Below, in pieces: positions 1 through 54,276 of a stretch of 54,276 nucleotides of DNA. Source of the stretch: a virus (lineage: Duplodnaviria; Caudoviricetes). Each line of letters starts with the position of its first letter. Positions within the stretch are counted from its first letter, which is position 1. The translations under genes were made by a program, and so were the position numbers. The notes under the pieces were generated by a model that searched no databases, was not told the origin of the DNA, and worked only from the letters and a program-made list of their open reading frames with translations. The stretch spans positions 1-54,276 of IMG/VR virus record IMGVR_UViG_3300034102_000129; one strand, 5' to 3'.

Positions 1-2
1 TG

Positions 3-98
3 GAGAACCTTCTGATGCGGGTTGGCGGGGCGATTATCGTCATCCTGCTGACCGCGTTTGGCACGGTGACGATGATGTGGCTGGAGTCCATTAAGTGA
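3..98 (+). CDS. 5'-truncated small membrane protein (holin/lysis-associated candidate)
   Basis: Open frame from the window edge, ENLLMRVGGAIIVILLTAFGTVTMMWLESIK*, with one hydrophobic helix. Its TGA overlaps the GTG start of the next gene (GTGA). Confidence 0.55.
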   Translation, partial: ENLLMRVGGAIIVILLTAFGTVTMMWLESIK

Positions 99-382
99 AG
101 GAAGAGGGGGCCAGTTCTGTGAACTTCGGCGAGATAATGAAGATGTTGGTTCCCGTCCTGATTGCCTGCATCGCATGGCTTCTGGGGCAGGTCACATCCT
201 TCAGCACCCGTCTGACCAAGATTGAGGGTCAGATGCCTGCGCTTATCACGCCGGAGGGTGTGCCGACCGACAGCCCTGTTTCGGCAGAGCGTCGTCAGCG
301 TCAGAAGGAAGAACTGCTCGACAAGATTTATGACCTACAGATGCGGGTCAAACTGCTTGAACAGAAGGAGAAGGACAAGTGA
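95..382 (+). CDS. small membrane protein (N-terminal TM plus coiled coil), lysis cassette
   Basis: Hydrophobic MLVPVLIACIAWLLG followed by a charged helical tail. GTGA-coupled on both sides. Confidence 0.6.
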   Translation: MKEEGASSVNFGEIMKMLVPVLIACIAWLLGQVTSFSTRLTKIEGQMPALITPEGVPTDSPVSAERRQRQKEELLDKIYDLQMRVKLLEQKEKDK

Positions 383-921
383 TACCTGCCGCTATCCAAG
401 CCATCCTTACACCCCTCCTTGGTAACGGGTTGAACCTCGTTGCCAACGCCGTCATGGCAAAGGGCAAGGACTATGTCGAAAAGAAGTTGGGCGTTGAACT
501 GAAGCCGGATATGTCCAGCGAGGACTTGGCGAAGGTTCAGATCGCACAGATGGAGCATGAGGAAGAACTGCTGCGGCTCCGTATCGAAGAGGACAAACTT
601 GACCTTGCGGAGTTGGAACTCCGTTTAAAGGACACAGATTCAGCGCGGGAGCGGGAGGTACAGATCTCCACATCTGACAAAGCCCCCTTGCTCAACAAGA
701 TCGTGACCCCCGTTCTCGCGCTGTCTATTCTGCTGCTGACCTTCGTGCTGTTTGGTGTGGTCATGTTCGACGATACCCCGGTTGAGGCAAGCCGCAAGGA
801 CATCCTCATCTACATCTTGGGTGTGCTGTCTGCCATCGCCAGCCAAATCGTTAGTTACTACTTTGGTTCCAGCCAGAGCAGCAAGGACAAGACCGACGCA
901 CTCAAGGAGGCTATCAAGTGA
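379..921 (+). CDS. putative holin
   Basis: Two C-terminal TM segments, DTDSARERE and terminal YYFGSS motifs typical of phage holin-like proteins. Lies directly upstream of the endolysin. Confidence 0.65.
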   Translation: MIPAAIQAILTPLLGNGLNLVANAVMAKGKDYVEKKLGVELKPDMSSEDLAKVQIAQMEHEEELLRLRIEEDKLDLAELELRLKDTDSAREREVQISTSDKAPLLNKIVTPVLALSILLLTFVLFGVVMFDDTPVEASRKDILIYILGVLSAIASQIVSYYFGSSQSSKDKTDALKEAIK

Positions 922-1256
922 GTCTCGTAGCAGAACAGGCGGCGTTCCTGCTGGATGTCGCCAAACTCATCAACAAGGCGACGGAGTTGGGCTTTGTGGT
1001 GACGGGCGGTGAACTTGCCCGTACCCCGGAACAGCAAGCCATCTATGTCAAGACGGGTCGCTCCAAGACGATGAACAGCATTCATCTTAAGCGGTGCGCC
1101 ATCGACCTTAACTTCTTCAAGGACGGCAAACTGACCTACGACATCCCTGCTCTTACGCCGGTCGGTGAGTATTGGCAGAGCCTCAACCCCAAGAATCAAT
1201 GGGGCGGGTTCTGGAAGTCGTTCAAGGATGTTCCTCATTTTGAACGCAAGGTATAA
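918..1256 (+). CDS. endolysin, peptidase M15 family (Zn D-Ala-D-Ala / L-Ala-D-Glu peptidase-like)
   Basis: SxHxxxxAxD motif (SIHLKRCAID) and C-terminal WGGFW...DVPHFE. Confidence 0.85.
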   Translation: MSLVAEQAAFLLDVAKLINKATELGFVVTGGELARTPEQQAIYVKTGRSKTMNSIHLKRCAIDLNFFKDGKLTYDIPALTPVGEYWQSLNPKNQWGGFWKSFKDVPHFERKV

Positions 1257-1258
1257 CG

Positions 1259-3550
1259 ATGCCTTTGCAAAAACTGGAACTTAGACCCGGCGTAAATCGT
1301 GAGGCCACTTCGTATGCCAACGAGGGTGGCTTTTTTGCTGGTGATAAGATCCGGTTCCGTTCTGGCTACGCTGAAAAGATAGGTGGCTGGCAGAACATCA
1401 ATGTCAATGGTAGTACGTTCAAGGGCGTCTGCCGTATGTTGTGGAATTGGATCAGCACGCTTGGTCAGAACCTCGTCGGTCTGGGAACAAGTCAAAAGGT
1501 CTACATTGAGCAAGGCGGCACCTACCATGACATTACCCCGCTTGGTAACTCGCTAACCCTTTCGCAGAATCCGTTCTCAACAACGTCGGGCAGTCGGCTT
1601 GTCACGGTTACAGCCTCGGCGCACTTGTCTTCTATTGGCACCTACGTCAACTTCTCTGGAGCCACTGCGGTGGCTAGCCTAACGTTGGACGGTCAGTATG
1701 AGATTCAAGCCGTTCCAAATGCCAATACGTTCACCATCTATGCTTCTGCTACGGCAAGTTCCACGACGACTGGCGGCGGCTCGCTGGTCATTGCCAAGTT
1801 TGATATTGATGCAGGCAACGCTGTCTATAGTTCGGGCGTTGGCTGGGGTGGCCCTCCTTGGGGATCGGGCGGGTGGGGTTCCTCCACAGGTGCCGGTGTG
1901 GAGATGCGTCTCTGGTCGATGTTCAACTACGGCGATGATTTGATCTTCGCTGAACGTAGTGGCGAGATTTATTTCTGGACGATAGACACCTCTATGTGGC
2001 CCCGTGCAGTTACGCTTGAAGAAAAAGCCAACACGGTCAATAAAGGTTTGACTTTTGGCGCGTTTGCTTCGGGTGTTACCACTATCGTTCTGGACGACAC
2101 GACTGGGTTGGATACGGGCGCGGTACTGTCAGGTAGTGGCATCGTTACCGGTACATACGTCACAGAAGCATGGGACTTCGGCAACTCGGTCACGATCTCG
2201 CAGGCAACGAACGCCTCGGCTACGCTTTCGGCTATCTCGTTCAGTTACGCTGGTCGGCACGTGCCGAATGAAGTCAACACGATCATTAGTTCACCGGTCA
2301 GTGACTTCGTTATATCTTGCGGTTCTACCCCATACGATCCGACTAGTTTTGTTACAACGTTTGACCCACTTCTCGTGCGCTGGTCTGACCAAGGTGTGCC
2401 GTACGAATGGGTTCCTGCAGTGACTAACCAGTCAGGTGAACAGCGTTTGTCGAGTGGTTCGTACATTGTCACAGCCAATAATACCCGTCAGGAAGTTTTG
2501 GTCTGGACGGACACAGCCCTCTTCTCCATGCAGTACGTCGGGCCTCCGTTCGTGTGGTCGTTCACGCTGCTGGATCAAGACACTACTATCGCATCGCAGA
2601 ACTCGGTGCTTACCGTGAACAACGTGGTCTACTGGATGGGCCGCGATAAGTTCTTCATGTATTCGGGGCGCGTTGAGACGCTGCCTTGCACCCTTCGTCA
2701 GTTTGTCTATAACGACATCAACTATGACCAGTTAAGTCAGGTTGCGGCAGGGGCCAACGAGGGCTACAACGAGATCTGGTGGTTCTATCCTTCTGCTAAC
2801 AGCACCATTAATGACCGATATGTCGTTTATAACTACCTTGAACGAATTTGGTACTACGGCAATTTGAACCGCACGTTCTGGGTACAGCACACGCAACGTA
2901 CGTACCCGTTTGCGTCATTCAACGTGCAGCAGGCATACCTTGCCACGAGCATCAACTCGTCGGTCACCACGATTGCCTTGACCGACACTTCGACCTTCCC
3001 GATGACTGGGACAATTACGGTGGACTCGGAGAAGATTTTCTACGCTGCCAAAGACGGCAACACCCTGACTAATTGTGTTCGTGGGTATGACGGCACGACG
3101 GCGGCATCGCATGGTCTTTATGCTTACGTAACTTACACCGTCGCTAACCAAATCATGCTGCACGAGGTGGGTAACGATGATCAGTCGGTCAGCCCTGCCC
3201 TGCCAATTGAGGCATACGTAGAGTCGTCTGACTTTGACATCCAAGACGGGCAGAGTTTTGGTTACGTCTGGCGCATCATCCCTGACCTTAATTTCACGGG
3301 GTCTACGGGTACGAGTCCGACTGTGACCCTCACGGTACGCCCTCGCCAGAACTCAGGTTCTAACTACACGAGCGCAGACAGCCCGACTGTAACGCGCACT
3401 TCAACGGTGCCGATCCAACAGTACACGGGTCAGGTCTACACGCGAGTGCGGGGTCGTCAAATGGCCTTCAAAGTGTCTTCGGCTGATTTAGGCGTGGCGT
3501 GGCAGATGGGTGTTATGCGTATCGACGTTCGACCGGATGGACGCCGATGA
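1259..3550 (+). CDS. virion tail/stabilisation protein (tail tubular B / nozzle-like)
   Basis: 763 aa, beta-rich and T/S/G-rich, with LVRWSDQ, EIWWFYPS and terminal RIDVRPDGRR motifs characteristic of podophage tail proteins. Positioned before the internal virion genes. Confidence 0.7.
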   Translation: MPLQKLELRPGVNREATSYANEGGFFAGDKIRFRSGYAEKIGGWQNINVNGSTFKGVCRMLWNWISTLGQNLVGLGTSQKVYIEQGGTYHDITPLGNSLTLSQNPFSTTSGSRLVTVTASAHLSSIGTYVNFSGATAVASLTLDGQYEIQAVPNANTFTIYASATASSTTTGGGSLVIAKFDIDAGNAVYSSGVGWGGPPWGSGGWGSSTGAGVEMRLWSMFNYGDDLIFAERSGEIYFWTIDTSMWPRAVTLEEKANTVNKGLTFGAFASGVTTIVLDDTTGLDTGAVLSGSGIVTGTYVTEAWDFGNSVTISQATNASATLSAISFSYAGRHVPNEVNTIISSPVSDFVISCGSTPYDPTSFVTTFDPLLVRWSDQGVPYEWVPAVTNQSGEQRLSSGSYIVTANNTRQEVLVWTDTALFSMQYVGPPFVWSFTLLDQDTTIASQNSVLTVNNVVYWMGRDKFFMYSGRVETLPCTLRQFVYNDINYDQLSQVAAGANEGYNEIWWFYPSANSTINDRYVVYNYLERIWYYGNLNRTFWVQHTQRTYPFASFNVQQAYLATSINSSVTTIALTDTSTFPMTGTITVDSEKIFYAAKDGNTLTNCVRGYDGTTAASHGLYAYVTYTVANQIMLHEVGNDDQSVSPALPIEAYVESSDFDIQDGQSFGYVWRIIPDLNFTGSTGTSPTVTLTVRPRQNSGSNYTSADSPTVTRTSTVPIQQYTGQVYTRVRGRQMAFKVSSADLGVAWQMGVMRIDVRPDGRR

Positions 3551-4143
3551 CCGTCGCACGTGGCATATCTACGCCGAATTTGCCGGTTGCTCCGATTCAA
3601 TACGAGCAGCGGTTTCAAGATCAATTTAGTAACGTCTTGCGGCTTTTCTTTAGGCAGGTAGCCAATCGGGTTAATTCACCGACCGCACACGCTTCGTATT
3701 TTGATACGACGACGCAGCCAAATCCGGTTGCGGATGCCGTTAATTTGTTTACTTACAATTCAGTAGTTACCCAGCAGGCTGTTACACGCGGTACCCCAAC
3801 ATCCAAAATCTACGTTGCTCAGACTGGGATTTATAACTTTCAGTTTTCTGCCCAGTTAGATAAAACGGGCGGTTCGGCAAGTGCCGTATATATCTGGCCT
3901 CGTATTAACGGGGTAAACCTGCCGGACTCGGCTACTAAAGTTGTTATTGACGGACCAAATAGCGAAATTGTTCCGGCTTGGAATTTTGTATTAGTAATGC
4001 AAGCAAACGACTATTTTGAGTTGGCTTGGCAATCTTCGGACACCGACGTAGTTATTCCGTATGTAGCCGCAACCGGCAACATCCCAGCGATCCCCTCCAT
4101 CATCTTGACGGTGGTTTGGGTATCAAATTACGAGGCTAACTAA
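3547..4143 (+). CDS. virion structural protein with C1q/BclA-like beta domain
   Basis: ATG at 3547 overlaps the upstream TGA. The GIYNFQFSAQ motif resembles a C1q-type jelly roll. Confidence 0.55.
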   Translation: MTVARGISTPNLPVAPIQYEQRFQDQFSNVLRLFFRQVANRVNSPTAHASYFDTTTQPNPVADAVNLFTYNSVVTQQAVTRGTPTSKIYVAQTGIYNFQFSAQLDKTGGSASAVYIWPRINGVNLPDSATKVVIDGPNSEIVPAWNFVLVMQANDYFELAWQSSDTDVVIPYVAATGNIPAIPSIILTVVWVSNYEAN

Positions 4144-4180
4144 TGATACTATCCATCAAACTTGACCCCGTGAGGGAGTT

Positions 4181-6946
4181 ATGAATCAGAGTCAGTCCAT
4201 GGCGGGTCTCGCCTCCCTCGTGCAGTCACGGGGCCGGAACGGCGATTCCATGCTTGTCCACATGACCCCCGGCGAAGTGAAGGGTTTACATGCGCTGGCA
4301 CTGGCCCACGGCGGTAGCCTGACCATCAACCCAGATACAGGGCTGGTAGAGGCAAACTTCCTTAAAAAACTACTGCCGACTGTCCTTGGGTTTGGGCTTA
4401 ACTTTCTTTTCCCCGGCCTTGGTGCGTTGGGTAGTGCGGCCCTTGTAGGTGCGGGTGAAACCATCCGAACAAAGGGTGACCTTGGCAAGGGTTTGATGGC
4501 TGGCCTTGGCGCGTTTGGTGGTGCCAGTCTTGGTGCGGGACTTAGTGCGGCTGCGGGTACTGCGGGCGCTACGGGCGCTGGTGCTAGTAGCACTGGGGCT
4601 TTGACTGCCGAACAAATTGCTCAGAAAGCCATCACAGATGCTGGTCAGTTCGGGTACGCAAACGCAGTTCCTGCTGCTCAAACGGCTATGACAACTGCGG
4701 CTCCTGCTTCTGCGACGGCACCCGGCTTCTTCAATCAGATGGGTCAAGGTATCTCGGCTCTTGCTAATCCTGCTGGTCGTACCGCGTTCATGAATGCTGT
4801 GCCCGGTGGCATGATGGGTATTGCGGCTGGTGGTGTGGGCATCGCTGATGCACTATCTCCCGACTACAAGATGCCGACCGGCGGGAACATGGAGATTGAC
4901 CAGTCCTACTACGAAGGTGGCGACTACGACCCTGTGACCGGGACATTCCGGCAGGGGCAGTGGCGTAAGGGCTATCCCGGCTTCCCTCCGCCGGGCATGG
5001 CAGGAGGCGGCGTAATTCCAGCCCCAAATGGTAATTATCCGTTGGCTAGGCCATCTAATTCCGTAGGTGGATATGGGCCAGACATCGACCCATATACGGG
5101 CGAAGAGCGGTTTGCCGCTGGTGGAGCGGCAGTGGGCCGACGAAGTTACGAAGAGATGCCGATAGACCCAGAGTTGGCTCGACCCAACTCAGCCAAGGCT
5201 GGTTGGATGCAGTACATGCAGCAGAACCCGGCAGAGCAACAGCGGTTTATTGATTCGGGTTATCCGGCAGAGTTTTTCCAACAGAACCCAGAGACCTTTA
5301 CTGGGAATCGCCCGTTTATTGCCGGTAAAGACGAGGCAACTAGAGCCTCTGAACAAGCACGGTTAGCGCAGCAGGGTATTACCTCTCCGTCTGCGATGCC
5401 GCAGTACCAGTCTGCTCCTCAAAGCGCAGACTCTTTTGCTTCTTATTTGCAGAACCTTAACCAGTACGTCACTTCGCCTGTCGCTGCTCCCACACCTCCC
5501 GCGCAGCAGCCTCCTCCTGCTAGGGTAACCCCTCCGGGCGCTGGTGGTAGACCGGTTGCTGGTGGTAGTTACTCTGGCGATGGCAGGATGCGTTGGGATT
5601 CGACTCAAGGCCGCTTCGTTGCTGATGCTCCGCAAGGTCGTTTCGGCGGCACTGACCCGTTCTCGGATATTGGCAACATAGATTTGTCCAACTTTGGCAA
5701 CATAGATTTTTCTAGGTTGCAAGAACTTATGGGCGGAATGAGTGGGGCCAGAGGCGGTAATACCCCCGGCCCAAGGGATAGGAACATGTACGACCAGTTT
5801 ACTGGTGACATGGGCGACGATATGGGTGACATGGGTAGTAGAGGTGTTCCCCCAACAACTTCGATGGGAGGCGGGATGTATGGCCCAACTACCGGTAATC
5901 AGCAGATAGAAATGGGTGACATGGGCGATGTTGCCTACGCTGGCGGTACACCCGGCTTTGATATGACTGGCGGTATGGGCGGTATGGGTGACATGGGCGA
6001 GGGAAGTTACGCTCCTGATATGTCTATGTACGGGCAGCAGCCTTCTGCTGATCTCCAAGCGCTAATGAATCTTCAATCTCAAGGGTTTGGACGTACTGAT
6101 TCTCCTGAGATGCAAGGGCCATTTCGGTCGATTGAGTCACCTGTGCCACAGTATCAACGTGAACTTGCACCTGACCTCAATCCGTACTCGCCTCGTATCA
6201 TCGAGGAAGAGCCTTCGGCTATGGCTCACGTCTATCAGCCGCCTGCCATGACTCCGTTCAGCGAACCTGAGCGTAATTACATGCCCGAGCCTTCGGCTAT
6301 GGCTCACGTCTATCAGCCGCCTGCCATGACTCCGTTCAGCGAACCTGAGCGTAATTACATGCCCGAGCCTTATATGTCAGAAATGCAAGGAGGGTTCGGA
6401 AGTATGGGTGATATGCAGCAACCGGCTCCGCAACCCGTATCTGATATGGGCGGCTTCGGTATGTTTGGCGGTGGCGATGGTGGGCTGGGCTTTAGTGGTA
6501 TGGGGCAACCGGCTCCGCAGCAGCCTGCTCCCTCGTTTGATATGAGCGGCTTTGGTGGGTTTGGCGGAATGCCACAGCAGCCTGCTCCCTCGTTTGATAT
6601 GAACGGTATGAGCGGGGGCATGGATTTCGGTGGCGGTATGGACTATAGCGACGGAGGCTTTGCTGGCGGTGGCGCGATCCAATACGCTGCGGGTGGTAAG
6701 TTCCTGCGCGGCCCCGGCGATGGCATGTCGGATGACATCAAGGCCAACATCAACGGTGAGCAAGAAGCCCGGCTGGCTGATGGCGAGTTCGTCATCCCTG
6801 CCGATGTGGTTTCTCATATCGGTAACGGCTCAAGCGAAGCCGGTGCTGATCGGCTCTACAAGATGATGGCCGATGTGCGTCGGGCAAGAACGGGTAAGCG
6901 TAAACAAGCCCCGGCAATTAAGGCTGGGAAGTACATTCCAAAATGA
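4181..6946 (+). CDS. internal virion/ejection protein, low-complexity, with C-terminal GPG..SD..LxDGEFV domain
   Basis: 921 aa. N-terminal GRNGDSMLVHMTPGEV...INPDTGL domain, hydrophobic G/A segment, M/G/P/Q-rich disordered middle, C-terminal GPGDGMSDDI...RLADGEFVIPADVV. RBS GAGGGAG. Confidence 0.7.
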   Translation: MNQSQSMAGLASLVQSRGRNGDSMLVHMTPGEVKGLHALALAHGGSLTINPDTGLVEANFLKKLLPTVLGFGLNFLFPGLGALGSAALVGAGETIRTKGDLGKGLMAGLGAFGGASLGAGLSAAAGTAGATGAGASSTGALTAEQIAQKAITDAGQFGYANAVPAAQTAMTTAAPASATAPGFFNQMGQGISALANPAGRTAFMNAVPGGMMGIAAGGVGIADALSPDYKMPTGGNMEIDQSYYEGGDYDPVTGTFRQGQWRKGYPGFPPPGMAGGGVIPAPNGNYPLARPSNSVGGYGPDIDPYTGEERFAAGGAAVGRRSYEEMPIDPELARPNSAKAGWMQYMQQNPAEQQRFIDSGYPAEFFQQNPETFTGNRPFIAGKDEATRASEQARLAQQGITSPSAMPQYQSAPQSADSFASYLQNLNQYVTSPVAAPTPPAQQPPPARVTPPGAGGRPVAGGSYSGDGRMRWDSTQGRFVADAPQGRFGGTDPFSDIGNIDLSNFGNIDFSRLQELMGGMSGARGGNTPGPRDRNMYDQFTGDMGDDMGDMGSRGVPPTTSMGGGMYGPTTGNQQIEMGDMGDVAYAGGTPGFDMTGGMGGMGDMGEGSYAPDMSMYGQQPSADLQALMNLQSQGFGRTDSPEMQGPFRSIESPVPQYQRELAPDLNPYSPRIIEEEPSAMAHVYQPPAMTPFSEPERNYMPEPSAMAHVYQPPAMTPFSEPERNYMPEPYMSEMQGGFGSMGDMQQPAPQPVSDMGGFGMFGGGDGGLGFSGMGQPAPQQPAPSFDMSGFGGFGGMPQQPAPSFDMNGMSGGMDFGGGMDYSDGGFAGGGAIQYAAGGKFLRGPGDGMSDDIKANINGEQEARLADGEFVIPADVVSHIGNGSSEAGADRLYKMMADVRRARTGKRKQAPAIKAGKYIPK
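6209..6371 (+). repeat. exact 78-bp tandem duplication (2 copies plus 7 bp), in frame
   Basis: GAGCCTTCGGCTATGGCTCAC...TACATGCCC at 6209 and 6287, encoding EPSAMAHVYQPPAMTPFSEPERNYMP twice. Confidence 0.95.
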
Positions 6947-7398
6947 TTGTACGCCAAATTAAAAACGAAGATAGCGACTTGAAGAAGGTAATTGAACTTC
7001 TTGCAGGGCATTTTGTGCCGGAGCACAAGATGGGGCCATTGAGCGCGATTAACGTAAATCTTGAGAAAGGTATTAAGTGGGTTATTTATAATGTTAATGA
7101 GGCGGCGTTTGGCGTAGAAGAAGACGGTAAACTTGTAGGTTCACTCGGCCTTCACCGTACGTCGCCTTGGTATTCTGATTCCGAGTATTTAGCAGACGGC
7201 TGGTTTTATGTTCTGCCTGAATACCGCAAAACCGGAGTGGGCAAAATGCTAATTGATGCGGCCAAACACCACGCCGAAGAGGCAAAAGTCCCACTCATTA
7301 TAGGGGTCTTCACCAGCGAAGATGCGGATACTAAAGCGCAGGTCATGCAGAAACTTGGCCTGACCATGGTCGGCGGTTTGTTCGCCGCAGGAGTTTAA
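6943..7398 (+). CDS. GNAT-family acyl/acetyltransferase
   Basis: Acyl-CoA binding motif A YVLPEYRKTGVGKMLI in a 151-aa protein. Confidence 0.85.
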   Translation: MIVRQIKNEDSDLKKVIELLAGHFVPEHKMGPLSAINVNLEKGIKWVIYNVNEAAFGVEEDGKLVGSLGLHRTSPWYSDSEYLADGWFYVLPEYRKTGVGKMLIDAAKHHAEEAKVPLIIGVFTSEDADTKAQVMQKLGLTMVGGLFAAGV

Positions 7399-7400
7399 TT

Positions 7401-9344
7401 ATGTGTGGCGGTGGCGGCGGTTCATCACAACCAACTAGTCAAACAGTAACTCAGGTCACGATACCGCCTGAGTTGATGCCGTATGCCAAGAAAGCACTTG
7501 GCACTGCGGAAAGTCTTGTTTACGGCAAACCGTACGAAACCTTCCAAGGTCAGCGTTTTGCGGGGCTTAACCCCCTCCAGATGCAGGCCATGCAGCAGAT
7601 TCAGCAGCAGCAACTTGCACCTCAGATAGGTCAAGCGACTGGTATGGCAGGACTTGCTGGCCTGCAGGCGCAACAACTGGGCCAATACGCCCCCTCGCAG
7701 TATCAAGGGCTGGACGTTAGTTATCTTGGCGCTCAGGCTCCTAACTTGCAGCAGTATCAAATGGGGCCAGCGGAGCGCGTTGGTGCTGATACCGTTTCTG
7801 CACAGAACTTGCAGCAGTACCAGATGGAGGGGCCGGAAAGCGTTGCGGCTCAAACTGATTTTGGTTCTGTCTCTGCGCCCGGTCTTCGTGACATTCAGAT
7901 GGGTGGGCCACAACAGGTTCAAGCACCGTCTGACCTTGAGCGATTGCAGATGGGGCCAGCCGAACGTGTCGGCACCCAAGCCCTTGAACAGTACCAGATG
8001 GGGCCAGCCGAGCAGGTTCAAGCCGAGAAGTTTGGGCTGTCCTCGCTTCAGCCATACATGTCTCCGTACATGCAGGATGTCGTGGAGACCCAGAAGCGCG
8101 AGGCGATGCGCGATGTGGCCCGTCAGATTCCCGGTATGGGCGCTGCCGCTGCTCGTGCGGGTGGGCGTGGCGGTAGCCGTGAAGCATTGCTTCAGTCAGA
8201 GTCTCGCCGCAACCTTGCTAATCAGTTGCAGGGCATTCAGGCCACGGGTACGCAGCAGGCGTTCCAGCAGGCTCAGCAGCAGTATGGCGTTGACCGTGCT
8301 CAAGCGTTGCAGGCGGCGCTGGCTAACCAACAAGCGGGTCTTACCACGGGCCAGCAGAATCTGGCTGCACGACTTGGCGTCCAGCAGTTAGGCGCACAAC
8401 AGGGACTGCAGGCGGCTCTCGCCAATCAGGCGGCGGGTATGCAGGTCGGCCAGCAGAATCTGTCTGCGGCACAGGCTCGCCAGCAGTTGATGGCTCAACA
8501 GGGGCTGGAGGCTCAGCGGCTCAATCAGGCGGCTGGGCTTACTGCCGGTCAGGCCAATCTTCAGGCTGCGCTTCAGACGCAGGGGCTTGGCGCACAGCAG
8601 GGTATGCAGGCTGCGTTGGCTAACCAGCAGGCGCGTATTACTGGGGGCCAGATGGGCCTCCAAGCGTCGTTGGCTAATCAGCAGGCTCGACAGAGAGCGG
8701 CTGAGCAGAACCTTCAGGCTAGACTCGGCGTTCAGCAGTTGGGCGCACAGCAAGGGTTGCAGGCCGGACTCGCTAATCAACAGGCTAGAATGCAGGCTGC
8801 ACTTGCCAACCAGCAGGCGGGTCTGACCACTGGTCAGCAGAACCTCGCGGCTAGACTCGGTGTTCAGCAGTTGGGAGCGCAGCAGGGTCTACAGGCTCAG
8901 TTGGCTAACCAGCAGTCTCAACTTCAGGCTCAGCAGCAAGCGTTGCAGCAGCGTCAATTTGGTACTCAGTTTGGCGAACAGTCGCGGCAGTTCGGTGCCA
9001 ATCTTGGACTGCAGGGTATCCAGCAACAGTTGGCTGCGGCGGGTATGCTTGGCAACCTTGGACAACAGCAGTTTGGTCAGCAGTCTGCAATCAATCAAGC
9101 GCAAGCGGCGGCGGGGCAGCAGTTGCAGGCGCAGGAGCAGCAGAGACTTCAGGCTTCGTACGAAGACTTCCTTGCCCGTCAGCGTTACCCGTACACGCAA
9201 CTTGGTTTCATGTCTGACCTCATCCGTGGTACGCCCACGGCTGGTGGTATCCAGACCATGTATCAAACGCCGCCTAGTATGCTGAGTCAAGTTGCTGGCG
9301 CGGGTCTTGGGTTAGCCGGTCTCTACGGCGCGGGTAGGGGTTAA
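7401..9344 (+). CDS. Gln/Ala/Gly-rich internal virion (DNA ejection/pilot-like) protein
   Basis: Starts MCGGGGGS. Has QMGP repeats, then 11/33-residue helical repeats and a hydrophobic GAGLGLAGLYG tail. RBS AGGAG. Confidence 0.7.
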   Translation: MCGGGGGSSQPTSQTVTQVTIPPELMPYAKKALGTAESLVYGKPYETFQGQRFAGLNPLQMQAMQQIQQQQLAPQIGQATGMAGLAGLQAQQLGQYAPSQYQGLDVSYLGAQAPNLQQYQMGPAERVGADTVSAQNLQQYQMEGPESVAAQTDFGSVSAPGLRDIQMGGPQQVQAPSDLERLQMGPAERVGTQALEQYQMGPAEQVQAEKFGLSSLQPYMSPYMQDVVETQKREAMRDVARQIPGMGAAAARAGGRGGSREALLQSESRRNLANQLQGIQATGTQQAFQQAQQQYGVDRAQALQAALANQQAGLTTGQQNLAARLGVQQLGAQQGLQAALANQAAGMQVGQQNLSAAQARQQLMAQQGLEAQRLNQAAGLTAGQANLQAALQTQGLGAQQGMQAALANQQARITGGQMGLQASLANQQARQRAAEQNLQARLGVQQLGAQQGLQAGLANQQARMQAALANQQAGLTTGQQNLAARLGVQQLGAQQGLQAQLANQQSQLQAQQQALQQRQFGTQFGEQSRQFGANLGLQGIQQQLAAAGMLGNLGQQQFGQQSAINQAQAAAGQQLQAQEQQRLQASYEDFLARQRYPYTQLGFMSDLIRGTPTAGGIQTMYQTPPSMLSQVAGAGLGLAGLYGAGRG

Positions 9345-9355
9345 GGAGAACAAAC

Positions 9356-11335
9356 ATGATTGACAAAAACTACAACCCGCTTAACCCGATGGTTGATCAG
9401 GTCAAGAAGTTTCTTGACCAGAAGAAAGTCCCGCAGGAACAGGTCGTGCCGTTCCTGATGTCGCTGGGCTACCGTGGTTTAGCCGGTGCCGTGGCAGGGC
9501 GTATGCGGCTTGAGAAGGCTAGCGAGGGCATAAAGACTCTTCAACAAGCGCAGGGTCAAGCCCCAGCCCCGCCGAATGTTATCCAAGAAAATGCTATGCA
9601 GGCTCAGCAGATGCAGCAGGGCATTCAGCAAGCGTTGGCTTCGCGGCGACCCCCGATGCCGCCTCAACAGGCTCAACCTCCCGGCATGGCGGGTGGGGGT
9701 ATCGTTGCATTTAGTAATGGCGGTGGCCCGACTTCTTCCCAAACTTTTGACGAACTTGAAGACATGTTCCGCACCGGTACTCCTGCAGAACAGGCGCGAA
9801 TACTTCAGTGGGCAGAAAAAAATATGCCTACGTTTGCTCAATATTTGAGAAGCCCCGCTGTTGGTACAATTGCTAGCGGAGCAAAAAAAGTTGCTAAGGG
9901 TGCTCCAGCAATCGGCGGTTTAGCCGGTTTGTATGGCATGTCTCAGACCGACCCTAGAAATTTACAGAGCGAGTCTCGGCTTGCTCAACTTGGTATGGAC
10001 GTTGATCCAAATAGCGCAATAAAAACTTATGCAGCGGGATTAGCAGGTATAGCAGAATCGGCAATACCTTTTGCTGGGCTGTTCTACGACACCCCGCTTG
10101 ATAAAGCACAAGCCGCGTCTGATAAGCGTAGGCAGTTTATTTTGAATGCGCCGGGAGCGCAGACTAACCTCAATCCCCAAGAAACCGGGATTGCTCAAAA
10201 CTACATGGCGATTGTTCGTCAATACGGTGCCAATTCAAAAGAAGCGAAAGACTTTGAAACCAGATACCGTGATGCAATGGGTCGCGCTGCACCGGAAGCC
10301 GAAGACGCTTTGGCACAATATATGACTCAGTCTGCGGCTGGTGGACGAGGAGCGGGTGGTGGACAAGGAGCGGGTGGTGGACAAGGAGCGGGTGGTGGAC
10401 AAGGTGCAGGTGGTGGGCCTCGTTTGCCTAGCGTTTCTACTACAGCACAAGAGACCAAAACATTATCTGATTTGCGTGAACGGCTAAAAGGCATGGAAGA
10501 TGTATCCAAGCCCGAAGCGCGTGAAACAGCGATTGACAGAGAGATTGCTGCCCGTATGAAGCGTTACACCGATATGGGCATCATGAAGCCGTTTGACGAT
10601 GCCAAGGCTAACGTGCAAGGGCGTTTGAAAGAACTTGACGGCATCAAGGATAAGAACTTCTACAAGGCTATGGCTATGATGGGTTTCACCATGGCAGGAA
10701 CCCGTGGGTCGTTCTTCCAAGCCCTTGCAGCCGGTGGCGCAGCGGGACTGTCAGCCTACGAGACATTTGAAGAACGGCGTCAGGCTACGCTTGATAAGTT
10801 GCAAGACCGCATGATGAATATTGACATGGGTATTGCGAACATAAAGGAGAGGGCTGGCGCTGGCGCAGAAACGCGGGTAGACAAACTTGAGTCTGAACGC
10901 AACCGAGTTCAGGATCAAATTACTAATTTGCAATCGGCCCAAGAGACACTTGCTCAAACGCAGTCGTTTCAGTTGGCAATGTCAGACCGCGAAATTGCTG
11001 CAAGAGCGGGTCTACAGGAACGCCAGATTGCCGCCGATGCTGCACGAGACGATTCTCGATATGGCGGCTTGGGCAAGGAAATTGAACAAGAAATTAGTCG
11101 GTTTCGTCAGATTGCTCAAGATCCGAAAGCCCCAGCAAACGTGCGTGAAGCAGCGCGTAAACGTGTGGAAGAACTGTATAAAGAACGTGAACGTGCTACA
11201 CAGGTTGGTAGCGGCGGCTATCAGTCGGCCCTTGCGAGACTCGCGGGTAATCAAATCCTCGGATACAATTACCCTCAAATCGGGGCTGAAGGCCAAGGTT
11301 CTACCGAAGGCTGGGGCGATGTAACTGTTAGGTAA
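9356..11335 (+). CDS. internal virion/ejection protein
   Basis: 659-aa helical/coiled-coil protein between the Q-rich and giant virion genes. Contains MAGGGIVAFSNGG. RBS AAGGAG. Confidence 0.6.
   Translation: MIDKNYNPLNPMVDQVKKFLDQKKVPQEQVVPFLMSLGYRGLAGAVAGRMRLEKASEGIKTLQQAQGQAPAPPNVIQENAMQAQQMQQGIQQALASRRPPMPPQQAQPPGMAGGGIVAFSNGGGPTSSQTFDELEDMFRTGTPAEQARILQWAEKNMPTFAQYLRSPAVGTIASGAKKVAKGAPAIGGLAGLYGMSQTDPRNLQSESRLAQLGMDVDPNSAIKTYAAGLAGIAESAIPFAGLFYDTPLDKAQAASDKRRQFILNAPGAQTNLNPQETGIAQNYMAIVRQYGANSKEAKDFETRYRDAMGRAAPEAEDALAQYMTQSAAGGRGAGGGQGAGGGQGAGGGQGAGGGPRLPSVSTTAQETKTLSDLRERLKGMEDVSKPEARETAIDREIAARMKRYTDMGIMKPFDDAKANVQGRLKELDGIKDKNFYKAMAMMGFTMAGTRGSFFQALAAGGAAGLSAYETFEERRQATLDKLQDRMMNIDMGIANIKERAGAGAETRVDKLESERNRVQDQITNLQSAQETLAQTQSFQLAMSDREIAARAGLQERQIAADAARDDSRYGGLGKEIEQEISRFRQIAQDPKAPANVREAARKRVEELYKERERATQVGSGGYQSALARLAGNQILGYNYPQIGAEGQGSTEGWGDVTVR
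10349..10417 (+). repeat. 18-bp tandem repeat (GGAGCGGGTGGTGGACAA x3 plus degenerate copy) encoding a GAGGGQ linker
   Basis: Exact copies at 10349, 10367 and 10385. Confidence 0.9.
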
Positions 11336-11340
11336 AGCAA

Positions 11341-14300
11341 ATGCCTATTTACGAAATTCGTGGGCCTGACGGTAAAACGTACAGCATCGAAGGGCCGCCG
11401 GGTGCTACTCGTGAGCAGGTTATTGCTGCTATCCAGTCACGTATGGCAACCAAGCAGGCCCGGTCAGAACAAGCCGGGTTCCTTGAGTCTTTCCGTGAGT
11501 CGGCACTTGGGCTAGGTAAGGCTCCAGAGGCTGCACGTTTTGCAGCGGCTGAACCCGGCACGGATGAGGCTAGAAAAGCCTTCCTTGAGGCGAATCGTCC
11601 CAAGAAAGAAACGACTAGTTTTGAGGAAGTCAAAGACCTCTCCTCGCTTGTTGACTGGGCTAAGCAAACCGCCGGTACTTCGACGGGTTATCTCGTTGCT
11701 CCTGCCGCTGCCGCTACGGTCGGCAAAATGCTTACCAAAGCCCCCGGTGCTGCCAAGGCTCTAGGTTACGGCACGCTCGGAGCGCAGTACCTCATCGATA
11801 ATCTAAGTCGTCAAGCCGCGACACAGGAAGAACAAATACAACGTGGCGAAGGCCCATCTGAGACCTCGTTGGCTAAAGCAGGTGCTGCAGCAGTTGGACA
11901 AACCGCGTTGGACGCGGTGGGTATCAGATTCTTCAAACCGTTGTTTGGGCAATTCCCGATCCTTCGCAATCTGCTAGGTGAGTCTGGTGAGAAGGCTGCG
12001 AAGGAGGCTGAAGACGCGCTGCTTGAGTCCGTACGTAATGGTACGTTGACTCGCGGTAGGGGAATCGTATCTGGCGCTGTCAAAGGTGCGGCGTTTGAAA
12101 TTCCGCAAGAAATTGCTCAAACCGTTCTTGAACGTGCTCAAGCCGGTTTGTCTCTGACAGATCGTGAAGCGCGGCGCGAATACACGGAGGCTGCAGCAGG
12201 TGCGGTGCTGTTGGGTTCGCCGTTGGGCGGTGCTTCGCAGTACTACCAGAACAAGGAAAAGATTGAAGAAGCGCAGCAGATTCAGTTTGCACGCGAGATT
12301 GAGCGAGAAGAGGCGCGGCAGAAAACAGAAGCGGCTAGAAAAAAAGCCGCCGAAGCCGAGCGTGAGACAGAAAAGGGTGTCAAGAAAGAGACCCGTGAAG
12401 CCAAGATTAGCGAACAACTCGACGCTGCCCGTAACGTTCTTTTTAACCTGACCAACCCTGACGGTACTCCGATTACGGTGGAGGCCGAACCGGGACAGTT
12501 TGAACGTGCATTGATTGGCTCAGGCATTCCGGCAAGGGACGCTAACAGGTTGCTTGGACGGCTCAAAAGAGAGTCTGTCATCACCGAGCGTAACCCTGTC
12601 ACGGGCATTCGTAGCATCATTCCTGAAGCCAAGCAATATGATTTGACGAAAGGGACAGAAGAAGTTACCACTGCTGCGGCTCCACCTGCTTCTGCACTGG
12701 CTGCGGCTCAAGTTACAACTGCGGCTGCCCCGGCCCCGGTTGCCGCTGAACCGGATAGAGGTACGACTGATGAATCAACAAGAATTGTGGCTCCAGCAGC
12801 AGGTATTGCAGAAACTGACACTGGAGCAATTCGAGCAGGCGTTGCACAGCCTGTACAAGAACGAAGAGCCACACGACCCCCTGCTACAGAGGTTGCAGAT
12901 ACCGGAGTGGTTAGCGTTGATGAAACTGCTGGGCAACCTGTTAATCGAGAAGAACCAGTCAAGCCTGCACTAAGTGATCTAAAACTTGAGACTTGGCAGC
13001 AGCGATTTGAACAGACGAAATCCCGATTTGATGAGGCTGATCCCGAGTCGCCCATCAATCTGCTTACTCGCATCAATCAACTTAAGCAAAAACTACCGGA
13101 TGGCGAGGGCGTAAAGTACTTAAACGACATCGAAAACATCGTTTCGTACCTCCGTAAAGGTGCGGATGTTGAGACTATTGCAGACAAGTTGGGCATGGAT
13201 CTGCCCGAAATTGAGTCCTATCTGGACGATTTGCGGAATCCTGAAGCCGAAGGGCTTCCTCCCATCATCGACGCAAATAACAAGCCGATACCTGAAGCGT
13301 TTGTAGAACAGAAAACTACTACCAAAGAAGGTCAAAAGGGTCGCACTATTGAGTCGGTATACAACCGTTTTTTGACGGCTAACGAAACGCCGTTGATAAC
13401 AGCAGCACGTTCACTTGATAGTCTGATCGACAAGTACGATGCGGATGACGTAATCAAAAACACTGGTGAATTGCGTGCGCGTCTCAACGAACGACTCAGC
13501 GAAATTGAAAAAGACCTAGCCGACCAAAAGGCTCTTCGCGCTGCACAGCGTGCTGCTAAAACAGAACGTGTCGGTGGGGAGACTGAAACCGAACTTGAGC
13601 AAAGAGAGGTTGCTGCCAGTCAACGCGCTCAAGCAAAAATTGAATCAGCAAACCAAACGGCAGGCATGGGGCCGGTTGTTAGCACGGAGTTGGCTAAAGC
13701 AAATGTAAACCTGCCCGACGTAGATCAGCAGGTCAAAGACGCCGTTGCTCAGAAAGACGCAAACAAGATTCTTGACGTTCTGTATGGGCTAAACGAAGAA
13801 CTTGGCAACGCAATTCCCGTAGGTGAAGCCCCTACTCCGCAGGTCGAGCGCGTCAAGCAAACGCCAAAGGAAATGACAAAGGGTCAACGAGCCAAGTTGA
13901 TCCGCAGCATTTTTGAAAAATCTATACCCACTGCTGAAAGCACCTCAAATCTGTTCGGTGAGCGTCCTGCTGTCGCCGTATCTGAGCGTGGCGCTGCCAA
14001 GCGTAGGATTGACGTAACCAAGTCTCTAATTGATACGCTAAGAAAAGTTGATCTTAGCGACCTTGGATTTGAACTTGAAGGCGATACCGAAGCCGATGCG
14101 GACGCTTTTGAGCGTATGCGTAAGCAGAACCGCCTTGCTGAATACGACCCCAAAACCAACGTCATCCGTCTGCGTGCTGAAGGTGTAAAGCAGAAAACAC
14201 TGCTGCACGAAATAGTTCACGCCGTCACTGTAAAAGTGCTGCGGCAGTATGAGACCGACCCGAATTCGTTGCCAGACAGTCAGCGCGAAGCAGCCGAACA

Positions 14301-17300
14301 TATCAACAAGATATATGGTTTGGCTAGCAAGAAACTCAAGACGCGGTACCCAAATGCGTTTGAGAGCGTGTACGAGTTTGTTTCGTATGCAATGACTGAG
14401 AACGCTTTCCAAAAAGATCTGTCCGAGTTGCGATCACCCAATCTGGCGAAGTACGCGACAAAGGCTGTCAAGGATTTCTGGACGCAGTTTGTAGAAGCGT
14501 TGATGCACATGTTTGACCTGTATCCGCTTGGGGGCCGCGAAGCCCTGTTTCAAGCAGAGAAAGCCATCAAACTTGAGCGTGATATCAACGATCCAAACAC
14601 ATCTGAAGCAAAAAAGAATTTGCTACGGCAACAGTTGGCCCGTATCCGTAAAGAGCGTATTCAGACCAGAGCGGGGAACTACCTGCTTGAGACTGCAGGA
14701 GCGTTTGAAGAGATACTGTCACCGCCACAAAAGGGCGTAGACGTTGCTCCGCTTGCTGCCAAGGCCGCACCTCCTGCAGAAGAACGTGATGTAAGTAAGA
14801 TCAAAGCCGAGTATCGCCGCAAACTTGAGAAAAAGCATCCTACGGAACCCGCCGTTCGTGGTGCCGTCAAGTTCCTCAAGACCCATGAAGGGTCAGAGTG
14901 GCTGATTCGCAAGTTCCAGAACGACCGTCGCCCACTCAAAGTGCTGCAGGACATCCTCGTTCGAGCAGGCAAGTTGATCGTAGGCGAGGAGAACTTTAAC
15001 AACCTGTATAGCCTCATCTCACTGTCGTCTGGCAATGCATTCCATGTCATGACACAGTATTTCCAGAAGGACATGCACGATGTCCACGAGGCTGTGGAAG
15101 CCTACGCCAAGGCTCGCAATTTAAATTTGATGGATGCCTTGAGCGACTTGAATCTTTACATGGTTGCCCGGCACGAACCAGAACGCAGGCTCATCAAATT
15201 CTTGCGTAACGTACCGCTTGATAACACCAAGTTGATTACGTTCGGTGGCGTAAGTAGAACTGCTGCCGAGCACCGTCGTGAGATTTTCAATCTGCTGCGT
15301 ACTAACGTTGCCTTGACCAAGGGCCAAGCCACGGCGTTGCGTAACTTCGTTGAAGGTCTTGCCGGATACAAGAACGGCAAAAAAGTTGGCATTGGGTCTA
15401 TTGATGTGAAGGCGGGCAAGTCCATGGATGCCCGTGCTAAACCCGGTAAATACACTGACGATATCAACGATGGCGTATACAACGTAGCCGGTGAGTTCAC
15501 ACCCAGCGAGTTGGAAAAGTTACGCAGTGCGTATCAGGTTGACCCACAGAAGGCGCTTGTTGATCGCATAACTGCGTCTATGAAGCGTATTCAAGACAAT
15601 ACTATTGAACGCGACAAGCAGGCTAACTACTGGTCGCAGCCTGTTGAAAACATCGTCAACTTCTACAACTTCCAGAACTACGTCCCGCTCAAGGGTAAGC
15701 CGGGGCAGGGTGAGACGGAAGATGAAAGCGAGTACAACTACACCGGCAGACGGCTGAGTGGTGAGTTGGCTGAGACTACGCAATCGTTTGAGGGTCGTAT
15801 CTCTGATGCCGATAACGTCATCATGCAGACGCTCGTTGACGGAGCCAAGTCTGCAATGCGTGCTGGCCGCAAAGATGTGACTCAAGCCATTAAGAACTTA
15901 ATTGAGCAAGGCTATATCGATGGCGTAAATTTGAATGGCGGCAGGAAGAACAAACCAATCCCGTTCCAAGACCGTGAAAGTCAACTTGAGTTGTCGAAAT
16001 ACAAAGGCGACGACAAGATCTATCACTACAACCCAGATGGGTCGGTTGAAGTTCTCAAAATCAACGATAAGCGTATGCTTGAGTCCATACGCCGTGTATA
16101 CCGCGAGAAGTCGCCGTTCATTGATATGGCTAACCGCATAACCAGCGGCATCGGTCAGTCTCACACCCGATACAACCCGGCCTTCCATCCGTACAACTTT
16201 GTCCGTGACGTACTGACCAACGCCTTCACGATGGGGGCTGAATTTGGGCCGGATAAGTCGCTGAAGTTTATTGGGCATATTTCGACCCGAGTTGCTGAAG
16301 GTGGCATGGCTAAAGCAGCCAAAGTCTCAAAACTCTATGCCGATGGCGATGTTGGCAAAATACAAGAACTTGCCAAGAAAGACTCCTTCACTGCCAGCAT
16401 ACTTGAGTACCTGCAAGAAGGCGGTCGCGTCTCCTACGTGCAGGGTCTAGCCATTCAAGGTCAGATTGACGAACTTGTCAAAGATATCAACCGTGGTAAG
16501 TGGGTTCGCGGTAAGGAAAAGATAGACAAGTGGGTCGATATCTGGACTGACATGTTTGAATTGACGAGCCGCGCTGCCGCTTACGAAACGGCAAAGGCCG
16601 AAGCCTTGGCACGGGGTATGTCAGAGAAAGCGGCACGGCAAGAAGGCGCTGCATACGCCAAGAACCTCGCCAACTTTGAACAAGTCGGTGAGTGGGGTCG
16701 CCAAGCCGGTGCGTTGTACATGTTCTTCCGGCCTGCTGCGACTGGTGCTGTTCGTGCGATTGATGCACTGATTCCAGCAATTCAAGATGTGCAGACAGCC
16801 GTTGATAGACTGCCAGAGTCAATTCGGAAAGATTCTGCGGCAGTTAATCGGTTCCGCGCCAATTTCATGAAAGAGAAAAAGAATGCTCAAGCGATGGCGC
16901 TTGGTCTTCTTGGAGCCGGGTTCACGTTGTACGTCATGGCGTTCATGGCTGCTGACGATGATGAGTTGGGTCGCAATGTAGTTTCTACGGAAGACATGTC
17001 GCTTTGGACACGTAATCTCCGTCTGCCGCTCGGCTTCTTGGGTATTGAACGCCTAAAGGACAGTTTCCTGCAGTGGCCGTGGGGCTTTGGTCTTGGCGCG
17101 TTTGGAGCCATGGGAGCGCAGGTTGCCGGTATGGCGATGGGTAGAGCGTCTCTGGCTGACGGCCTTGCCAATGCTACGACGATTGCTCTGGACTCCTTCA
17201 TCCCCCTGCCGGTTGCCCGGTTCAACCCGACTGACAATTTCCCAGCATGGATGCTTGACTCACTTGCTCCTAGCCTTGCGCGTCCGTTCCTTGAGTACAC

Positions 17301-17946
17301 CATGAACGTAGACACGTTTGGTCGTGAGATATACAACAACCGCATGAGTCGATATGGCGATGCGTTCACGGGCGGTAGGCACGTGCCAGAGTTATACAAC
17401 CAAGCAGCCCGTAAGTTGTTTGAAGTGAGCAACGCACAAGTCGATGTCTCGCCCAACACAATGTACTTCTTTGCCAACAACTACGTTGATGGCTTGAGCC
17501 GCATAATCCACAACGGGCATGGCATGTTCTTCACGCTGTTTGGGCAAAAAGAGTTTGACCCCAAACGAGACCTTATCTTCATGGATAGTTTCTTCGGCAG
17601 GAAGTCGAGCGTAGACGCCCGTGAGTTTGCTCAAATTGAGAAACGCATCCAAGAGAAAGAGCAGCGGCTGCGTACGGTCAAAGACAGACCTGAACTGATG
17701 CAGCGGTACTTGGAGTCAAACCCGAACGATCCTGCGCTTGTGTATATCTACAACAAGTTGAAGAATCAGCAGTTGAAGCGTGTCCGAGAAGAGATGAACA
17801 AGGTCAAGGCGGCGGACATCGGGCCAGACAAGGAAATCAAGTCTGTTAAGGATCGGCAAGAACGACTGCGTGACCTTGAGCGGATACGTGATATGACGAT
17901 GCGTAGCATTATCGATACGTTTGAACAGTACGGGCTAGAACCCTAA
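11341..17946 (+). CDS. giant internal virion / large polyvalent protein (zincin HExxH metallopeptidase plus LPD38-like C-terminus)
   Basis: 2201 aa. N-terminal GPDGKTYSIEGPPG, TLLHEIVHAVT at 14197-14229, and C-terminal LRLPLG..QWPWGFGLG..NVDTFGREIY resembling LPD38. Confidence 0.75.
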   Translation: MPIYEIRGPDGKTYSIEGPPGATREQVIAAIQSRMATKQARSEQAGFLESFRESALGLGKAPEAARFAAAEPGTDEARKAFLEANRPKKETTSFEEVKDLSSLVDWAKQTAGTSTGYLVAPAAAATVGKMLTKAPGAAKALGYGTLGAQYLIDNLSRQAATQEEQIQRGEGPSETSLAKAGAAAVGQTALDAVGIRFFKPLFGQFPILRNLLGESGEKAAKEAEDALLESVRNGTLTRGRGIVSGAVKGAAFEIPQEIAQTVLERAQAGLSLTDREARREYTEAAAGAVLLGSPLGGASQYYQNKEKIEEAQQIQFAREIEREEARQKTEAARKKAAEAERETEKGVKKETREAKISEQLDAARNVLFNLTNPDGTPITVEAEPGQFERALIGSGIPARDANRLLGRLKRESVITERNPVTGIRSIIPEAKQYDLTKGTEEVTTAAAPPASALAAAQVTTAAAPAPVAAEPDRGTTDESTRIVAPAAGIAETDTGAIRAGVAQPVQERRATRPPATEVADTGVVSVDETAGQPVNREEPVKPALSDLKLETWQQRFEQTKSRFDEADPESPINLLTRINQLKQKLPDGEGVKYLNDIENIVSYLRKGADVETIADKLGMDLPEIESYLDDLRNPEAEGLPPIIDANNKPIPEAFVEQKTTTKEGQKGRTIESVYNRFLTANETPLITAARSLDSLIDKYDADDVIKNTGELRARLNERLSEIEKDLADQKALRAAQRAAKTERVGGETETELEQREVAASQRAQAKIESANQTAGMGPVVSTELAKANVNLPDVDQQVKDAVAQKDANKILDVLYGLNEELGNAIPVGEAPTPQVERVKQTPKEMTKGQRAKLIRSIFEKSIPTAESTSNLFGERPAVAVSERGAAKRRIDVTKSLIDTLRKVDLSDLGFELEGDTEADADAFERMRKQNRLAEYDPKTNVIRLRAEGVKQKTLLHEIVHAVTVKVLRQYETDPNSLPDSQREAAEHINKIYGLASKKLKTRYPNAFESVYEFVSYAMTENAFQKDLSELRSPNLAKYATKAVKDFWTQFVEALMHMFDLYPLGGREALFQAEKAIKLERDINDPNTSEAKKNLLRQQLARIRKERIQTRAGNYLLETAGAFEEILSPPQKGVDVAPLAAKAAPPAEERDVSKIKAEYRRKLEKKHPTEPAVRGAVKFLKTHEGSEWLIRKFQNDRRPLKVLQDILVRAGKLIVGEENFNNLYSLISLSSGNAFHVMTQYFQKDMHDVHEAVEAYAKARNLNLMDALSDLNLYMVARHEPERRLIKFLRNVPLDNTKLITFGGVSRTAAEHRREIFNLLRTNVALTKGQATALRNFVEGLAGYKNGKKVGIGSIDVKAGKSMDARAKPGKYTDDINDGVYNVAGEFTPSELEKLRSAYQVDPQKALVDRITASMKRIQDNTIERDKQANYWSQPVENIVNFYNFQNYVPLKGKPGQGETEDESEYNYTGRRLSGELAETTQSFEGRISDADNVIMQTLVDGAKSAMRAGRKDVTQAIKNLIEQGYIDGVNLNGGRKNKPIPFQDRESQLELSKYKGDDKIYHYNPDGSVEVLKINDKRMLESIRRVYREKSPFIDMANRITSGIGQSHTRYNPAFHPYNFVRDVLTNAFTMGAEFGPDKSLKFIGHISTRVAEGGMAKAAKVSKLYADGDVGKIQELAKKDSFTASILEYLQEGGRVSYVQGLAIQGQIDELVKDINRGKWVRGKEKIDKWVDIWTDMFELTSRAAAYETAKAEALARGMSEKAARQEGAAYAKNLANFEQVGEWGRQAGALYMFFRPAATGAVRAIDALIPAIQDVQTAVDRLPESIRKDSAAVNRFRANFMKEKKNAQAMALGLLGAGFTLYVMAFMAADDDELGRNVVSTEDMSLWTRNLRLPLGFLGIERLKDSFLQWPWGFGLGAFGAMGAQVAGMAMGRASLADGLANATTIALDSFIPLPVARFNPTDNFPAWMLDSLAPSLARPFLEYTMNVDTFGREIYNNRMSRYGDAFTGGRHVPELYNQAARKLFEVSNAQVDVSPNTMYFFANNYVDGLSRIIHNGHGMFFTLFGQKEFDPKRDLIFMDSFFGRKSSVDAREFAQIEKRIQEKEQRLRTVKDRPELMQRYLESNPNDPALVYIYNKLKNQQLKRVREEMNKVKAADIGPDKEIKSVKDRQERLRDLERIRDMTMRSIIDTFEQYGLEP
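12770..12973 (+). CDS. putative overprinted 67-aa protein nested in the +1 frame of the giant virion gene
   Basis: GAGGT at 12758-12762 lies 7 nt before ATG 12770. The product is an amphipathic Leu-rich helical sequence ending EKNQSSLH. Confidence 0.55.
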   Translation: MNQQELWLQQQVLQKLTLEQFEQALHSLYKNEEPHDPLLQRLQIPEWLALMKLLGNLLIEKNQSSLH

Positions 17947-18137
17947 CGTACCCGCCACACGCGCACTCCAAGGTGTCCATCCTTGGACGAGGTATATGAT
18001 TTGACCCGTATACCTGCTGCCTTGGAGCGCGAGTCTATAACGTAGTGCATCTCTGCCGGTTTGAGCGTTGGCACGAAGAAACTATCGCCAACTTTCATGA
18101 ACTCAAACGGGAAGAGCCATTCAGGTTCCTTTATCAT
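17943..18137 (-). CDS. small conserved phage protein, putative DNA-binding
   Basis: FPFEFMKVGDSFFVP...GVRVWRV motif pattern seen in small phage proteins. The start overlaps the end of the primase gene. Confidence 0.65.
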   Translation of the reverse strand: MIKEPEWLFPFEFMKVGDSFFVPTLKPAEMHYVIDSRSKAAGIRVKSYTSSKDGHLGVRVWRVR

Positions 18138-20964
18138 CGAAGAAGTTTTCTGGCAGTTCTGACTTAAAGACATAGCAAGACACGGCTGACATGTGTGTGC
18201 CTTGCTTCCATCCTGTAGTCAAACGTTGCTTTTTCTGGTCAACGAGGATGCCAGACTTCCGCCACTCTTCCTCTGCTGCACGGGCGCTGACTTGCAGTCC
18301 CGGCTGCGCCAAAAACTTACGCATCTCGCTCTTGGAGATGTAGTGCAGGTTCTTGTCTGCTTCAATACGCCCCACGATGATGTTGCCGTACGGCTCAGCA
18401 ATCACCTTGTCTTCGTTGAAGATGAGGTAGTTCTTGTGATTGTTATTGAAGAATAGTCCGAACAGTTCCTTGTAGTCGGTGCTGTTGAGACTAAAGATCG
18501 TACGGCGAGACTTGTTCATCTCCTCCATCACGACATCAAATATACGTTGCAAATCTAAGTTGACAATACCCGCAGCAACGGCGATTTCGCCACCAGCAAA
18601 TGAGGTGGCTATTGTATTCTCGTAGAACCTGTAGGCTTCATCAGCCCCGTAACTAGCGCGGAACTTGTCTGACCAGTCGCTGATCACTTCGCGCACTCGC
18701 GGCAAGCCAAGTTTGTATACAGTACGGATAAAATCTGGCCCGGCGTGTCCGTAGTTGTGGTTGAACGGATCAACGATCTTCTTGGAGATAGTCGGGTCTT
18801 CGCTGAACCATTGCGGCTTCTGCAGTCGGAACTCGATGATACGAGCCATCTCGCCGTCTGGACTGTTCTTCAACCCAGACAACTTGTCATAGAGCGACTG
18901 GTTCGTGGTCATGACCGCAATCAATGACGCTGCAAACTCAATCTCACGTTCAGCATTGACGCTCGACTGCATACGTAACTTGGCACGACCTTGCGAAATG
19001 CGGTGAATGAGCCGTGCCAGAAGTTCGTTGGGGATGTTCGTAGCCTCATCAAGCCCAAACAACATGTTCTTGAGAGACAGGTAACGACCGAGCAGAGCAT
19101 TGTCTGTAGCATTACCTTCAGACAGGCTCAGGTAAAACGGGTTACCGAATATGCTAACACCTGCATACATGGAGCCGGTCTTACCCACACCAGATTCCGG
19201 TGACATATACGAAATAGTGCAGCCGGGGGTGTTGGTCAAGGCCATGAGCGGTGAGCCGAACCCTGCCAAAAGTCCCATAGCGTGTAGTTCCAACCCTACA
19301 TGATTGAACGCATTGGCTGACTTCTTCCAGATCTCATAGTCGCCTTCGGGTTTAATGAACTTGGATACGTTTTTGGCAAGCGGGGACGTTGCTGCAGGTT
19401 GCGTGTCTCCGTTGATCAGTATCTCTGTCATGCCAGCAACAAAGCCTTCGTTGTTCTCTGTCCAACCCATCTGCTGCCGCATGACTTCAGCCGCTTTCTG
19501 TAACTGCATATATTCGTCCCATTTGATGATGTATTCGGAAACAAACTTCGCCATAGATGGCATGAAGTTCACGCTGTTAGAACTCAGCAGTTCTTTCATC
19601 TTATCCAGCGCGTAAGCGTATTTGACTGGAAAAATAAACTCTTTCAACGGGTCTTTCGGCATGATGTGTCGCATCAGAAGGCATTCGCCATCCGTAGGGC
19701 TGAACATCCGCTTGACCGGAAAGAAATCGTGCGTCGTGATACGCAGTAGTTCATCGGGTTCTTTCTCACCCGACTCGTTTATTTTCCCACGTTGGAGGAA
19801 GAAGACTCCTCCGTTTCGTCCTCGTACATAGGGGAGGATGGCTGAAGGAAATAACGGAATTTCTTCGGAATTCTCTTGGCCCCGAACTGCGTCCTCCGAA
19901 CTAACTTCTTCAAGCGTTGGAGCCGGTCTGAATTCCCGTCCAAGTTCGATAGGGCCGTAGATTTTTCCTCTGTGGGGACATCCATCGCAGACTCCGGGGT
20001 TTAATTGATTGAACGCTTCGCAACCGTAGGCACTTGTCGCCTTGAGTGTTGATTGTGCTTTTGCTTCGGTCAGTTTCGGGCTGTACTCGGGATGCCCTTT
20101 GGACATCGTATGGATGGCCTCGCCCCCGTCCACGCACCGTATGGCAACGGATAGCCCTGCTCTCCACAAAGGTTCAGCAAGCGTTGCCGCATTGACCAAT
20201 ACATGTTTTATCTGAGCGCAGCCCTCATTACTCTGCAAACTTTTGATTGCAATCGGCTTGAACGTGTATTCGTAGTTATCGAACTTGGCAAGTTTGGCGA
20301 TGATCTCAGTGTCGCTATCTAGCCCCTTGGCAATACCAGACAGTACCGATTCCGTCGTCTGCTCAACCGGCCCCATAAACTCCTTGAACCTATCCCACGA
20401 ATAGACATTGATAAGTTCATCTAAAATACGAGTTTGAGTCCCTTGAGTTTTCTTGTAGTTCGTAGTATTGGGGCAACGCATGACCCGCGCCGTGTCGCCC
20501 ATGACGGCAGGGTCAATCTTGATGTAGTCAAGGCAGAACTTCTTGAACGCCAAGGAGTACTCTTTCCACTCGACGCTCGGGATGTCTTGATCAAAAACCC
20601 AATAGGCGTGGACACCTCCACCGGAGTCCAACCGGACGGGCGGGGGCAGTTTTGATATCTTGATGAAGTCATCTAACGCGGCTAGTGCTTCATCTTTGGT
20701 GGTGTACTTTTTGCTATCTTCACCAACGTCTAGGTCGATGAACAGCGTCCTGCAGTATTCGGCGTTGTCTGCCTTTCGGCTGTAGTTCTGGTAAGTGTTG
20801 GGTGCAAAAAATACGTTTGATTCAGACTGTTTAAGTTCATCGATGATCTCAAGCATGTCGCCAAGTGTTTCAGCAAACCGATTGATGGCCTTGCCATCCT
20901 TGATTCCGGTAACACAGTAAACACCCTGCGACGGTAATGCTTTCTCATAAAATTGTTGTGTCAT
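18121..20964 (-). CDS. primase-helicase (RepB/AEP-like N-terminus, DUF927 helicase domain)
   Basis: LFIDLD, DSGGGVHAYW, ARVMRCP primase motifs; Cys cluster CEAF..CDGCPH; Walker A PESGVGKT and Walker B GLDE; NYGHAG. Start may be ATG 20964 or TTG 20982. Confidence 0.85.
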   Translation of the reverse strand: MTQQFYEKALPSQGVYCVTGIKDGKAINRFAETLGDMLEIIDELKQSESNVFFAPNTYQNYSRKADNAEYCRTLFIDLDVGEDSKKYTTKDEALAALDDFIKISKLPPPVRLDSGGGVHAYWVFDQDIPSVEWKEYSLAFKKFCLDYIKIDPAVMGDTARVMRCPNTTNYKKTQGTQTRILDELINVYSWDRFKEFMGPVEQTTESVLSGIAKGLDSDTEIIAKLAKFDNYEYTFKPIAIKSLQSNEGCAQIKHVLVNAATLAEPLWRAGLSVAIRCVDGGEAIHTMSKGHPEYSPKLTEAKAQSTLKATSAYGCEAFNQLNPGVCDGCPHRGKIYGPIELGREFRPAPTLEEVSSEDAVRGQENSEEIPLFPSAILPYVRGRNGGVFFLQRGKINESGEKEPDELLRITTHDFFPVKRMFSPTDGECLLMRHIMPKDPLKEFIFPVKYAYALDKMKELLSSNSVNFMPSMAKFVSEYIIKWDEYMQLQKAAEVMRQQMGWTENNEGFVAGMTEILINGDTQPAATSPLAKNVSKFIKPEGDYEIWKKSANAFNHVGLELHAMGLLAGFGSPLMALTNTPGCTISYMSPESGVGKTGSMYAGVSIFGNPFYLSLSEGNATDNALLGRYLSLKNMLFGLDEATNIPNELLARLIHRISQGRAKLRMQSSVNAEREIEFAASLIAVMTTNQSLYDKLSGLKNSPDGEMARIIEFRLQKPQWFSEDPTISKKIVDPFNHNYGHAGPDFIRTVYKLGLPRVREVISDWSDKFRASYGADEAYRFYENTIATSFAGGEIAVAAGIVNLDLQRIFDVVMEEMNKSRRTIFSLNSTDYKELFGLFFNNNHKNYLIFNEDKVIAEPYGNIIVGRIEADKNLHYISKSEMRKFLAQPGLQVSARAAEEEWRKSGILVDQKKQRLTTGWKQGTHMSAVSCYVFKSELPENFFDDKGT

Positions 20965-20980
20965 GACCGTTTCCGCAGAC

Positions 20981-21006
20981 AAAAAAGGCGGGGTCGAACC
21001 CCCGCC
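20981..21006 (-). terminator. intrinsic terminator
   Basis: Minus strand GGCGGGG-gTTCGa-CCCCGCC followed by TTTTTT. Confidence 0.8.
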
Positions 21007-21025
21007 AACATAAAAACCTATGATG

Positions 21026-21337
21026 TCAGATTGTGATGCCTACCATTTCCTCTATGTACCTCTTTGCATTGAACAAAGTCGGGGCCGGTAAAAGCCCCTT
21101 CTCCATGTCTTGCTTGACCAAATCCATGAAGACTTCAACTGTCTTGCGCTTGTTCTCTCGCACACCACGACCTCTGAACCACTTATACACGGTCATGCGT
21201 GAAGTCTCCAAAGCACGGGCTACATAGGCGGCAGGAAGGTTTGCCTCGACGCACAGCCTACCTAGTTGCACCCCAAGACGAGTTGGGTCTGCACGTTGTA
21301 AATCAAGTAAAAATTCTTCGCTGTACGAACGTGGCAC
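21026..21337 (-). CDS. HTH (Cro/XRE-like) DNA-binding protein
   Basis: LPAAYVARALETSRMTVYKWFRG helix-turn-helix pattern. Confidence 0.75.
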   Translation of the reverse strand: MPRSYSEEFLLDLQRADPTRLGVQLGRLCVEANLPAAYVARALETSRMTVYKWFRGRGVRENKRKTVEVFMDLVKQDMEKGLLPAPTLFNAKRYIEEMVGITI

Positions 21338-21344
21338 AACAACC

Positions 21345-22187
21345 TCACTTACTAGTCCATTCCTTGATTACGTCAGACACATCCGCTGCCGGAGCAGCAG
21401 TCTGTTTCTTGGTCTCACGCAACTTCGGTTCCTTGGCGGGAGCAGGGGCTGCTGCAGCAGCGACCTCTGTTTCATCGTTCTGATAGACCGTCAGTTTGAT
21501 AGACGCTTCAGCAGTAGCACTCTTGCTCTGACTGGTCAGCGTATCAAGGTCATTCGGATTGATGCCCGACACAGGCGAGAACACCACGCGAGGCACAGGC
21601 GACTTGGTGTCGAACTGCATCTTGGTGATGACCCGACCCGCTGCAATGTTGTGATTGGCAAGCATCTTCACGTATTCACGGAAGGGCCACTTTCCGTTCT
21701 CTTCCTTACCAAACACCGACGTAGCGGGGAGAACCAACTGCATGATGTCGCCACCGGGATCACCCGGCAACACAACTGCCGTACGCCAAGACAGACGGCA
21801 AGCCGTACCGTTACCGCCCTGTCCCGAACCCTTGACCGACATAGGGCAGGACTCACAACGTGCTGCAAGAGGATTCTTTACCTCTGCATCGGGAGTCTCA
21901 GAATTGCTTGACCAACAGACCGGCGCGACCTTCTCACCTTCACGGTACGTGCCGCTGTAGTAAGTACGGCTCGGCTTGTGAGACATCTTCACAAAGATGA
22001 TGTTCATGTGCCGATCTTCGATGGAGCCGATCTCCTTGCCACCGGTCATCTTGCGGAACACGCCACCCTTGATGGAGATGCGCTTGTTACCGCCAAGTGA
22101 ACCACCGGCAATAGCCTTGGTGTCTTCATCCAAGCCGCCAATGAGGGCAAGATCGTTCTTCAAACTGGCAATGATATCTGTACTCAT
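21345..22187 (-). CDS. putative ssDNA-binding/annealing protein with Cys cluster
   Basis: RISIKGGVF, PVCWS, CESCP, GTACR motifs, a flexible A/P-rich tail, and location in the replication module. Confidence 0.55.
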   Translation of the reverse strand: MSTDIIASLKNDLALIGGLDEDTKAIAGGSLGGNKRISIKGGVFRKMTGGKEIGSIEDRHMNIIFVKMSHKPSRTYYSGTYREGEKVAPVCWSSNSETPDAEVKNPLAARCESCPMSVKGSGQGGNGTACRLSWRTAVVLPGDPGGDIMQLVLPATSVFGKEENGKWPFREYVKMLANHNIAAGRVITKMQFDTKSPVPRVVFSPVSGINPNDLDTLTSQSKSATAEASIKLTVYQNDETEVAAAAAPAPAKEPKLRETKKQTAAPAADVSDVIKEWTSK

Positions 22188-22212
22188 AACTGACTCCTAC
22201 TAAATAACTGTG

Positions 22213-22614
22213 TTAACTGACTTTACGAACAGTGATGCCGAACTCGCGCATCACACTCACACCGGGAGGCAACCCGTCATTAGTCCGGTCGGACAAATGC
22301 TGCTTGAAGTTGCTCTGGTGTATACGGCGCTCAAGAAGTTCCACAGCCTCGTTCTCAAGCACGTACTTTCTAAAATTGTCCCAATCGTTGCAGTAGAACC
22401 GCTCACTCAACTTACGGATCACCGTACCGTAAGTCGTCTTGATGCTATCCGCGTTGATGTCATTGCACACGCTAAGAAGCGCGGCCTCAATCTTCGCCAT
22501 ATCTTCTTTAAATCGTGCGTCTTGCGCTTCGTATTCACGCAGAATTTTTTCGCGTTGACCGCGAATGGCAAGATACGCATCTACCATCTGCTCTGTGTTC
22601 ACCGACATGTTCAT
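22213..22614 (-). CDS. conserved phage replication-module protein
   Basis: Coiled-coil N-terminus, IKTTYGTV, DWDNF and LLERRIHQ motifs. Coupled to the helicase gene. Confidence 0.65.
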   Translation of the reverse strand: MNMSVNTEQMVDAYLAIRGQREKILREYEAQDARFKEDMAKIEAALLSVCNDINADSIKTTYGTVIRKLSERFYCNDWDNFRKYVLENEAVELLERRIHQSNFKQHLSDRTNDGLPPGVSVMREFGITVRKVS

Positions 22615-24188
22615 TCCTCCAGTTCTTGTTTATACAAATCCACCAACTTTTGGTGGCTATCCACTTTGCCCTGCAGCATGTTGTACATTTTATTCTCGAC
22701 ATCGGAGCCTTGGAGATGAACCACCGTCATCTTGTTGACTTGTCCGACGCGATCAATACGCGCAACACATTGCAAGTACGTCTCAACACTCATCACGGGC
22801 GACCAAAAGACGACAGTATCTGCAGCCGTCAGCGTAATACCATGTGACGCTGACTGTGGTTGGATGATAAGAATCTTTGGATCGTTTTGTTTCTGAAATC
22901 TGCCAATGATTGCAGTGCGTTCTTTAGGAGATACGGAGCCTTTGATGACTTCGACCGTGTAGTTTTCTCCAAGCAAGAACTTCTCTACAACATCAATAGT
23001 GTGTATGTACGGTACGAATACTACTACCTTGTTATACGTTTCATCAAGCACTTCTTTGAGCGTGTTGAGTCGCGGTGAAATGTCGAACTCAACCACTTCG
23101 CGTGTGTCGGTGTAGACCGCACCACCAGATATCTGTAATAACTTGTTTAGACTAGCCGCTGCATTGACTGCCGAGATCTGTTCTCCGGCGGCTTCAATCA
23201 AGAGTTGACGCTTTAAGTCTTTATAGTAACGCTCGACTTGTGTCGTAAGTGGCACATCGCGTGTCTGATACACAACATCTGGTAGGTCTAAGCATTCGCT
23301 TTTGGTAAAACGAATTGCAGGTTGCAGTGCTTTGTAGACTTCATCCCGCGCATTGAATTTGGGCGACCACTTGAAGCGGCTGATTTGCGTCATCACACGG
23401 TCGCGCCATGCAGTACTATACTTTGGAACGCGCCACGGTGAGATAAGTTTGGCTAGACCAAACGCATCAGTAGGTGACTGAGCCGCAGGCGTGCCGGTCA
23501 TCATCCATAGTCTAGTATTTGGTGTAACCAACTTGGCAAGGGTGCGCCACCGCCGAGTCTGTGTAGATTTGTATGCATTAGCCTCGTCAACAATGATCAG
23601 GTCGAACGCTGCCTTTTCTAGTGCATCGAATACGGTATGCACACCATCGAAGTTGATGATAACGAAGTCGTACTCTGAGTCGATAACCTTCTTACGCTTG
23701 GACGTATCGCCGTGGGCTACGCCGCACGTTCTGTGCATCGCGGTTTTGAAGATGTCGGCTTGCCATGCCGAATACATAATGGACAACGGGCAGATGACCA
23801 GCACACGTTTAATCTGACCTATGTTCATCAGATAGTCAACGGCCCAGATGGCAGCGGATGTCTTACCTGTTCCTGCCTCGTTGAAGCAGAAAGCGCGGGG
23901 GCGCAGACTCAAGAAACTTGCCGTAGTTATTTGATGGCTGAACGGGCGATAGATACCGGGCCACTTATAGTCTCGCGTCATCGGGGAAGGGAACTGTATC
24001 GGTGTCACAGATGCCACATCGGAATAGGTGGCTAACTTGACCATCTCATCATAGTCCCAATACACCACAATCTCTTTCGTGTACTCATTTTCACCAACCA
24101 ACTTGCTGCGCTCAACCGTATCTAATACTTGATCAGCGGCTTGATTAGGCAGTACAACCCTCACTGCTGCGTCTTGAATTATCTGCAT
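22611..24188 (-). CDS. SNF2-family (SF2) helicase
   Basis: Motif I EAGTGKT, motif II IIVDEAN, motif III MTGTP, HGITLT, and motif VI QCVARIDRVGQ. Confidence 0.92.
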   Translation of the reverse strand: MQIIQDAAVRVVLPNQAADQVLDTVERSKLVGENEYTKEIVVYWDYDEMVKLATYSDVASVTPIQFPSPMTRDYKWPGIYRPFSHQITTASFLSLRPRAFCFNEAGTGKTSAAIWAVDYLMNIGQIKRVLVICPLSIMYSAWQADIFKTAMHRTCGVAHGDTSKRKKVIDSEYDFVIINFDGVHTVFDALEKAAFDLIIVDEANAYKSTQTRRWRTLAKLVTPNTRLWMMTGTPAAQSPTDAFGLAKLISPWRVPKYSTAWRDRVMTQISRFKWSPKFNARDEVYKALQPAIRFTKSECLDLPDVVYQTRDVPLTTQVERYYKDLKRQLLIEAAGEQISAVNAAASLNKLLQISGGAVYTDTREVVEFDISPRLNTLKEVLDETYNKVVVFVPYIHTIDVVEKFLLGENYTVEVIKGSVSPKERTAIIGRFQKQNDPKILIIQPQSASHGITLTAADTVVFWSPVMSVETYLQCVARIDRVGQVNKMTVVHLQGSDVENKMYNMLQGKVDSHQKLVDLYKQELEE

Positions 24189-24204
24189 GTCCGTTTCCTG
24201 TTAG

Positions 24205-24368
24205 TTATTAAAAGCCCCTTACGGGGGCCAGTCGTCTGAATCACCGTCTGGAAACACGAGGTGCGAGAGACGGCTTCAGATGGCATGGTTACGCGCCATG
24301 TCTATTAACGCGAGAGGGGGAAGTGGGTGGAAACCCCTCCTACTCCTGCACACTCATGCCTTGTGCGG
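24205..24368 (-). ncRNA. candidate structured cis-regulatory RNA upstream of the SNF2 helicase
   Basis: Five hairpins plus a 6-bp loop-distal pairing (GGCATG/CATGCC) packed into an ORF-free gap. Ends in a GUAA-capped hairpin followed by UUUU. Confidence 0.5.
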
Positions 24369-24370
24369 AA

Positions 24371-24625
24371 TTATTTCATCGCTCCAGTCGATTTGCGACG
24401 GAACGAACGATTCTTGGCGGGTGGCTCTAGCCTAGTGCCATCTTTGTTAGTACCGCCTTTCGACAAGGCTTTCACGTGAGCAACGTCTTTACCTTTGCGG
24501 TTCACGCCTTTCTTGTCGTATGACCGACGCGCTCGTTGACGCTCCATACGGTCGCCGTGTTCGTCACGCTCAACTTGTTGCTTGTACTCTTTTTTGTATG
24601 GTCTTGCTTTATTAACGTAAGGCAT
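24371..24625 (-). CDS. small HNH-like protein
   Basis: GKDVAHVKALSKGGTN...NRS, a degenerate HNH motif in a basic protein. Confidence 0.7.
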   Translation of the reverse strand: MPYVNKARPYKKEYKQQVERDEHGDRMERQRARRSYDKKGVNRKGKDVAHVKALSKGGTNKDGTRLEPPAKNRSFRRKSTGAMK

Positions 24626-25284
24626 CATCGTTCTCCATTAAATCTGCATGTTGTTACTGGACACCATCTGCGGCACAAAAAACCGGGGTTCTCGGGCCAC
24701 ATGTTATTGGCGTACGCCATTTGCAAACGGTTCAAGTCTGGTGTGAATGTTTCCCACAACTTTTGTTGATCTTCTCGCTCGTACTCTTCAAACACCAACG
24801 TATTGTGAGCGACAAACATGAGACTGGCCTTGATAGTTTTAAGGTCGGGGAAGTGGGAATAAGCCATCAACGCCATCAACTTCAACTGATTCGGGTCGGG
24901 GTTCCGTGCGCTACCTGTCTTGTAGTCCACGATGAACGCATGGTCATTGTCTACGATCATCAAGTCTACGATACCGCGTACCCAATACTCAGAGGCATCA
25001 AATGCACAGGGTTGCTTGTTCTGATCCAACGCCATCTGATACTCAGCGTAACGTTCGCCAGAGACAGTGAGCAGCGGGTCAACGAATTTCTTGTATTGTT
25101 GATAGTTTTTTGGCAGAGGACTGCCGTCTCTTACGTAGTCTTCCAACGCCTTGTGTACAGCAGTGCCATAGGTCATCTGCTCAGACACACGCTTGGTATA
25201 GTTTTGTGCAATCTTGACTTCATAGAACTGCCGTGGGCAGTTGATGAAATCCTTCAACCCGCTGAATGACCACTTAATCATCAA
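24625..25284 (-). CDS. PD-(D/E)xK exonuclease (Cas4/RecB-like)
   Basis: WSFS..CPRQ, GTAVH, RGIVDL, IVDYKTG, QLKLMA, and C-terminal CRRWCPVTTC Fe-S-type cysteines. Confidence 0.88.
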   Translation of the reverse strand: MMIKWSFSGLKDFINCPRQFYEVKIAQNYTKRVSEQMTYGTAVHKALEDYVRDGSPLPKNYQQYKKFVDPLLTVSGERYAEYQMALDQNKQPCAFDASEYWVRGIVDLMIVDNDHAFIVDYKTGSARNPDPNQLKLMALMAYSHFPDLKTIKASLMFVAHNTLVFEEYEREDQQKLWETFTPDLNRLQMAYANNMWPENPGFLCRRWCPVTTCRFNGER

Positions 25285-25759
25285 ACCTACCTGCCATCAC
25301 TTCGTTGTAGTCGAACAATTTATCAAAGCATTCGTCTATGCGTACGACTTCTTCGCTGTAACCTTCAACTATGTTGTTGTAGGTAAACGCCTTTTGGGGA
25401 ACCTTGATCCCGCCACGATAGAAATCCCAACCCTTTGCAGTCGGCCTCCACAGGCCGCTATATTTTGCGCCACCTTCATTGGGATTCTTGGGGCAACGTT
25501 CGACAAGTCCCCAAGATGTTAAAATAGGAAGTTGATTGCTGCGAATGACAAATCGTGGGCCTGTGTTCGGCACATCGATCCAATCGTTGCCTGTCCGTGC
25601 CTTCTCTTGGCACAACCAGATCAACGACTTCGCCATCGTCTTGTTCAAGATACGAGCGTAGACCTTGCCCCACCGATCACAGACAGGGCAGTGGCCCCCG
25701 TCCTTTTCAGTCATCCCTCTCCACCTTTTTCGCAGCGTATGCACTGTGTCCAAAAACAT
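25274..25759 (-). CDS. hypothetical protein with CPVC zinc knuckle
   Basis: GHCPVCDRWGK. GGAGA RBS before ATG 25759. Fills the gap between polA and the nuclease. Confidence 0.65.
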   Translation of the reverse strand: MFLDTVHTLRKRWRGMTEKDGGHCPVCDRWGKVYARILNKTMAKSLIWLCQEKARTGNDWIDVPNTGPRFVIRSNQLPILTSWGLVERCPKNPNEGGAKYSGLWRPTAKGWDFYRGGIKVPQKAFTYNNIVEGYSEEVVRIDECFDKLFDYNEVMAGRFDD

Positions 25760-25760
25760 G

Positions 25761-27620
25761 TCAGCACTCTCCGTAGGATTGTCCAAACTTGGCCTCGCAA
25801 GCCACCGGTAGCCCCGCCGCCCAAGCCGGGGGCGTAGACATAATACTAGTAATGTATACTAATGCGTCCTGTAATTCACTAGTGGGTACAACACAAACTG
25901 CGGCATCGTGGACGGTCAAGACGGGTCGGTACCGCTTATTTATCTGAAGCATCTGTTCACCCACGATGATACGGGCCAGCGCCTGAACGATGTTTTCTAC
26001 CATCGCGCCGCCCCAGATACTTACCTTGCCCTTCCGAGATTCGTAAAAGTACTGCCGGTTTTCTAACGTTAACTTGGGATAACGCATGTACAACCCATTT
26101 GGTAGCCGGATACCGTGTGCGCTAACCCACACAGCGTTATGTTCGCCAAGGGTGTACTCCTGCGAACCCGTAGGCCATGCCGCCAAATGCCCCAAAGCGT
26201 TATCACACTCGCGCCAAAGGGCGGGAATTTTATCGTTCTCCTGCCGGTAAAGATCTACGATACGCTTTGCTTCATCCTCGCTGACAACAGCGCCGGGCGG
26301 CTGCGTCTTCAAAGTATGTCTTAATTTCGCTGCGCCAGTGCCATACCCTAGTCCGAGGATACAAGTCTTGCCGACAAAGCGTTCGACCGGATTGGCCTTG
26401 CTGATGGGCTGCTTATAGATCTTGGACGCGAAGACGCTATACACATCCTCACCGTTGGCGAACTGCTTGACCACATCGTCCTGTCCTGCAAGCCACGCCA
26501 AGACCCGCGCCTCGATCTGTGATGAGTCGCAGTTGATGACGTAGTGACCTGCCGGGGCCATGATGGCGTTCTTCAACGCCTTCTTTTTCTTGTCACGGCT
26601 AGGCAGGTTCTGCAGGTTCACGGAGTCAAGCCCAGACCACCGACCTGTGTGTGCGCCGTAATACTTCAGCGGGATGGGCAGCAGCCCCTTGTTCCTAGCA
26701 CCGATGCCGATGAACCGCTCGACACGCGACTCCTCGATGGTGGACTTAGTACCCAGACGCACCGCGCAAAGGTGTTGGACAACGGGGTCATCGTGTTCTT
26801 GAAGTGTGATGAAGCCTTCATCGTTCTTGGCGAGAGCATAGGTCTCCTTGCCCGTGGTCAGGCTCGTCTTCATGGGCGGCTCGATACCGAACGAGCGCAG
26901 CACCTCAGCAAACTGCGGGTTGCTTGCCAACTTGGCGCGGACTTCTTCCTCTGTACCAACCTTCAGCACGTCCATGAGGCTACGCAAGAGCGCGGCCTTC
27001 TCTTGTCTAATCTCATCTAAGCGATCTACAAGCAGCGCGTCGTTGATACGCAGCACGGGTTGGGTGTACATACGCAGCGTCATGTCGATCAGATGCAACT
27101 CGGATGTAGGGAAACCTTCAGCCAGAAGTGCGTTGAACAACTTGAACGTAAGTTGAGTATCGTTGATGCAGTATGCGCCGTAACGCGCTAAGTCTTCTGG
27201 CGTGAAGTCTTTGCGGTACTTGCCCAGAGCGTTGATGACCTCGGTACCCTTCTCGCCCAACTGATACCGCTCAGCCAGAGCCTTGAGAGAGCCACCCGCA
27301 TCCACGCCATGAATGGCACGAGCCATGCACAGCGTATCGAAATACTTAGCCGGGACGATGCCGTACGTGAACGCCAAGATAGCCCCATCAAAGAGCATGT
27401 TATGACAGAGCAGTGCGCTGTTTGCCCAGTCGATCTTGTCGAGATACGCCTTGACCTCGGCCTTGGTACCGCTGAACCACTCAGGTTCACCATCGTCAAT
27501 CTTTACGCTGACACCGATGACCTCAAAGCGCGGGTCGCGGATGTACTCCTCCGTTGTCATACGAGACAGGGAGAAGTCCTTGGCGTAGTACGTCTCGAAA
27601 TCAAGCGTAACAAAACTCAT
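25761..27620 (-). CDS. polA: DNA polymerase family A (3'-5' exonuclease plus polymerase)
   Basis: ExoI TLDFETY, HTGRWSG, NLQNLP, motif A DSSQIEAR, motif B RFVGKTCILGLGYG, motif C TVHDA. Confidence 0.95.
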   Translation of the reverse strand: MSFVTLDFETYYAKDFSLSRMTTEEYIRDPRFEVIGVSVKIDDGEPEWFSGTKAEVKAYLDKIDWANSALLCHNMLFDGAILAFTYGIVPAKYFDTLCMARAIHGVDAGGSLKALAERYQLGEKGTEVINALGKYRKDFTPEDLARYGAYCINDTQLTFKLFNALLAEGFPTSELHLIDMTLRMYTQPVLRINDALLVDRLDEIRQEKAALLRSLMDVLKVGTEEEVRAKLASNPQFAEVLRSFGIEPPMKTSLTTGKETYALAKNDEGFITLQEHDDPVVQHLCAVRLGTKSTIEESRVERFIGIGARNKGLLPIPLKYYGAHTGRWSGLDSVNLQNLPSRDKKKKALKNAIMAPAGHYVINCDSSQIEARVLAWLAGQDDVVKQFANGEDVYSVFASKIYKQPISKANPVERFVGKTCILGLGYGTGAAKLRHTLKTQPPGAVVSEDEAKRIVDLYRQENDKIPALWRECDNALGHLAAWPTGSQEYTLGEHNAVWVSAHGIRLPNGLYMRYPKLTLENRQYFYESRKGKVSIWGGAMVENIVQALARIIVGEQMLQINKRYRPVLTVHDAAVCVVPTSELQDALVYITSIMSTPPAWAAGLPVACEAKFGQSYGEC

Positions 27621-28159
27621 GGGTCAACGCTCCATGTCTCCGTCTGCCGTTGCAACTTAGGCCACGCAACCTCGGTCGTGAAAGACTTATCCTTCACAAG
27701 AACATGGTTTGTTGGCTGCGCTGTGAATCTGCCGTTGTCTAACTTGACGAAATAAAACTCTTTGGATTGCTCTGGCTCTAGGCTGAACCCATCAAGCATA
27801 GGTACCGCCGTGAACATATACCGACCTTCATGCTCTGTCTTGTCTCGTAATTTTATTCGCATCGGCACGGCTTCAAGAAACGGATACTCCACTACACTGA
27901 ATTGATGCCCGTAGCAGTCCCAAGTTTGAGCGTCCCACGGTTCCCACCCTACGTCGTTGACCCTGTGCGCCATGTGATGAAGCGGTACGTTACGATATAC
28001 CGCTCCGCACTCCAACATGACGTGACATCCCCACGTTCTGCCGGGATGACTGACCAGACCAAACCACGCCACACGCTCCCAACCATCGTTGCCAAAAACG
28101 TTTGGTTCTACGTAGCAATATGTATGTCGGGGTAACGGCCCCGCCCCTGAGTAAATCAT
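27617..28159 (-). CDS. conserved hypothetical phage protein
   Basis: 180 aa with GAVYRNVP, WDCYG and LDNGRFTAQPTN motifs. Coupled at both ends. Confidence 0.65.
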   Translation of the reverse strand: MIYSGAGPLPRHTYCYVEPNVFGNDGWERVAWFGLVSHPGRTWGCHVMLECGAVYRNVPLHHMAHRVNDVGWEPWDAQTWDCYGHQFSVVEYPFLEAVPMRIKLRDKTEHEGRYMFTAVPMLDGFSLEPEQSKEFYFVKLDNGRFTAQPTNHVLVKDKSFTTEVAWPKLQRQTETWSVDP

Positions 28160-28353
28160 TTTGTCACCACCTCATTTAACTTGGGTTTACCCACGCCTTG
28201 TAACCACCCCTTGGGAGTCAGGGTATACCCTGCGGCCTTCAACTCTTCTTCAGTGCGGCACCGCCCACCTATCAGACGATGTAGCCTTATGGACTCAGGA
28301 CTGGCAAACAAATGCCAACACTCATTACATCTTCTTTCGCGTTTTTGTTTCAC
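28156..28353 (-). CDS. small zinc-finger protein
   Basis: CNECWHLF...HR..GRC (C2HC-type ligand spacing). Confidence 0.6.
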   Translation of the reverse strand: MKQKRERRCNECWHLFASPESIRLHRLIGGRCRTEEELKAAGYTLTPKGWLQGVGKPKLNEVVTK

Positions 28354-28516
28354 TCTTCAACCTCTGGTTCTCTGCACGTAGCCGCTTGATCTCGTCGTGG
28401 CACGCCCAGAGCACACTGCCTACGGTCAAGAACTTGAACTCGGTCGTAGTCCCAGAGTTGTTGATCTCACCCGGTAACTCACGGATCAGATCTAGGATGT
28501 CTTCTTCAGTTCCCAC
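28325..28516 (-). CDS. small hypothetical protein (C-terminal coiled coil)
   Basis: DEIKRLRAENQRLK. Part of a run of overlapping small minus-strand genes. Confidence 0.55.
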   Translation of the reverse strand: MGTEEDILDLIRELPGEINNSGTTTEFKFLTVGSVLWACHDEIKRLRAENQRLKSETKTRKKM

Positions 28517-28754
28517 TGTCTTCCCCTATCACAAAGATCGGGGTGTACTCACCGACATATGAACCGACCACGTTGAACTCCATCCACTCGATGGCCTCTT
28601 CGTGCGTCATCTCTTGATCATAGATAAGTATCTCCACGCACTTTTTGTAGTCGTACACGGCGATCAGTTTGGTGTGTTGCCACCCAAGCCCGATCAAGGC
28701 TTTCTCAAACCCGTCAGCGTACAGCGTGTTCGGGTCAAGTGGTTCGTCGCTCAT
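28506..28754 (-). CDS. conserved small phage protein
   Basis: ADGFEKALIG...EEAIEWMEFNVVGSYVGEYTPIF pattern. ATGA-coupled. Confidence 0.7.
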   Translation of the reverse strand: MSDEPLDPNTLYADGFEKALIGLGWQHTKLIAVYDYKKCVEILIYDQEMTHEEAIEWMEFNVVGSYVGEYTPIFVIGEDSGN

Positions 28755-28942
28755 CGCTGCCTCTCCATCCGTTCCATCTCGCTGCTCAAAGCGTCCAAGT
28801 CAGCGCGAAGTCCTTCCAACTCCTTGGCGTACTTGTAGCACCGCTCACGCAGTTGCCGGATCTCCCGGCGGTACTCATCTGGAGTGTGTGCCAGTTTGTC
28901 CCACTCGTCGTCGAACAGGTCAGGTTGATATTGCATGGTCAT
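28751..28942 (-). CDS. small coiled-coil protein
   Basis: GGAGGT RBS before ATG 28942. QPDLF followed by a coiled coil. Confidence 0.6.
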   Translation of the reverse strand: MTMQYQPDLFDDEWDKLAHTPDEYRREIRQLRERCYKYAKELEGLRADLDALSSEMERMERQR

Positions 28943-28946
28943 GGCT

Positions 28947-29180
28947 TCACCTCCACCATTGCACAGTGAACAACAACACAGCAATGAACATGAGAAGCAC
29001 AACTCCAAGCATGATGCTGAGAACATTGATCGTGTTGTCGGCTTCCGTCAGTTTGTCTTGAAGGGCAGTGGCTTCTTTGTCCTTAATAAACAGCGAATTC
29101 TTGAGCAGCGAGTTCTCGCGCAGCAAGCCCCGTATCTCTTGGTTCAGCCTGTCCTTGTTGTACTGCATCTCTTGTTGCAT
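28947..29180 (-). CDS. small coiled-coil protein with C-terminal TM anchor
   Basis: VLSIMLGVVLLMFIAVLLFTV hydrophobic helix. GAGGTGA RBS. Confidence 0.65.
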   Translation of the reverse strand: MQQEMQYNKDRLNQEIRGLLRENSLLKNSLFIKDKEATALQDKLTEADNTINVLSIMLGVVLLMFIAVLLFTVQWWR

Positions 29181-29183
29181 AAC

Positions 29184-29891
29184 TCACCTCTTTTTGATCA
29201 CAAGTATCTGTGGGTAGTAGCGTATCTCTGCAATAGACCCTCTTGCATCTACTTCCATCAGCATCTGATCAATCAGCGAAACGATACGACCCCTGTCATT
29301 CACAGCGTCTTTTCTGAAATGTTCACGGAACTGCTTTGTGTATGCATGATTGTACGTGCAGCCCATATCTTCGATGACGTAATAGCCACCCTCTGCTACG
29401 TTTTTGAAGCAATTTCCAAACATATCCATCATGTCTTCAGTGATATGCGATGCATCATCTACGAACAGATCGACCTCTTCTGCTAGACCTTTTTTACACA
29501 AGTCGTCTATGCGGATCTCAACGTTCATCATGTCTTCGCATAACTTGGAACACTCTGGACGGGTGTCGTAGCCAATGATCTGCGATGCAGGGAGATAGTT
29601 ACCCCACATACGGAGTGACGCGCCACACGCCACACCTGCTTCCACAATAGACAAAGACGCAGACTTACGATGCAAACCGCCGTACGCTGTGTCCAAAATG
29701 TCTTGGATGATGTGCTCGTAATGCTTTGTGTAATTATGCTTGATCGTACCTTTGTCGCTGCCGTAAAGGTCAGCAAGCCCCGTCAATGAGAGTTCGGTAA
29801 GGTCTACCTCGCCGGTACTAGGTTTGTACTCTTCGGGGTTGACCGTATCCAAATAACGGCGAACACCGCCCCGTGCGTTGGAATCGTTCAT
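29184..29891 (-). CDS. class I SAM-dependent methyltransferase (MycE/sugar O-methyltransferase-like)
   Basis: YGSDKG..HNYT, IVEAGVACGASLRMW, LFVDDASH and GGYYVIED motifs. Confidence 0.8.
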   Translation of the reverse strand: MNDSNARGGVRRYLDTVNPEEYKPSTGEVDLTELSLTGLADLYGSDKGTIKHNYTKHYEHIIQDILDTAYGGLHRKSASLSIVEAGVACGASLRMWGNYLPASQIIGYDTRPECSKLCEDMMNVEIRIDDLCKKGLAEEVDLFVDDASHITEDMMDMFGNCFKNVAEGGYYVIEDMGCTYNHAYTKQFREHFRKDAVNDRGRIVSLIDQMLMEVDARGSIAEIRYYPQILVIKKR

Positions 29892-30178
29892 ACATTCTCC
29901 TGTTTAGACAGTACCAAATCTCGCTTCACTTGCTCCCGCACTAGTACAAGCAACTTACAAATCACATGCGTCTGTGACTTGTTCTTACCGTTGCGATTCA
30001 GTGAGTCAAACTCTGCGGCGTACATCTCAATGATGTCCCATCGCAGCACCTCTAACTTTCCATCATCGTCAATCTTCGCCCATACCGTTTCGGGCATGGC
30101 GACTTTCTTCACATGTTCTTCTGGGACAATTAAATACGCCTCGTCGTCTTCCAGAATCTCTTTGTTAATCTCACTCAT
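29888..30178 (-). CDS. hypothetical protein
   Basis: 96 aa, overlap-coupled within the glyco cassette. GAGGT RBS. Confidence 0.55.
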   Translation of the reverse strand: MSEINKEILEDDEAYLIVPEEHVKKVAMPETVWAKIDDDGKLEVLRWDIIEMYAAEFDSLNRNGKNKSQTHVICKLLVLVREQVKRDLVLSKQENV

Positions 30179-30851
30179 AGGTCACCTCTTTGGCTACGTT
30201 CATCCACTCTTTACCGTATTCAACGTCCGTCCAGTCCTTGAACCACGGCCCACCTCGCGTGAAATGTACCGCTTGCGGATTCGAGCAGTCTTCGCGGGTG
30301 TGCCATCCTTCCAGATAGTTGTAGGCAATCGGCAGATCGCCTATGCATGCGTCCCACAAGAACCTCAGTTGATGAAGGTACATGCCAGACTCACGGTTCA
30401 CGACCTCGGGGGTCAGCGCCTTCACGTGCAGGTGCTCACAGTTCCACAGAATCATGCTCGACCAATTCTTGCGCGGATACTGGTGCTGAAACTTGCCGTC
30501 CATCTTGGTGGCTTCCTTCGGCTTATAGTCATGCTTGACCACGACGGCACCATAGTACGGGTTCATGTAGTCCTGCAGCGCAGCGACATCACCTCGCCAC
30601 AAGAAGTCGCAGTCCATGAACACCGCCCACCCTTTGTACCCTGCAAGATGCGGCACCAAGAAGCGTGTGAAGGAGAACTCCGTGGACGAAAGCGGGTCAT
30701 GCTCACGCCAGTACAAGTTCTTCTCACGCATCTCCTGTTGTTTGATTGGCTGAATGTCGAGCGGCACAGACGTGTGCTTCTCCAACGACCGTTTGCAAGC
30801 ACGATACGCAACGTCCTCGCGGCTATCCCAACCAATAAAGATTTTCATCAT
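30171..30851 (-). CDS. GT-A fold glycosyltransferase (GT8/CDI-like)
   Basis: IFIGWD, STEFSFTRFLVP, DxD motif FMDCD, YPRKNWSS, and HFTRGGPW. Confidence 0.85.
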   Translation of the reverse strand: MMKIFIGWDSREDVAYRACKRSLEKHTSVPLDIQPIKQQEMREKNLYWREHDPLSSTEFSFTRFLVPHLAGYKGWAVFMDCDFLWRGDVAALQDYMNPYYGAVVVKHDYKPKEATKMDGKFQHQYPRKNWSSMILWNCEHLHVKALTPEVVNRESGMYLHQLRFLWDACIGDLPIAYNYLEGWHTREDCSNPQAVHFTRGGPWFKDWTDVEYGKEWMNVAKEVTYE

Positions 30852-32710
30852 ATTGCCTCAAACAGTTGCTTACGGCTCGGCCCCTTGTAGTGCAGTATTT
30901 TCGCATCGTCTGTCTTGTGTTCGGGTAGACACGCATATACTGACTCGTCGAACTCGGCACAGCCGTACTTCTCGGCGTAGATGCGTAACACTTCTTGATC
31001 ACCGTACCACTTGCGGTACTTCGGATGCAGTTCCTCGTAGATTTTTAACATCTCTACCCACACTTGCGAATCCTTGACCGCCACAGCGCAGCCCACATAC
31101 GGGTACAGTTCTCCCATAGTTTTACCCTTGTGCTCATCAAACGTCAGCCCACGCTGCTCGATGTTGAACTCCGTGTCGATGTTGAATGACCTCTTACAGA
31201 ACGCAATCTCTGTGCCGCTCAACATCTCTTCGATATCAACCCAACTCTGCACGATCATATCGGTGTCCAGATAGAGTGCAGGGCCATTGATGTCGAGCCG
31301 TGCATACGCCTTGGCTCTTGAGTACATCAAGTTGTTTGGGTCTACTTCTATCTCAAACCTGTCAGTCACGCCCATCACATCGGGTGTCGCGCTGTCCGTA
31401 CACATGATGATGTCAGCACTTGGGTTGTACCGCAGCAGGGACTTGACCATCTTCTGTGGATAAGAAATGTCTTTGCCCACGTGGAAGAAAACAAAAGTCT
31501 GCCGTTGTCGTTGGCGTTCACCCAACATCACTTCAAGTTCTTCTTGGACTTGACTCAACTGCAAATCCCACGGCGCGTTCATGTTCTCGCGCTGATAAAC
31601 CCTCACGCCGCTGTACCACAGACTCTGGTTGCCGACTCGGTTGTTCCAGTACCAGAGTTTGTTGGCATCAAGTAATAAAACATCCTTGCCCATCGCCCCT
31701 GCCAGATGCACGGTCGTACAGGATGGCGAGATGACCACACTGCATATCTCCATGAGTGCAGCCACGTTCTCCAGATCAAAGAACGTATCAATATGCGTAG
31801 TGATTAGGTTCGGATGGAAGTCCCGGCCTTGCTCTTGAACCTCACCAAACTGAAGGTTGATGAACTTCAAGTTCGGCTTATCCAGAATCGGACGGAACGC
31901 CTCCAACGGCACAGACTTGTGCTGCCCGATCACAGGTGCGGTACTTGTCCAAGAAAGTCCTACTACAAAGTCATCCTCATGCAGCCCGTACTCTTTGCGG
32001 AGCATGGCTACGCGCTCTGGGTCAGCCTTGAGATAACGGAACGACACGCTCGGTGCTATATCACGCACTGAGTTGATGAAGTATTTACCCAAGGACGCAA
32101 TCGGTATGTGCGAATCATGCTCACTCATCTTGACCCGTGCATTGTGCGATAGGAACTTGACGTTCTTCGCCCTGCATCCACGTTGGAAGAGATTTGCCAT
32201 ACGCAGGTCAACCATGACGGTGACCTCATCGACCTCCCGTGCCAACGCTTCGATCAGCGAACCATACAAAATCTGATCACCAATGCCTTGCTCACACCAG
32301 ACAATCGGACGGCGCAGTCCCTTGCCACGCTCCCACTGTGGGTGCTTGGTGTGCAACTTCGGAGACTTGAAAGACTTACTTCCCCATCGCCGCTCGTAAC
32401 CTTCCCAACCCTTCTTGAAGTCGCCCATTTGAAGAGCAAGAAGACCCACAGTCCATCCTGCATCGTCGTTGTGCGGCTCTAGTTGGGCAGCAATCTCAAA
32501 GTGCTGTCGTGCAAGATTCCAACGGTGCATCTCCCAGTGGCATCGTCCAATCTGCAATTCGACTGCCGTCATGATTGGCAACGCAACGTGTACGTTACTC
32601 AAGATGCCGATAGCCTCGTCGTAGTTACCGCTTTCAGCCGCTTCGACGCCCATCTTGTAGATGGCCTGTGCAAACTCAGCAAGACTTTTCTGCTTGGGTT
32701 CTCCGCTCAC
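30848..32710 (-). CDS. TPR plus GT9-like (GT-B) plus GT-A glycosyltransferase fusion
   Basis: N-terminal TPR helices; GWEGYERRW, EQGIGDQI and TVHLAGAMG (GT9/FlbA-type); C-terminal YLDTDMIV, WYGDQ and ILHYKG (GT8-like). Probable GTG start at 32710 after GAGGGGG, alternatively ATG 32779. Confidence 0.8.
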   Translation of the reverse strand: MSGEPKQKSLAEFAQAIYKMGVEAAESGNYDEAIGILSNVHVALPIMTAVELQIGRCHWEMHRWNLARQHFEIAAQLEPHNDDAGWTVGLLALQMGDFKKGWEGYERRWGSKSFKSPKLHTKHPQWERGKGLRRPIVWCEQGIGDQILYGSLIEALAREVDEVTVMVDLRMANLFQRGCRAKNVKFLSHNARVKMSEHDSHIPIASLGKYFINSVRDIAPSVSFRYLKADPERVAMLRKEYGLHEDDFVVGLSWTSTAPVIGQHKSVPLEAFRPILDKPNLKFINLQFGEVQEQGRDFHPNLITTHIDTFFDLENVAALMEICSVVISPSCTTVHLAGAMGKDVLLLDANKLWYWNNRVGNQSLWYSGVRVYQRENMNAPWDLQLSQVQEELEVMLGERQRQRQTFVFFHVGKDISYPQKMVKSLLRYNPSADIIMCTDSATPDVMGVTDRFEIEVDPNNLMYSRAKAYARLDINGPALYLDTDMIVQSWVDIEEMLSGTEIAFCKRSFNIDTEFNIEQRGLTFDEHKGKTMGELYPYVGCAVAVKDSQVWVEMLKIYEELHPKYRKWYGDQEVLRIYAEKYGCAEFDESVYACLPEHKTDDAKILHYKGPSRKQLFEAI

Positions 32711-32835
32711 CAGTAGTTTCCCCCTCGTCCGATACTGCCCCGACTGCACCGCCAGTTGGGTGGCGGCACCCTGCGCCATGCGTAGTGAGCCTCGTACTCA
32801 CTACGCTTCCACCAGTTGATCAATGCACGGATCAT
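32707..32835 (-). CDS. putative 42-aa Trp/Arg-rich peptide (below the ORF-track cutoff)
   Basis: MIRALINWWKRSEYEAHYAWRRVPPPNWRCSRGSIGRGGNYW. Coupled by ATGA upstream and GTGA downstream. Confidence 0.5.
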   Translation of the reverse strand: MIRALINWWKRSEYEAHYAWRRVPPPNWRCSRGSIGRGGNYW

Positions 32836-33482
32836 GTGGCCTCCTGCGGAACAAGTTGGATTAGTCCAACGGGCATTGACACAGCGGTCTTGTTGTCCGC
32901 ACGCGGGTAGATCAGTACACGACTTGGATGCTCAAGCATCAGCGCGTTAGCCACGCCCTTCTCAATGCCCTCAAAGTCATCCAACACGAACACGGTCTTC
33001 TCGCAGACAATTTTAGACAAGGGTTCGATGTCGGGCTGACTCAAGCGACCATCCAGATAGATCAGATCGATACTAGGATTTTCCTCTTCTGCCAACTTCT
33101 TGAACATCTCTGTTGATGAAGTTTTTGGAAAGTAAGTCACCATACCTTTGGTGTCTTCAAACAAGTTAGGAATGTCGTTTGATATGTCACAAGTGTCGAT
33201 AGACACATATTTGTCGGCCATGTACATCGCCATCGTAGATACACCAATAAACGTACCTACCTCAGCAATAGTGCTTGGCTTAAAAAACTTTACCAGACGA
33301 TACAACTCAGCAGCATCGTCCACACTCAGCGACCCGGTGTTGTATTCAGCCTTGCGGCGGTACTCCTGCCTACCCGCAATCATGTCTTCGATTTCTTGCC
33401 ACGGTACATCGCTCACCTTCTCGTCTATGATGTCCCAGAAAAATTTACTGAATCGCTCTCGACCAATTTGTAAGGTGTTCAT
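32832..33482 (-). CDS. class I SAM-dependent methyltransferase (Methyltransf_24-like)
   Basis: IAEVGTFIGVST, IDLIYLDG and FVLDD motifs. Confidence 0.8.
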   Translation of the reverse strand: MNTLQIGRERFSKFFWDIIDEKVSDVPWQEIEDMIAGRQEYRRKAEYNTGSLSVDDAAELYRLVKFFKPSTIAEVGTFIGVSTMAMYMADKYVSIDTCDISNDIPNLFEDTKGMVTYFPKTSSTEMFKKLAEEENPSIDLIYLDGRLSQPDIEPLSKIVCEKTVFVLDDFEGIEKGVANALMLEHPSRVLIYPRADNKTAVSMPVGLIQLVPQEAT

Positions 33483-33988
33483 GCACCCTCCCGCGCAAAG
33501 ATTTCACGGTCAAGATACCAACGCGCTTTCTTCAGATCGACAAGCGGGTCGGAGTCCTTCTTACCGGCACGGCTCACGTACTTCACCACGTTGCCCAAGC
33601 GATAGTTCAAGTCCTTCGCTTCGATGAAGTCGATGGTCTCGATACCACCGTCACGATAGTGCGGGGGACTATTGACGATATCAAGTTTCTTTTCAGCCGC
33701 TTCAAGTTCTTTGATCAGTCTGTCGTTCACGCTCATCGGCTTCAGCAGCGCATCGACTTCCTTCTTCGTAAGGATGGCAGACTTGTAGAGCCGGGTCGCC
33801 TTCTTGATGTATTTTTTCTCTGCCTTTTGCACCTTGGGATCGGTGCTGCGTTCGGGCATCGCCTTCTTTTTCTTTGCTTGCCACTTGACTTGATGCACCA
33901 AATTAACGGAAAACTTCGTTTGCTTGACGATTTCTTTGACACTCAAACCACGCGCCAATAAACGGCGAATCTTTTCAGACTTACTCAT
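33479..33988 (-). CDS. DUF3310 (SaV / T7 gp1.7-like) protein with N-terminal HTH
   Basis: VNSPPHY..GGIETIDFI..GNVVKYVSRAGKK..DLKKARWYL, and N-terminal IRRLLARGLSVKEI. Confidence 0.85.
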   Translation of the reverse strand: MSKSEKIRRLLARGLSVKEIVKQTKFSVNLVHQVKWQAKKKKAMPERSTDPKVQKAEKKYIKKATRLYKSAILTKKEVDALLKPMSVNDRLIKELEAAEKKLDIVNSPPHYRDGGIETIDFIEAKDLNYRLGNVVKYVSRAGKKDSDPLVDLKKARWYLDREIFAREGA

Positions 33989-34265
33989 GACTAAACTCCT
34001 TGCGTAGGGTTTCTACGTTTGTTTCATCTATCAACAATGCGATGCCACCTGTTTTGCGGATGTCATCGAGATGCTTCAATTGAAGCGCGGTGGGCTTGCC
34101 ACCGTTGGCTTTACACTCTATACCATAAAATTTTCCGCGTAAACAAACTAAAAAATCGGGAACCCCGGCGTTCCCGAAACCAGTTCCTACCGGCATGGCG
34201 TAGTACGCCCCCACCTCCAATAAGATTTGCTTAACACGTTTTTTAACTTTTGCTTCTGGGGTCAT
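33981..34265 (-). CDS. VRR-NUC nuclease / Holliday junction resolvase-like
   Basis: TPEAKVK, GVPDFLVC and GIECKANGGKPTALQ. Confidence 0.88.
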   Translation of the reverse strand: MTPEAKVKKRVKQILLEVGAYYAMPVGTGFGNAGVPDFLVCLRGKFYGIECKANGGKPTALQLKHLDDIRKTGGIALLIDETNVETLRKEFSHE

Positions 34266-35302
34266 ATTCTATCCACCAACATCCAGTAAGCGCCCATCCC
34301 ATGCACACTGTCTGAGCAAGAATTTGCATCAATCGACAAAGTAAGCGATGACGGGATCAGTCGTTCGGGATCGTAGTAGTCCACTCTGTTCGTACCGCCT
34401 TCAAGATACATCTTCGTCATGGCGACAGAGGCAAGCAAACTCTTGCGTATGTCTTCGGGAATATCTTGAAATGTGCGGTAGTACTCAATCGGCATCGTCA
34501 TGTCGCAGCCATTTGTATCGTCAGCGATAGAGTGGACACTATCGATATGTGAGTAGTTGTCGAATGTATGTTTGAAATGCGCTGCACCAATAAAGTAGCC
34601 GACATCTTTGCCGTAGCCAAACATCCACTTCTCACGATCAAAGAACTCACCAAGTTTTACAACGTTCGAGGAGTGATTAGAGCGAGATGCTGTTATGGCA
34701 GAGTACGCTTTGTTAATCGCATCACGTATGCGCGAGGGGATATCTGCTTCGGCAACATCGTTGAAGTAACGCTTGATCAACCAAGTCGCTGACTCGCTGT
34801 TGATGTCCGACATCACGGAATAACTAGCAGGAAACTTCTCCCGCAAGTGATTGGTCACGGCTCGTCCCATGTTGTTGGCAATATGGTTGTGGTAGTTCAA
34901 CGCTGTGGACAGCGCACGATCAAATGTCGCCCCGGCAGAATTTGCAGAGTTGAGTATGCGATTGACCAGATACATACACTTCTCAGAGTTACCCAAGTGC
35001 GTCGAGAATCGCGGCAGTGCGTCGGGAGTGTCGTATGAACAAATACGGAAGTTCCCGCCAGACATCCCTATGTAAGCCACACGGAAGTTGTTGGGCAGAC
35101 CAAGGTGTACGGTAATCTGCGAATTATCTCGGTCGTTATTGTGTGCTATTTCCACACAACGCAGTTTGGTCTTGGAATACACTTTCAAAAACGGGAGATA
35201 CAACGGCGACTGCTTCAGTGCATTCTGTGCCGTTACCGGAACCCATGGCGCGAAAAGGTCAGTCGCGTTTAGGGCAAATGATTTGCTGATTCTTTTAGAC
35301 AT
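34262..35302 (-). CDS. hypothetical protein
   Basis: 346-aa ORF with GGGAG RBS, coupled to VRR-NUC. No recognised motif. Confidence 0.65.
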   Translation of the reverse strand: MSKRISKSFALNATDLFAPWVPVTAQNALKQSPLYLPFLKVYSKTKLRCVEIAHNNDRDNSQITVHLGLPNNFRVAYIGMSGGNFRICSYDTPDALPRFSTHLGNSEKCMYLVNRILNSANSAGATFDRALSTALNYHNHIANNMGRAVTNHLREKFPASYSVMSDINSESATWLIKRYFNDVAEADIPSRIRDAINKAYSAITASRSNHSSNVVKLGEFFDREKWMFGYGKDVGYFIGAAHFKHTFDNYSHIDSVHSIADDTNGCDMTMPIEYYRTFQDIPEDIRKSLLASVAMTKMYLEGGTNRVDYYDPERLIPSSLTLSIDANSCSDSVHGMGAYWMLVDRI

Positions 35303-35303
35303 C

Positions 35304-35474
35304 TCACATCTCCCTCAAAAAGTATTTGCGGCCTTTGCTGTCCTCAAGCAGGTCAGCCTCGTCGTACCAATCGGTGTCGTAGTCCCAGATTTCGACATCG
35401 ACATTATCCGGTGCCTCGATGACTTCGGGGATACCACCTTCGATGGTGATGATTACTCGTTTCTTGTCGCTCAT
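35304..35474 (-). CDS. small acidic protein
   Basis: MSDKKRVIITIEGG..VEIWDYD. GAGGAGG RBS. Confidence 0.65.
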   Translation of the reverse strand: MSDKKRVIITIEGGIPEVIEAPDNVDVEIWDYDTDWYDEADLLEDSKGRKYFLREM

Positions 35475-35638
35475 GCCTTGTCCTCCTCTGTTGCCTTGGC
35501 GATGGCGGCGCGGTATCGGTTGAAGTCCATAGCGTAGGGGTCGCCGTCTGCGTCGAGAACATCGAGAACGCACCCCAACAATTCTGTGTTGACCTCTCGC
35601 AGCCGCTCGATCTCAGCAGTCAACTCTTCGTTGCTCAT
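35471..35638 (-). CDS. small hypothetical protein (55 aa)
   Basis: MSNEELTAEIERLRE...RAAIAKATEEDKA. GAGGAGG RBS, ATGA-coupled. Confidence 0.65.
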   Translation of the reverse strand: MSNEELTAEIERLREVNTELLGCVLDVLDADGDPYAMDFNRYRAAIAKATEEDKA

Positions 35639-35790
35639 GCCTTGTCCTCCTCATCGAAACTAGCCAAGTCGTTATCAGCGTAGGCCAACGCTTCTGCAAT
35701 GTAGCCATGCGCCTCGCTGCCTTCTTCGACTAACTCATACGCCGCACGCAAAGCGATAGCGATGCGGTTGAGTCGTTCTTGTTCGTTCAT
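35635..35790 (-). CDS. small hypothetical protein (51 aa)
   Basis: MNEQERLNRIAIALRAAY...FDEEDKA. GAGGGGG RBS, ATGA-coupled. Confidence 0.6.
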   Translation of the reverse strand: MNEQERLNRIAIALRAAYELVEEGSEAHGYIAEALAYADNDLASFDEEDKA

Positions 35791-36197
35791 GTCTTGTCCC
35801 CCTCTTTGATCTGCACGTCGCAGGTCACAGTCCAGTTGATGAACTCGTACTTGTTGGGGTCAACGAACCATCGTCGGCGCAGTTCCTCCGCCAACAACTT
35901 GGCGACCTTCTCCTCATCGACCCTGCCCGTTGAGTCCACAGCATCCGCCAACTCGACGCTAACCTTGTTCGGAGCCGGGTCATCCTCGTCCACCATGTAC
36001 TCGTCCGGGTCCTCGTCCCATGTCGTCCAACATGAGTCCCCGTCGCCGTCGTTGTACAACTCGTCCCATTCCTTGGGCGTGATTTCCTTGTACAGGCAGA
36101 CATCGGAGCAGTAGTACTCGCCGCATTCGATGTAGTACCCCTCGTTCATCCCCGCGCCACACTTGTCGCAATTACGGGCGTATTTCTTGTAAGCCAT
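35787..36197 (-). CDS. acidic zinc-finger protein
   Basis: CDKCG...YYCSDVCL. GGAGGT RBS. Confidence 0.65.
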   Translation of the reverse strand: MAYKKYARNCDKCGAGMNEGYYIECGEYYCSDVCLYKEITPKEWDELYNDGDGDSCWTTWDEDPDEYMVDEDDPAPNKVSVELADAVDSTGRVDEEKVAKLLAEELRRRWFVDPNKYEFINWTVTCDVQIKEGDKT

Positions 36198-36198
36198 G

Positions 36199-37374
36199 TC
36201 ACACCTCCACTTTTACTGTTTTGCCACCGTTCGGCGGCACAAAGTCACGCTTGCTTGTCACAAGCCACAATGTCGGACACATCACATCCCATTTGATATC
36301 GCTCTCAACGTAACCATCGGTGAACACCAACACACAGTCGGCTTTGTAGTTACGCTTGAGCATATGTTCGCTCACGCACGATACATGCGTGCCACCTCCG
36401 CCCGTGGGTTTCAACAACTTGGATATATCGTTGAACCCGTCTGGTGTGAACACCTGCTCGCTACTGACCGTCGTATCCCACCACATGACGCGCAGTGCAT
36501 CGGGGTGTACTTGCTCACAGATAGACTGCAACTCAGCGGCGAACTCGTTAATCATCGCAGCATTGATGCTGCCAGACGTATCGATGGCGACCACGATGTC
36601 GCCCACCTTCTCGCTGATGACTCCCGGCTGAATGATGTCATCCAGAATCATCCGTTTGTCGAACTTGCGATAGGTATGCTCATCGTTGCCTTGAGCAACG
36701 CTTGAAACGAACTCACGCAAGGCAGTCGCCCAATCGACCTGCGGCTGCAACGTCTCGGTGACCGACCTTGGCAACTTCTGACCAAACCGCCCTGCCAACA
36801 ACCCACCTTGGTGGATGGCTTCGTTGACTTGCTCGACATACTCCTTCATCTCCTTTGCCGACATCTGCTCAGCATTGCTCATGTCATGTTCATCAAGCGG
36901 CTGGCCCGCACCGTTGCTTTGCCCGCCCTGTCCACCGCCTTGTTCTTCCTCCTTCTCCAAGTGTCGGTAGATTTCGGGGTAAGACCATCCGTGGAACTTG
37001 GGGTCATACAAGCCACCGTCCGGTAACTTGATGAACGCCTTGTCCTTGATGTTCATGATTACATCATTGACTACATAGTCAGCCGCCATGTTCGCCAACT
37101 TGGAGTTCTTCTTCCAATACGGCAAGCCACGCACCGTGTGCTTGAACACTTTGTGTAGACCTTCGTGCAACTTCAAGCCGCGCACCTCGGGTAACATGAG
37201 TTTGTTGAGGAACGCCTCGCCATACTTCTCGTTGACACCATCCGTACAAGCGGTTGGTACGTTGTCCACGACAGTTGTCTTGCCCATCACCAACACACCG
37301 GCATACGCCGCCGTCTCGGGGTGACGCAACAGGTCAACCGTTGCTTTCTCCAGTTTTTTGATCGCTTCTTGCAT
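36199..37374 (-). CDS. DUF2201-type metallopeptidase plus VWA domain protein
   Basis: TACTDG, HEGLH (HExxH), MIDAS DTSGS, GGGGT and FTDG. Confidence 0.88.
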   Translation of the reverse strand: MQEAIKKLEKATVDLLRHPETAAYAGVLVMGKTTVVDNVPTACTDGVNEKYGEAFLNKLMLPEVRGLKLHEGLHKVFKHTVRGLPYWKKNSKLANMAADYVVNDVIMNIKDKAFIKLPDGGLYDPKFHGWSYPEIYRHLEKEEEQGGGQGGQSNGAGQPLDEHDMSNAEQMSAKEMKEYVEQVNEAIHQGGLLAGRFGQKLPRSVTETLQPQVDWATALREFVSSVAQGNDEHTYRKFDKRMILDDIIQPGVISEKVGDIVVAIDTSGSINAAMINEFAAELQSICEQVHPDALRVMWWDTTVSSEQVFTPDGFNDISKLLKPTGGGGTHVSCVSEHMLKRNYKADCVLVFTDGYVESDIKWDVMCPTLWLVTSKRDFVPPNGGKTVKVEV

Positions 37375-37389
37375 GATGCACCTCGTTAG

Positions 37390-38508
37390 TTAGACCAACA
37401 GTTCCGGGTTATCCTTTACAAACTGCGACACCGCCGCATTGTTCTTGGCGAGTTTGTGTAACTTCGGAGCGTAGACCATCGATACAAAGATGGACTGCAA
37501 CTCCTTCGTCGTGGCTCGTTTGATGAACATCATCGCGCTCGTCATCTCGTCGTTCGTACTGATGGCATCCACCAGATTGAACATCGTCATGAACAGCGCA
37601 GCGGTTTTCTCTGGCAAGCGAACGCTCTCGGGGTTGGTGAAGATGTCGTTCGGTTTGATCAAATCACTGTTCATCTTGAAGAAGTTCGCCATGGACTCGG
37701 CTGCTGCTTGACCCACGATGCCGCACATTGCAGCAAGTGATAAATCAAACCCAAGCACCTCCCACAACTTGACCACAGAGTCGTTCTTCTCAAGCGAACG
37801 GGGTGATACGAACGACACATTGGTCGAGCGTGGGCTGAACACGTACGGATTGCCCGACACATCCCCGTCTTTGTATGACGCAAACGCAGAGTCATTGAGC
37901 GACACCCAAGCGCGGGTCAGCGCACTGATGTTGTTCTCACCCGCCCACGCTGCCCACTGCCTTGAACTTGGCCCACGCATGTTGAGCAAGCCAATGCGAT
38001 TGCCAACGTGTGCTTCGATGTTGTCGTTCACACCGTCTGACGAATAGTTAGATGTGCCGAACACCCTGCTGCCATCCGGCAATCTACGGTCACCGATGTA
38101 CCGCTCAAGAATCAAGCGAGTGACCAGTGGCTTCAACAACTTCGGCAATTTGAGTATCTCGTCAATCATCACCACCTTCGGTCGCGGGTCAGTGAAGTCA
38201 ATCAGCCCACTGACATACTGCTCGATAGTCTTCGTCTCGCGGTCTGGCATATACATTGACAGGTCGTTCTCGCGCAGCGTACCGCCGTCGATATAGACAT
38301 ACTGATATTTGTCAGTCGGGAAGTTATCCCCCGGCTTGCGCCACTTGTCACCGTTGCGTTGGGCAAGCAACTTCAAGATGGAAGTCTTGCCTTGACCCGG
38401 TGATGACTGGATGACATAAGTCACGCTCTCGCCAGTCAACTCAATGAGTCGGGCGGCCTCGTTGATGTCAACGGATGGCGCAGTGTTGATAGTTGTAGAT
38501 TTAGACAT
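37390..38508 (-). CDS. MoxR-like AAA+ ATPase
   Basis: Walker A SSPGQGKT, Walker B VMIDE, GTSN, NR and SPRS motifs. Adjacent to the VWA gene. Confidence 0.85.
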   Translation of the reverse strand: MSKSTTINTAPSVDINEAARLIELTGESVTYVIQSSPGQGKTSILKLLAQRNGDKWRKPGDNFPTDKYQYVYIDGGTLRENDLSMYMPDRETKTIEQYVSGLIDFTDPRPKVVMIDEILKLPKLLKPLVTRLILERYIGDRRLPDGSRVFGTSNYSSDGVNDNIEAHVGNRIGLLNMRGPSSRQWAAWAGENNISALTRAWVSLNDSAFASYKDGDVSGNPYVFSPRSTNVSFVSPRSLEKNDSVVKLWEVLGFDLSLAAMCGIVGQAAAESMANFFKMNSDLIKPNDIFTNPESVRLPEKTAALFMTMFNLVDAISTNDEMTSAMMFIKRATTKELQSIFVSMVYAPKLHKLAKNNAAVSQFVKDNPELLV

Positions 38509-38527
38509 GTGTTTCTCCTCGTTGTGA

Positions 38528-38545
38528 TTCCACCCATGGGTGGAA
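38528..38545. promoter_or_regulatory. 18-bp perfect palindrome TTCCACCCATGGGTGGAA (operator-like, copy 1)
   Basis: Intergenic, about 20 nt upstream of the AAA+ start. Identical copies at 40433 and 41077. Confidence 0.75.
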
Positions 38546-38549
38546 GTGA

Positions 38550-39458
38550 TTAATTGCCAAACCCAAACTTCGACAGGATGTCATCGACCTCTGCCTTGAC
38601 GTAGGCGCGGGTCGAGTCGTTCTTCTTCAACTCGTCCATGTCCACGCCAGTCAGCACCCGCTCCAGTTCAATGCGTATGGCATCCAACCGTGTGTCCCCG
38701 GCAGGGTTGAACTTCTTGAAGGTGTCGCAGAAAGCCAATGCTTTCTTGAGTGTTTCAGTATGCAAGCGACCGCGAGTGACCTTGAGTGAACCATCTTCAC
38801 GCTCGACCACATTCTCGCCACATGTGTGGGATATCGACTGCATGACCTCGACCAACTGATTGACCTGTTGATTGAGCATGTTGTCGATGGTGGACTGCGC
38901 TTGCTTGTTGAAATGATTGGTCAAGTCCTCGGCAAGGTCGTGGGCAATCTGCACACGGAAGTCACCCTGCGGTACTTCGGCGGTATACAGCCGCATGGTG
39001 AATTTGTTGCGTAGTTCTTCCACCGTGGGGTAGTCTTCGCGCCGAAACATCCCGTTCAACTTGAACGCCATGTCGCTCACCTTGTTGGGATATGCATTGA
39101 GGAAGTCCTCGCGCAACTCAATCAGTTTGGCTTCGAGTGCCTTGTACTCTTCGTTGAATGCGGGGTAGTTCACAATCGGCAAGATTCCCCACTGCCCTGC
39201 CCATGAATATGTTCGACGCTTGAACCAATTGCGTACGGTCTGGCGATGGTTCACCAACTTCTTGTGCTGCGGGTCACCGGCAAGCAAGTGTTTAGCGAAC
39301 TTACCGGCATCACGGTCAGTGTTCTTGAGCGCGGTAATCTCGTCGCTCACCTCGTCGTCGGTCTGTGTGCCAGTCCACACGGTCGTGCGGACATTGACCA
39401 GAATCGCAGATGTAGACAGATCGATCAGGCTCTTCGGCTTTGTCAATTGGATAGACAT
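38550..39458 (-). CDS. conserved helical phage protein associated with the AAA+/VWA pair
   Basis: 302 aa, with VWTG..D, YPTVEELRNKF and AAGGAG RBS. Confidence 0.7.
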   Translation of the reverse strand: MSIQLTKPKSLIDLSTSAILVNVRTTVWTGTQTDDEVSDEITALKNTDRDAGKFAKHLLAGDPQHKKLVNHRQTVRNWFKRRTYSWAGQWGILPIVNYPAFNEEYKALEAKLIELREDFLNAYPNKVSDMAFKLNGMFRREDYPTVEELRNKFTMRLYTAEVPQGDFRVQIAHDLAEDLTNHFNKQAQSTIDNMLNQQVNQLVEVMQSISHTCGENVVEREDGSLKVTRGRLHTETLKKALAFCDTFKKFNPAGDTRLDAIRIELERVLTGVDMDELKKNDSTRAYVKAEVDDILSKFGFGN

Positions 39459-39478
39459 TTGTTTGCTCCTTTGTGGAA

Positions 39479-39496
39479 TTCCACTCTTGGGTGGAA
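39479..39496. promoter_or_regulatory. operator-like palindrome variant (copy 2, 2 mismatches)
   Basis: TTCCACTCTTGGGTGGAA between the promoter and ATG 39458. Confidence 0.65.
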
Positions 39497-39545
39497 AATT
39501 AATTACTTGATATCGGCCAAAAGTTTACGCTCTACCAGTATGAAT

Positions 39546-39574
39546 AGTATATCAAAAGTGTACATATAAGTCAA
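39546..39574 (-). promoter_or_regulatory. sigma70-type early promoter
   Basis: TTGACT-17 nt-TATACT on the minus strand. Confidence 0.85.
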
Positions 39575-39960
39575 GCAACCATCGAACGATTGTTCGGCAT
39601 GAGCGGCACGTCGTTCATGGTCAGCCAGTCGTGCAGCACATGGACTGCATCACTGCTGTGTCCACCGACATGCCACACCTCGTTGAACTCGGGTTCAATG
39701 CCCTCCTCTGGGCCACAATAAGACGGGCCAACCTTCCAGTCGTAGATGGTCACGATGATGTATCGGTGTGCGTTGTAGTCGTGGAAGCGCAACACCCACT
39801 CGGCTTCAGTCTTGTAGGCATCTCCCGGCAGTGGCTGACCAAACAGTCGCACTAGGTCGCCGTACCGGACATTGATTACGCCTTGGTAGCATGTGCCACT
39901 TATTGCGTGGGGGTAGTCTTGGAACGCTTCGACTGACAACACTCTGTTCTGTAATGACAT
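39571..39960 (-). CDS. conserved hypothetical early protein
   Basis: GTCYQG..LFGQP..KTEAEW..TIYDWK..WHVGG. AAGGAG RBS. Confidence 0.7.
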   Translation of the reverse strand: MSLQNRVLSVEAFQDYPHAISGTCYQGVINVRYGDLVRLFGQPLPGDAYKTEAEWVLRFHDYNAHRYIIVTIYDWKVGPSYCGPEEGIEPEFNEVWHVGGHSSDAVHVLHDWLTMNDVPLMPNNRSMVA

Positions 39961-40012
39961 GATTAGGTCTCCTTCTATTAATTAAGTGATAGGCACGGCC
40001 AACTTGGTTGGC

Positions 40013-40216
40013 TCAAAACGGATGGACAGGGCGTGGCTGTGGCGGCTCGTCGAGCGGCAGTTCCATCTGCTCCCAACGCTCGTTGAGTTCGCGCCCAAAC
40101 TGGCGCATGGCGTCTTCAATGGCTTCGTAGTGCATCTGCTCCATCTGCCGTTGCCATGCCTCGTCGCTGTCCTGTGCAACCCACCAATCGGCGGGAATGT
40201 CTCGCGGGGTAGTCAT
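40013..40216 (-). CDS. small hypothetical early protein
   Basis: 67 aa, AGGAGG RBS, ATGA-coupled. Confidence 0.6.
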   Translation of the reverse strand: MTTPRDIPADWWVAQDSDEAWQRQMEQMHYEAIEDAMRQFGRELNERWEQMELPLDEPPQPRPVHPF

Positions 40217-40476
40217 CGGTAAAATCCTCCTTTGTTGTTGATGCCTTTCAAGTCTTCCAAGTCAGTGACCAGTATGTAGTTTGATTTGTGTAGGGGAACT
40301 ACACACCGTACTACCTGCTGGGCATTCGCTTCGCCACACGGCATACACAGGTAGATGCCAAGCGCCCATCGCCTAGCATCTACCGCTTCGCCGCACTTCA
40401 CACACAAGTCACTTGTCTCGTCAGATTCCGTTTTCCACCCATGGGTGGAAACATAATTAAGCGTTGCTCGCGTCAT
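40213..40476 (-). CDS. small zinc-finger early protein (CxxC..CxxC)
   Basis: CVKCG...CMPCG and PLHKSNY. GGGGAGA RBS before ATG 40476. Confidence 0.7.
   Translation of the reverse strand: MTRATLNYVSTHGWKTESDETSDLCVKCGEAVDARRWALGIYLCMPCGEANAQQVVRCVVPLHKSNYILVTDLEDLKGINNKGGFYR
40433..40450. promoter_or_regulatory. operator-like palindrome (copy 3), inside the 5' end of a CDS
   Basis: Exact TTCCACCCATGGGTGGAA, extending to a 20-bp perfect palindrome. Confidence 0.75.
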
Positions 40477-40499
40477 GATTTTCTCCCCATTTCCCATAT

Positions 40500-40528
40500 A
40501 GTATACCAAAGGTAGACATATAAGTCAA
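40500..40528 (-). promoter_or_regulatory. sigma70-type early promoter
   Basis: TTGACT-17 nt-TATACT. The spacer begins TATATGT, as in the promoter at 39546-39574. Confidence 0.85.
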
Positions 40529-40567
40529 TACTTCAAAGAACGAAAGTTGTGGAACGCGGATCGAGTT

Positions 40568-40960
40568 TGTTCCAGTTGTTCCAGTCTTGTTCCAGTTTTT
40601 TGTTTACATATGCGACAGAGTTTGGAAAACGGAGCGGGAGTGAGAGAAGTGTAAGTGATTGAATTTATTAGATAGAATAGAATTAAGTTTATATATAGTA
40701 GTAGAAAGTAGTGAAAAATGGTGCCTTTGTTCCGTTGTTCCAGTGTTTTAGGGGGAGAGCGGTTGGCAAAATGATAAGTTGATTCACCGCGCTGCAAACT
40801 TTCTCGCGCACGATTTTAAAATGCTTTCCCCCGCCCTATCCCGAAAAAACTGGAACAGTGGAACAAACCCGTTTTTTCTTAATGTAATCAAGCACTTGCG
40901 TGTTCCAGTCGATTTTGGAAACTGGAACAAAACTGGAACAAACACCTAAAAACTGGAACA
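40568..40960. repeat. iteron-like TGTTCCAG/CTGGAACA repeats around an AT-rich tract (putative replication origin)
   Basis: Exact 8-mers at 40568, 40577, 40588, 40736, 40901 (TGTTCCAG) and 40850, 40922, 40933, 40953 (CTGGAACA). AT-rich tract about 40655-40720. IHF consensus AATCAAgcacTTG at 40886-40898. Confidence 0.65.
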
Positions 40961-41076
40961 AAACATGATTGATTATATAATTAATCAACTTCAACCCAAT
41001 TTATAGGTTAATTACGTAATCAATCAATTTTGACCCCATCTAAAATGGCTAATTACGGCAAAATCTCAATTTGATT

Positions 41077-41094
41077 TTCCACCCATGGGTGGAA
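41077..41094. promoter_or_regulatory. operator-like palindrome (copy 4)
   Basis: Exact TTCCACCCATGGGTGGAA in the non-coding region. Confidence 0.75.
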
Positions 41095-41213
41095 TGGCCT
41101 GAATGGTGCGGCGGTTGATTGATTACATAATCAGCCACGCGATGTCGCGCAGCCTCGCACGCTCACACAAACAAGGAACTGGCATCGAAGATGCGCCCTG
41201 CAAAACGCAGGGC

Positions 41214-41250
41214 AAAAAAAAAGCCCCGACCGGACTAGTCCGGTCGGGGC
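41214..41250 (-). terminator. intrinsic terminator
   Basis: Perfect inverted repeat GCCCCGACCGGACTAGTCCGGTCGGGGC followed by 9 T on the minus strand, just after the 41267 stop. Confidence 0.9.
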
Positions 41251-41266
41251 AAGGTAGGCGCGTTAG

Positions 41267-41878
41267 TTACTTCTTGGTGTAGGTTTCAATTTTGGCAAGG
41301 TATGCTGCTTCTGCTGCTTTAATAGCCTCTTGAGGCCATGCAGCGGGGACACCCTTCGACCTAGCCGTGGCGTGCATCTTATCGATACCGGCTAGTGCTT
41401 TCATGCTGCGAGTAATCAGTTCGCCGGGAACTCTAGCCACCCCGGTTATGCCGCGTTCGCGTCGGGCTATCGTTTCAATGTAGGTATAGCGGTTTGATGC
41501 GTTAGTCTGCACCGCCTTACGCATTGCAGCGACCACCTTGTGACGGCCCGGCTCCGATGTTTTCATCTGACCAAGTTCGTGCGGGGTCGTTCTCATCACG
41601 GTGTCGGCATTGAACGACAGCACTCTACTAGTGTCTGCTTTCTTGGCATCAGCAGGTGTGACCATTGTGTAGGTGTCACCTTCCCGCAGGAAGAATCGCG
41701 TCGGGAATTTAGCCTTCGCACGATTCAACAGACCGGCGCGGATATCGGCCTCATCCTGTTCGGTTACCTTTTCGGGGAAGGTAGGTACGATAGCGACGAT
41801 AGCCATTACTGCGTCGATAAGTGAGTCGGCAGAGTCATAGGCTTTTTCTGCAGCGGTAATAAGTTTAGCGTTAGACAT
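41267..41878 (-). CDS. hypothetical monocistronic early protein
   Basis: 203 aa from ATG 41878 with GGAGA RBS, followed by its own terminator. Confidence 0.7.
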   Translation of the reverse strand: MSNAKLITAAEKAYDSADSLIDAVMAIVAIVPTFPEKVTEQDEADIRAGLLNRAKAKFPTRFFLREGDTYTMVTPADAKKADTSRVLSFNADTVMRTTPHELGQMKTSEPGRHKVVAAMRKAVQTNASNRYTYIETIARRERGITGVARVPGELITRSMKALAGIDKMHATARSKGVPAAWPQEAIKAAEAAYLAKIETYTKK

Positions 41879-41960
41879 GATGTAGTCTCCGATTGTGTGA
41901 ACGGGGTGCGATATTGCAACCCGTGAGTTACTTATAGGGTAACGCATTGCTCAAATCAAG

Positions 41961-41978
41961 TTCCACCTATGGGGGGAA
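41961..41978. promoter_or_regulatory. operator-like palindrome variant (copy 5, 2 mismatches)
   Basis: TTCCACCTATGGGGGGAA abutting a possible minus-strand TTGATT-17-TATAAG promoter (41931-41959). Confidence 0.55.
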
Positions 41979-42157
41979 AGGCTATCAGGCCCGACCCTAC
42001 CCCATCCCGCCCACCCGCTGCTGTTTGGGACTCCGGCCAACCCCCCATACCCCTGAATTCGCACAAACCACTTCACAAATTTTGACCCCCCACCCCTACT
42101 GTATAGAAACCCACCCCCTTTTCTTTTTGGTACCATGCTGTTTTTATATATAGTTAT

Positions 42158-42724
42158 ATGAACGTGGACGCATTCGTACCTGACATAGAAGAGGGCATAC
42201 CTCTGCCAAGCAATGCTTTGGAAGCGTTGCCAGACTTGACATCGACCGAAGAGATTGAAATGCGTGCCAAAACCATTAAGTTCTTCTCGGACTTGAGCGG
42301 GATTCTGATTGAGCCAAACAAAGACCAGCAGTTAGCCGCTGCTGATTTAGCACATCAAATGGTGCATGACCCCAAGATCAAACATGACTTTGCCAAATAC
42401 CCCAACGAAACCATCGCTTTTCTGGCAGGGCTTGTTGCTAAAACCAACCATGCCCTCGTTGAAGACCTTGCCACGCTTAAAAATTACGTCATAACGAACC
42501 TCGTTAAAGAGATTGAGATGACGAGTGACAGCAAACTTCGCGTGCAGGCGTTGAAGACGCTGGGCGAAGTAGACGGGATCGACGCTTTCAAGAAGCGAAG
42601 CGAGATCACACACGTGATCAAGCCCATCGAAGAGGTCGAAAAAGAACTCATTCAGGTTATATCTGTGCTAGAGAACGTTGAATACCACGTTGTAGATGGC
42701 GAGAATGCAGCAGATAACGCCTGA
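42158..42724 (+). CDS. putative terminase small subunit
   Basis: Helical 188-aa protein immediately upstream of and overlapping TerL. RVQALKTLGE motif. Confidence 0.55.
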   Translation: MNVDAFVPDIEEGIPLPSNALEALPDLTSTEEIEMRAKTIKFFSDLSGILIEPNKDQQLAAADLAHQMVHDPKIKHDFAKYPNETIAFLAGLVAKTNHALVEDLATLKNYVITNLVKEIEMTSDSKLRVQALKTLGEVDGIDAFKKRSEITHVIKPIEEVEKELIQVISVLENVEYHVVDGENAADNA

Positions 42725-44216
42725 AGGGTTGCAGAAACTGCGACTAGCCCTGCCAACAATGCCTGAAAAGGAGAAGCGGCGCATCGCTGACCTCCTAAAA
42801 CAGTACCAGAATCAACTGACGCAGCGTTTAGGCAAGGATTCCTTCTTAGATTTCATTACCCACGTATATCCCGGCTACAAAGTCGGGCCTCACCATCAAA
42901 AATTGGCTAGGATTTTCGAGGAAATTGCAGAGGGCAAGAAAAAACGGGTCATCGTTAACATCGCCCCGCGTCATGGTAAGAGCGAGATGATCTCCTACCT
43001 CGCTCCAGCGTGGTTTTTAGGCAAATTTCCGCAGAAAAAGGTCATCATGGCCTCTCACACTGCAGACCTTGCCGTGAATTTCGGGCGTCGAGTCAGAAAC
43101 CTAGTTGGATCGGAGCCTTATCGTGAGATTTTTCCGGGCGTGGCTCTCCAAGTTGACAGCAAGTCTGCTTCTCGTTGGGGTACGAATTTTAACGGTGAGT
43201 ACTTCGCTATTGGCGTTGGCGGCGCTCTTGCTGGCCGTGGTGCCGATCTCTTTATTATTGATGATCCTCACTCTGAACAGGAGGCTAAGCAGGGTCGTGC
43301 GGACGTATTTGAGCCAGCATGGGAGTGGTTCCAGTCAGGCCCGGTCCAACGACTGATGCCGGGTGGTGCAATCATCGTGGTTATGACCCGGTGGTCGAAG
43401 ATGGACCTGACCGGCAAGATCGTGGACCACATGACCCGCGAAGAAGACGCGGAGGAGTGGGAGGTCGTCGAGTTCCCAGCGATCCTGAACGACAAACCGC
43501 TCTGGCCTGAGTTCTGGAGTATCGAGGAGTTGCTGGCTAAGAAAGCCAGCATGGATGTGCGGTACTGGCAGGCCCAGTACATGCAGCAGCCGACCTCCGA
43601 AGAGGGGGCGCTCATCAAGCGGGAGTGGTGGCGGGTCTGGGAGAAGGAAGACCCACCCCACTGTGAGCACATCATCCTGTCGCTTGACGCTGCCCAAGAG
43701 AAGAACAACCGGTCAGACTACAACGCCTTGTTGACTTGGGGCGTGTTTTTCAACGAAGAGACTAAAAACTACAACATTATCCTGTTGAACGCCATCAAGC
43801 AGCGGTTGGAGTTCCCTGAACTGAAAGCCCTCGTACTTGAGGAGTACAAAAGTTGGCAACCGGACTCGTTTATCGTGGAAAAGAAGTCCAATGGTGCGGC
43901 GCTTTATCAAGAGTTCCGTCGCATGGGCGTGCCGATTAGTGAGTTCACGCCGGGTAAGGGGCAGGACAAGATCAGCCGCGTAAATGCCGTATCTGACCTG
44001 TTTTCTTCAGGTATAGTCTGGTCGCCTGACCGGCGTTGGGCGCATGAAGTTATTGAGGAATGTAATGATTTCCCCTCTGGCCGAAATGACGACTTGGTTG
44101 ACGCCACTACCTTGGCTCTCATGAGGTTTAGGCAGGGCGGGTTTCTCCGCTTGCCCAATGATGAGCCAGAACCGACACGGTGGTTCAAGAATCGTCGCGG
44201 TGCTGGATACTATTAG
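42705..44216 (+). CDS. terL: terminase large subunit
   Basis: Walker A NIAPRHGKS, Walker B FIIDDPH, VMTRW, nuclease SLDAA, IVEKKSNG and NDDLVDA. Start 42696 or 42705. Confidence 0.95.
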   Translation: MQQITPEGLQKLRLALPTMPEKEKRRIADLLKQYQNQLTQRLGKDSFLDFITHVYPGYKVGPHHQKLARIFEEIAEGKKKRVIVNIAPRHGKSEMISYLAPAWFLGKFPQKKVIMASHTADLAVNFGRRVRNLVGSEPYREIFPGVALQVDSKSASRWGTNFNGEYFAIGVGGALAGRGADLFIIDDPHSEQEAKQGRADVFEPAWEWFQSGPVQRLMPGGAIIVVMTRWSKMDLTGKIVDHMTREEDAEEWEVVEFPAILNDKPLWPEFWSIEELLAKKASMDVRYWQAQYMQQPTSEEGALIKREWWRVWEKEDPPHCEHIILSLDAAQEKNNRSDYNALLTWGVFFNEETKNYNIILLNAIKQRLEFPELKALVLEEYKSWQPDSFIVEKKSNGAALYQEFRRMGVPISEFTPGKGQDKISRVNAVSDLFSSGIVWSPDRRWAHEVIEECNDFPSGRNDDLVDATTLALMRFRQGGFLRLPNDEPEPTRWFKNRRGAGYY

Positions 44217-44226
44217 GAGAATCTAA

Positions 44227-46803
44227 ATGGCCGTCGATAAAAGTTTGATGCAGGCTCCGCAGGGTCTTGAAGCACTTGCTGCTCCTGAACCGATTGAAAT
44301 CGTGATTGAAGACCCTGAAAGCGTGGCTATCGGGGTTGATGGCATGGTGGTCGAAATGGTTAAAGACGACCCACGTGCCGAGGATTTTGATGCCAACCTC
44401 GCTGACTTCATGAGTGAAGGCGAACTTGGGTCGCTTTCTGGCGAGTTGATCGGCCAGTATGAGCAAGACCTTGCTTCGCGTAAGGATTGGCTTGATACCT
44501 ACGTCAAGGGCTTGAAGATCCTAGGGATCAGGTATGAAGAGCGTACGGAGCCGTGGCCGGGCGCGTGTGGCGTGTTCCACCCCCTCCTCATGGAGTCGGC
44601 GGTCAAGTTTCAGTCCGAGACCATCATGGAGACTTTCCCGGCGGCAGGGCCGGTCAAGACCAAGATCATTGGTAAGGAGACCTCGGAGAAGAAAGCCTCC
44701 GCCATCCGTGTCTCGGATGACATGAACTATCAGTTGACCGAGGTGATGAAGGAGTACCGCCCTGAGCACGAGCGGATGCTGCTCAGCCTCGCCTTGGCAG
44801 GTAACGCCTTCAAGAAGGTCTACTTCGACCCCAGCCTTGACCGTCAGACTGCGATCTATATCCCGGCTGAAGACATCATCGTGCCGTATGGCGCGGCGAA
44901 TCTGGAGGGTGCTGAACGTGTTACGCATCGGATGCGTAAGACGAAGAACGAACTGATCAAACTGCAGTACGCAGGGTTCTATCGGGACATTGACTTGGGC
45001 GACCCGGTTCGCACGATGGACGAGGTAGAGAAGCAAAAGGCTGAAGATCAAGGCTTCTCAGCCACGATGGACGACAGGTTTCAGTTGCTTGAGATGCACG
45101 TGAGTATCGACCTGCCGGGTTATCCCGATGTCGATAAGGACAACAACGAGACAGGGATTGCGTTGCCGTATGTGGTGACGATTGAGAAGGGGACAGGGAC
45201 GGTTCTGGCGATTAGGCGGAACTGGAACGAAGATGACAAACTCAAATCAAAGCGACAGCACTTTGTGCATTACGGGTATATCCCCGGCTTTGGCTTCTAC
45301 TATTTTGGACTTATTCATCTCATCGGCGGCCACTCTAAGGCAGCCACCTCGCTCCTTCGTCAACTTATCGACGCAGGAACTCTTAGCAATCTTCCGGGTG
45401 GTCTCAAGTCACGTGGCCTGCGTATCAAGGGGGACGATACCCCCATTGCTCCCGGAGAGTTCCGCGACGTAGACGTGCCTTCGGGTGCGATCCGCGACAA
45501 CATCCTGCCCTTGCCGTACAAGGAGCCGAGCCAGACCCTTGCTATGTTGATGGACAAGGTGGTCGAGGATGGCCGTCGTTTCGCTGCGGTGTCAGATCTG
45601 AAGATCTCTGACATGTCCTCGCAGGCTCCGGTCGGCACGACCCTTGCTGTGCTTGAGCGTGTCCTCAAGGTCATGACGGCGGTTCAGGCCCGCATCTATT
45701 ACACGATGAAGCAGGAGTTCAAACTCCTCGCTGCGATCATCCGCGACAACACCCCGGATGAGTATTCGTACGAACCAGAGGTCGGTGATCGCAAGGCTAA
45801 GAAGGCTGACTACGATGATGTGGATGTCATCCCGGTCAGTGACCCGAACGCGGCCACGATGTCGCAGAAGATCGTGCAGTATCAAGCCGTGCTGCAGTTG
45901 AGCCAGTCTGCTCCCGCCATCTATGACATGCCGTATTTGCATCGGCAGATGATTGAGACGCTTGGCGTTAAGAACGCTGAGAAGATCATTCCGAATCTAG
46001 ATGACATGAAGCCCCGCGATCCGGTAACCGAGAACATGGACATCATGACGGGCAAACCCGCCAAAGCGTTCATCTATCAGGACCACGAAGCGCATCTGCA
46101 GGTTCACTTGTCGGCTATCCAAGACCCAAAGTTGCGGGAGATGATCGGTCAGAACCCGAAGGCGCAGGAGATCATGGGCGCTGCGATGGCGCACATCATG
46201 GAGCACGTAGCCTTCCAATATCGCCGTGAGATTGAGAAGCAGTTGGGCGCTTCGCTTCCGCCCCCGCCGAAAGATAAAGACGATAAGGAGATGGTGTTGC
46301 CAGAGGCTGTCGAGATTGAGATATCTCGCCTTGCCGCACAGGCTGCAGCCAAACTGCTCCAAAAGGATGTGCAGGAGGCTCAAGCCAAACAGGCCCAGCA
46401 ACAGGCTCAAGACCCCATCATTCAGATGCAGCAGATGGAGTTGCAACTTCGCCAGCAGGAACTACAACTCAAGGCGCAGCAGATCCAGATGGAGGCTCAG
46501 AACAAACAGACAGAACTGCAACTTGAGGCACAACTCAAACAGGCAGAACTGCAGCGCAAACAGCAAGAGATGCAGATCATGGCGGCGACCAAGGCCGATG
46601 AACTCGACCTTCGCAAACAAGAGATCGCCAACAGGACGCAGATCGATGCTGCACGACTCGGTGTGGATGTTCAGAAGCACAAGACCGGGCTGTCTGCTAA
46701 GCAGCAGGAAGCAGGGGTGCGTATGGGTATCGACATCGCAAAAACCAGAGACGCAGCCATGCGGGCTGCGCTACGACCGCCGAAAGGTGCAAAGGAGGAG
46801 TAA
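44227..46803 (+). CDS. portal protein (with long C-terminal Q-rich barrel helix)
   Basis: 858 aa after TerL, with PWPGACGVFHP, GNAFKKVYFD and APVGTTLA motifs and a coiled-coil tail. AGGAG RBS. Confidence 0.88.
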   Translation: MAVDKSLMQAPQGLEALAAPEPIEIVIEDPESVAIGVDGMVVEMVKDDPRAEDFDANLADFMSEGELGSLSGELIGQYEQDLASRKDWLDTYVKGLKILGIRYEERTEPWPGACGVFHPLLMESAVKFQSETIMETFPAAGPVKTKIIGKETSEKKASAIRVSDDMNYQLTEVMKEYRPEHERMLLSLALAGNAFKKVYFDPSLDRQTAIYIPAEDIIVPYGAANLEGAERVTHRMRKTKNELIKLQYAGFYRDIDLGDPVRTMDEVEKQKAEDQGFSATMDDRFQLLEMHVSIDLPGYPDVDKDNNETGIALPYVVTIEKGTGTVLAIRRNWNEDDKLKSKRQHFVHYGYIPGFGFYYFGLIHLIGGHSKAATSLLRQLIDAGTLSNLPGGLKSRGLRIKGDDTPIAPGEFRDVDVPSGAIRDNILPLPYKEPSQTLAMLMDKVVEDGRRFAAVSDLKISDMSSQAPVGTTLAVLERVLKVMTAVQARIYYTMKQEFKLLAAIIRDNTPDEYSYEPEVGDRKAKKADYDDVDVIPVSDPNAATMSQKIVQYQAVLQLSQSAPAIYDMPYLHRQMIETLGVKNAEKIIPNLDDMKPRDPVTENMDIMTGKPAKAFIYQDHEAHLQVHLSAIQDPKLREMIGQNPKAQEIMGAAMAHIMEHVAFQYRREIEKQLGASLPPPPKDKDDKEMVLPEAVEIEISRLAAQAAAKLLQKDVQEAQAKQAQQQAQDPIIQMQQMELQLRQQELQLKAQQIQMEAQNKQTELQLEAQLKQAELQRKQQEMQIMAATKADELDLRKQEIANRTQIDAARLGVDVQKHKTGLSAKQQEAGVRMGIDIAKTRDAAMRAALRPPKGAKEE

Positions 46804-46998
46804 ATGTCCTATTCAAACGCTCTGGAGTACTTGGACTCAAAACTCCAAGAAGAGCGCATGTTGATCGTAGACACCCTTATCCAAGGCAAATTGGACGAAG
46901 GTGAATACAAACGTCTTTGCGGGGTATTACAGGGTCTTGAACTCGCAAAGAACCACATAAAAGACCTTGCAAAACGCTTGGAGCGCGACGATGAGTAG
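46804..46998 (+). CDS. small conserved head-module protein
   Basis: 64 aa with YKRLCGVLQGL. AGGAGG RBS. Confidence 0.7.
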   Translation: MSYSNALEYLDSKLQEERMLIVDTLIQGKLDEGEYKRLCGVLQGLELAKNHIKDLAKRLERDDE

Positions 46999-47368
46999 CA
47001 TCAATGTAGAGAAGACACAGGAAGAAGCCACCAAGGCCAAACTCCTGCCAGAACCGAAAGGCTACCGAATCCTGTGTGCCGTGCCACACGTGGAGGAGGA
47101 GTACGAAGGCGGCATCATCAAGGCCGAGGATACCAAGAAGGTCGAGGAGCAGACGACGGTCGTCCTGTTCGTCGTCAAATTGGGAGACCTCGCCTACAAG
47201 GATGAGACCCGCTTCCCGACCGGTGCGTGGTGTAAGGAGGGGGATTTTGTGCTGACACGACCCTATTCCGGCACCCGCGTGGTCATCCACGGACGTGAGT
47301 TTCGCATCATCAACGACGACACGGTGGAAGCGGTGGTTGAAGACCCCCGTGGCATCCGTCGCGCATAG
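46991..47368 (+). CDS. GroES/Cpn10-like co-chaperonin
   Basis: PKGYRIL, GGII, CKEGDFVL..YSGT and RIINDDTVEAVV match the Cpn10 layout. Confidence 0.85.
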   Translation: MSSINVEKTQEEATKAKLLPEPKGYRILCAVPHVEEEYEGGIIKAEDTKKVEEQTTVVLFVVKLGDLAYKDETRFPTGAWCKEGDFVLTRPYSGTRVVIHGREFRIINDDTVEAVVEDPRGIRRA

Positions 47369-47377
47369 GAGTAATTT

Positions 47378-48358
47378 ATGGCTACTGAACAAACCGAGTT
47401 CAAATTTCCTGATGAAATTGAGTCAGAAAAAACTCAATCAAAACAGGAGTTTAACGACGAAATTGAAGTAAAGGTTGAGGATGACACACCCGAGGAAGAC
47501 CGAGGTCGTAAGCCACTGCCTAAAGAGGTAGTTAACGATTTGGAGAATGACGACCTTGAGGAGTATTCCGATAAGGTCAAAAAGCGTCTTGGTCAGATGA
47601 AAAAGGCGTGGCATGACGAGCGCCGCGAAAAAGAGCGTGCAGCGCGGGAGCGGGAGGAAACCTACCGTTTTGCCCAAGCCCAGATGGAGGAGAACCGTCG
47701 CCTCAAACAACGTCTTGGGGTGGGGGAGAGAGCCTTTGTTAATGAGATGACTAAGGCGGCTAATACCGACCTAGGTGTAGCGAAAGATAAACTAAAGACT
47801 GCTTATGAGTCTGGCGATGCTGAGCAAATCGCCGTTGCTCAAGAAATGCTGACTGATGCAAAACTCAAGTTGCAACAGTTCGCCCGGTTCCAGCCTGCTT
47901 TACAACAGCAGGATTCAGGAGTACAAGTAAACCAACAGGTACCGACGTTACCTACGTATTCGGCTCCAGTCATTGACCAAAAGGCCGAGGCTTGGAAGCA
48001 AAAAAATACGTGGTTTAACGTGGACGAGGAGATGACTGCCCTTGCGCTCGGCCTGCATGAAAAATTAGTCCGGTCTGGTGTAGATCCGCGTAGCGATGAT
48101 TATTACCGCCGAGTTGACGAGACAATGAGGAAGCGATTCCCCGAGGCGTTTGACAACGATGAAGGGGATACCGTGACTCAAACGAGGGAGCCTGATAAGC
48201 CCTCTCGCACAAAACCAGCCAATGTAGTGGCTCCGGTAACGCGGGGAACCGCGCCGCGTCAGGTACGCCTGACACCGACTCAAGTTGCTATCGCCAAGAA
48301 ATTGGGCCTGAGCAATGAACAGTACGCAAAAGAACTTATGAAACTGGAGGCTAACTAA
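47378..48358 (+). CDS. putative capsid scaffolding protein
   Basis: Acidic N-terminus, long coiled coil, C-terminal LTPTQVAIAKKLGLSNEQYAK. Lies between the portal and capsid genes. Confidence 0.7.
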   Translation: MATEQTEFKFPDEIESEKTQSKQEFNDEIEVKVEDDTPEEDRGRKPLPKEVVNDLENDDLEEYSDKVKKRLGQMKKAWHDERREKERAAREREETYRFAQAQMEENRRLKQRLGVGERAFVNEMTKAANTDLGVAKDKLKTAYESGDAEQIAVAQEMLTDAKLKLQQFARFQPALQQQDSGVQVNQQVPTLPTYSAPVIDQKAEAWKQKNTWFNVDEEMTALALGLHEKLVRSGVDPRSDDYYRRVDETMRKRFPEAFDNDEGDTVTQTREPDKPSRTKPANVVAPVTRGTAPRQVRLTPTQVAIAKKLGLSNEQYAKELMKLEAN

Positions 48359-48359
48359 A

Positions 48360-48809
48360 ATGGCTGAGAATAGACTCGCACGTGAACTCGAAAATCGGGA
48401 ATCCGCACAGCGCAAAATGGATTGGAAACCCCCTCAGACGCTCCCTGAACCGGAGCCGCAAGATGGTTGGGTCTTCCGCTGGATACGGACTAGTATTATG
48501 GGTCAGGCCGATCCCTCTAATACAGCCGCAAAATTTCGGGAAGGTTGGGAGCCTGTAAAGGTTTCTGAACAGCCTAAATTGATGATGCAAGCCGATCCTA
48601 ATGGACGTTTCAAAGACAACATTGAGATCGGCGGGTTGTTGTTGTGTAAGGCTCCGGCTGAACTAATGCAGCAGCGTGAGGACTATTACGCTAAGCAAGC
48701 AAAGGCTCAGTTGCAGTCTGTGGACAACAACTTTATGAGGCTGAACGATGAGCGTATGCCCCTCTTCAGTGAGAAGAAGACTACGGTCTCGTTTGGCAAA
48801 GGCAAATAA
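48360..48809 (+). CDS. conserved head-module protein
   Basis: FRWIRTS, REGWEPV and IGGLLLCK motifs. GGAGG RBS. Confidence 0.7.
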   Translation: MAENRLARELENRESAQRKMDWKPPQTLPEPEPQDGWVFRWIRTSIMGQADPSNTAAKFREGWEPVKVSEQPKLMMQADPNGRFKDNIEIGGLLLCKAPAELMQQREDYYAKQAKAQLQSVDNNFMRLNDERMPLFSEKKTTVSFGKGK

Positions 48810-48829
48810 CTTCTTTTTTGGAGTAACTA

Positions 48830-49492
48830 ATGGCATATCCTACTGTTGACAAGCCGTATGGCTTGAAGCCGATCAACTTGATCGGCGGGCAGGTGTTTGC
48901 CGGGGCAACTCGCCAGCGTCGTATTGCGTCCAGTGCTGCGAGCATTGGCTACGGCGATCCGGTTCAGTTGACTTCGAGCGGCACTATTTCTGTTTCCACC
49001 TCGACGACGACGCCCCCGGACGCTGGCTTTGCCGGTGTGTTCTTGGGCTGTTCGTTCGTGTCCACTGTGACGGGTCAGCCGACCTTCTCGCAGGCTTGGA
49101 TTTCGGGCACTTCGGTGAAGTCCGGCACGTACGTTACGGCGTATGTGGCTGATGATCCGAACACCCTGTTCAAGGCTGTGGGCGTTTCGGCGTCCCTGAA
49201 CGTCTCGACCACGAGCGGGTTCACGTACGAGGATATCGGTGCCAACGTTGCACTGGTTGACGAGGCGCTGAACACGACGACGAACGACTCGCAGCGGGGT
49301 CTCCTGCTGTCTTCGGTTGCGACCACCCGGTCTCTGCCGATGCGTATCGTCGATGTAGTCGAAGACACGGCGTTTGTTTCGAGCGGCACTACCTACTATC
49401 CCGAAGTTATCGTGAAGTTCAATGCACCGTACCTCACGAGCGTTTCGTTGATTGTTGGTGGTCACGCTTACAACTGCCCCGTCGGCGTTTAA
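48830..49492 (+). CDS. putative capsid decoration / minor capsid protein
   Basis: PYGLKP, GVFLGCSF and VADDP. S/T-rich beta protein directly before the MCP. Confidence 0.65.
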   Translation: MAYPTVDKPYGLKPINLIGGQVFAGATRQRRIASSAASIGYGDPVQLTSSGTISVSTSTTTPPDAGFAGVFLGCSFVSTVTGQPTFSQAWISGTSVKSGTYVTAYVADDPNTLFKAVGVSASLNVSTTSGFTYEDIGANVALVDEALNTTTNDSQRGLLLSSVATTRSLPMRIVDVVEDTAFVSSGTTYYPEVIVKFNAPYLTSVSLIVGGHAYNCPVGV

Positions 49493-49509
49493 TAAGGGAG
49501 TTCTAAGAC

Positions 49510-50418
49510 ATGGCTATTTCACGCGCACAACTGCTCAAGGAACTCCTTCCGGGTTTGAACGCCCTGTTTGGCCTTGAGTACAAAAACTATGGCGAAGAGC
49601 ACAAGGAGATCTACGAAACTGAGACCTCCGAACGCTCGTTTGAAGAGGAGACCAAACTTTCTGGTTTCAGTGCTGCTCCGGTTAAGTCGGAAGGCGCTGC
49701 AATTGCGTATGACAACGCACAGGAAGCGTGGACTGCTCGCTACAGCCACGAGACGATTGCTCTCGGCTTCTCCATCACGGAAGAAGCGGTTGAAGACAAC
49801 CTGTACGATTCGCTGTCCAAGCGATACACCAAGGCGCTCGCCCGAGCGATGGCGTACACGAAGCAGGTCAAGGCGGCTTCTGTCCTGAACAATGGCTTCT
49901 CGTCGTCCTACGTTGGTGGCGACGGTGTGGCTCTGTTCAGTGCGAATCACCCGCTTGTTTCTGGTGGCACCAACAGCAACCGTCTGACGGCTTCTGACCT
50001 CAACGAGACTTCGTTGGAAGCGGCTGTCATCCAGATTGCTGGTTGGACGGACGAGCGTGGACTTCTGATCGCGGCGAAACCCGGTAAACTCATCGTGCCC
50101 CCGCCGTTGATGTTTACCGCTAAGCGCCTCCTCGATACGGAACTTCGCGTGGCAACTGCGGACAACGACATCAACGCTCTCAAGGCGATGGGGTCGATTC
50201 CCGGTGGCTACACGGTGAATCACTACCTGACGGATACGAACGCTTGGTTCCTGACCACGGACGTTCCGAATGGTATGAAGCACTTCGTTCGTACCCCGCT
50301 GCAGAACTCCATGGACGGTGACTTTGATACCGGGAATGTCCGTTATAAGAGCCGCGAGCGTTACTCGTTCGGCTGGTCGGACCCCCTTGGTATGTTTGGT
50401 TCGCCGGGTTCGTCCTGA
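49510..50418 (+). CDS. major capsid protein (Mu gpT-like, HK97 fold)
   Basis: MAISRAQLLKELLPGLNALFG, GDGVALFSANHP, KLIVPP, AWFL and RERYSFGWSD. Strongly biased codon usage. Confidence 0.9.
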   Translation: MAISRAQLLKELLPGLNALFGLEYKNYGEEHKEIYETETSERSFEEETKLSGFSAAPVKSEGAAIAYDNAQEAWTARYSHETIALGFSITEEAVEDNLYDSLSKRYTKALARAMAYTKQVKAASVLNNGFSSSYVGGDGVALFSANHPLVSGGTNSNRLTASDLNETSLEAAVIQIAGWTDERGLLIAAKPGKLIVPPPLMFTAKRLLDTELRVATADNDINALKAMGSIPGGYTVNHYLTDTNAWFLTTDVPNGMKHFVRTPLQNSMDGDFDTGNVRYKSRERYSFGWSDPLGMFGSPGSS

Positions 50419-50442
50419 TAAATCAGTATATTACGCTGATTG

Positions 50443-50471
50443 GAAGGGGGGCTTCGGCCCCCTTTCTTTTT
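50443..50471 (+). terminator. intrinsic terminator after the MCP
   Basis: GAAGGGGGGC-TTCG-GCCCCCTTTC followed by TTTTT, with a cUUCGg tetraloop. Confidence 0.88.
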
Positions 50472-50474
50472 GTC

Positions 50475-50503
50475 TTGACGTTCTAAACTAACCAAGTTAG
50501 TCT
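50475..50503 (+). promoter_or_regulatory. sigma70-like promoter for the HNH gene
   Basis: TTGACG-17 nt-TAGTCT. Confidence 0.5.
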
Positions 50504-50532
50504 TTACCTGTATCAAAGTCCTAGAGGTAAAG

Positions 50533-51183
50533 ATGGATACTTCAACGCTGCCCAAATCCCGCGCCGAGGCTAAAGCCAAAGGTGCCAAGTACTACTTCAC
50601 GGGGGCGCCGTGCAAACACGGTCATGTCGCCCCGCGCAAGACCAAGGGGGCTTGTGTGGAATGCCTAAAGGTTGAATGGGAAAAGGGTAACGTTGCCCGT
50701 GCCGAATACTTCAGGCAATACAATCAATCTGAAGCAGGCAAAAAAGCCAAACAGGAGTATTACGAAAAGAACAAAGGGCTAGTCAAACTCAAAGCCCTTG
50801 CTCGCCCAAATGAAATTAGGCGTGAGTATCGTAAAAAACATAAACAAAACAATCCTGATATGTATCGGGCATTGACCCGCTCTAGACGTAGAAAACACCG
50901 TAACGCCACCCCCAAATGGCTTACTGCGGAGCAAAAACGGGCGATGCGGCAGTTGTACATCGACGCCATGACAGTGACCCGTATTACTAAAGTGCCATAT
51001 GTCGTGGATCACATCATCCCGTTAAATGGCGAAAGCGTGTCCGGGCTGCACGTGCCTTGGAACCTGCGAGTTATCACGCGGGAAGAGAATTTGAGAAAGT
51101 CAAACCAACTTGTTGACATCCCCCAAGTCACGGCGTATATAGAGTCATCGGGAAAAATCCGCTTGCCAGACAGCCCCGACTGA
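50533..51183 (+). CDS. HNH homing endonuclease
   Basis: YFTGAPCKHGH..CVEC zinc module and VDHIIPL..SGLHVPWNL..EENLRK HNH motif. Confidence 0.9.
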   Translation: MDTSTLPKSRAEAKAKGAKYYFTGAPCKHGHVAPRKTKGACVECLKVEWEKGNVARAEYFRQYNQSEAGKKAKQEYYEKNKGLVKLKALARPNEIRREYRKKHKQNNPDMYRALTRSRRRKHRNATPKWLTAEQKRAMRQLYIDAMTVTRITKVPYVVDHIIPLNGESVSGLHVPWNLRVITREENLRKSNQLVDIPQVTAYIESSGKIRLPDSPD

Positions 51184-51221
51184 CGACATGCAGACTGGCA
51201 GGCTTGACTCGCATGTGAGGT
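51142..51221 (+). ncRNA. candidate pseudoknotted RNA downstream of the gpT-like MCP (possibly the Mu-gpT-DE motif)
   Basis: Stem GCTTGCCAG(51161-69)/CTGGCAGGC(51195-203). Pairings TCGGG/CCCGA, ACATGC/GCATGT and GAGTCA/TGACTC. TTGACA at 51113 upstream. Confidence 0.55.
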
Positions 51222-51228
51222 ATTTTCA

Positions 51229-51462
51229 ATGGCTAGAACTTCATTCACGGGGCCGGTAACTTCGGCAAATGGCTTTGAAGGCCCAATTGCTGGCGATTCC
51301 GCCGTCATCACCAACCTGCTTTGCACGACTCTGACGATTGGCAGCACTAAACTGACGACCGGTTCGGTTTCGGGCACGGTATCGGTTCAGGCAGGTCGTA
51401 TTCCGGTTCTCATCGGCAGCACCACGCTCTACATCGGCCTGTACGCCAGTCTCGTCCCGTAA
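51229..51462 (+). CDS. small virion structural protein
   Basis: MARTSFTGPVTSANGF N-terminus. GAGGT RBS. Confidence 0.7.
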   Translation: MARTSFTGPVTSANGFEGPIAGDSAVITNLLCTTLTIGSTKLTTGSVSGTVSVQAGRIPVLIGSTTLYIGLYASLVP

Positions 51463-51511
51463 GATTTCGTGGGGGGCGTAAGCCCCCTTCATCCATTACA
51501 GGAGACTCAGA

Positions 51512-51817
51512 ATGGGTATGCAGACAGATGTCTTAGCCAGCAAAGTTGCTACGACTGCGGGTGACTTGTTAGATCAAAATAGCCTTGTTATTGGTCGCTC
51601 TCGTGTAAAGGCGATTTACATCGTCCCAGATAGCGGCGCAGGCACCGTGACGTTCTATGACGGTGGGGCAAGCGGCCCGGTCAAGATTGCAGTGAACACC
51701 AAGGCGAGTTCCACTGCGCCGGACTACGTGCTGTTGCCCGGTGAGGGTCTGCTTTTTCAGACCAGCATCTACATCGTCCCGTCAGCCGTTATCTCGACGA
51801 TGGTGATTTATGGCTAA
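51512..51817 (+). CDS. small virion structural protein
   Basis: MQTDV, RVKAIY and LPGEGLLF beta-rich motifs. AGGAG RBS. Confidence 0.7.
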   Translation: MGMQTDVLASKVATTAGDLLDQNSLVIGRSRVKAIYIVPDSGAGTVTFYDGGASGPVKIAVNTKASSTAPDYVLLPGEGLLFQTSIYIVPSAVISTMVIYG

Positions 51818-52064
51818 GTCCCCTGCTTGGCAGCGCAAGGAAGGGAAAAATCCTGCTGGCGGATTGAATGCCAAAGGCAGGGCTTCGTATAACGCAGCCA
51901 ACCCCGGCAAGCCGGGTCTGAAGCGCCCTCAACCGGAAGGTGGGCCTCGCAAGAAGTCATTCTGTGCCCGTATGACAGGCATGAAGAAGAAACTGACAAG
52001 TGCCAAGACGGCAAACGACCCGAACAGCCGGATCAACAAGTCGCTCAGGGCATGGAAGTGCTGA
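51810..52064 (+). CDS. small basic protein (DUF6321-like)
   Basis: KNPAGGLNAKGR, RKKSFCARM and SLRAWKC. Confidence 0.7.
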   Translation: MAKSPAWQRKEGKNPAGGLNAKGRASYNAANPGKPGLKRPQPEGGPRKKSFCARMTGMKKKLTSAKTANDPNSRINKSLRAWKC

Positions 52065-52065
52065 G

Positions 52066-52215
52066 ATGCCAAGCAAGTCCAAAGCACAGGCAAATCTGAT
52101 GCGGGCAGCCGCCCATAATCCAACCTTCGCTAAAAAAGTCGGGGTCCCGACCAAGGTGGCGAAGGAATTTACCAAGGCCGACAAAGGCCGTAAATTCAGG
52201 AGTAAGTCGAAATGA
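52066..52215 (+). CDS. small basic protein
   Basis: MPSKSKAQANLMRAAAHNPTFAKKVGVP..EF..AD. Confidence 0.7.
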   Translation: MPSKSKAQANLMRAAAHNPTFAKKVGVPTKVAKEFTKADKGRKFRSKSK

Positions 52216-52409
52216 AGATGAAAATGAAAGGTATGGCTGACAAGGCCGGTCGCGCCATGAAGCGTCGTACGCCGGACACGATGGGCCGTGCAATGATGAA
52301 GGGCTACAAGGAAGGCGGCGCGGTCTACCGCAAGGGTGCCGATGGCATCACTGCTAAGGGCAAGACCAAGGGCAAGATGGTCAAGATGGCTCATGGCGGT
52401 AAGTGCTAA
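52212..52409 (+). CDS. small basic K/M/G-rich protein
   Basis: YKEGG, ADGITAKGKTKG and MAHGG. AGGAG RBS. Confidence 0.65.
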   Translation: MKMKMKGMADKAGRAMKRRTPDTMGRAMMKGYKEGGAVYRKGADGITAKGKTKGKMVKMAHGGKC

Positions 52410-52960
52410 TGGCCGGGCCGCAACGCGGTACTGCTGCGCGTGGAAAACGGCAGGGGAATATTGAACGTACTCTTCGGGAATATGAGGAGACTACGGGATC
52501 GCCAAGAAGTAAATATTTTCGCAAGATAATTGACGAGAATATTGATACGGATACGGCTCCGTCTTCTTTGCGTGGTCCCGCGCCTAGAACTATGGGGCCA
52601 AAAGACGAAGAAGAATATCTTCGAGTTGGTGCGGCTTTGGAAGACGCTAGTGACGGAGTTGTGGACGCAAAGTACTCACGTATACGGCGGAATAAAGAAG
52701 CACTCGACCGTTCTATGCGTGGCGCTGCAAAGCGATTTGGGCGCAGTTCTGAATCTGATTCTCCGGGCTACAAAAAGGGCGGTATGCCTGACTTGACTGG
52801 CGACGGTAAGGTGACCCGCGCTGACGTTCTCAAGGGGCGTGGCGTGTTCAAGCATGGCGGCAAAGTCAAGAAGTACGCTTCTGGCGGCTCGGTCTCTTCG
52901 GCTTCTAAGCGGGCTGATGGCATCGCCGTCAAGGGCAAGACTAAGGGAAGATTTGTCTGA
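52409..52960 (+). CDS. basic protein with an EF-hand-like loop and xxGG motifs
   Basis: YKKGG, DLTGDGKVTRAD, FKHGG, YASGG and RADGIAVKGKTKG. Confidence 0.65.
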   Translation: MAGPQRGTAARGKRQGNIERTLREYEETTGSPRSKYFRKIIDENIDTDTAPSSLRGPAPRTMGPKDEEEYLRVGAALEDASDGVVDAKYSRIRRNKEALDRSMRGAAKRFGRSSESDSPGYKKGGMPDLTGDGKVTRADVLKGRGVFKHGGKVKKYASGGSVSSASKRADGIAVKGKTKGRFV

Positions 52961-53259
52961 TGATGCCGTCGCGTGGTATGGGTGCTATGTCTCCTAGCAA
53001 GATCCCCCGTGCCAAGCGTCGTGGGGACAACAAGCCCGTGATTGGCACGGGTGAGCCGATTCGTCATGCCGAGGGTGGCAAGGTGAAGAGCAAGGTCAAT
53101 CAGGCCGGGAACTACACCAAGCCGGGTATGCGCGAGAGCCTCTTCAAGTCCATCAAGTCCCGTGCGGTGCAGGGTACTGGCGCAGGGCAATGGAGCGCCC
53201 GCAAGGCACAGTTGCTGGCGAAGCAGTATAAGGCCAAAGGCGGCGGGTATCGCGGATGA
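52960..53259 (+). CDS. small basic protein
   Basis: SRGMG, HAEGG, NYTKPGMR and GQWSARKAQ..YKAKGGGY. Confidence 0.7.
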   Translation: MMPSRGMGAMSPSKIPRAKRRGDNKPVIGTGEPIRHAEGGKVKSKVNQAGNYTKPGMRESLFKSIKSRAVQGTGAGQWSARKAQLLAKQYKAKGGGYRG

Positions 53260-53501
53260 AGGCTCCTCAACAGTCCCTCAAGGCTTGGGGGCAGCAGAAA
53301 TGGAGAACAAAGAGTGGTAAACGATCTTCTGACACGGGCGAAAGGTATCTTCCAGAGGCTGCGATTAAGGCTCTCTCGCCTTCGGAATATGCCCGTACCA
53401 CCGCAGCCAAGCGTAAGGGTAAAGCCCAAGGCAAGCAGTTCGTCGCGCAGCCCAAAGGTGTTAAAGAAAAAGTGAAGCCGTACAGACGGCGAGGGATGTA
53501 A
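53256..53501 (+). CDS. small basic protein (DUF5872-like)
   Basis: QQSLKAWGQQKWRTKSGK..GERYLP..KR..GKQFV.QP. Confidence 0.7.
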   Translation: MKAPQQSLKAWGQQKWRTKSGKRSSDTGERYLPEAAIKALSPSEYARTTAAKRKGKAQGKQFVAQPKGVKEKVKPYRRRGM

Positions 53502-54227
53502 ATGGCCGACAAAACTACAGCCACAACCGAGTTCAACCTTGATCTTAATACGATCATTGAGGAGGCTTTTGAGCGTTGTGGGGCTGAGTTGCGTACGGGC
53601 TATGACTTCCGTACCTCTAAGCGCAGCCTTGCCTTGTTGTTCATGGACTGGGCGAACCGGGGTATTAACCTTTGGACGCTTGAGACGGGTACGCAGACCC
53701 TAACCTACAACCAAGGCACGTATGACCTTCCTGTCGATACGGTTGACCTGCTTGACCATGTGATCCGCACAGGCACGGGAACAAATCAACAGGACATCAA
53801 CATCTCGCGTATCTCCTCTTCGACCTACCTGTCCATCCCAAACAAGAACGCGACGGGTCGCCCCATCCAGATCTGGATCAATCGGCGTACTGGAGCCACG
53901 GGTGCTGATAACGTCATCGTGTACCCGCAGTACACGGTATGGCCGAAGCCTGATAACACGACCACTTGGACGCTCGTCTACACGCGCCTTGTGCGGATGT
54001 TTGATCCCGGTGTGGGTTCTAACGGTCAGGATATCCCGTTTCGGTTTATGCCCTGCTTGGTAGCGGGGTTAGCCTACATGCTCTCCATGAAGATTCCGGG
54101 TGCAGATGTCCGCACACAGATCCTGAAAGCCCAGTACGACGAGGCTTGGGACTTGGCGGCAGGGGAAGACCGGGAGAAGGCGGCAGTGCGGTTTGTGCCC
54201 CGCCAGAGTTTCTTGGGTGGCTACTAA
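53502..54227 (+). CDS. head-tail adaptor / tail tubular A-like protein
   Basis: IIEEAFERCG, WANRGINLW, GRP, VWPKPD and PFRFMPCLVAGLAY motifs. Confidence 0.7.
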   Translation: MADKTTATTEFNLDLNTIIEEAFERCGAELRTGYDFRTSKRSLALLFMDWANRGINLWTLETGTQTLTYNQGTYDLPVDTVDLLDHVIRTGTGTNQQDINISRISSSTYLSIPNKNATGRPIQIWINRRTGATGADNVIVYPQYTVWPKPDNTTTWTLVYTRLVRMFDPGVGSNGQDIPFRFMPCLVAGLAYMLSMKIPGADVRTQILKAQYDEAWDLAAGEDREKAAVRFVPRQSFLGGY

Positions 54228-54276
54228 TGCCAAATCGGTTTGCAAGTGGCAAACATGCTATCGCGGAGTGCGACCG
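54227..54276 (+). CDS. 3'-truncated small protein (CDRC zinc-motif family)
   Basis: MPNRFASGKHAIAECDR, starting at the TAATG overlap. Confidence 0.55.
   Translation, partial: MPNRFASGKHAIAECD

What the first reader, a model, noticed from the sequence alone, without database searches (positions are those of the whole stretch)
12758..12973. Overprinted gene hidden in the +1 frame of the giant virion protein
Seen: the host frame here is a low-complexity A/P/T/E/V linker, whereas the +1 frame has a good RBS (AGAGGT, 7 nt spacing), ATG 12770, and a 67-aa product with a folded-looking amphipathic pattern: MNQQELWLQQQVLQKLTLEQFEQALHSLYKNEEPHDPLLQRLQIPEWLALMKLLGNLLIEKNQSSLH. Inference: a real nested gene that standard gene callers would miss, exploiting a disordered stretch of the host protein. 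It could be a chaperone or inhibitor of the polyvalent protein, made in fixed linkage to it.
Basis: partly seen in the sequence, partly recalled or inferred. Interest (0 to 1): 0.75.

Follow-up and report, generated by a model that had tools for sequence, protein, structure and literature searches.

The report
Hidden small gene inside giant phage gene
A small, folded, acidic protein is encoded in a second reading frame inside the floppy linker of a giant phage virion protein, is conserved across a large group of uncultured phages, and is almost never annotated; what it does is not known.

Summary
ATG 12770 to TAA 12973 encodes 67 aa in the +1 frame of a 2201-aa phage gene (11341-17946), behind AGAGGT with a 7-nt spacer. 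On its own the ORF is unremarkable: it is one of three ATG ORFs of 66-68 aa in that frame. The comparative evidence decides it.

- **Presence:** 12 of 13 viral loci and 29 of 52 metagenome loci retrieved with the giant protein alone carry a homologous ORF. It is always at +1 offset and always ends at the same conserved C-terminus. 17 of the 23 misses are clearly truncated.
- **Family size:** 77 distinct peptides were collected.
- **Initiation:** every start codon has a Shine-Dalgarno-like motif. In 10 of 35 sequences a stop lies 0-4 codons upstream, which excludes frameshift fusion there.
- **Selection:** dNN/dNS is 0.16 in the nested frame. In the host frame dNN/dSN is 0.98, so that frame drifts.
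- **Specificity:** it is the only stretch of the giant gene where host third codon positions vary least.
- **Fold:** AlphaFold2 gives a confident helical fold (pLDDT 89.5 and 82.3) with no known relative.

Function is untested. My best guess is a partner or chaperone of the giant protein. It is a new member of the known class of embedded phage genes.

The parts
12757..12762 (+). Shine-Dalgarno-like motif AGAGGT, 7 nt before the nested start codon
   Evidence: An SD-like motif 3-12 nt upstream of the start is present in 34 of 35 distinct homologues; the 35th lies at a contig start. 26 of 35 have a match of 5 nt or more, against 5.0% of 2100 background +1-frame start codons in 10 giant genes.
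12770..12973 (+). Nested gene, 67 aa (P0001), in the +1 frame of the host gene. It encodes a small acidic helical protein of a new family.
   Evidence: for conservation and selection. for AlphaFold2 models (pLDDT 89.5 and 82.3). Searches found no known family or fold.
11341..17946 (+). Host gene, 2201 aa (P0002): giant polyvalent-type protein in the virion / ejection-protein module
   Evidence: Pfam LPD38 at aa 1907-2059, E 2.8e-10. Neighbours match PHROGs 'virion structural protein' and 'DNA ejection protein'.
12658..12975 (+). Host-frame low-complexity linker (aa 440-545) that carries the nested gene. It is unconstrained at the amino-acid level but kept open.
   Evidence: Composition. Host-frame identity is 0.28, against 0.30 for the non-coding third frame. 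dNN/dSN is 0.98. There are no stops in the host frame in 35 of 35 sequences, against a mean of 4.5 in the third frame.
14206..14220 (+). HExxH motif (HEIVH, aa 956-960) in a conserved block of the host protein. This is context only.
   Evidence: Host identity rises at aa 910-1010. No family was assigned.
16885..16956 (+). Only strongly hydrophobic (TM-like) segment of the host protein, aa 1849-1872. This is context only.
   Evidence: Kyte-Doolittle scan, window of 19, score 1.83.
17059..17517 (+). LPD38 domain of the host protein (aa 1907-2059)
   Evidence: Iyer et al. [quoted passage not shown]

Best explanation
Bases 12770-12973 are a genuine, independently translated protein-coding gene embedded out of frame (+1) in the linker of a giant phage polyvalent/virion protein gene.

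Ribosomes start at its own SD and ATG on the long late mRNA and make a soluble, acidic protein of 54-67 aa. Its conserved core is a helix, a Pro-containing loop and a long C-terminal helix. Selection acts on this small protein. The host frame across the same bases only has to stay open and encodes a drifting Ala/Pro/Thr/Val/Glu spacer.

Shown: gene reality, independent initiation signals, purifying selection and a confident fold.

Inferred, at about 0.35: the product works with the giant protein it is encoded in, as an assembly chaperone, holder or inhibitor made from the same mRNA. The grounds are that it was never found outside that gene and sits in the late structural module.
For: **1. Presence in homologues retrieved by the host protein only.**
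- 4 of 4 loci covering the region.
- 12 of 13 viral loci.
- 29 of 52 metagenome loci, with 17 of the 23 misses clearly 5'-truncated.
- The hit is always on the + strand, at +1 offset inside the spanning giant ORF, and ends at the conserved C-terminus.

**2. Context when retrieved by the peptide.** 70 of 71 further loci are again nested. The union is 77 distinct peptides.

**3. Amino-acid identity over 54 gap-free codons, 45 pairs.**
- Nested frame 0.47, host frame 0.28, third frame 0.30; nested exceeds host in 44 of 45 pairs.
- Nucleotide differences at nested codon positions 1/2/3 are 1154/810/1193, so the host wobble position is the least variable.

**4. Control scan of the whole host gene, on an alignment built from the host protein.** Apart from two noise-level windows starting at aa 829 and 838 (+1 identity 0.12 against host 0.11-0.12), only windows starting at aa 478-523 have +1 identity above host identity. 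Only there is host position 3 lowest.

**5. Substitution classes in nine separate close pairs.**
- Counts are NS 102, NN 38, SN 23, SS 1.
- dNN/dNS is 0.16 (bootstrap 0.09-0.23) and dNN/dSN is 0.98 (0.60-1.64).
- The pattern flips in the flank: host 0.15, +1 frame 0.77, from 4 usable pairs.

**6. Start codons.** ATG 28, GTG 6, TTG 1. In 10 of 35 a nested-frame stop lies 0-4 codons upstream of the start.

**7. Negative controls.** The two other +1 ATG ORFs of 66 and 68 aa are broken in 6 of 9 homologues each.

**8. Fold.** AlphaFold2 gives pLDDT 89.5 and pTM 0.72 for the window protein. For a 39%-identical member it gives 82.3 and 0.63 with the same core helices.

**9. Dual coding.** There are no stops in the nested and host frames in 35 of 35 sequences, against a mean of 4.5 in the third frame.
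Against: - There is no direct evidence of expression. No RNA or peptide data could be obtained.
- Two complete giant genes (L045, L067) and the more distant L019 and L079 lack the ORF. It is therefore dispensable or replaceable in some lineages.
- One small clade (L066/L071) shows no excess of nested-synonymous changes among its 9 differences.
- Start-codon and SD choices were made by picking the best of the candidates near the profile start, which inflates SD scores somewhat.
- The peptide alignment used favours the nested frame. One search, built on the host alignment, controls for this.
- The functional part has no test behind it. No host domain is co-lost with the nested gene. The N-terminal host domain is not strongly hydrophobic, which weakens a 'membrane-protein chaperone' version of the idea.
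Confidence: 0.9

Rival explanations
1. The gene is real but unrelated to the giant protein. It would be a free-acting small acidic effector, for example an anti-defence or host-takeover protein, that merely resides in a tolerant linker.
For: - It is small, acidic (median pI 4.8, net charge -4), helical and soluble, with no known family. From recalled knowledge this is typical of many phage anti-defence proteins.
- Two lineages lost it while keeping the whole giant protein, with no co-lost host domain.
Against: - It was never found outside the giant gene. 70 of 71 peptide-retrieved loci are nested, and the exception is a fragmented copy of the same gene.
- No stand-alone or longer homologue was found among 5.8 billion clusters.
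- It lies in the late structural module, not among early genes.
Confidence: 0.3
2. The +1 frame is reached by programmed ribosomal frameshifting from the host frame. This would give a truncated N-terminal fragment of the giant protein with this sequence as an alternative C-terminus, and the SD-like motif would act as a frameshift stimulator.
For: In the window the +1 frame is open for 41 codons upstream of the ATG, and in some relatives for up to 168 codons. From recalled knowledge (prfB, dnaX), SD-like motifs can stimulate frameshifting.
Against: - In 10 of 35 distinct homologues a nested-frame stop lies 0-4 codons before the start. In L060 it lies directly between the SD and the ATG.
- A start codon (ATG in 28 of 35) is conserved at the head of the conserved region.
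- Conservation begins at the start codon, not upstream of it.
Confidence: 0.04
3. The conservation reflects a nucleic-acid element (RNA structure, packaging or regulatory site), not a protein.
For: None specific. It is considered only because conserved nucleotides inside a drifting linker could have other causes.
Against: - Three-base periodicity lies in the nested frame, with position 2 the most conserved.
- Synonymous changes are in excess in that frame.
- The start and stop are conserved and the frame stays open despite only 40-60% nucleotide identity.
- No sigma-70-like promoter lies upstream.
Confidence: 0.02
4. It is a chance open frame produced by the biased composition of the linker.
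For: In the single window sequence the ORF is not unusual: 3 similar ATG ORFs exist, and 9% of 58-codon windows are open.
Against: All the comparative results above, and the two control ORFs that decay in relatives. If the lineages are treated as independent, the chance that 12 or more lineages with under 60% nucleotide identity all stay open at the same place is roughly 0.09 to the 12th power. That figure is an inference.
Confidence: 0.01

Closest known systems
Lambda Rz1 embedded in Rz (o-spanin inside i-spanin gene); recalled, not searched here
   Same: A small gene lies entirely inside a larger late gene of a dsDNA phage, in the +1 frame, with its own ribosome-binding site. The two products act together.
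   Different: - As recalled, Rz1 is a secreted lipoprotein with a lipobox Cys. The nested protein here has no conserved Cys (none in the window copy), no hydrophobic segment and an acidic helical fold.
- Here the host frame is unconstrained across the overlap.
- No interaction has been shown.
Overprinted genes of small phages (phiX174 E in D, B in A; MS2 L); recalled. General review PMC8227390 seen only as a search listing and abstract.
   Same: Two proteins are read from one DNA stretch in different frames, and there is asymmetric constraint between the frames.
   Different: - Those occur in tiny genomes under size pressure, and many are lysis proteins with a TM domain.
- This one is in a dsDNA phage record of about 54 kb.
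- The ordered, constrained partner is the embedded one, and the host segment is a disordered spacer.
Tail assembly chaperones gpG/gpGT made via programmed frameshift (recalled)
   Same: A small helper protein in a structural operon depends on an alternative reading frame and acts on a very long structural protein.
   Different: The mechanism was tested here and is not met: initiation is independent and there is no frameshift. There is no sequence or fold similarity.
Phage-type polyvalent proteins with LPD38 (Iyer et al. 2017, PMC5512222; passages seen)
   Same: The host gene carries LPD38, is very large, is multi-module and lies in the virion module.
   Different: In that paper's main text the words overlapping, frameshift and linker have 0 occurrences. 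An embedded gene in such proteins is not described there. Its supplements could not be seen.

Membership tests
Embedded out-of-frame protein-coding gene (overlapping gene) | The alternative frame stays open, with conserved ends, across diverged homologues | tested here: met
   Intact in 9 of 9 distinct viral homologues and present in 29 of 52 metagenome loci, with 17 of the 23 misses truncated. There are 77 distinct peptides. The control ORFs are broken in 6 of 9 homologues each.
Embedded out-of-frame protein-coding gene (overlapping gene) | Purifying selection acts on the alternative frame | tested here: met
   dNN/dNS is 0.16, bootstrap 0.09-0.23, over 9 pairs. Nested identity is 0.47 against 0.28 for the host frame. 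The signal is unique along the gene apart from two noise-level windows.
Embedded out-of-frame protein-coding gene (overlapping gene) | Own translation initiation signals | tested here: met
   Starts are ATG 28, GTG 6, TTG 1. An SD-like motif is present in 34 of 35. Upstream stops exclude fusion in 10 of 35. This is sequence-level evidence only.
Embedded out-of-frame protein-coding gene (overlapping gene) | The protein product is detected | not testable with these tools
   No RNA holder was listed. No proteomics or ribosome profiling is available.
Rz1-like o-spanin | Signal peptide with lipobox Cys; Pro-rich periplasmic peptide | tested here: not met
   No conserved Cys: 0 in 25 of 35 members, including the window. 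The maximum KD19 hydrophobicity is 1.24, and the fold is helical.
Programmed-frameshift product | The alternative frame is continuous with the host frame upstream of the conserved part | tested here: not met
   A stop lies 0-4 codons upstream of the start in 10 of 35 sequences.
Any Pfam / PHROG / NCBIfam / PDB family for the 67-aa protein | A significant profile or fold match | tested here: not met
   Pfam best E 0.027. PHROGs best 0.021. NCBIfam none. PDB profile best 0.6. Foldseek PDB best E 3.7 and BFVD best 2.1.
Phage-type polyvalent protein (host gene) | A very large multi-domain virion-associated protein with LPD-type domains | tested here: met
   LPD38 scores 41.1 bits against a cut-off of 27. 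The protein is 2201 aa and sits in a virion-module context. Packaging into virions was not tested.

The most novel reading that the evidence does not exclude
The small gene may be the older partner and the 'linker' the overprint. On this reading the giant polyvalent protein arose when two adjacent virion genes fused by reading straight through a resident small gene in its -1 frame.

The small gene's Leu/Gln/Glu-rich codons read in that frame give an Ala/Pro/Thr/Gly/Val/Glu spacer, so the fusion cost nothing and the small gene survived inside it.

The constrained, folded partner is the embedded one and the host segment evolves neutrally, which fits this order of events. This would be a way to build polyvalent proteins without losing the genes in between. 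It would also tie the small protein's synthesis physically to the nascent giant protein.

Against it: no stand-alone copy and no cleanly split architecture was found. L147, where the N-terminal ORF stops 15 nt before the nested ATG, may be sequencing error.
Probability: 0.25. Interest if true: 0.8.

Novelty: new member of a known kind. Interest (0 to 1): 0.68.

Why it matters
- **Missed by annotation.** A deeply conserved protein family is hidden from standard gene calling. Only 2 clusters among 5.8 billion hold it, yet it is present in over a hundred uncultured phage contigs.
- **A clean dual-coding case.** One frame is under strong selection and the other is neutral but kept open. That makes it a good natural system for studying how disordered linkers host, or are created over, other genes.
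- **A handle on giant polyvalent proteins.** How these proteins are made, kept harmless and packaged is poorly understood. A dedicated co-encoded small protein is a concrete place to start.
- **Practical point.** Long low-complexity linkers in giant phage genes deserve alternative-frame conservation scans.

Tried and rejected
- **Close DNA relatives in cultured phages:** none. tblastn of the peptide against phage records found none. The host C-terminus reaches only 27.5% identity, to Vibrio podophages. Their giant gene (L079) and whole genome hold no nested homologue.
- **Genome-contig scan with the host alignment:** no relative, so there is no host clue.
- **Stand-alone or fused homologues:** the 'near' search returned only the nested ORF itself, twice. 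The 'longer' search returned none, which the tool itself calls weak evidence.
- **Family and fold searches:** all negative.
- **Co-loss analysis for a partner domain:** nothing found.
- **Membrane-active N-terminal domain needing a chaperone:** not supported by hydropathy.
- **First version of the control-ORF test:** muddled by including terminal stops and by the poor host alignment in the linker. It was redone.
- **Pair L069-L077:** included and misaligned by a 2-codon indel. It was dropped. With it the ratios are 0.29 and 1.06; without it, 0.16 and 0.98.
- **Flank control:** 5 of 9 pairs had indels just after the nested stop and were skipped.
- **Tree:** only the quick tree finished. The L056-L067 join was flagged as long branches meeting.
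- **Expression:** no RNA holder was listed.
- **Literature:** four searches gave nothing on this gene. Only PMC5512222 was opened, and only as passages. The rest were seen as search listings or abstracts. Supplements were closed.
- **Recalled, not checked:** Rz/Rz1, phiX174/MS2, gpG/GT, prfB/dnaX and the idea that novel overprinted frames tend to be disordered all come from memory.
Full report
**Observation**

The window carries a 2201-aa ORF at 11341-17946 (P0002). In its +1 frame lie AGAGGT (12757-12762), a 7-nt spacer, ATG 12770 and TAA 12971-12973. Host residues 440-545 are an Ala/Thr/Val/Pro/Glu-rich stretch.

The window is a phage record. PHROGs name a terminase, a portal, a DNA polymerase, helicases, a 'virion structural protein' and a 'DNA ejection protein' around the giant gene. 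The giant protein has a Pfam LPD38 domain. Iyer et al. [quoted passage not shown]

**Is the ORF alone remarkable?**

No. The +1 frame of the host gene has few stops (0.036 per codon). It holds 7 open segments of 67 codons or more and three ATG ORFs of 66-68 aa. About 9% of 58-codon windows in it are open. The case rests on comparison with relatives.

**Relatives retrieved without reference to the nested frame**

- A scan of viral contigs with the giant protein gave 5 loci, 4 of which cover the region. All 4 keep the +1 ORF, including one whose host protein is only 47% identical.
- A scan with a host-protein alignment gave 13 loci, and 12 have a significant profile hit. The 13th (L019) has a 2185-aa ORF but no hit.
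- A metagenome scan with the same host alignment gave 52 loci, of which 29 have a hit (E 1e-7 to 1e-28).
- Of the 23 metagenome loci without a hit, 17 hold 1472 aa or less of the giant ORF, so the region is missing. Four (1717-1780 aa) are borderline. Two (L045, L067) are complete and truly lack it.

In every hit the ORF is on the same strand, at +1 offset inside the spanning giant ORF, and ends at the same conserved C-terminus followed directly by a stop.

Scans with two sub-alignments of the peptide gave 71 more loci. 70 are nested in the same way. The union is 77 distinct peptides.

**Selection**

*Identity and codon positions.* Over 54 gap-free codons and 45 pairs among 10 distinct sequences, mean amino-acid identity is 0.47 in the nested frame, 0.28 in the host frame and 0.30 in the third frame. 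Nested exceeds host in 44 of 45 pairs. Nucleotide differences fall 1154/810/1193 on nested codon positions 1/2/3, so the host wobble position varies least.

*Control for alignment bias.* That alignment was built on the peptide, so I repeated the test along the whole gene on an alignment built on the host protein. Only windows starting at aa 478-523 show +1 identity above host identity (0.21-0.28 against 0.16-0.18), and only there is host position 3 the least variable. Elsewhere host position 3 is the most variable (0.55-0.80). Two windows, starting at aa 829 and 838, are flagged at noise level (+1 identity 0.12 against host 0.11-0.12).

*Substitution classes.* In nine separate close pairs, substitutions class as follows (host state, then nested state): NS 102, NN 38, SN 23, SS 1.
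- dNN/dNS is 0.16 (bootstrap 0.09-0.23), which means strong purifying selection on the nested protein.
- dNN/dSN is 0.98 (0.60-1.64), which means no amino-acid constraint on the host frame.
- In the 60 host codons after the nested stop the pattern flips (host 0.15, +1 frame 0.77), though only 4 of 9 pairs were free of indels there.
- One pair was dropped for a 2-codon indel. With it the values are 0.29 and 1.06.
- One small clade (L066/L071, 9 differences) does not show the excess.

*Dual coding.* Both frames are free of stops in 35 of 35 sequences, while the third frame has 4.5 stops on average. The host frame is therefore kept open: dual coding with one-sided constraint.

**Controls**

The two other +1 ATG ORFs of similar length in the same gene (11564-11764 and 15935-16141) have internal stops in 6 of 9 homologues each and no conserved start.

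**How it is translated**

- Start codons are ATG in 28, GTG in 6 and TTG in 1 of 35 distinct sequences.
- An SD-like motif lies 3-12 nt upstream in 34 of 35. The remaining one is at a contig start.
- 26 of 35 have a match of 5 nt or more, against 5.0% of 2100 background +1-frame start codons. The best candidate start was chosen in each case, which flatters these numbers somewhat.
- In 10 of 35 a nested-frame stop lies 0-4 codons before the start, in one case between the SD and the ATG. The product therefore cannot be a frameshift fusion there.
- No sigma-70-like promoter lies upstream, so I infer translation from the long late mRNA.

**The protein**

- AlphaFold2 on 10 sequences gives pLDDT 89.5 and pTM 0.72, with helices at 3-15, 18-30, 37-40 and 44-66.
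- A member only 39% identical, modelled with 35 sequences, gives 82.3 and 0.63. Its helices at 7-18 and 35-54 are the same core, without the window clade's N-terminal extension.
- Invariant residues are A24, W47 and L57. L16, L28, L42, L50 and E60 are at least 90% conserved. Most of these are hydrophobic (my reading: likely core positions).
- The family is acidic (median pI 4.8, net charge -4). It has no TM-like segment and no conserved Cys.
- Nothing in Pfam, PHROGs, NCBIfam, PDB sequences, or Foldseek against PDB and BFVD matches it.

**Distribution and history**

- No cultured phage has it.
- On a quick tree of giant-protein C-termini, the two complete genes without it sit beside genes that have it (L045 with L053/L057; L067 with L056). 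I read these as losses, although the second join was flagged for long branches.
- In L045 the region is replaced by a Thr/Glu/Pro repeat linker.
- No host domain is co-lost.
- No stand-alone copy was found in the record of L019 or in the Vibrio phage genome, nor among 5.8 billion protein clusters.

**Mechanism and function**

Shown: a real, independently initiated, selected and folded small protein. The host-frame segment is a neutral spacer whose Ala/Pro/Thr/Gly/Val/Glu-rich composition (shown in all ten host-frame translations) I read as a by-product of the small gene's Leu/Gln/Glu-rich codons read one base earlier.

Inferred: because the gene was never seen outside the giant gene and lies in the late structural module, I favour a role with the giant protein, at about 0.35. 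That could be as a holder or chaperone for assembly or packaging, or as an inhibitor of one of its activities in the producing cell. A free-acting small acidic effector is nearly as likely, at about 0.3.

**Comparison with what is known**

- It works like other embedded phage genes. The closest parallel is lambda Rz1 inside Rz (recalled), but it fails the spanin features.
- It is not a frameshift product.
- It belongs to no described protein family.
- The polyvalent-protein paper does not mention overlapping genes in its main text. Its supplements were not visible.
- Four literature searches found no description of this gene.

**Verdict**

The core interpretation is supported with high confidence (0.9). 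The function remains open. It is a new member of a known kind of arrangement, encoding a new protein family. Interest is 0.68.

Noticed in passing
window 11341-11450; L008 7896-, L009 8001-, L031 1112-, L053 1469- and others: The first 30-45 residues of the giant protein are swapped modules among otherwise homologous genes. The window, L009, L015, L026 and L060 share a 'MPIY..GPDG..Y.I.GP.GAT' type. L008, L012, L013 and L052 share a 'MATLEQI..AL..A..AGD' type. Several other types exist.
   Followed up: no
L147 3585-10169: The giant gene is in four ORFs (466, 220, 346 and 966+ aa). The N-terminal ORF stops 15 nt before the intact nested ATG (5001). The breaks lie near A-runs, so sequencing error is possible. 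The nearest relatives are only about 72% identical, so it could not be settled.
   Followed up: partly
L045 848-7825, L067 950-7816, L019 7737-14294: These are complete giant genes without the nested gene. In L045 the region is replaced by a Thr/Glu/Pro/Ala/Val repeat linker. L045 and L067 sit beside nested-gene carriers on the tree.
   Followed up: partly
window 12974-13170 and homologous positions: The host linker just after the nested stop is indel-rich: 5 of 9 close pairs could not be aligned without gaps there. The nested gene itself has almost no indels.
   Followed up: no
window 14206-14220 and 16885-16956: An HExxH motif (HEIVH, aa 956-960) lies in a conserved block of the giant protein. 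A single TM-like segment (aa 1849-1872) lies just before LPD38. Neither has a family assignment.
   Followed up: no
window 12740-12973: the ORF listing reports the nested frame from an upstream TTG (12740, 77 aa). That extension is not conserved in relatives and has no SD, so the ATG at 12770 is the supported start.
   Followed up: yes
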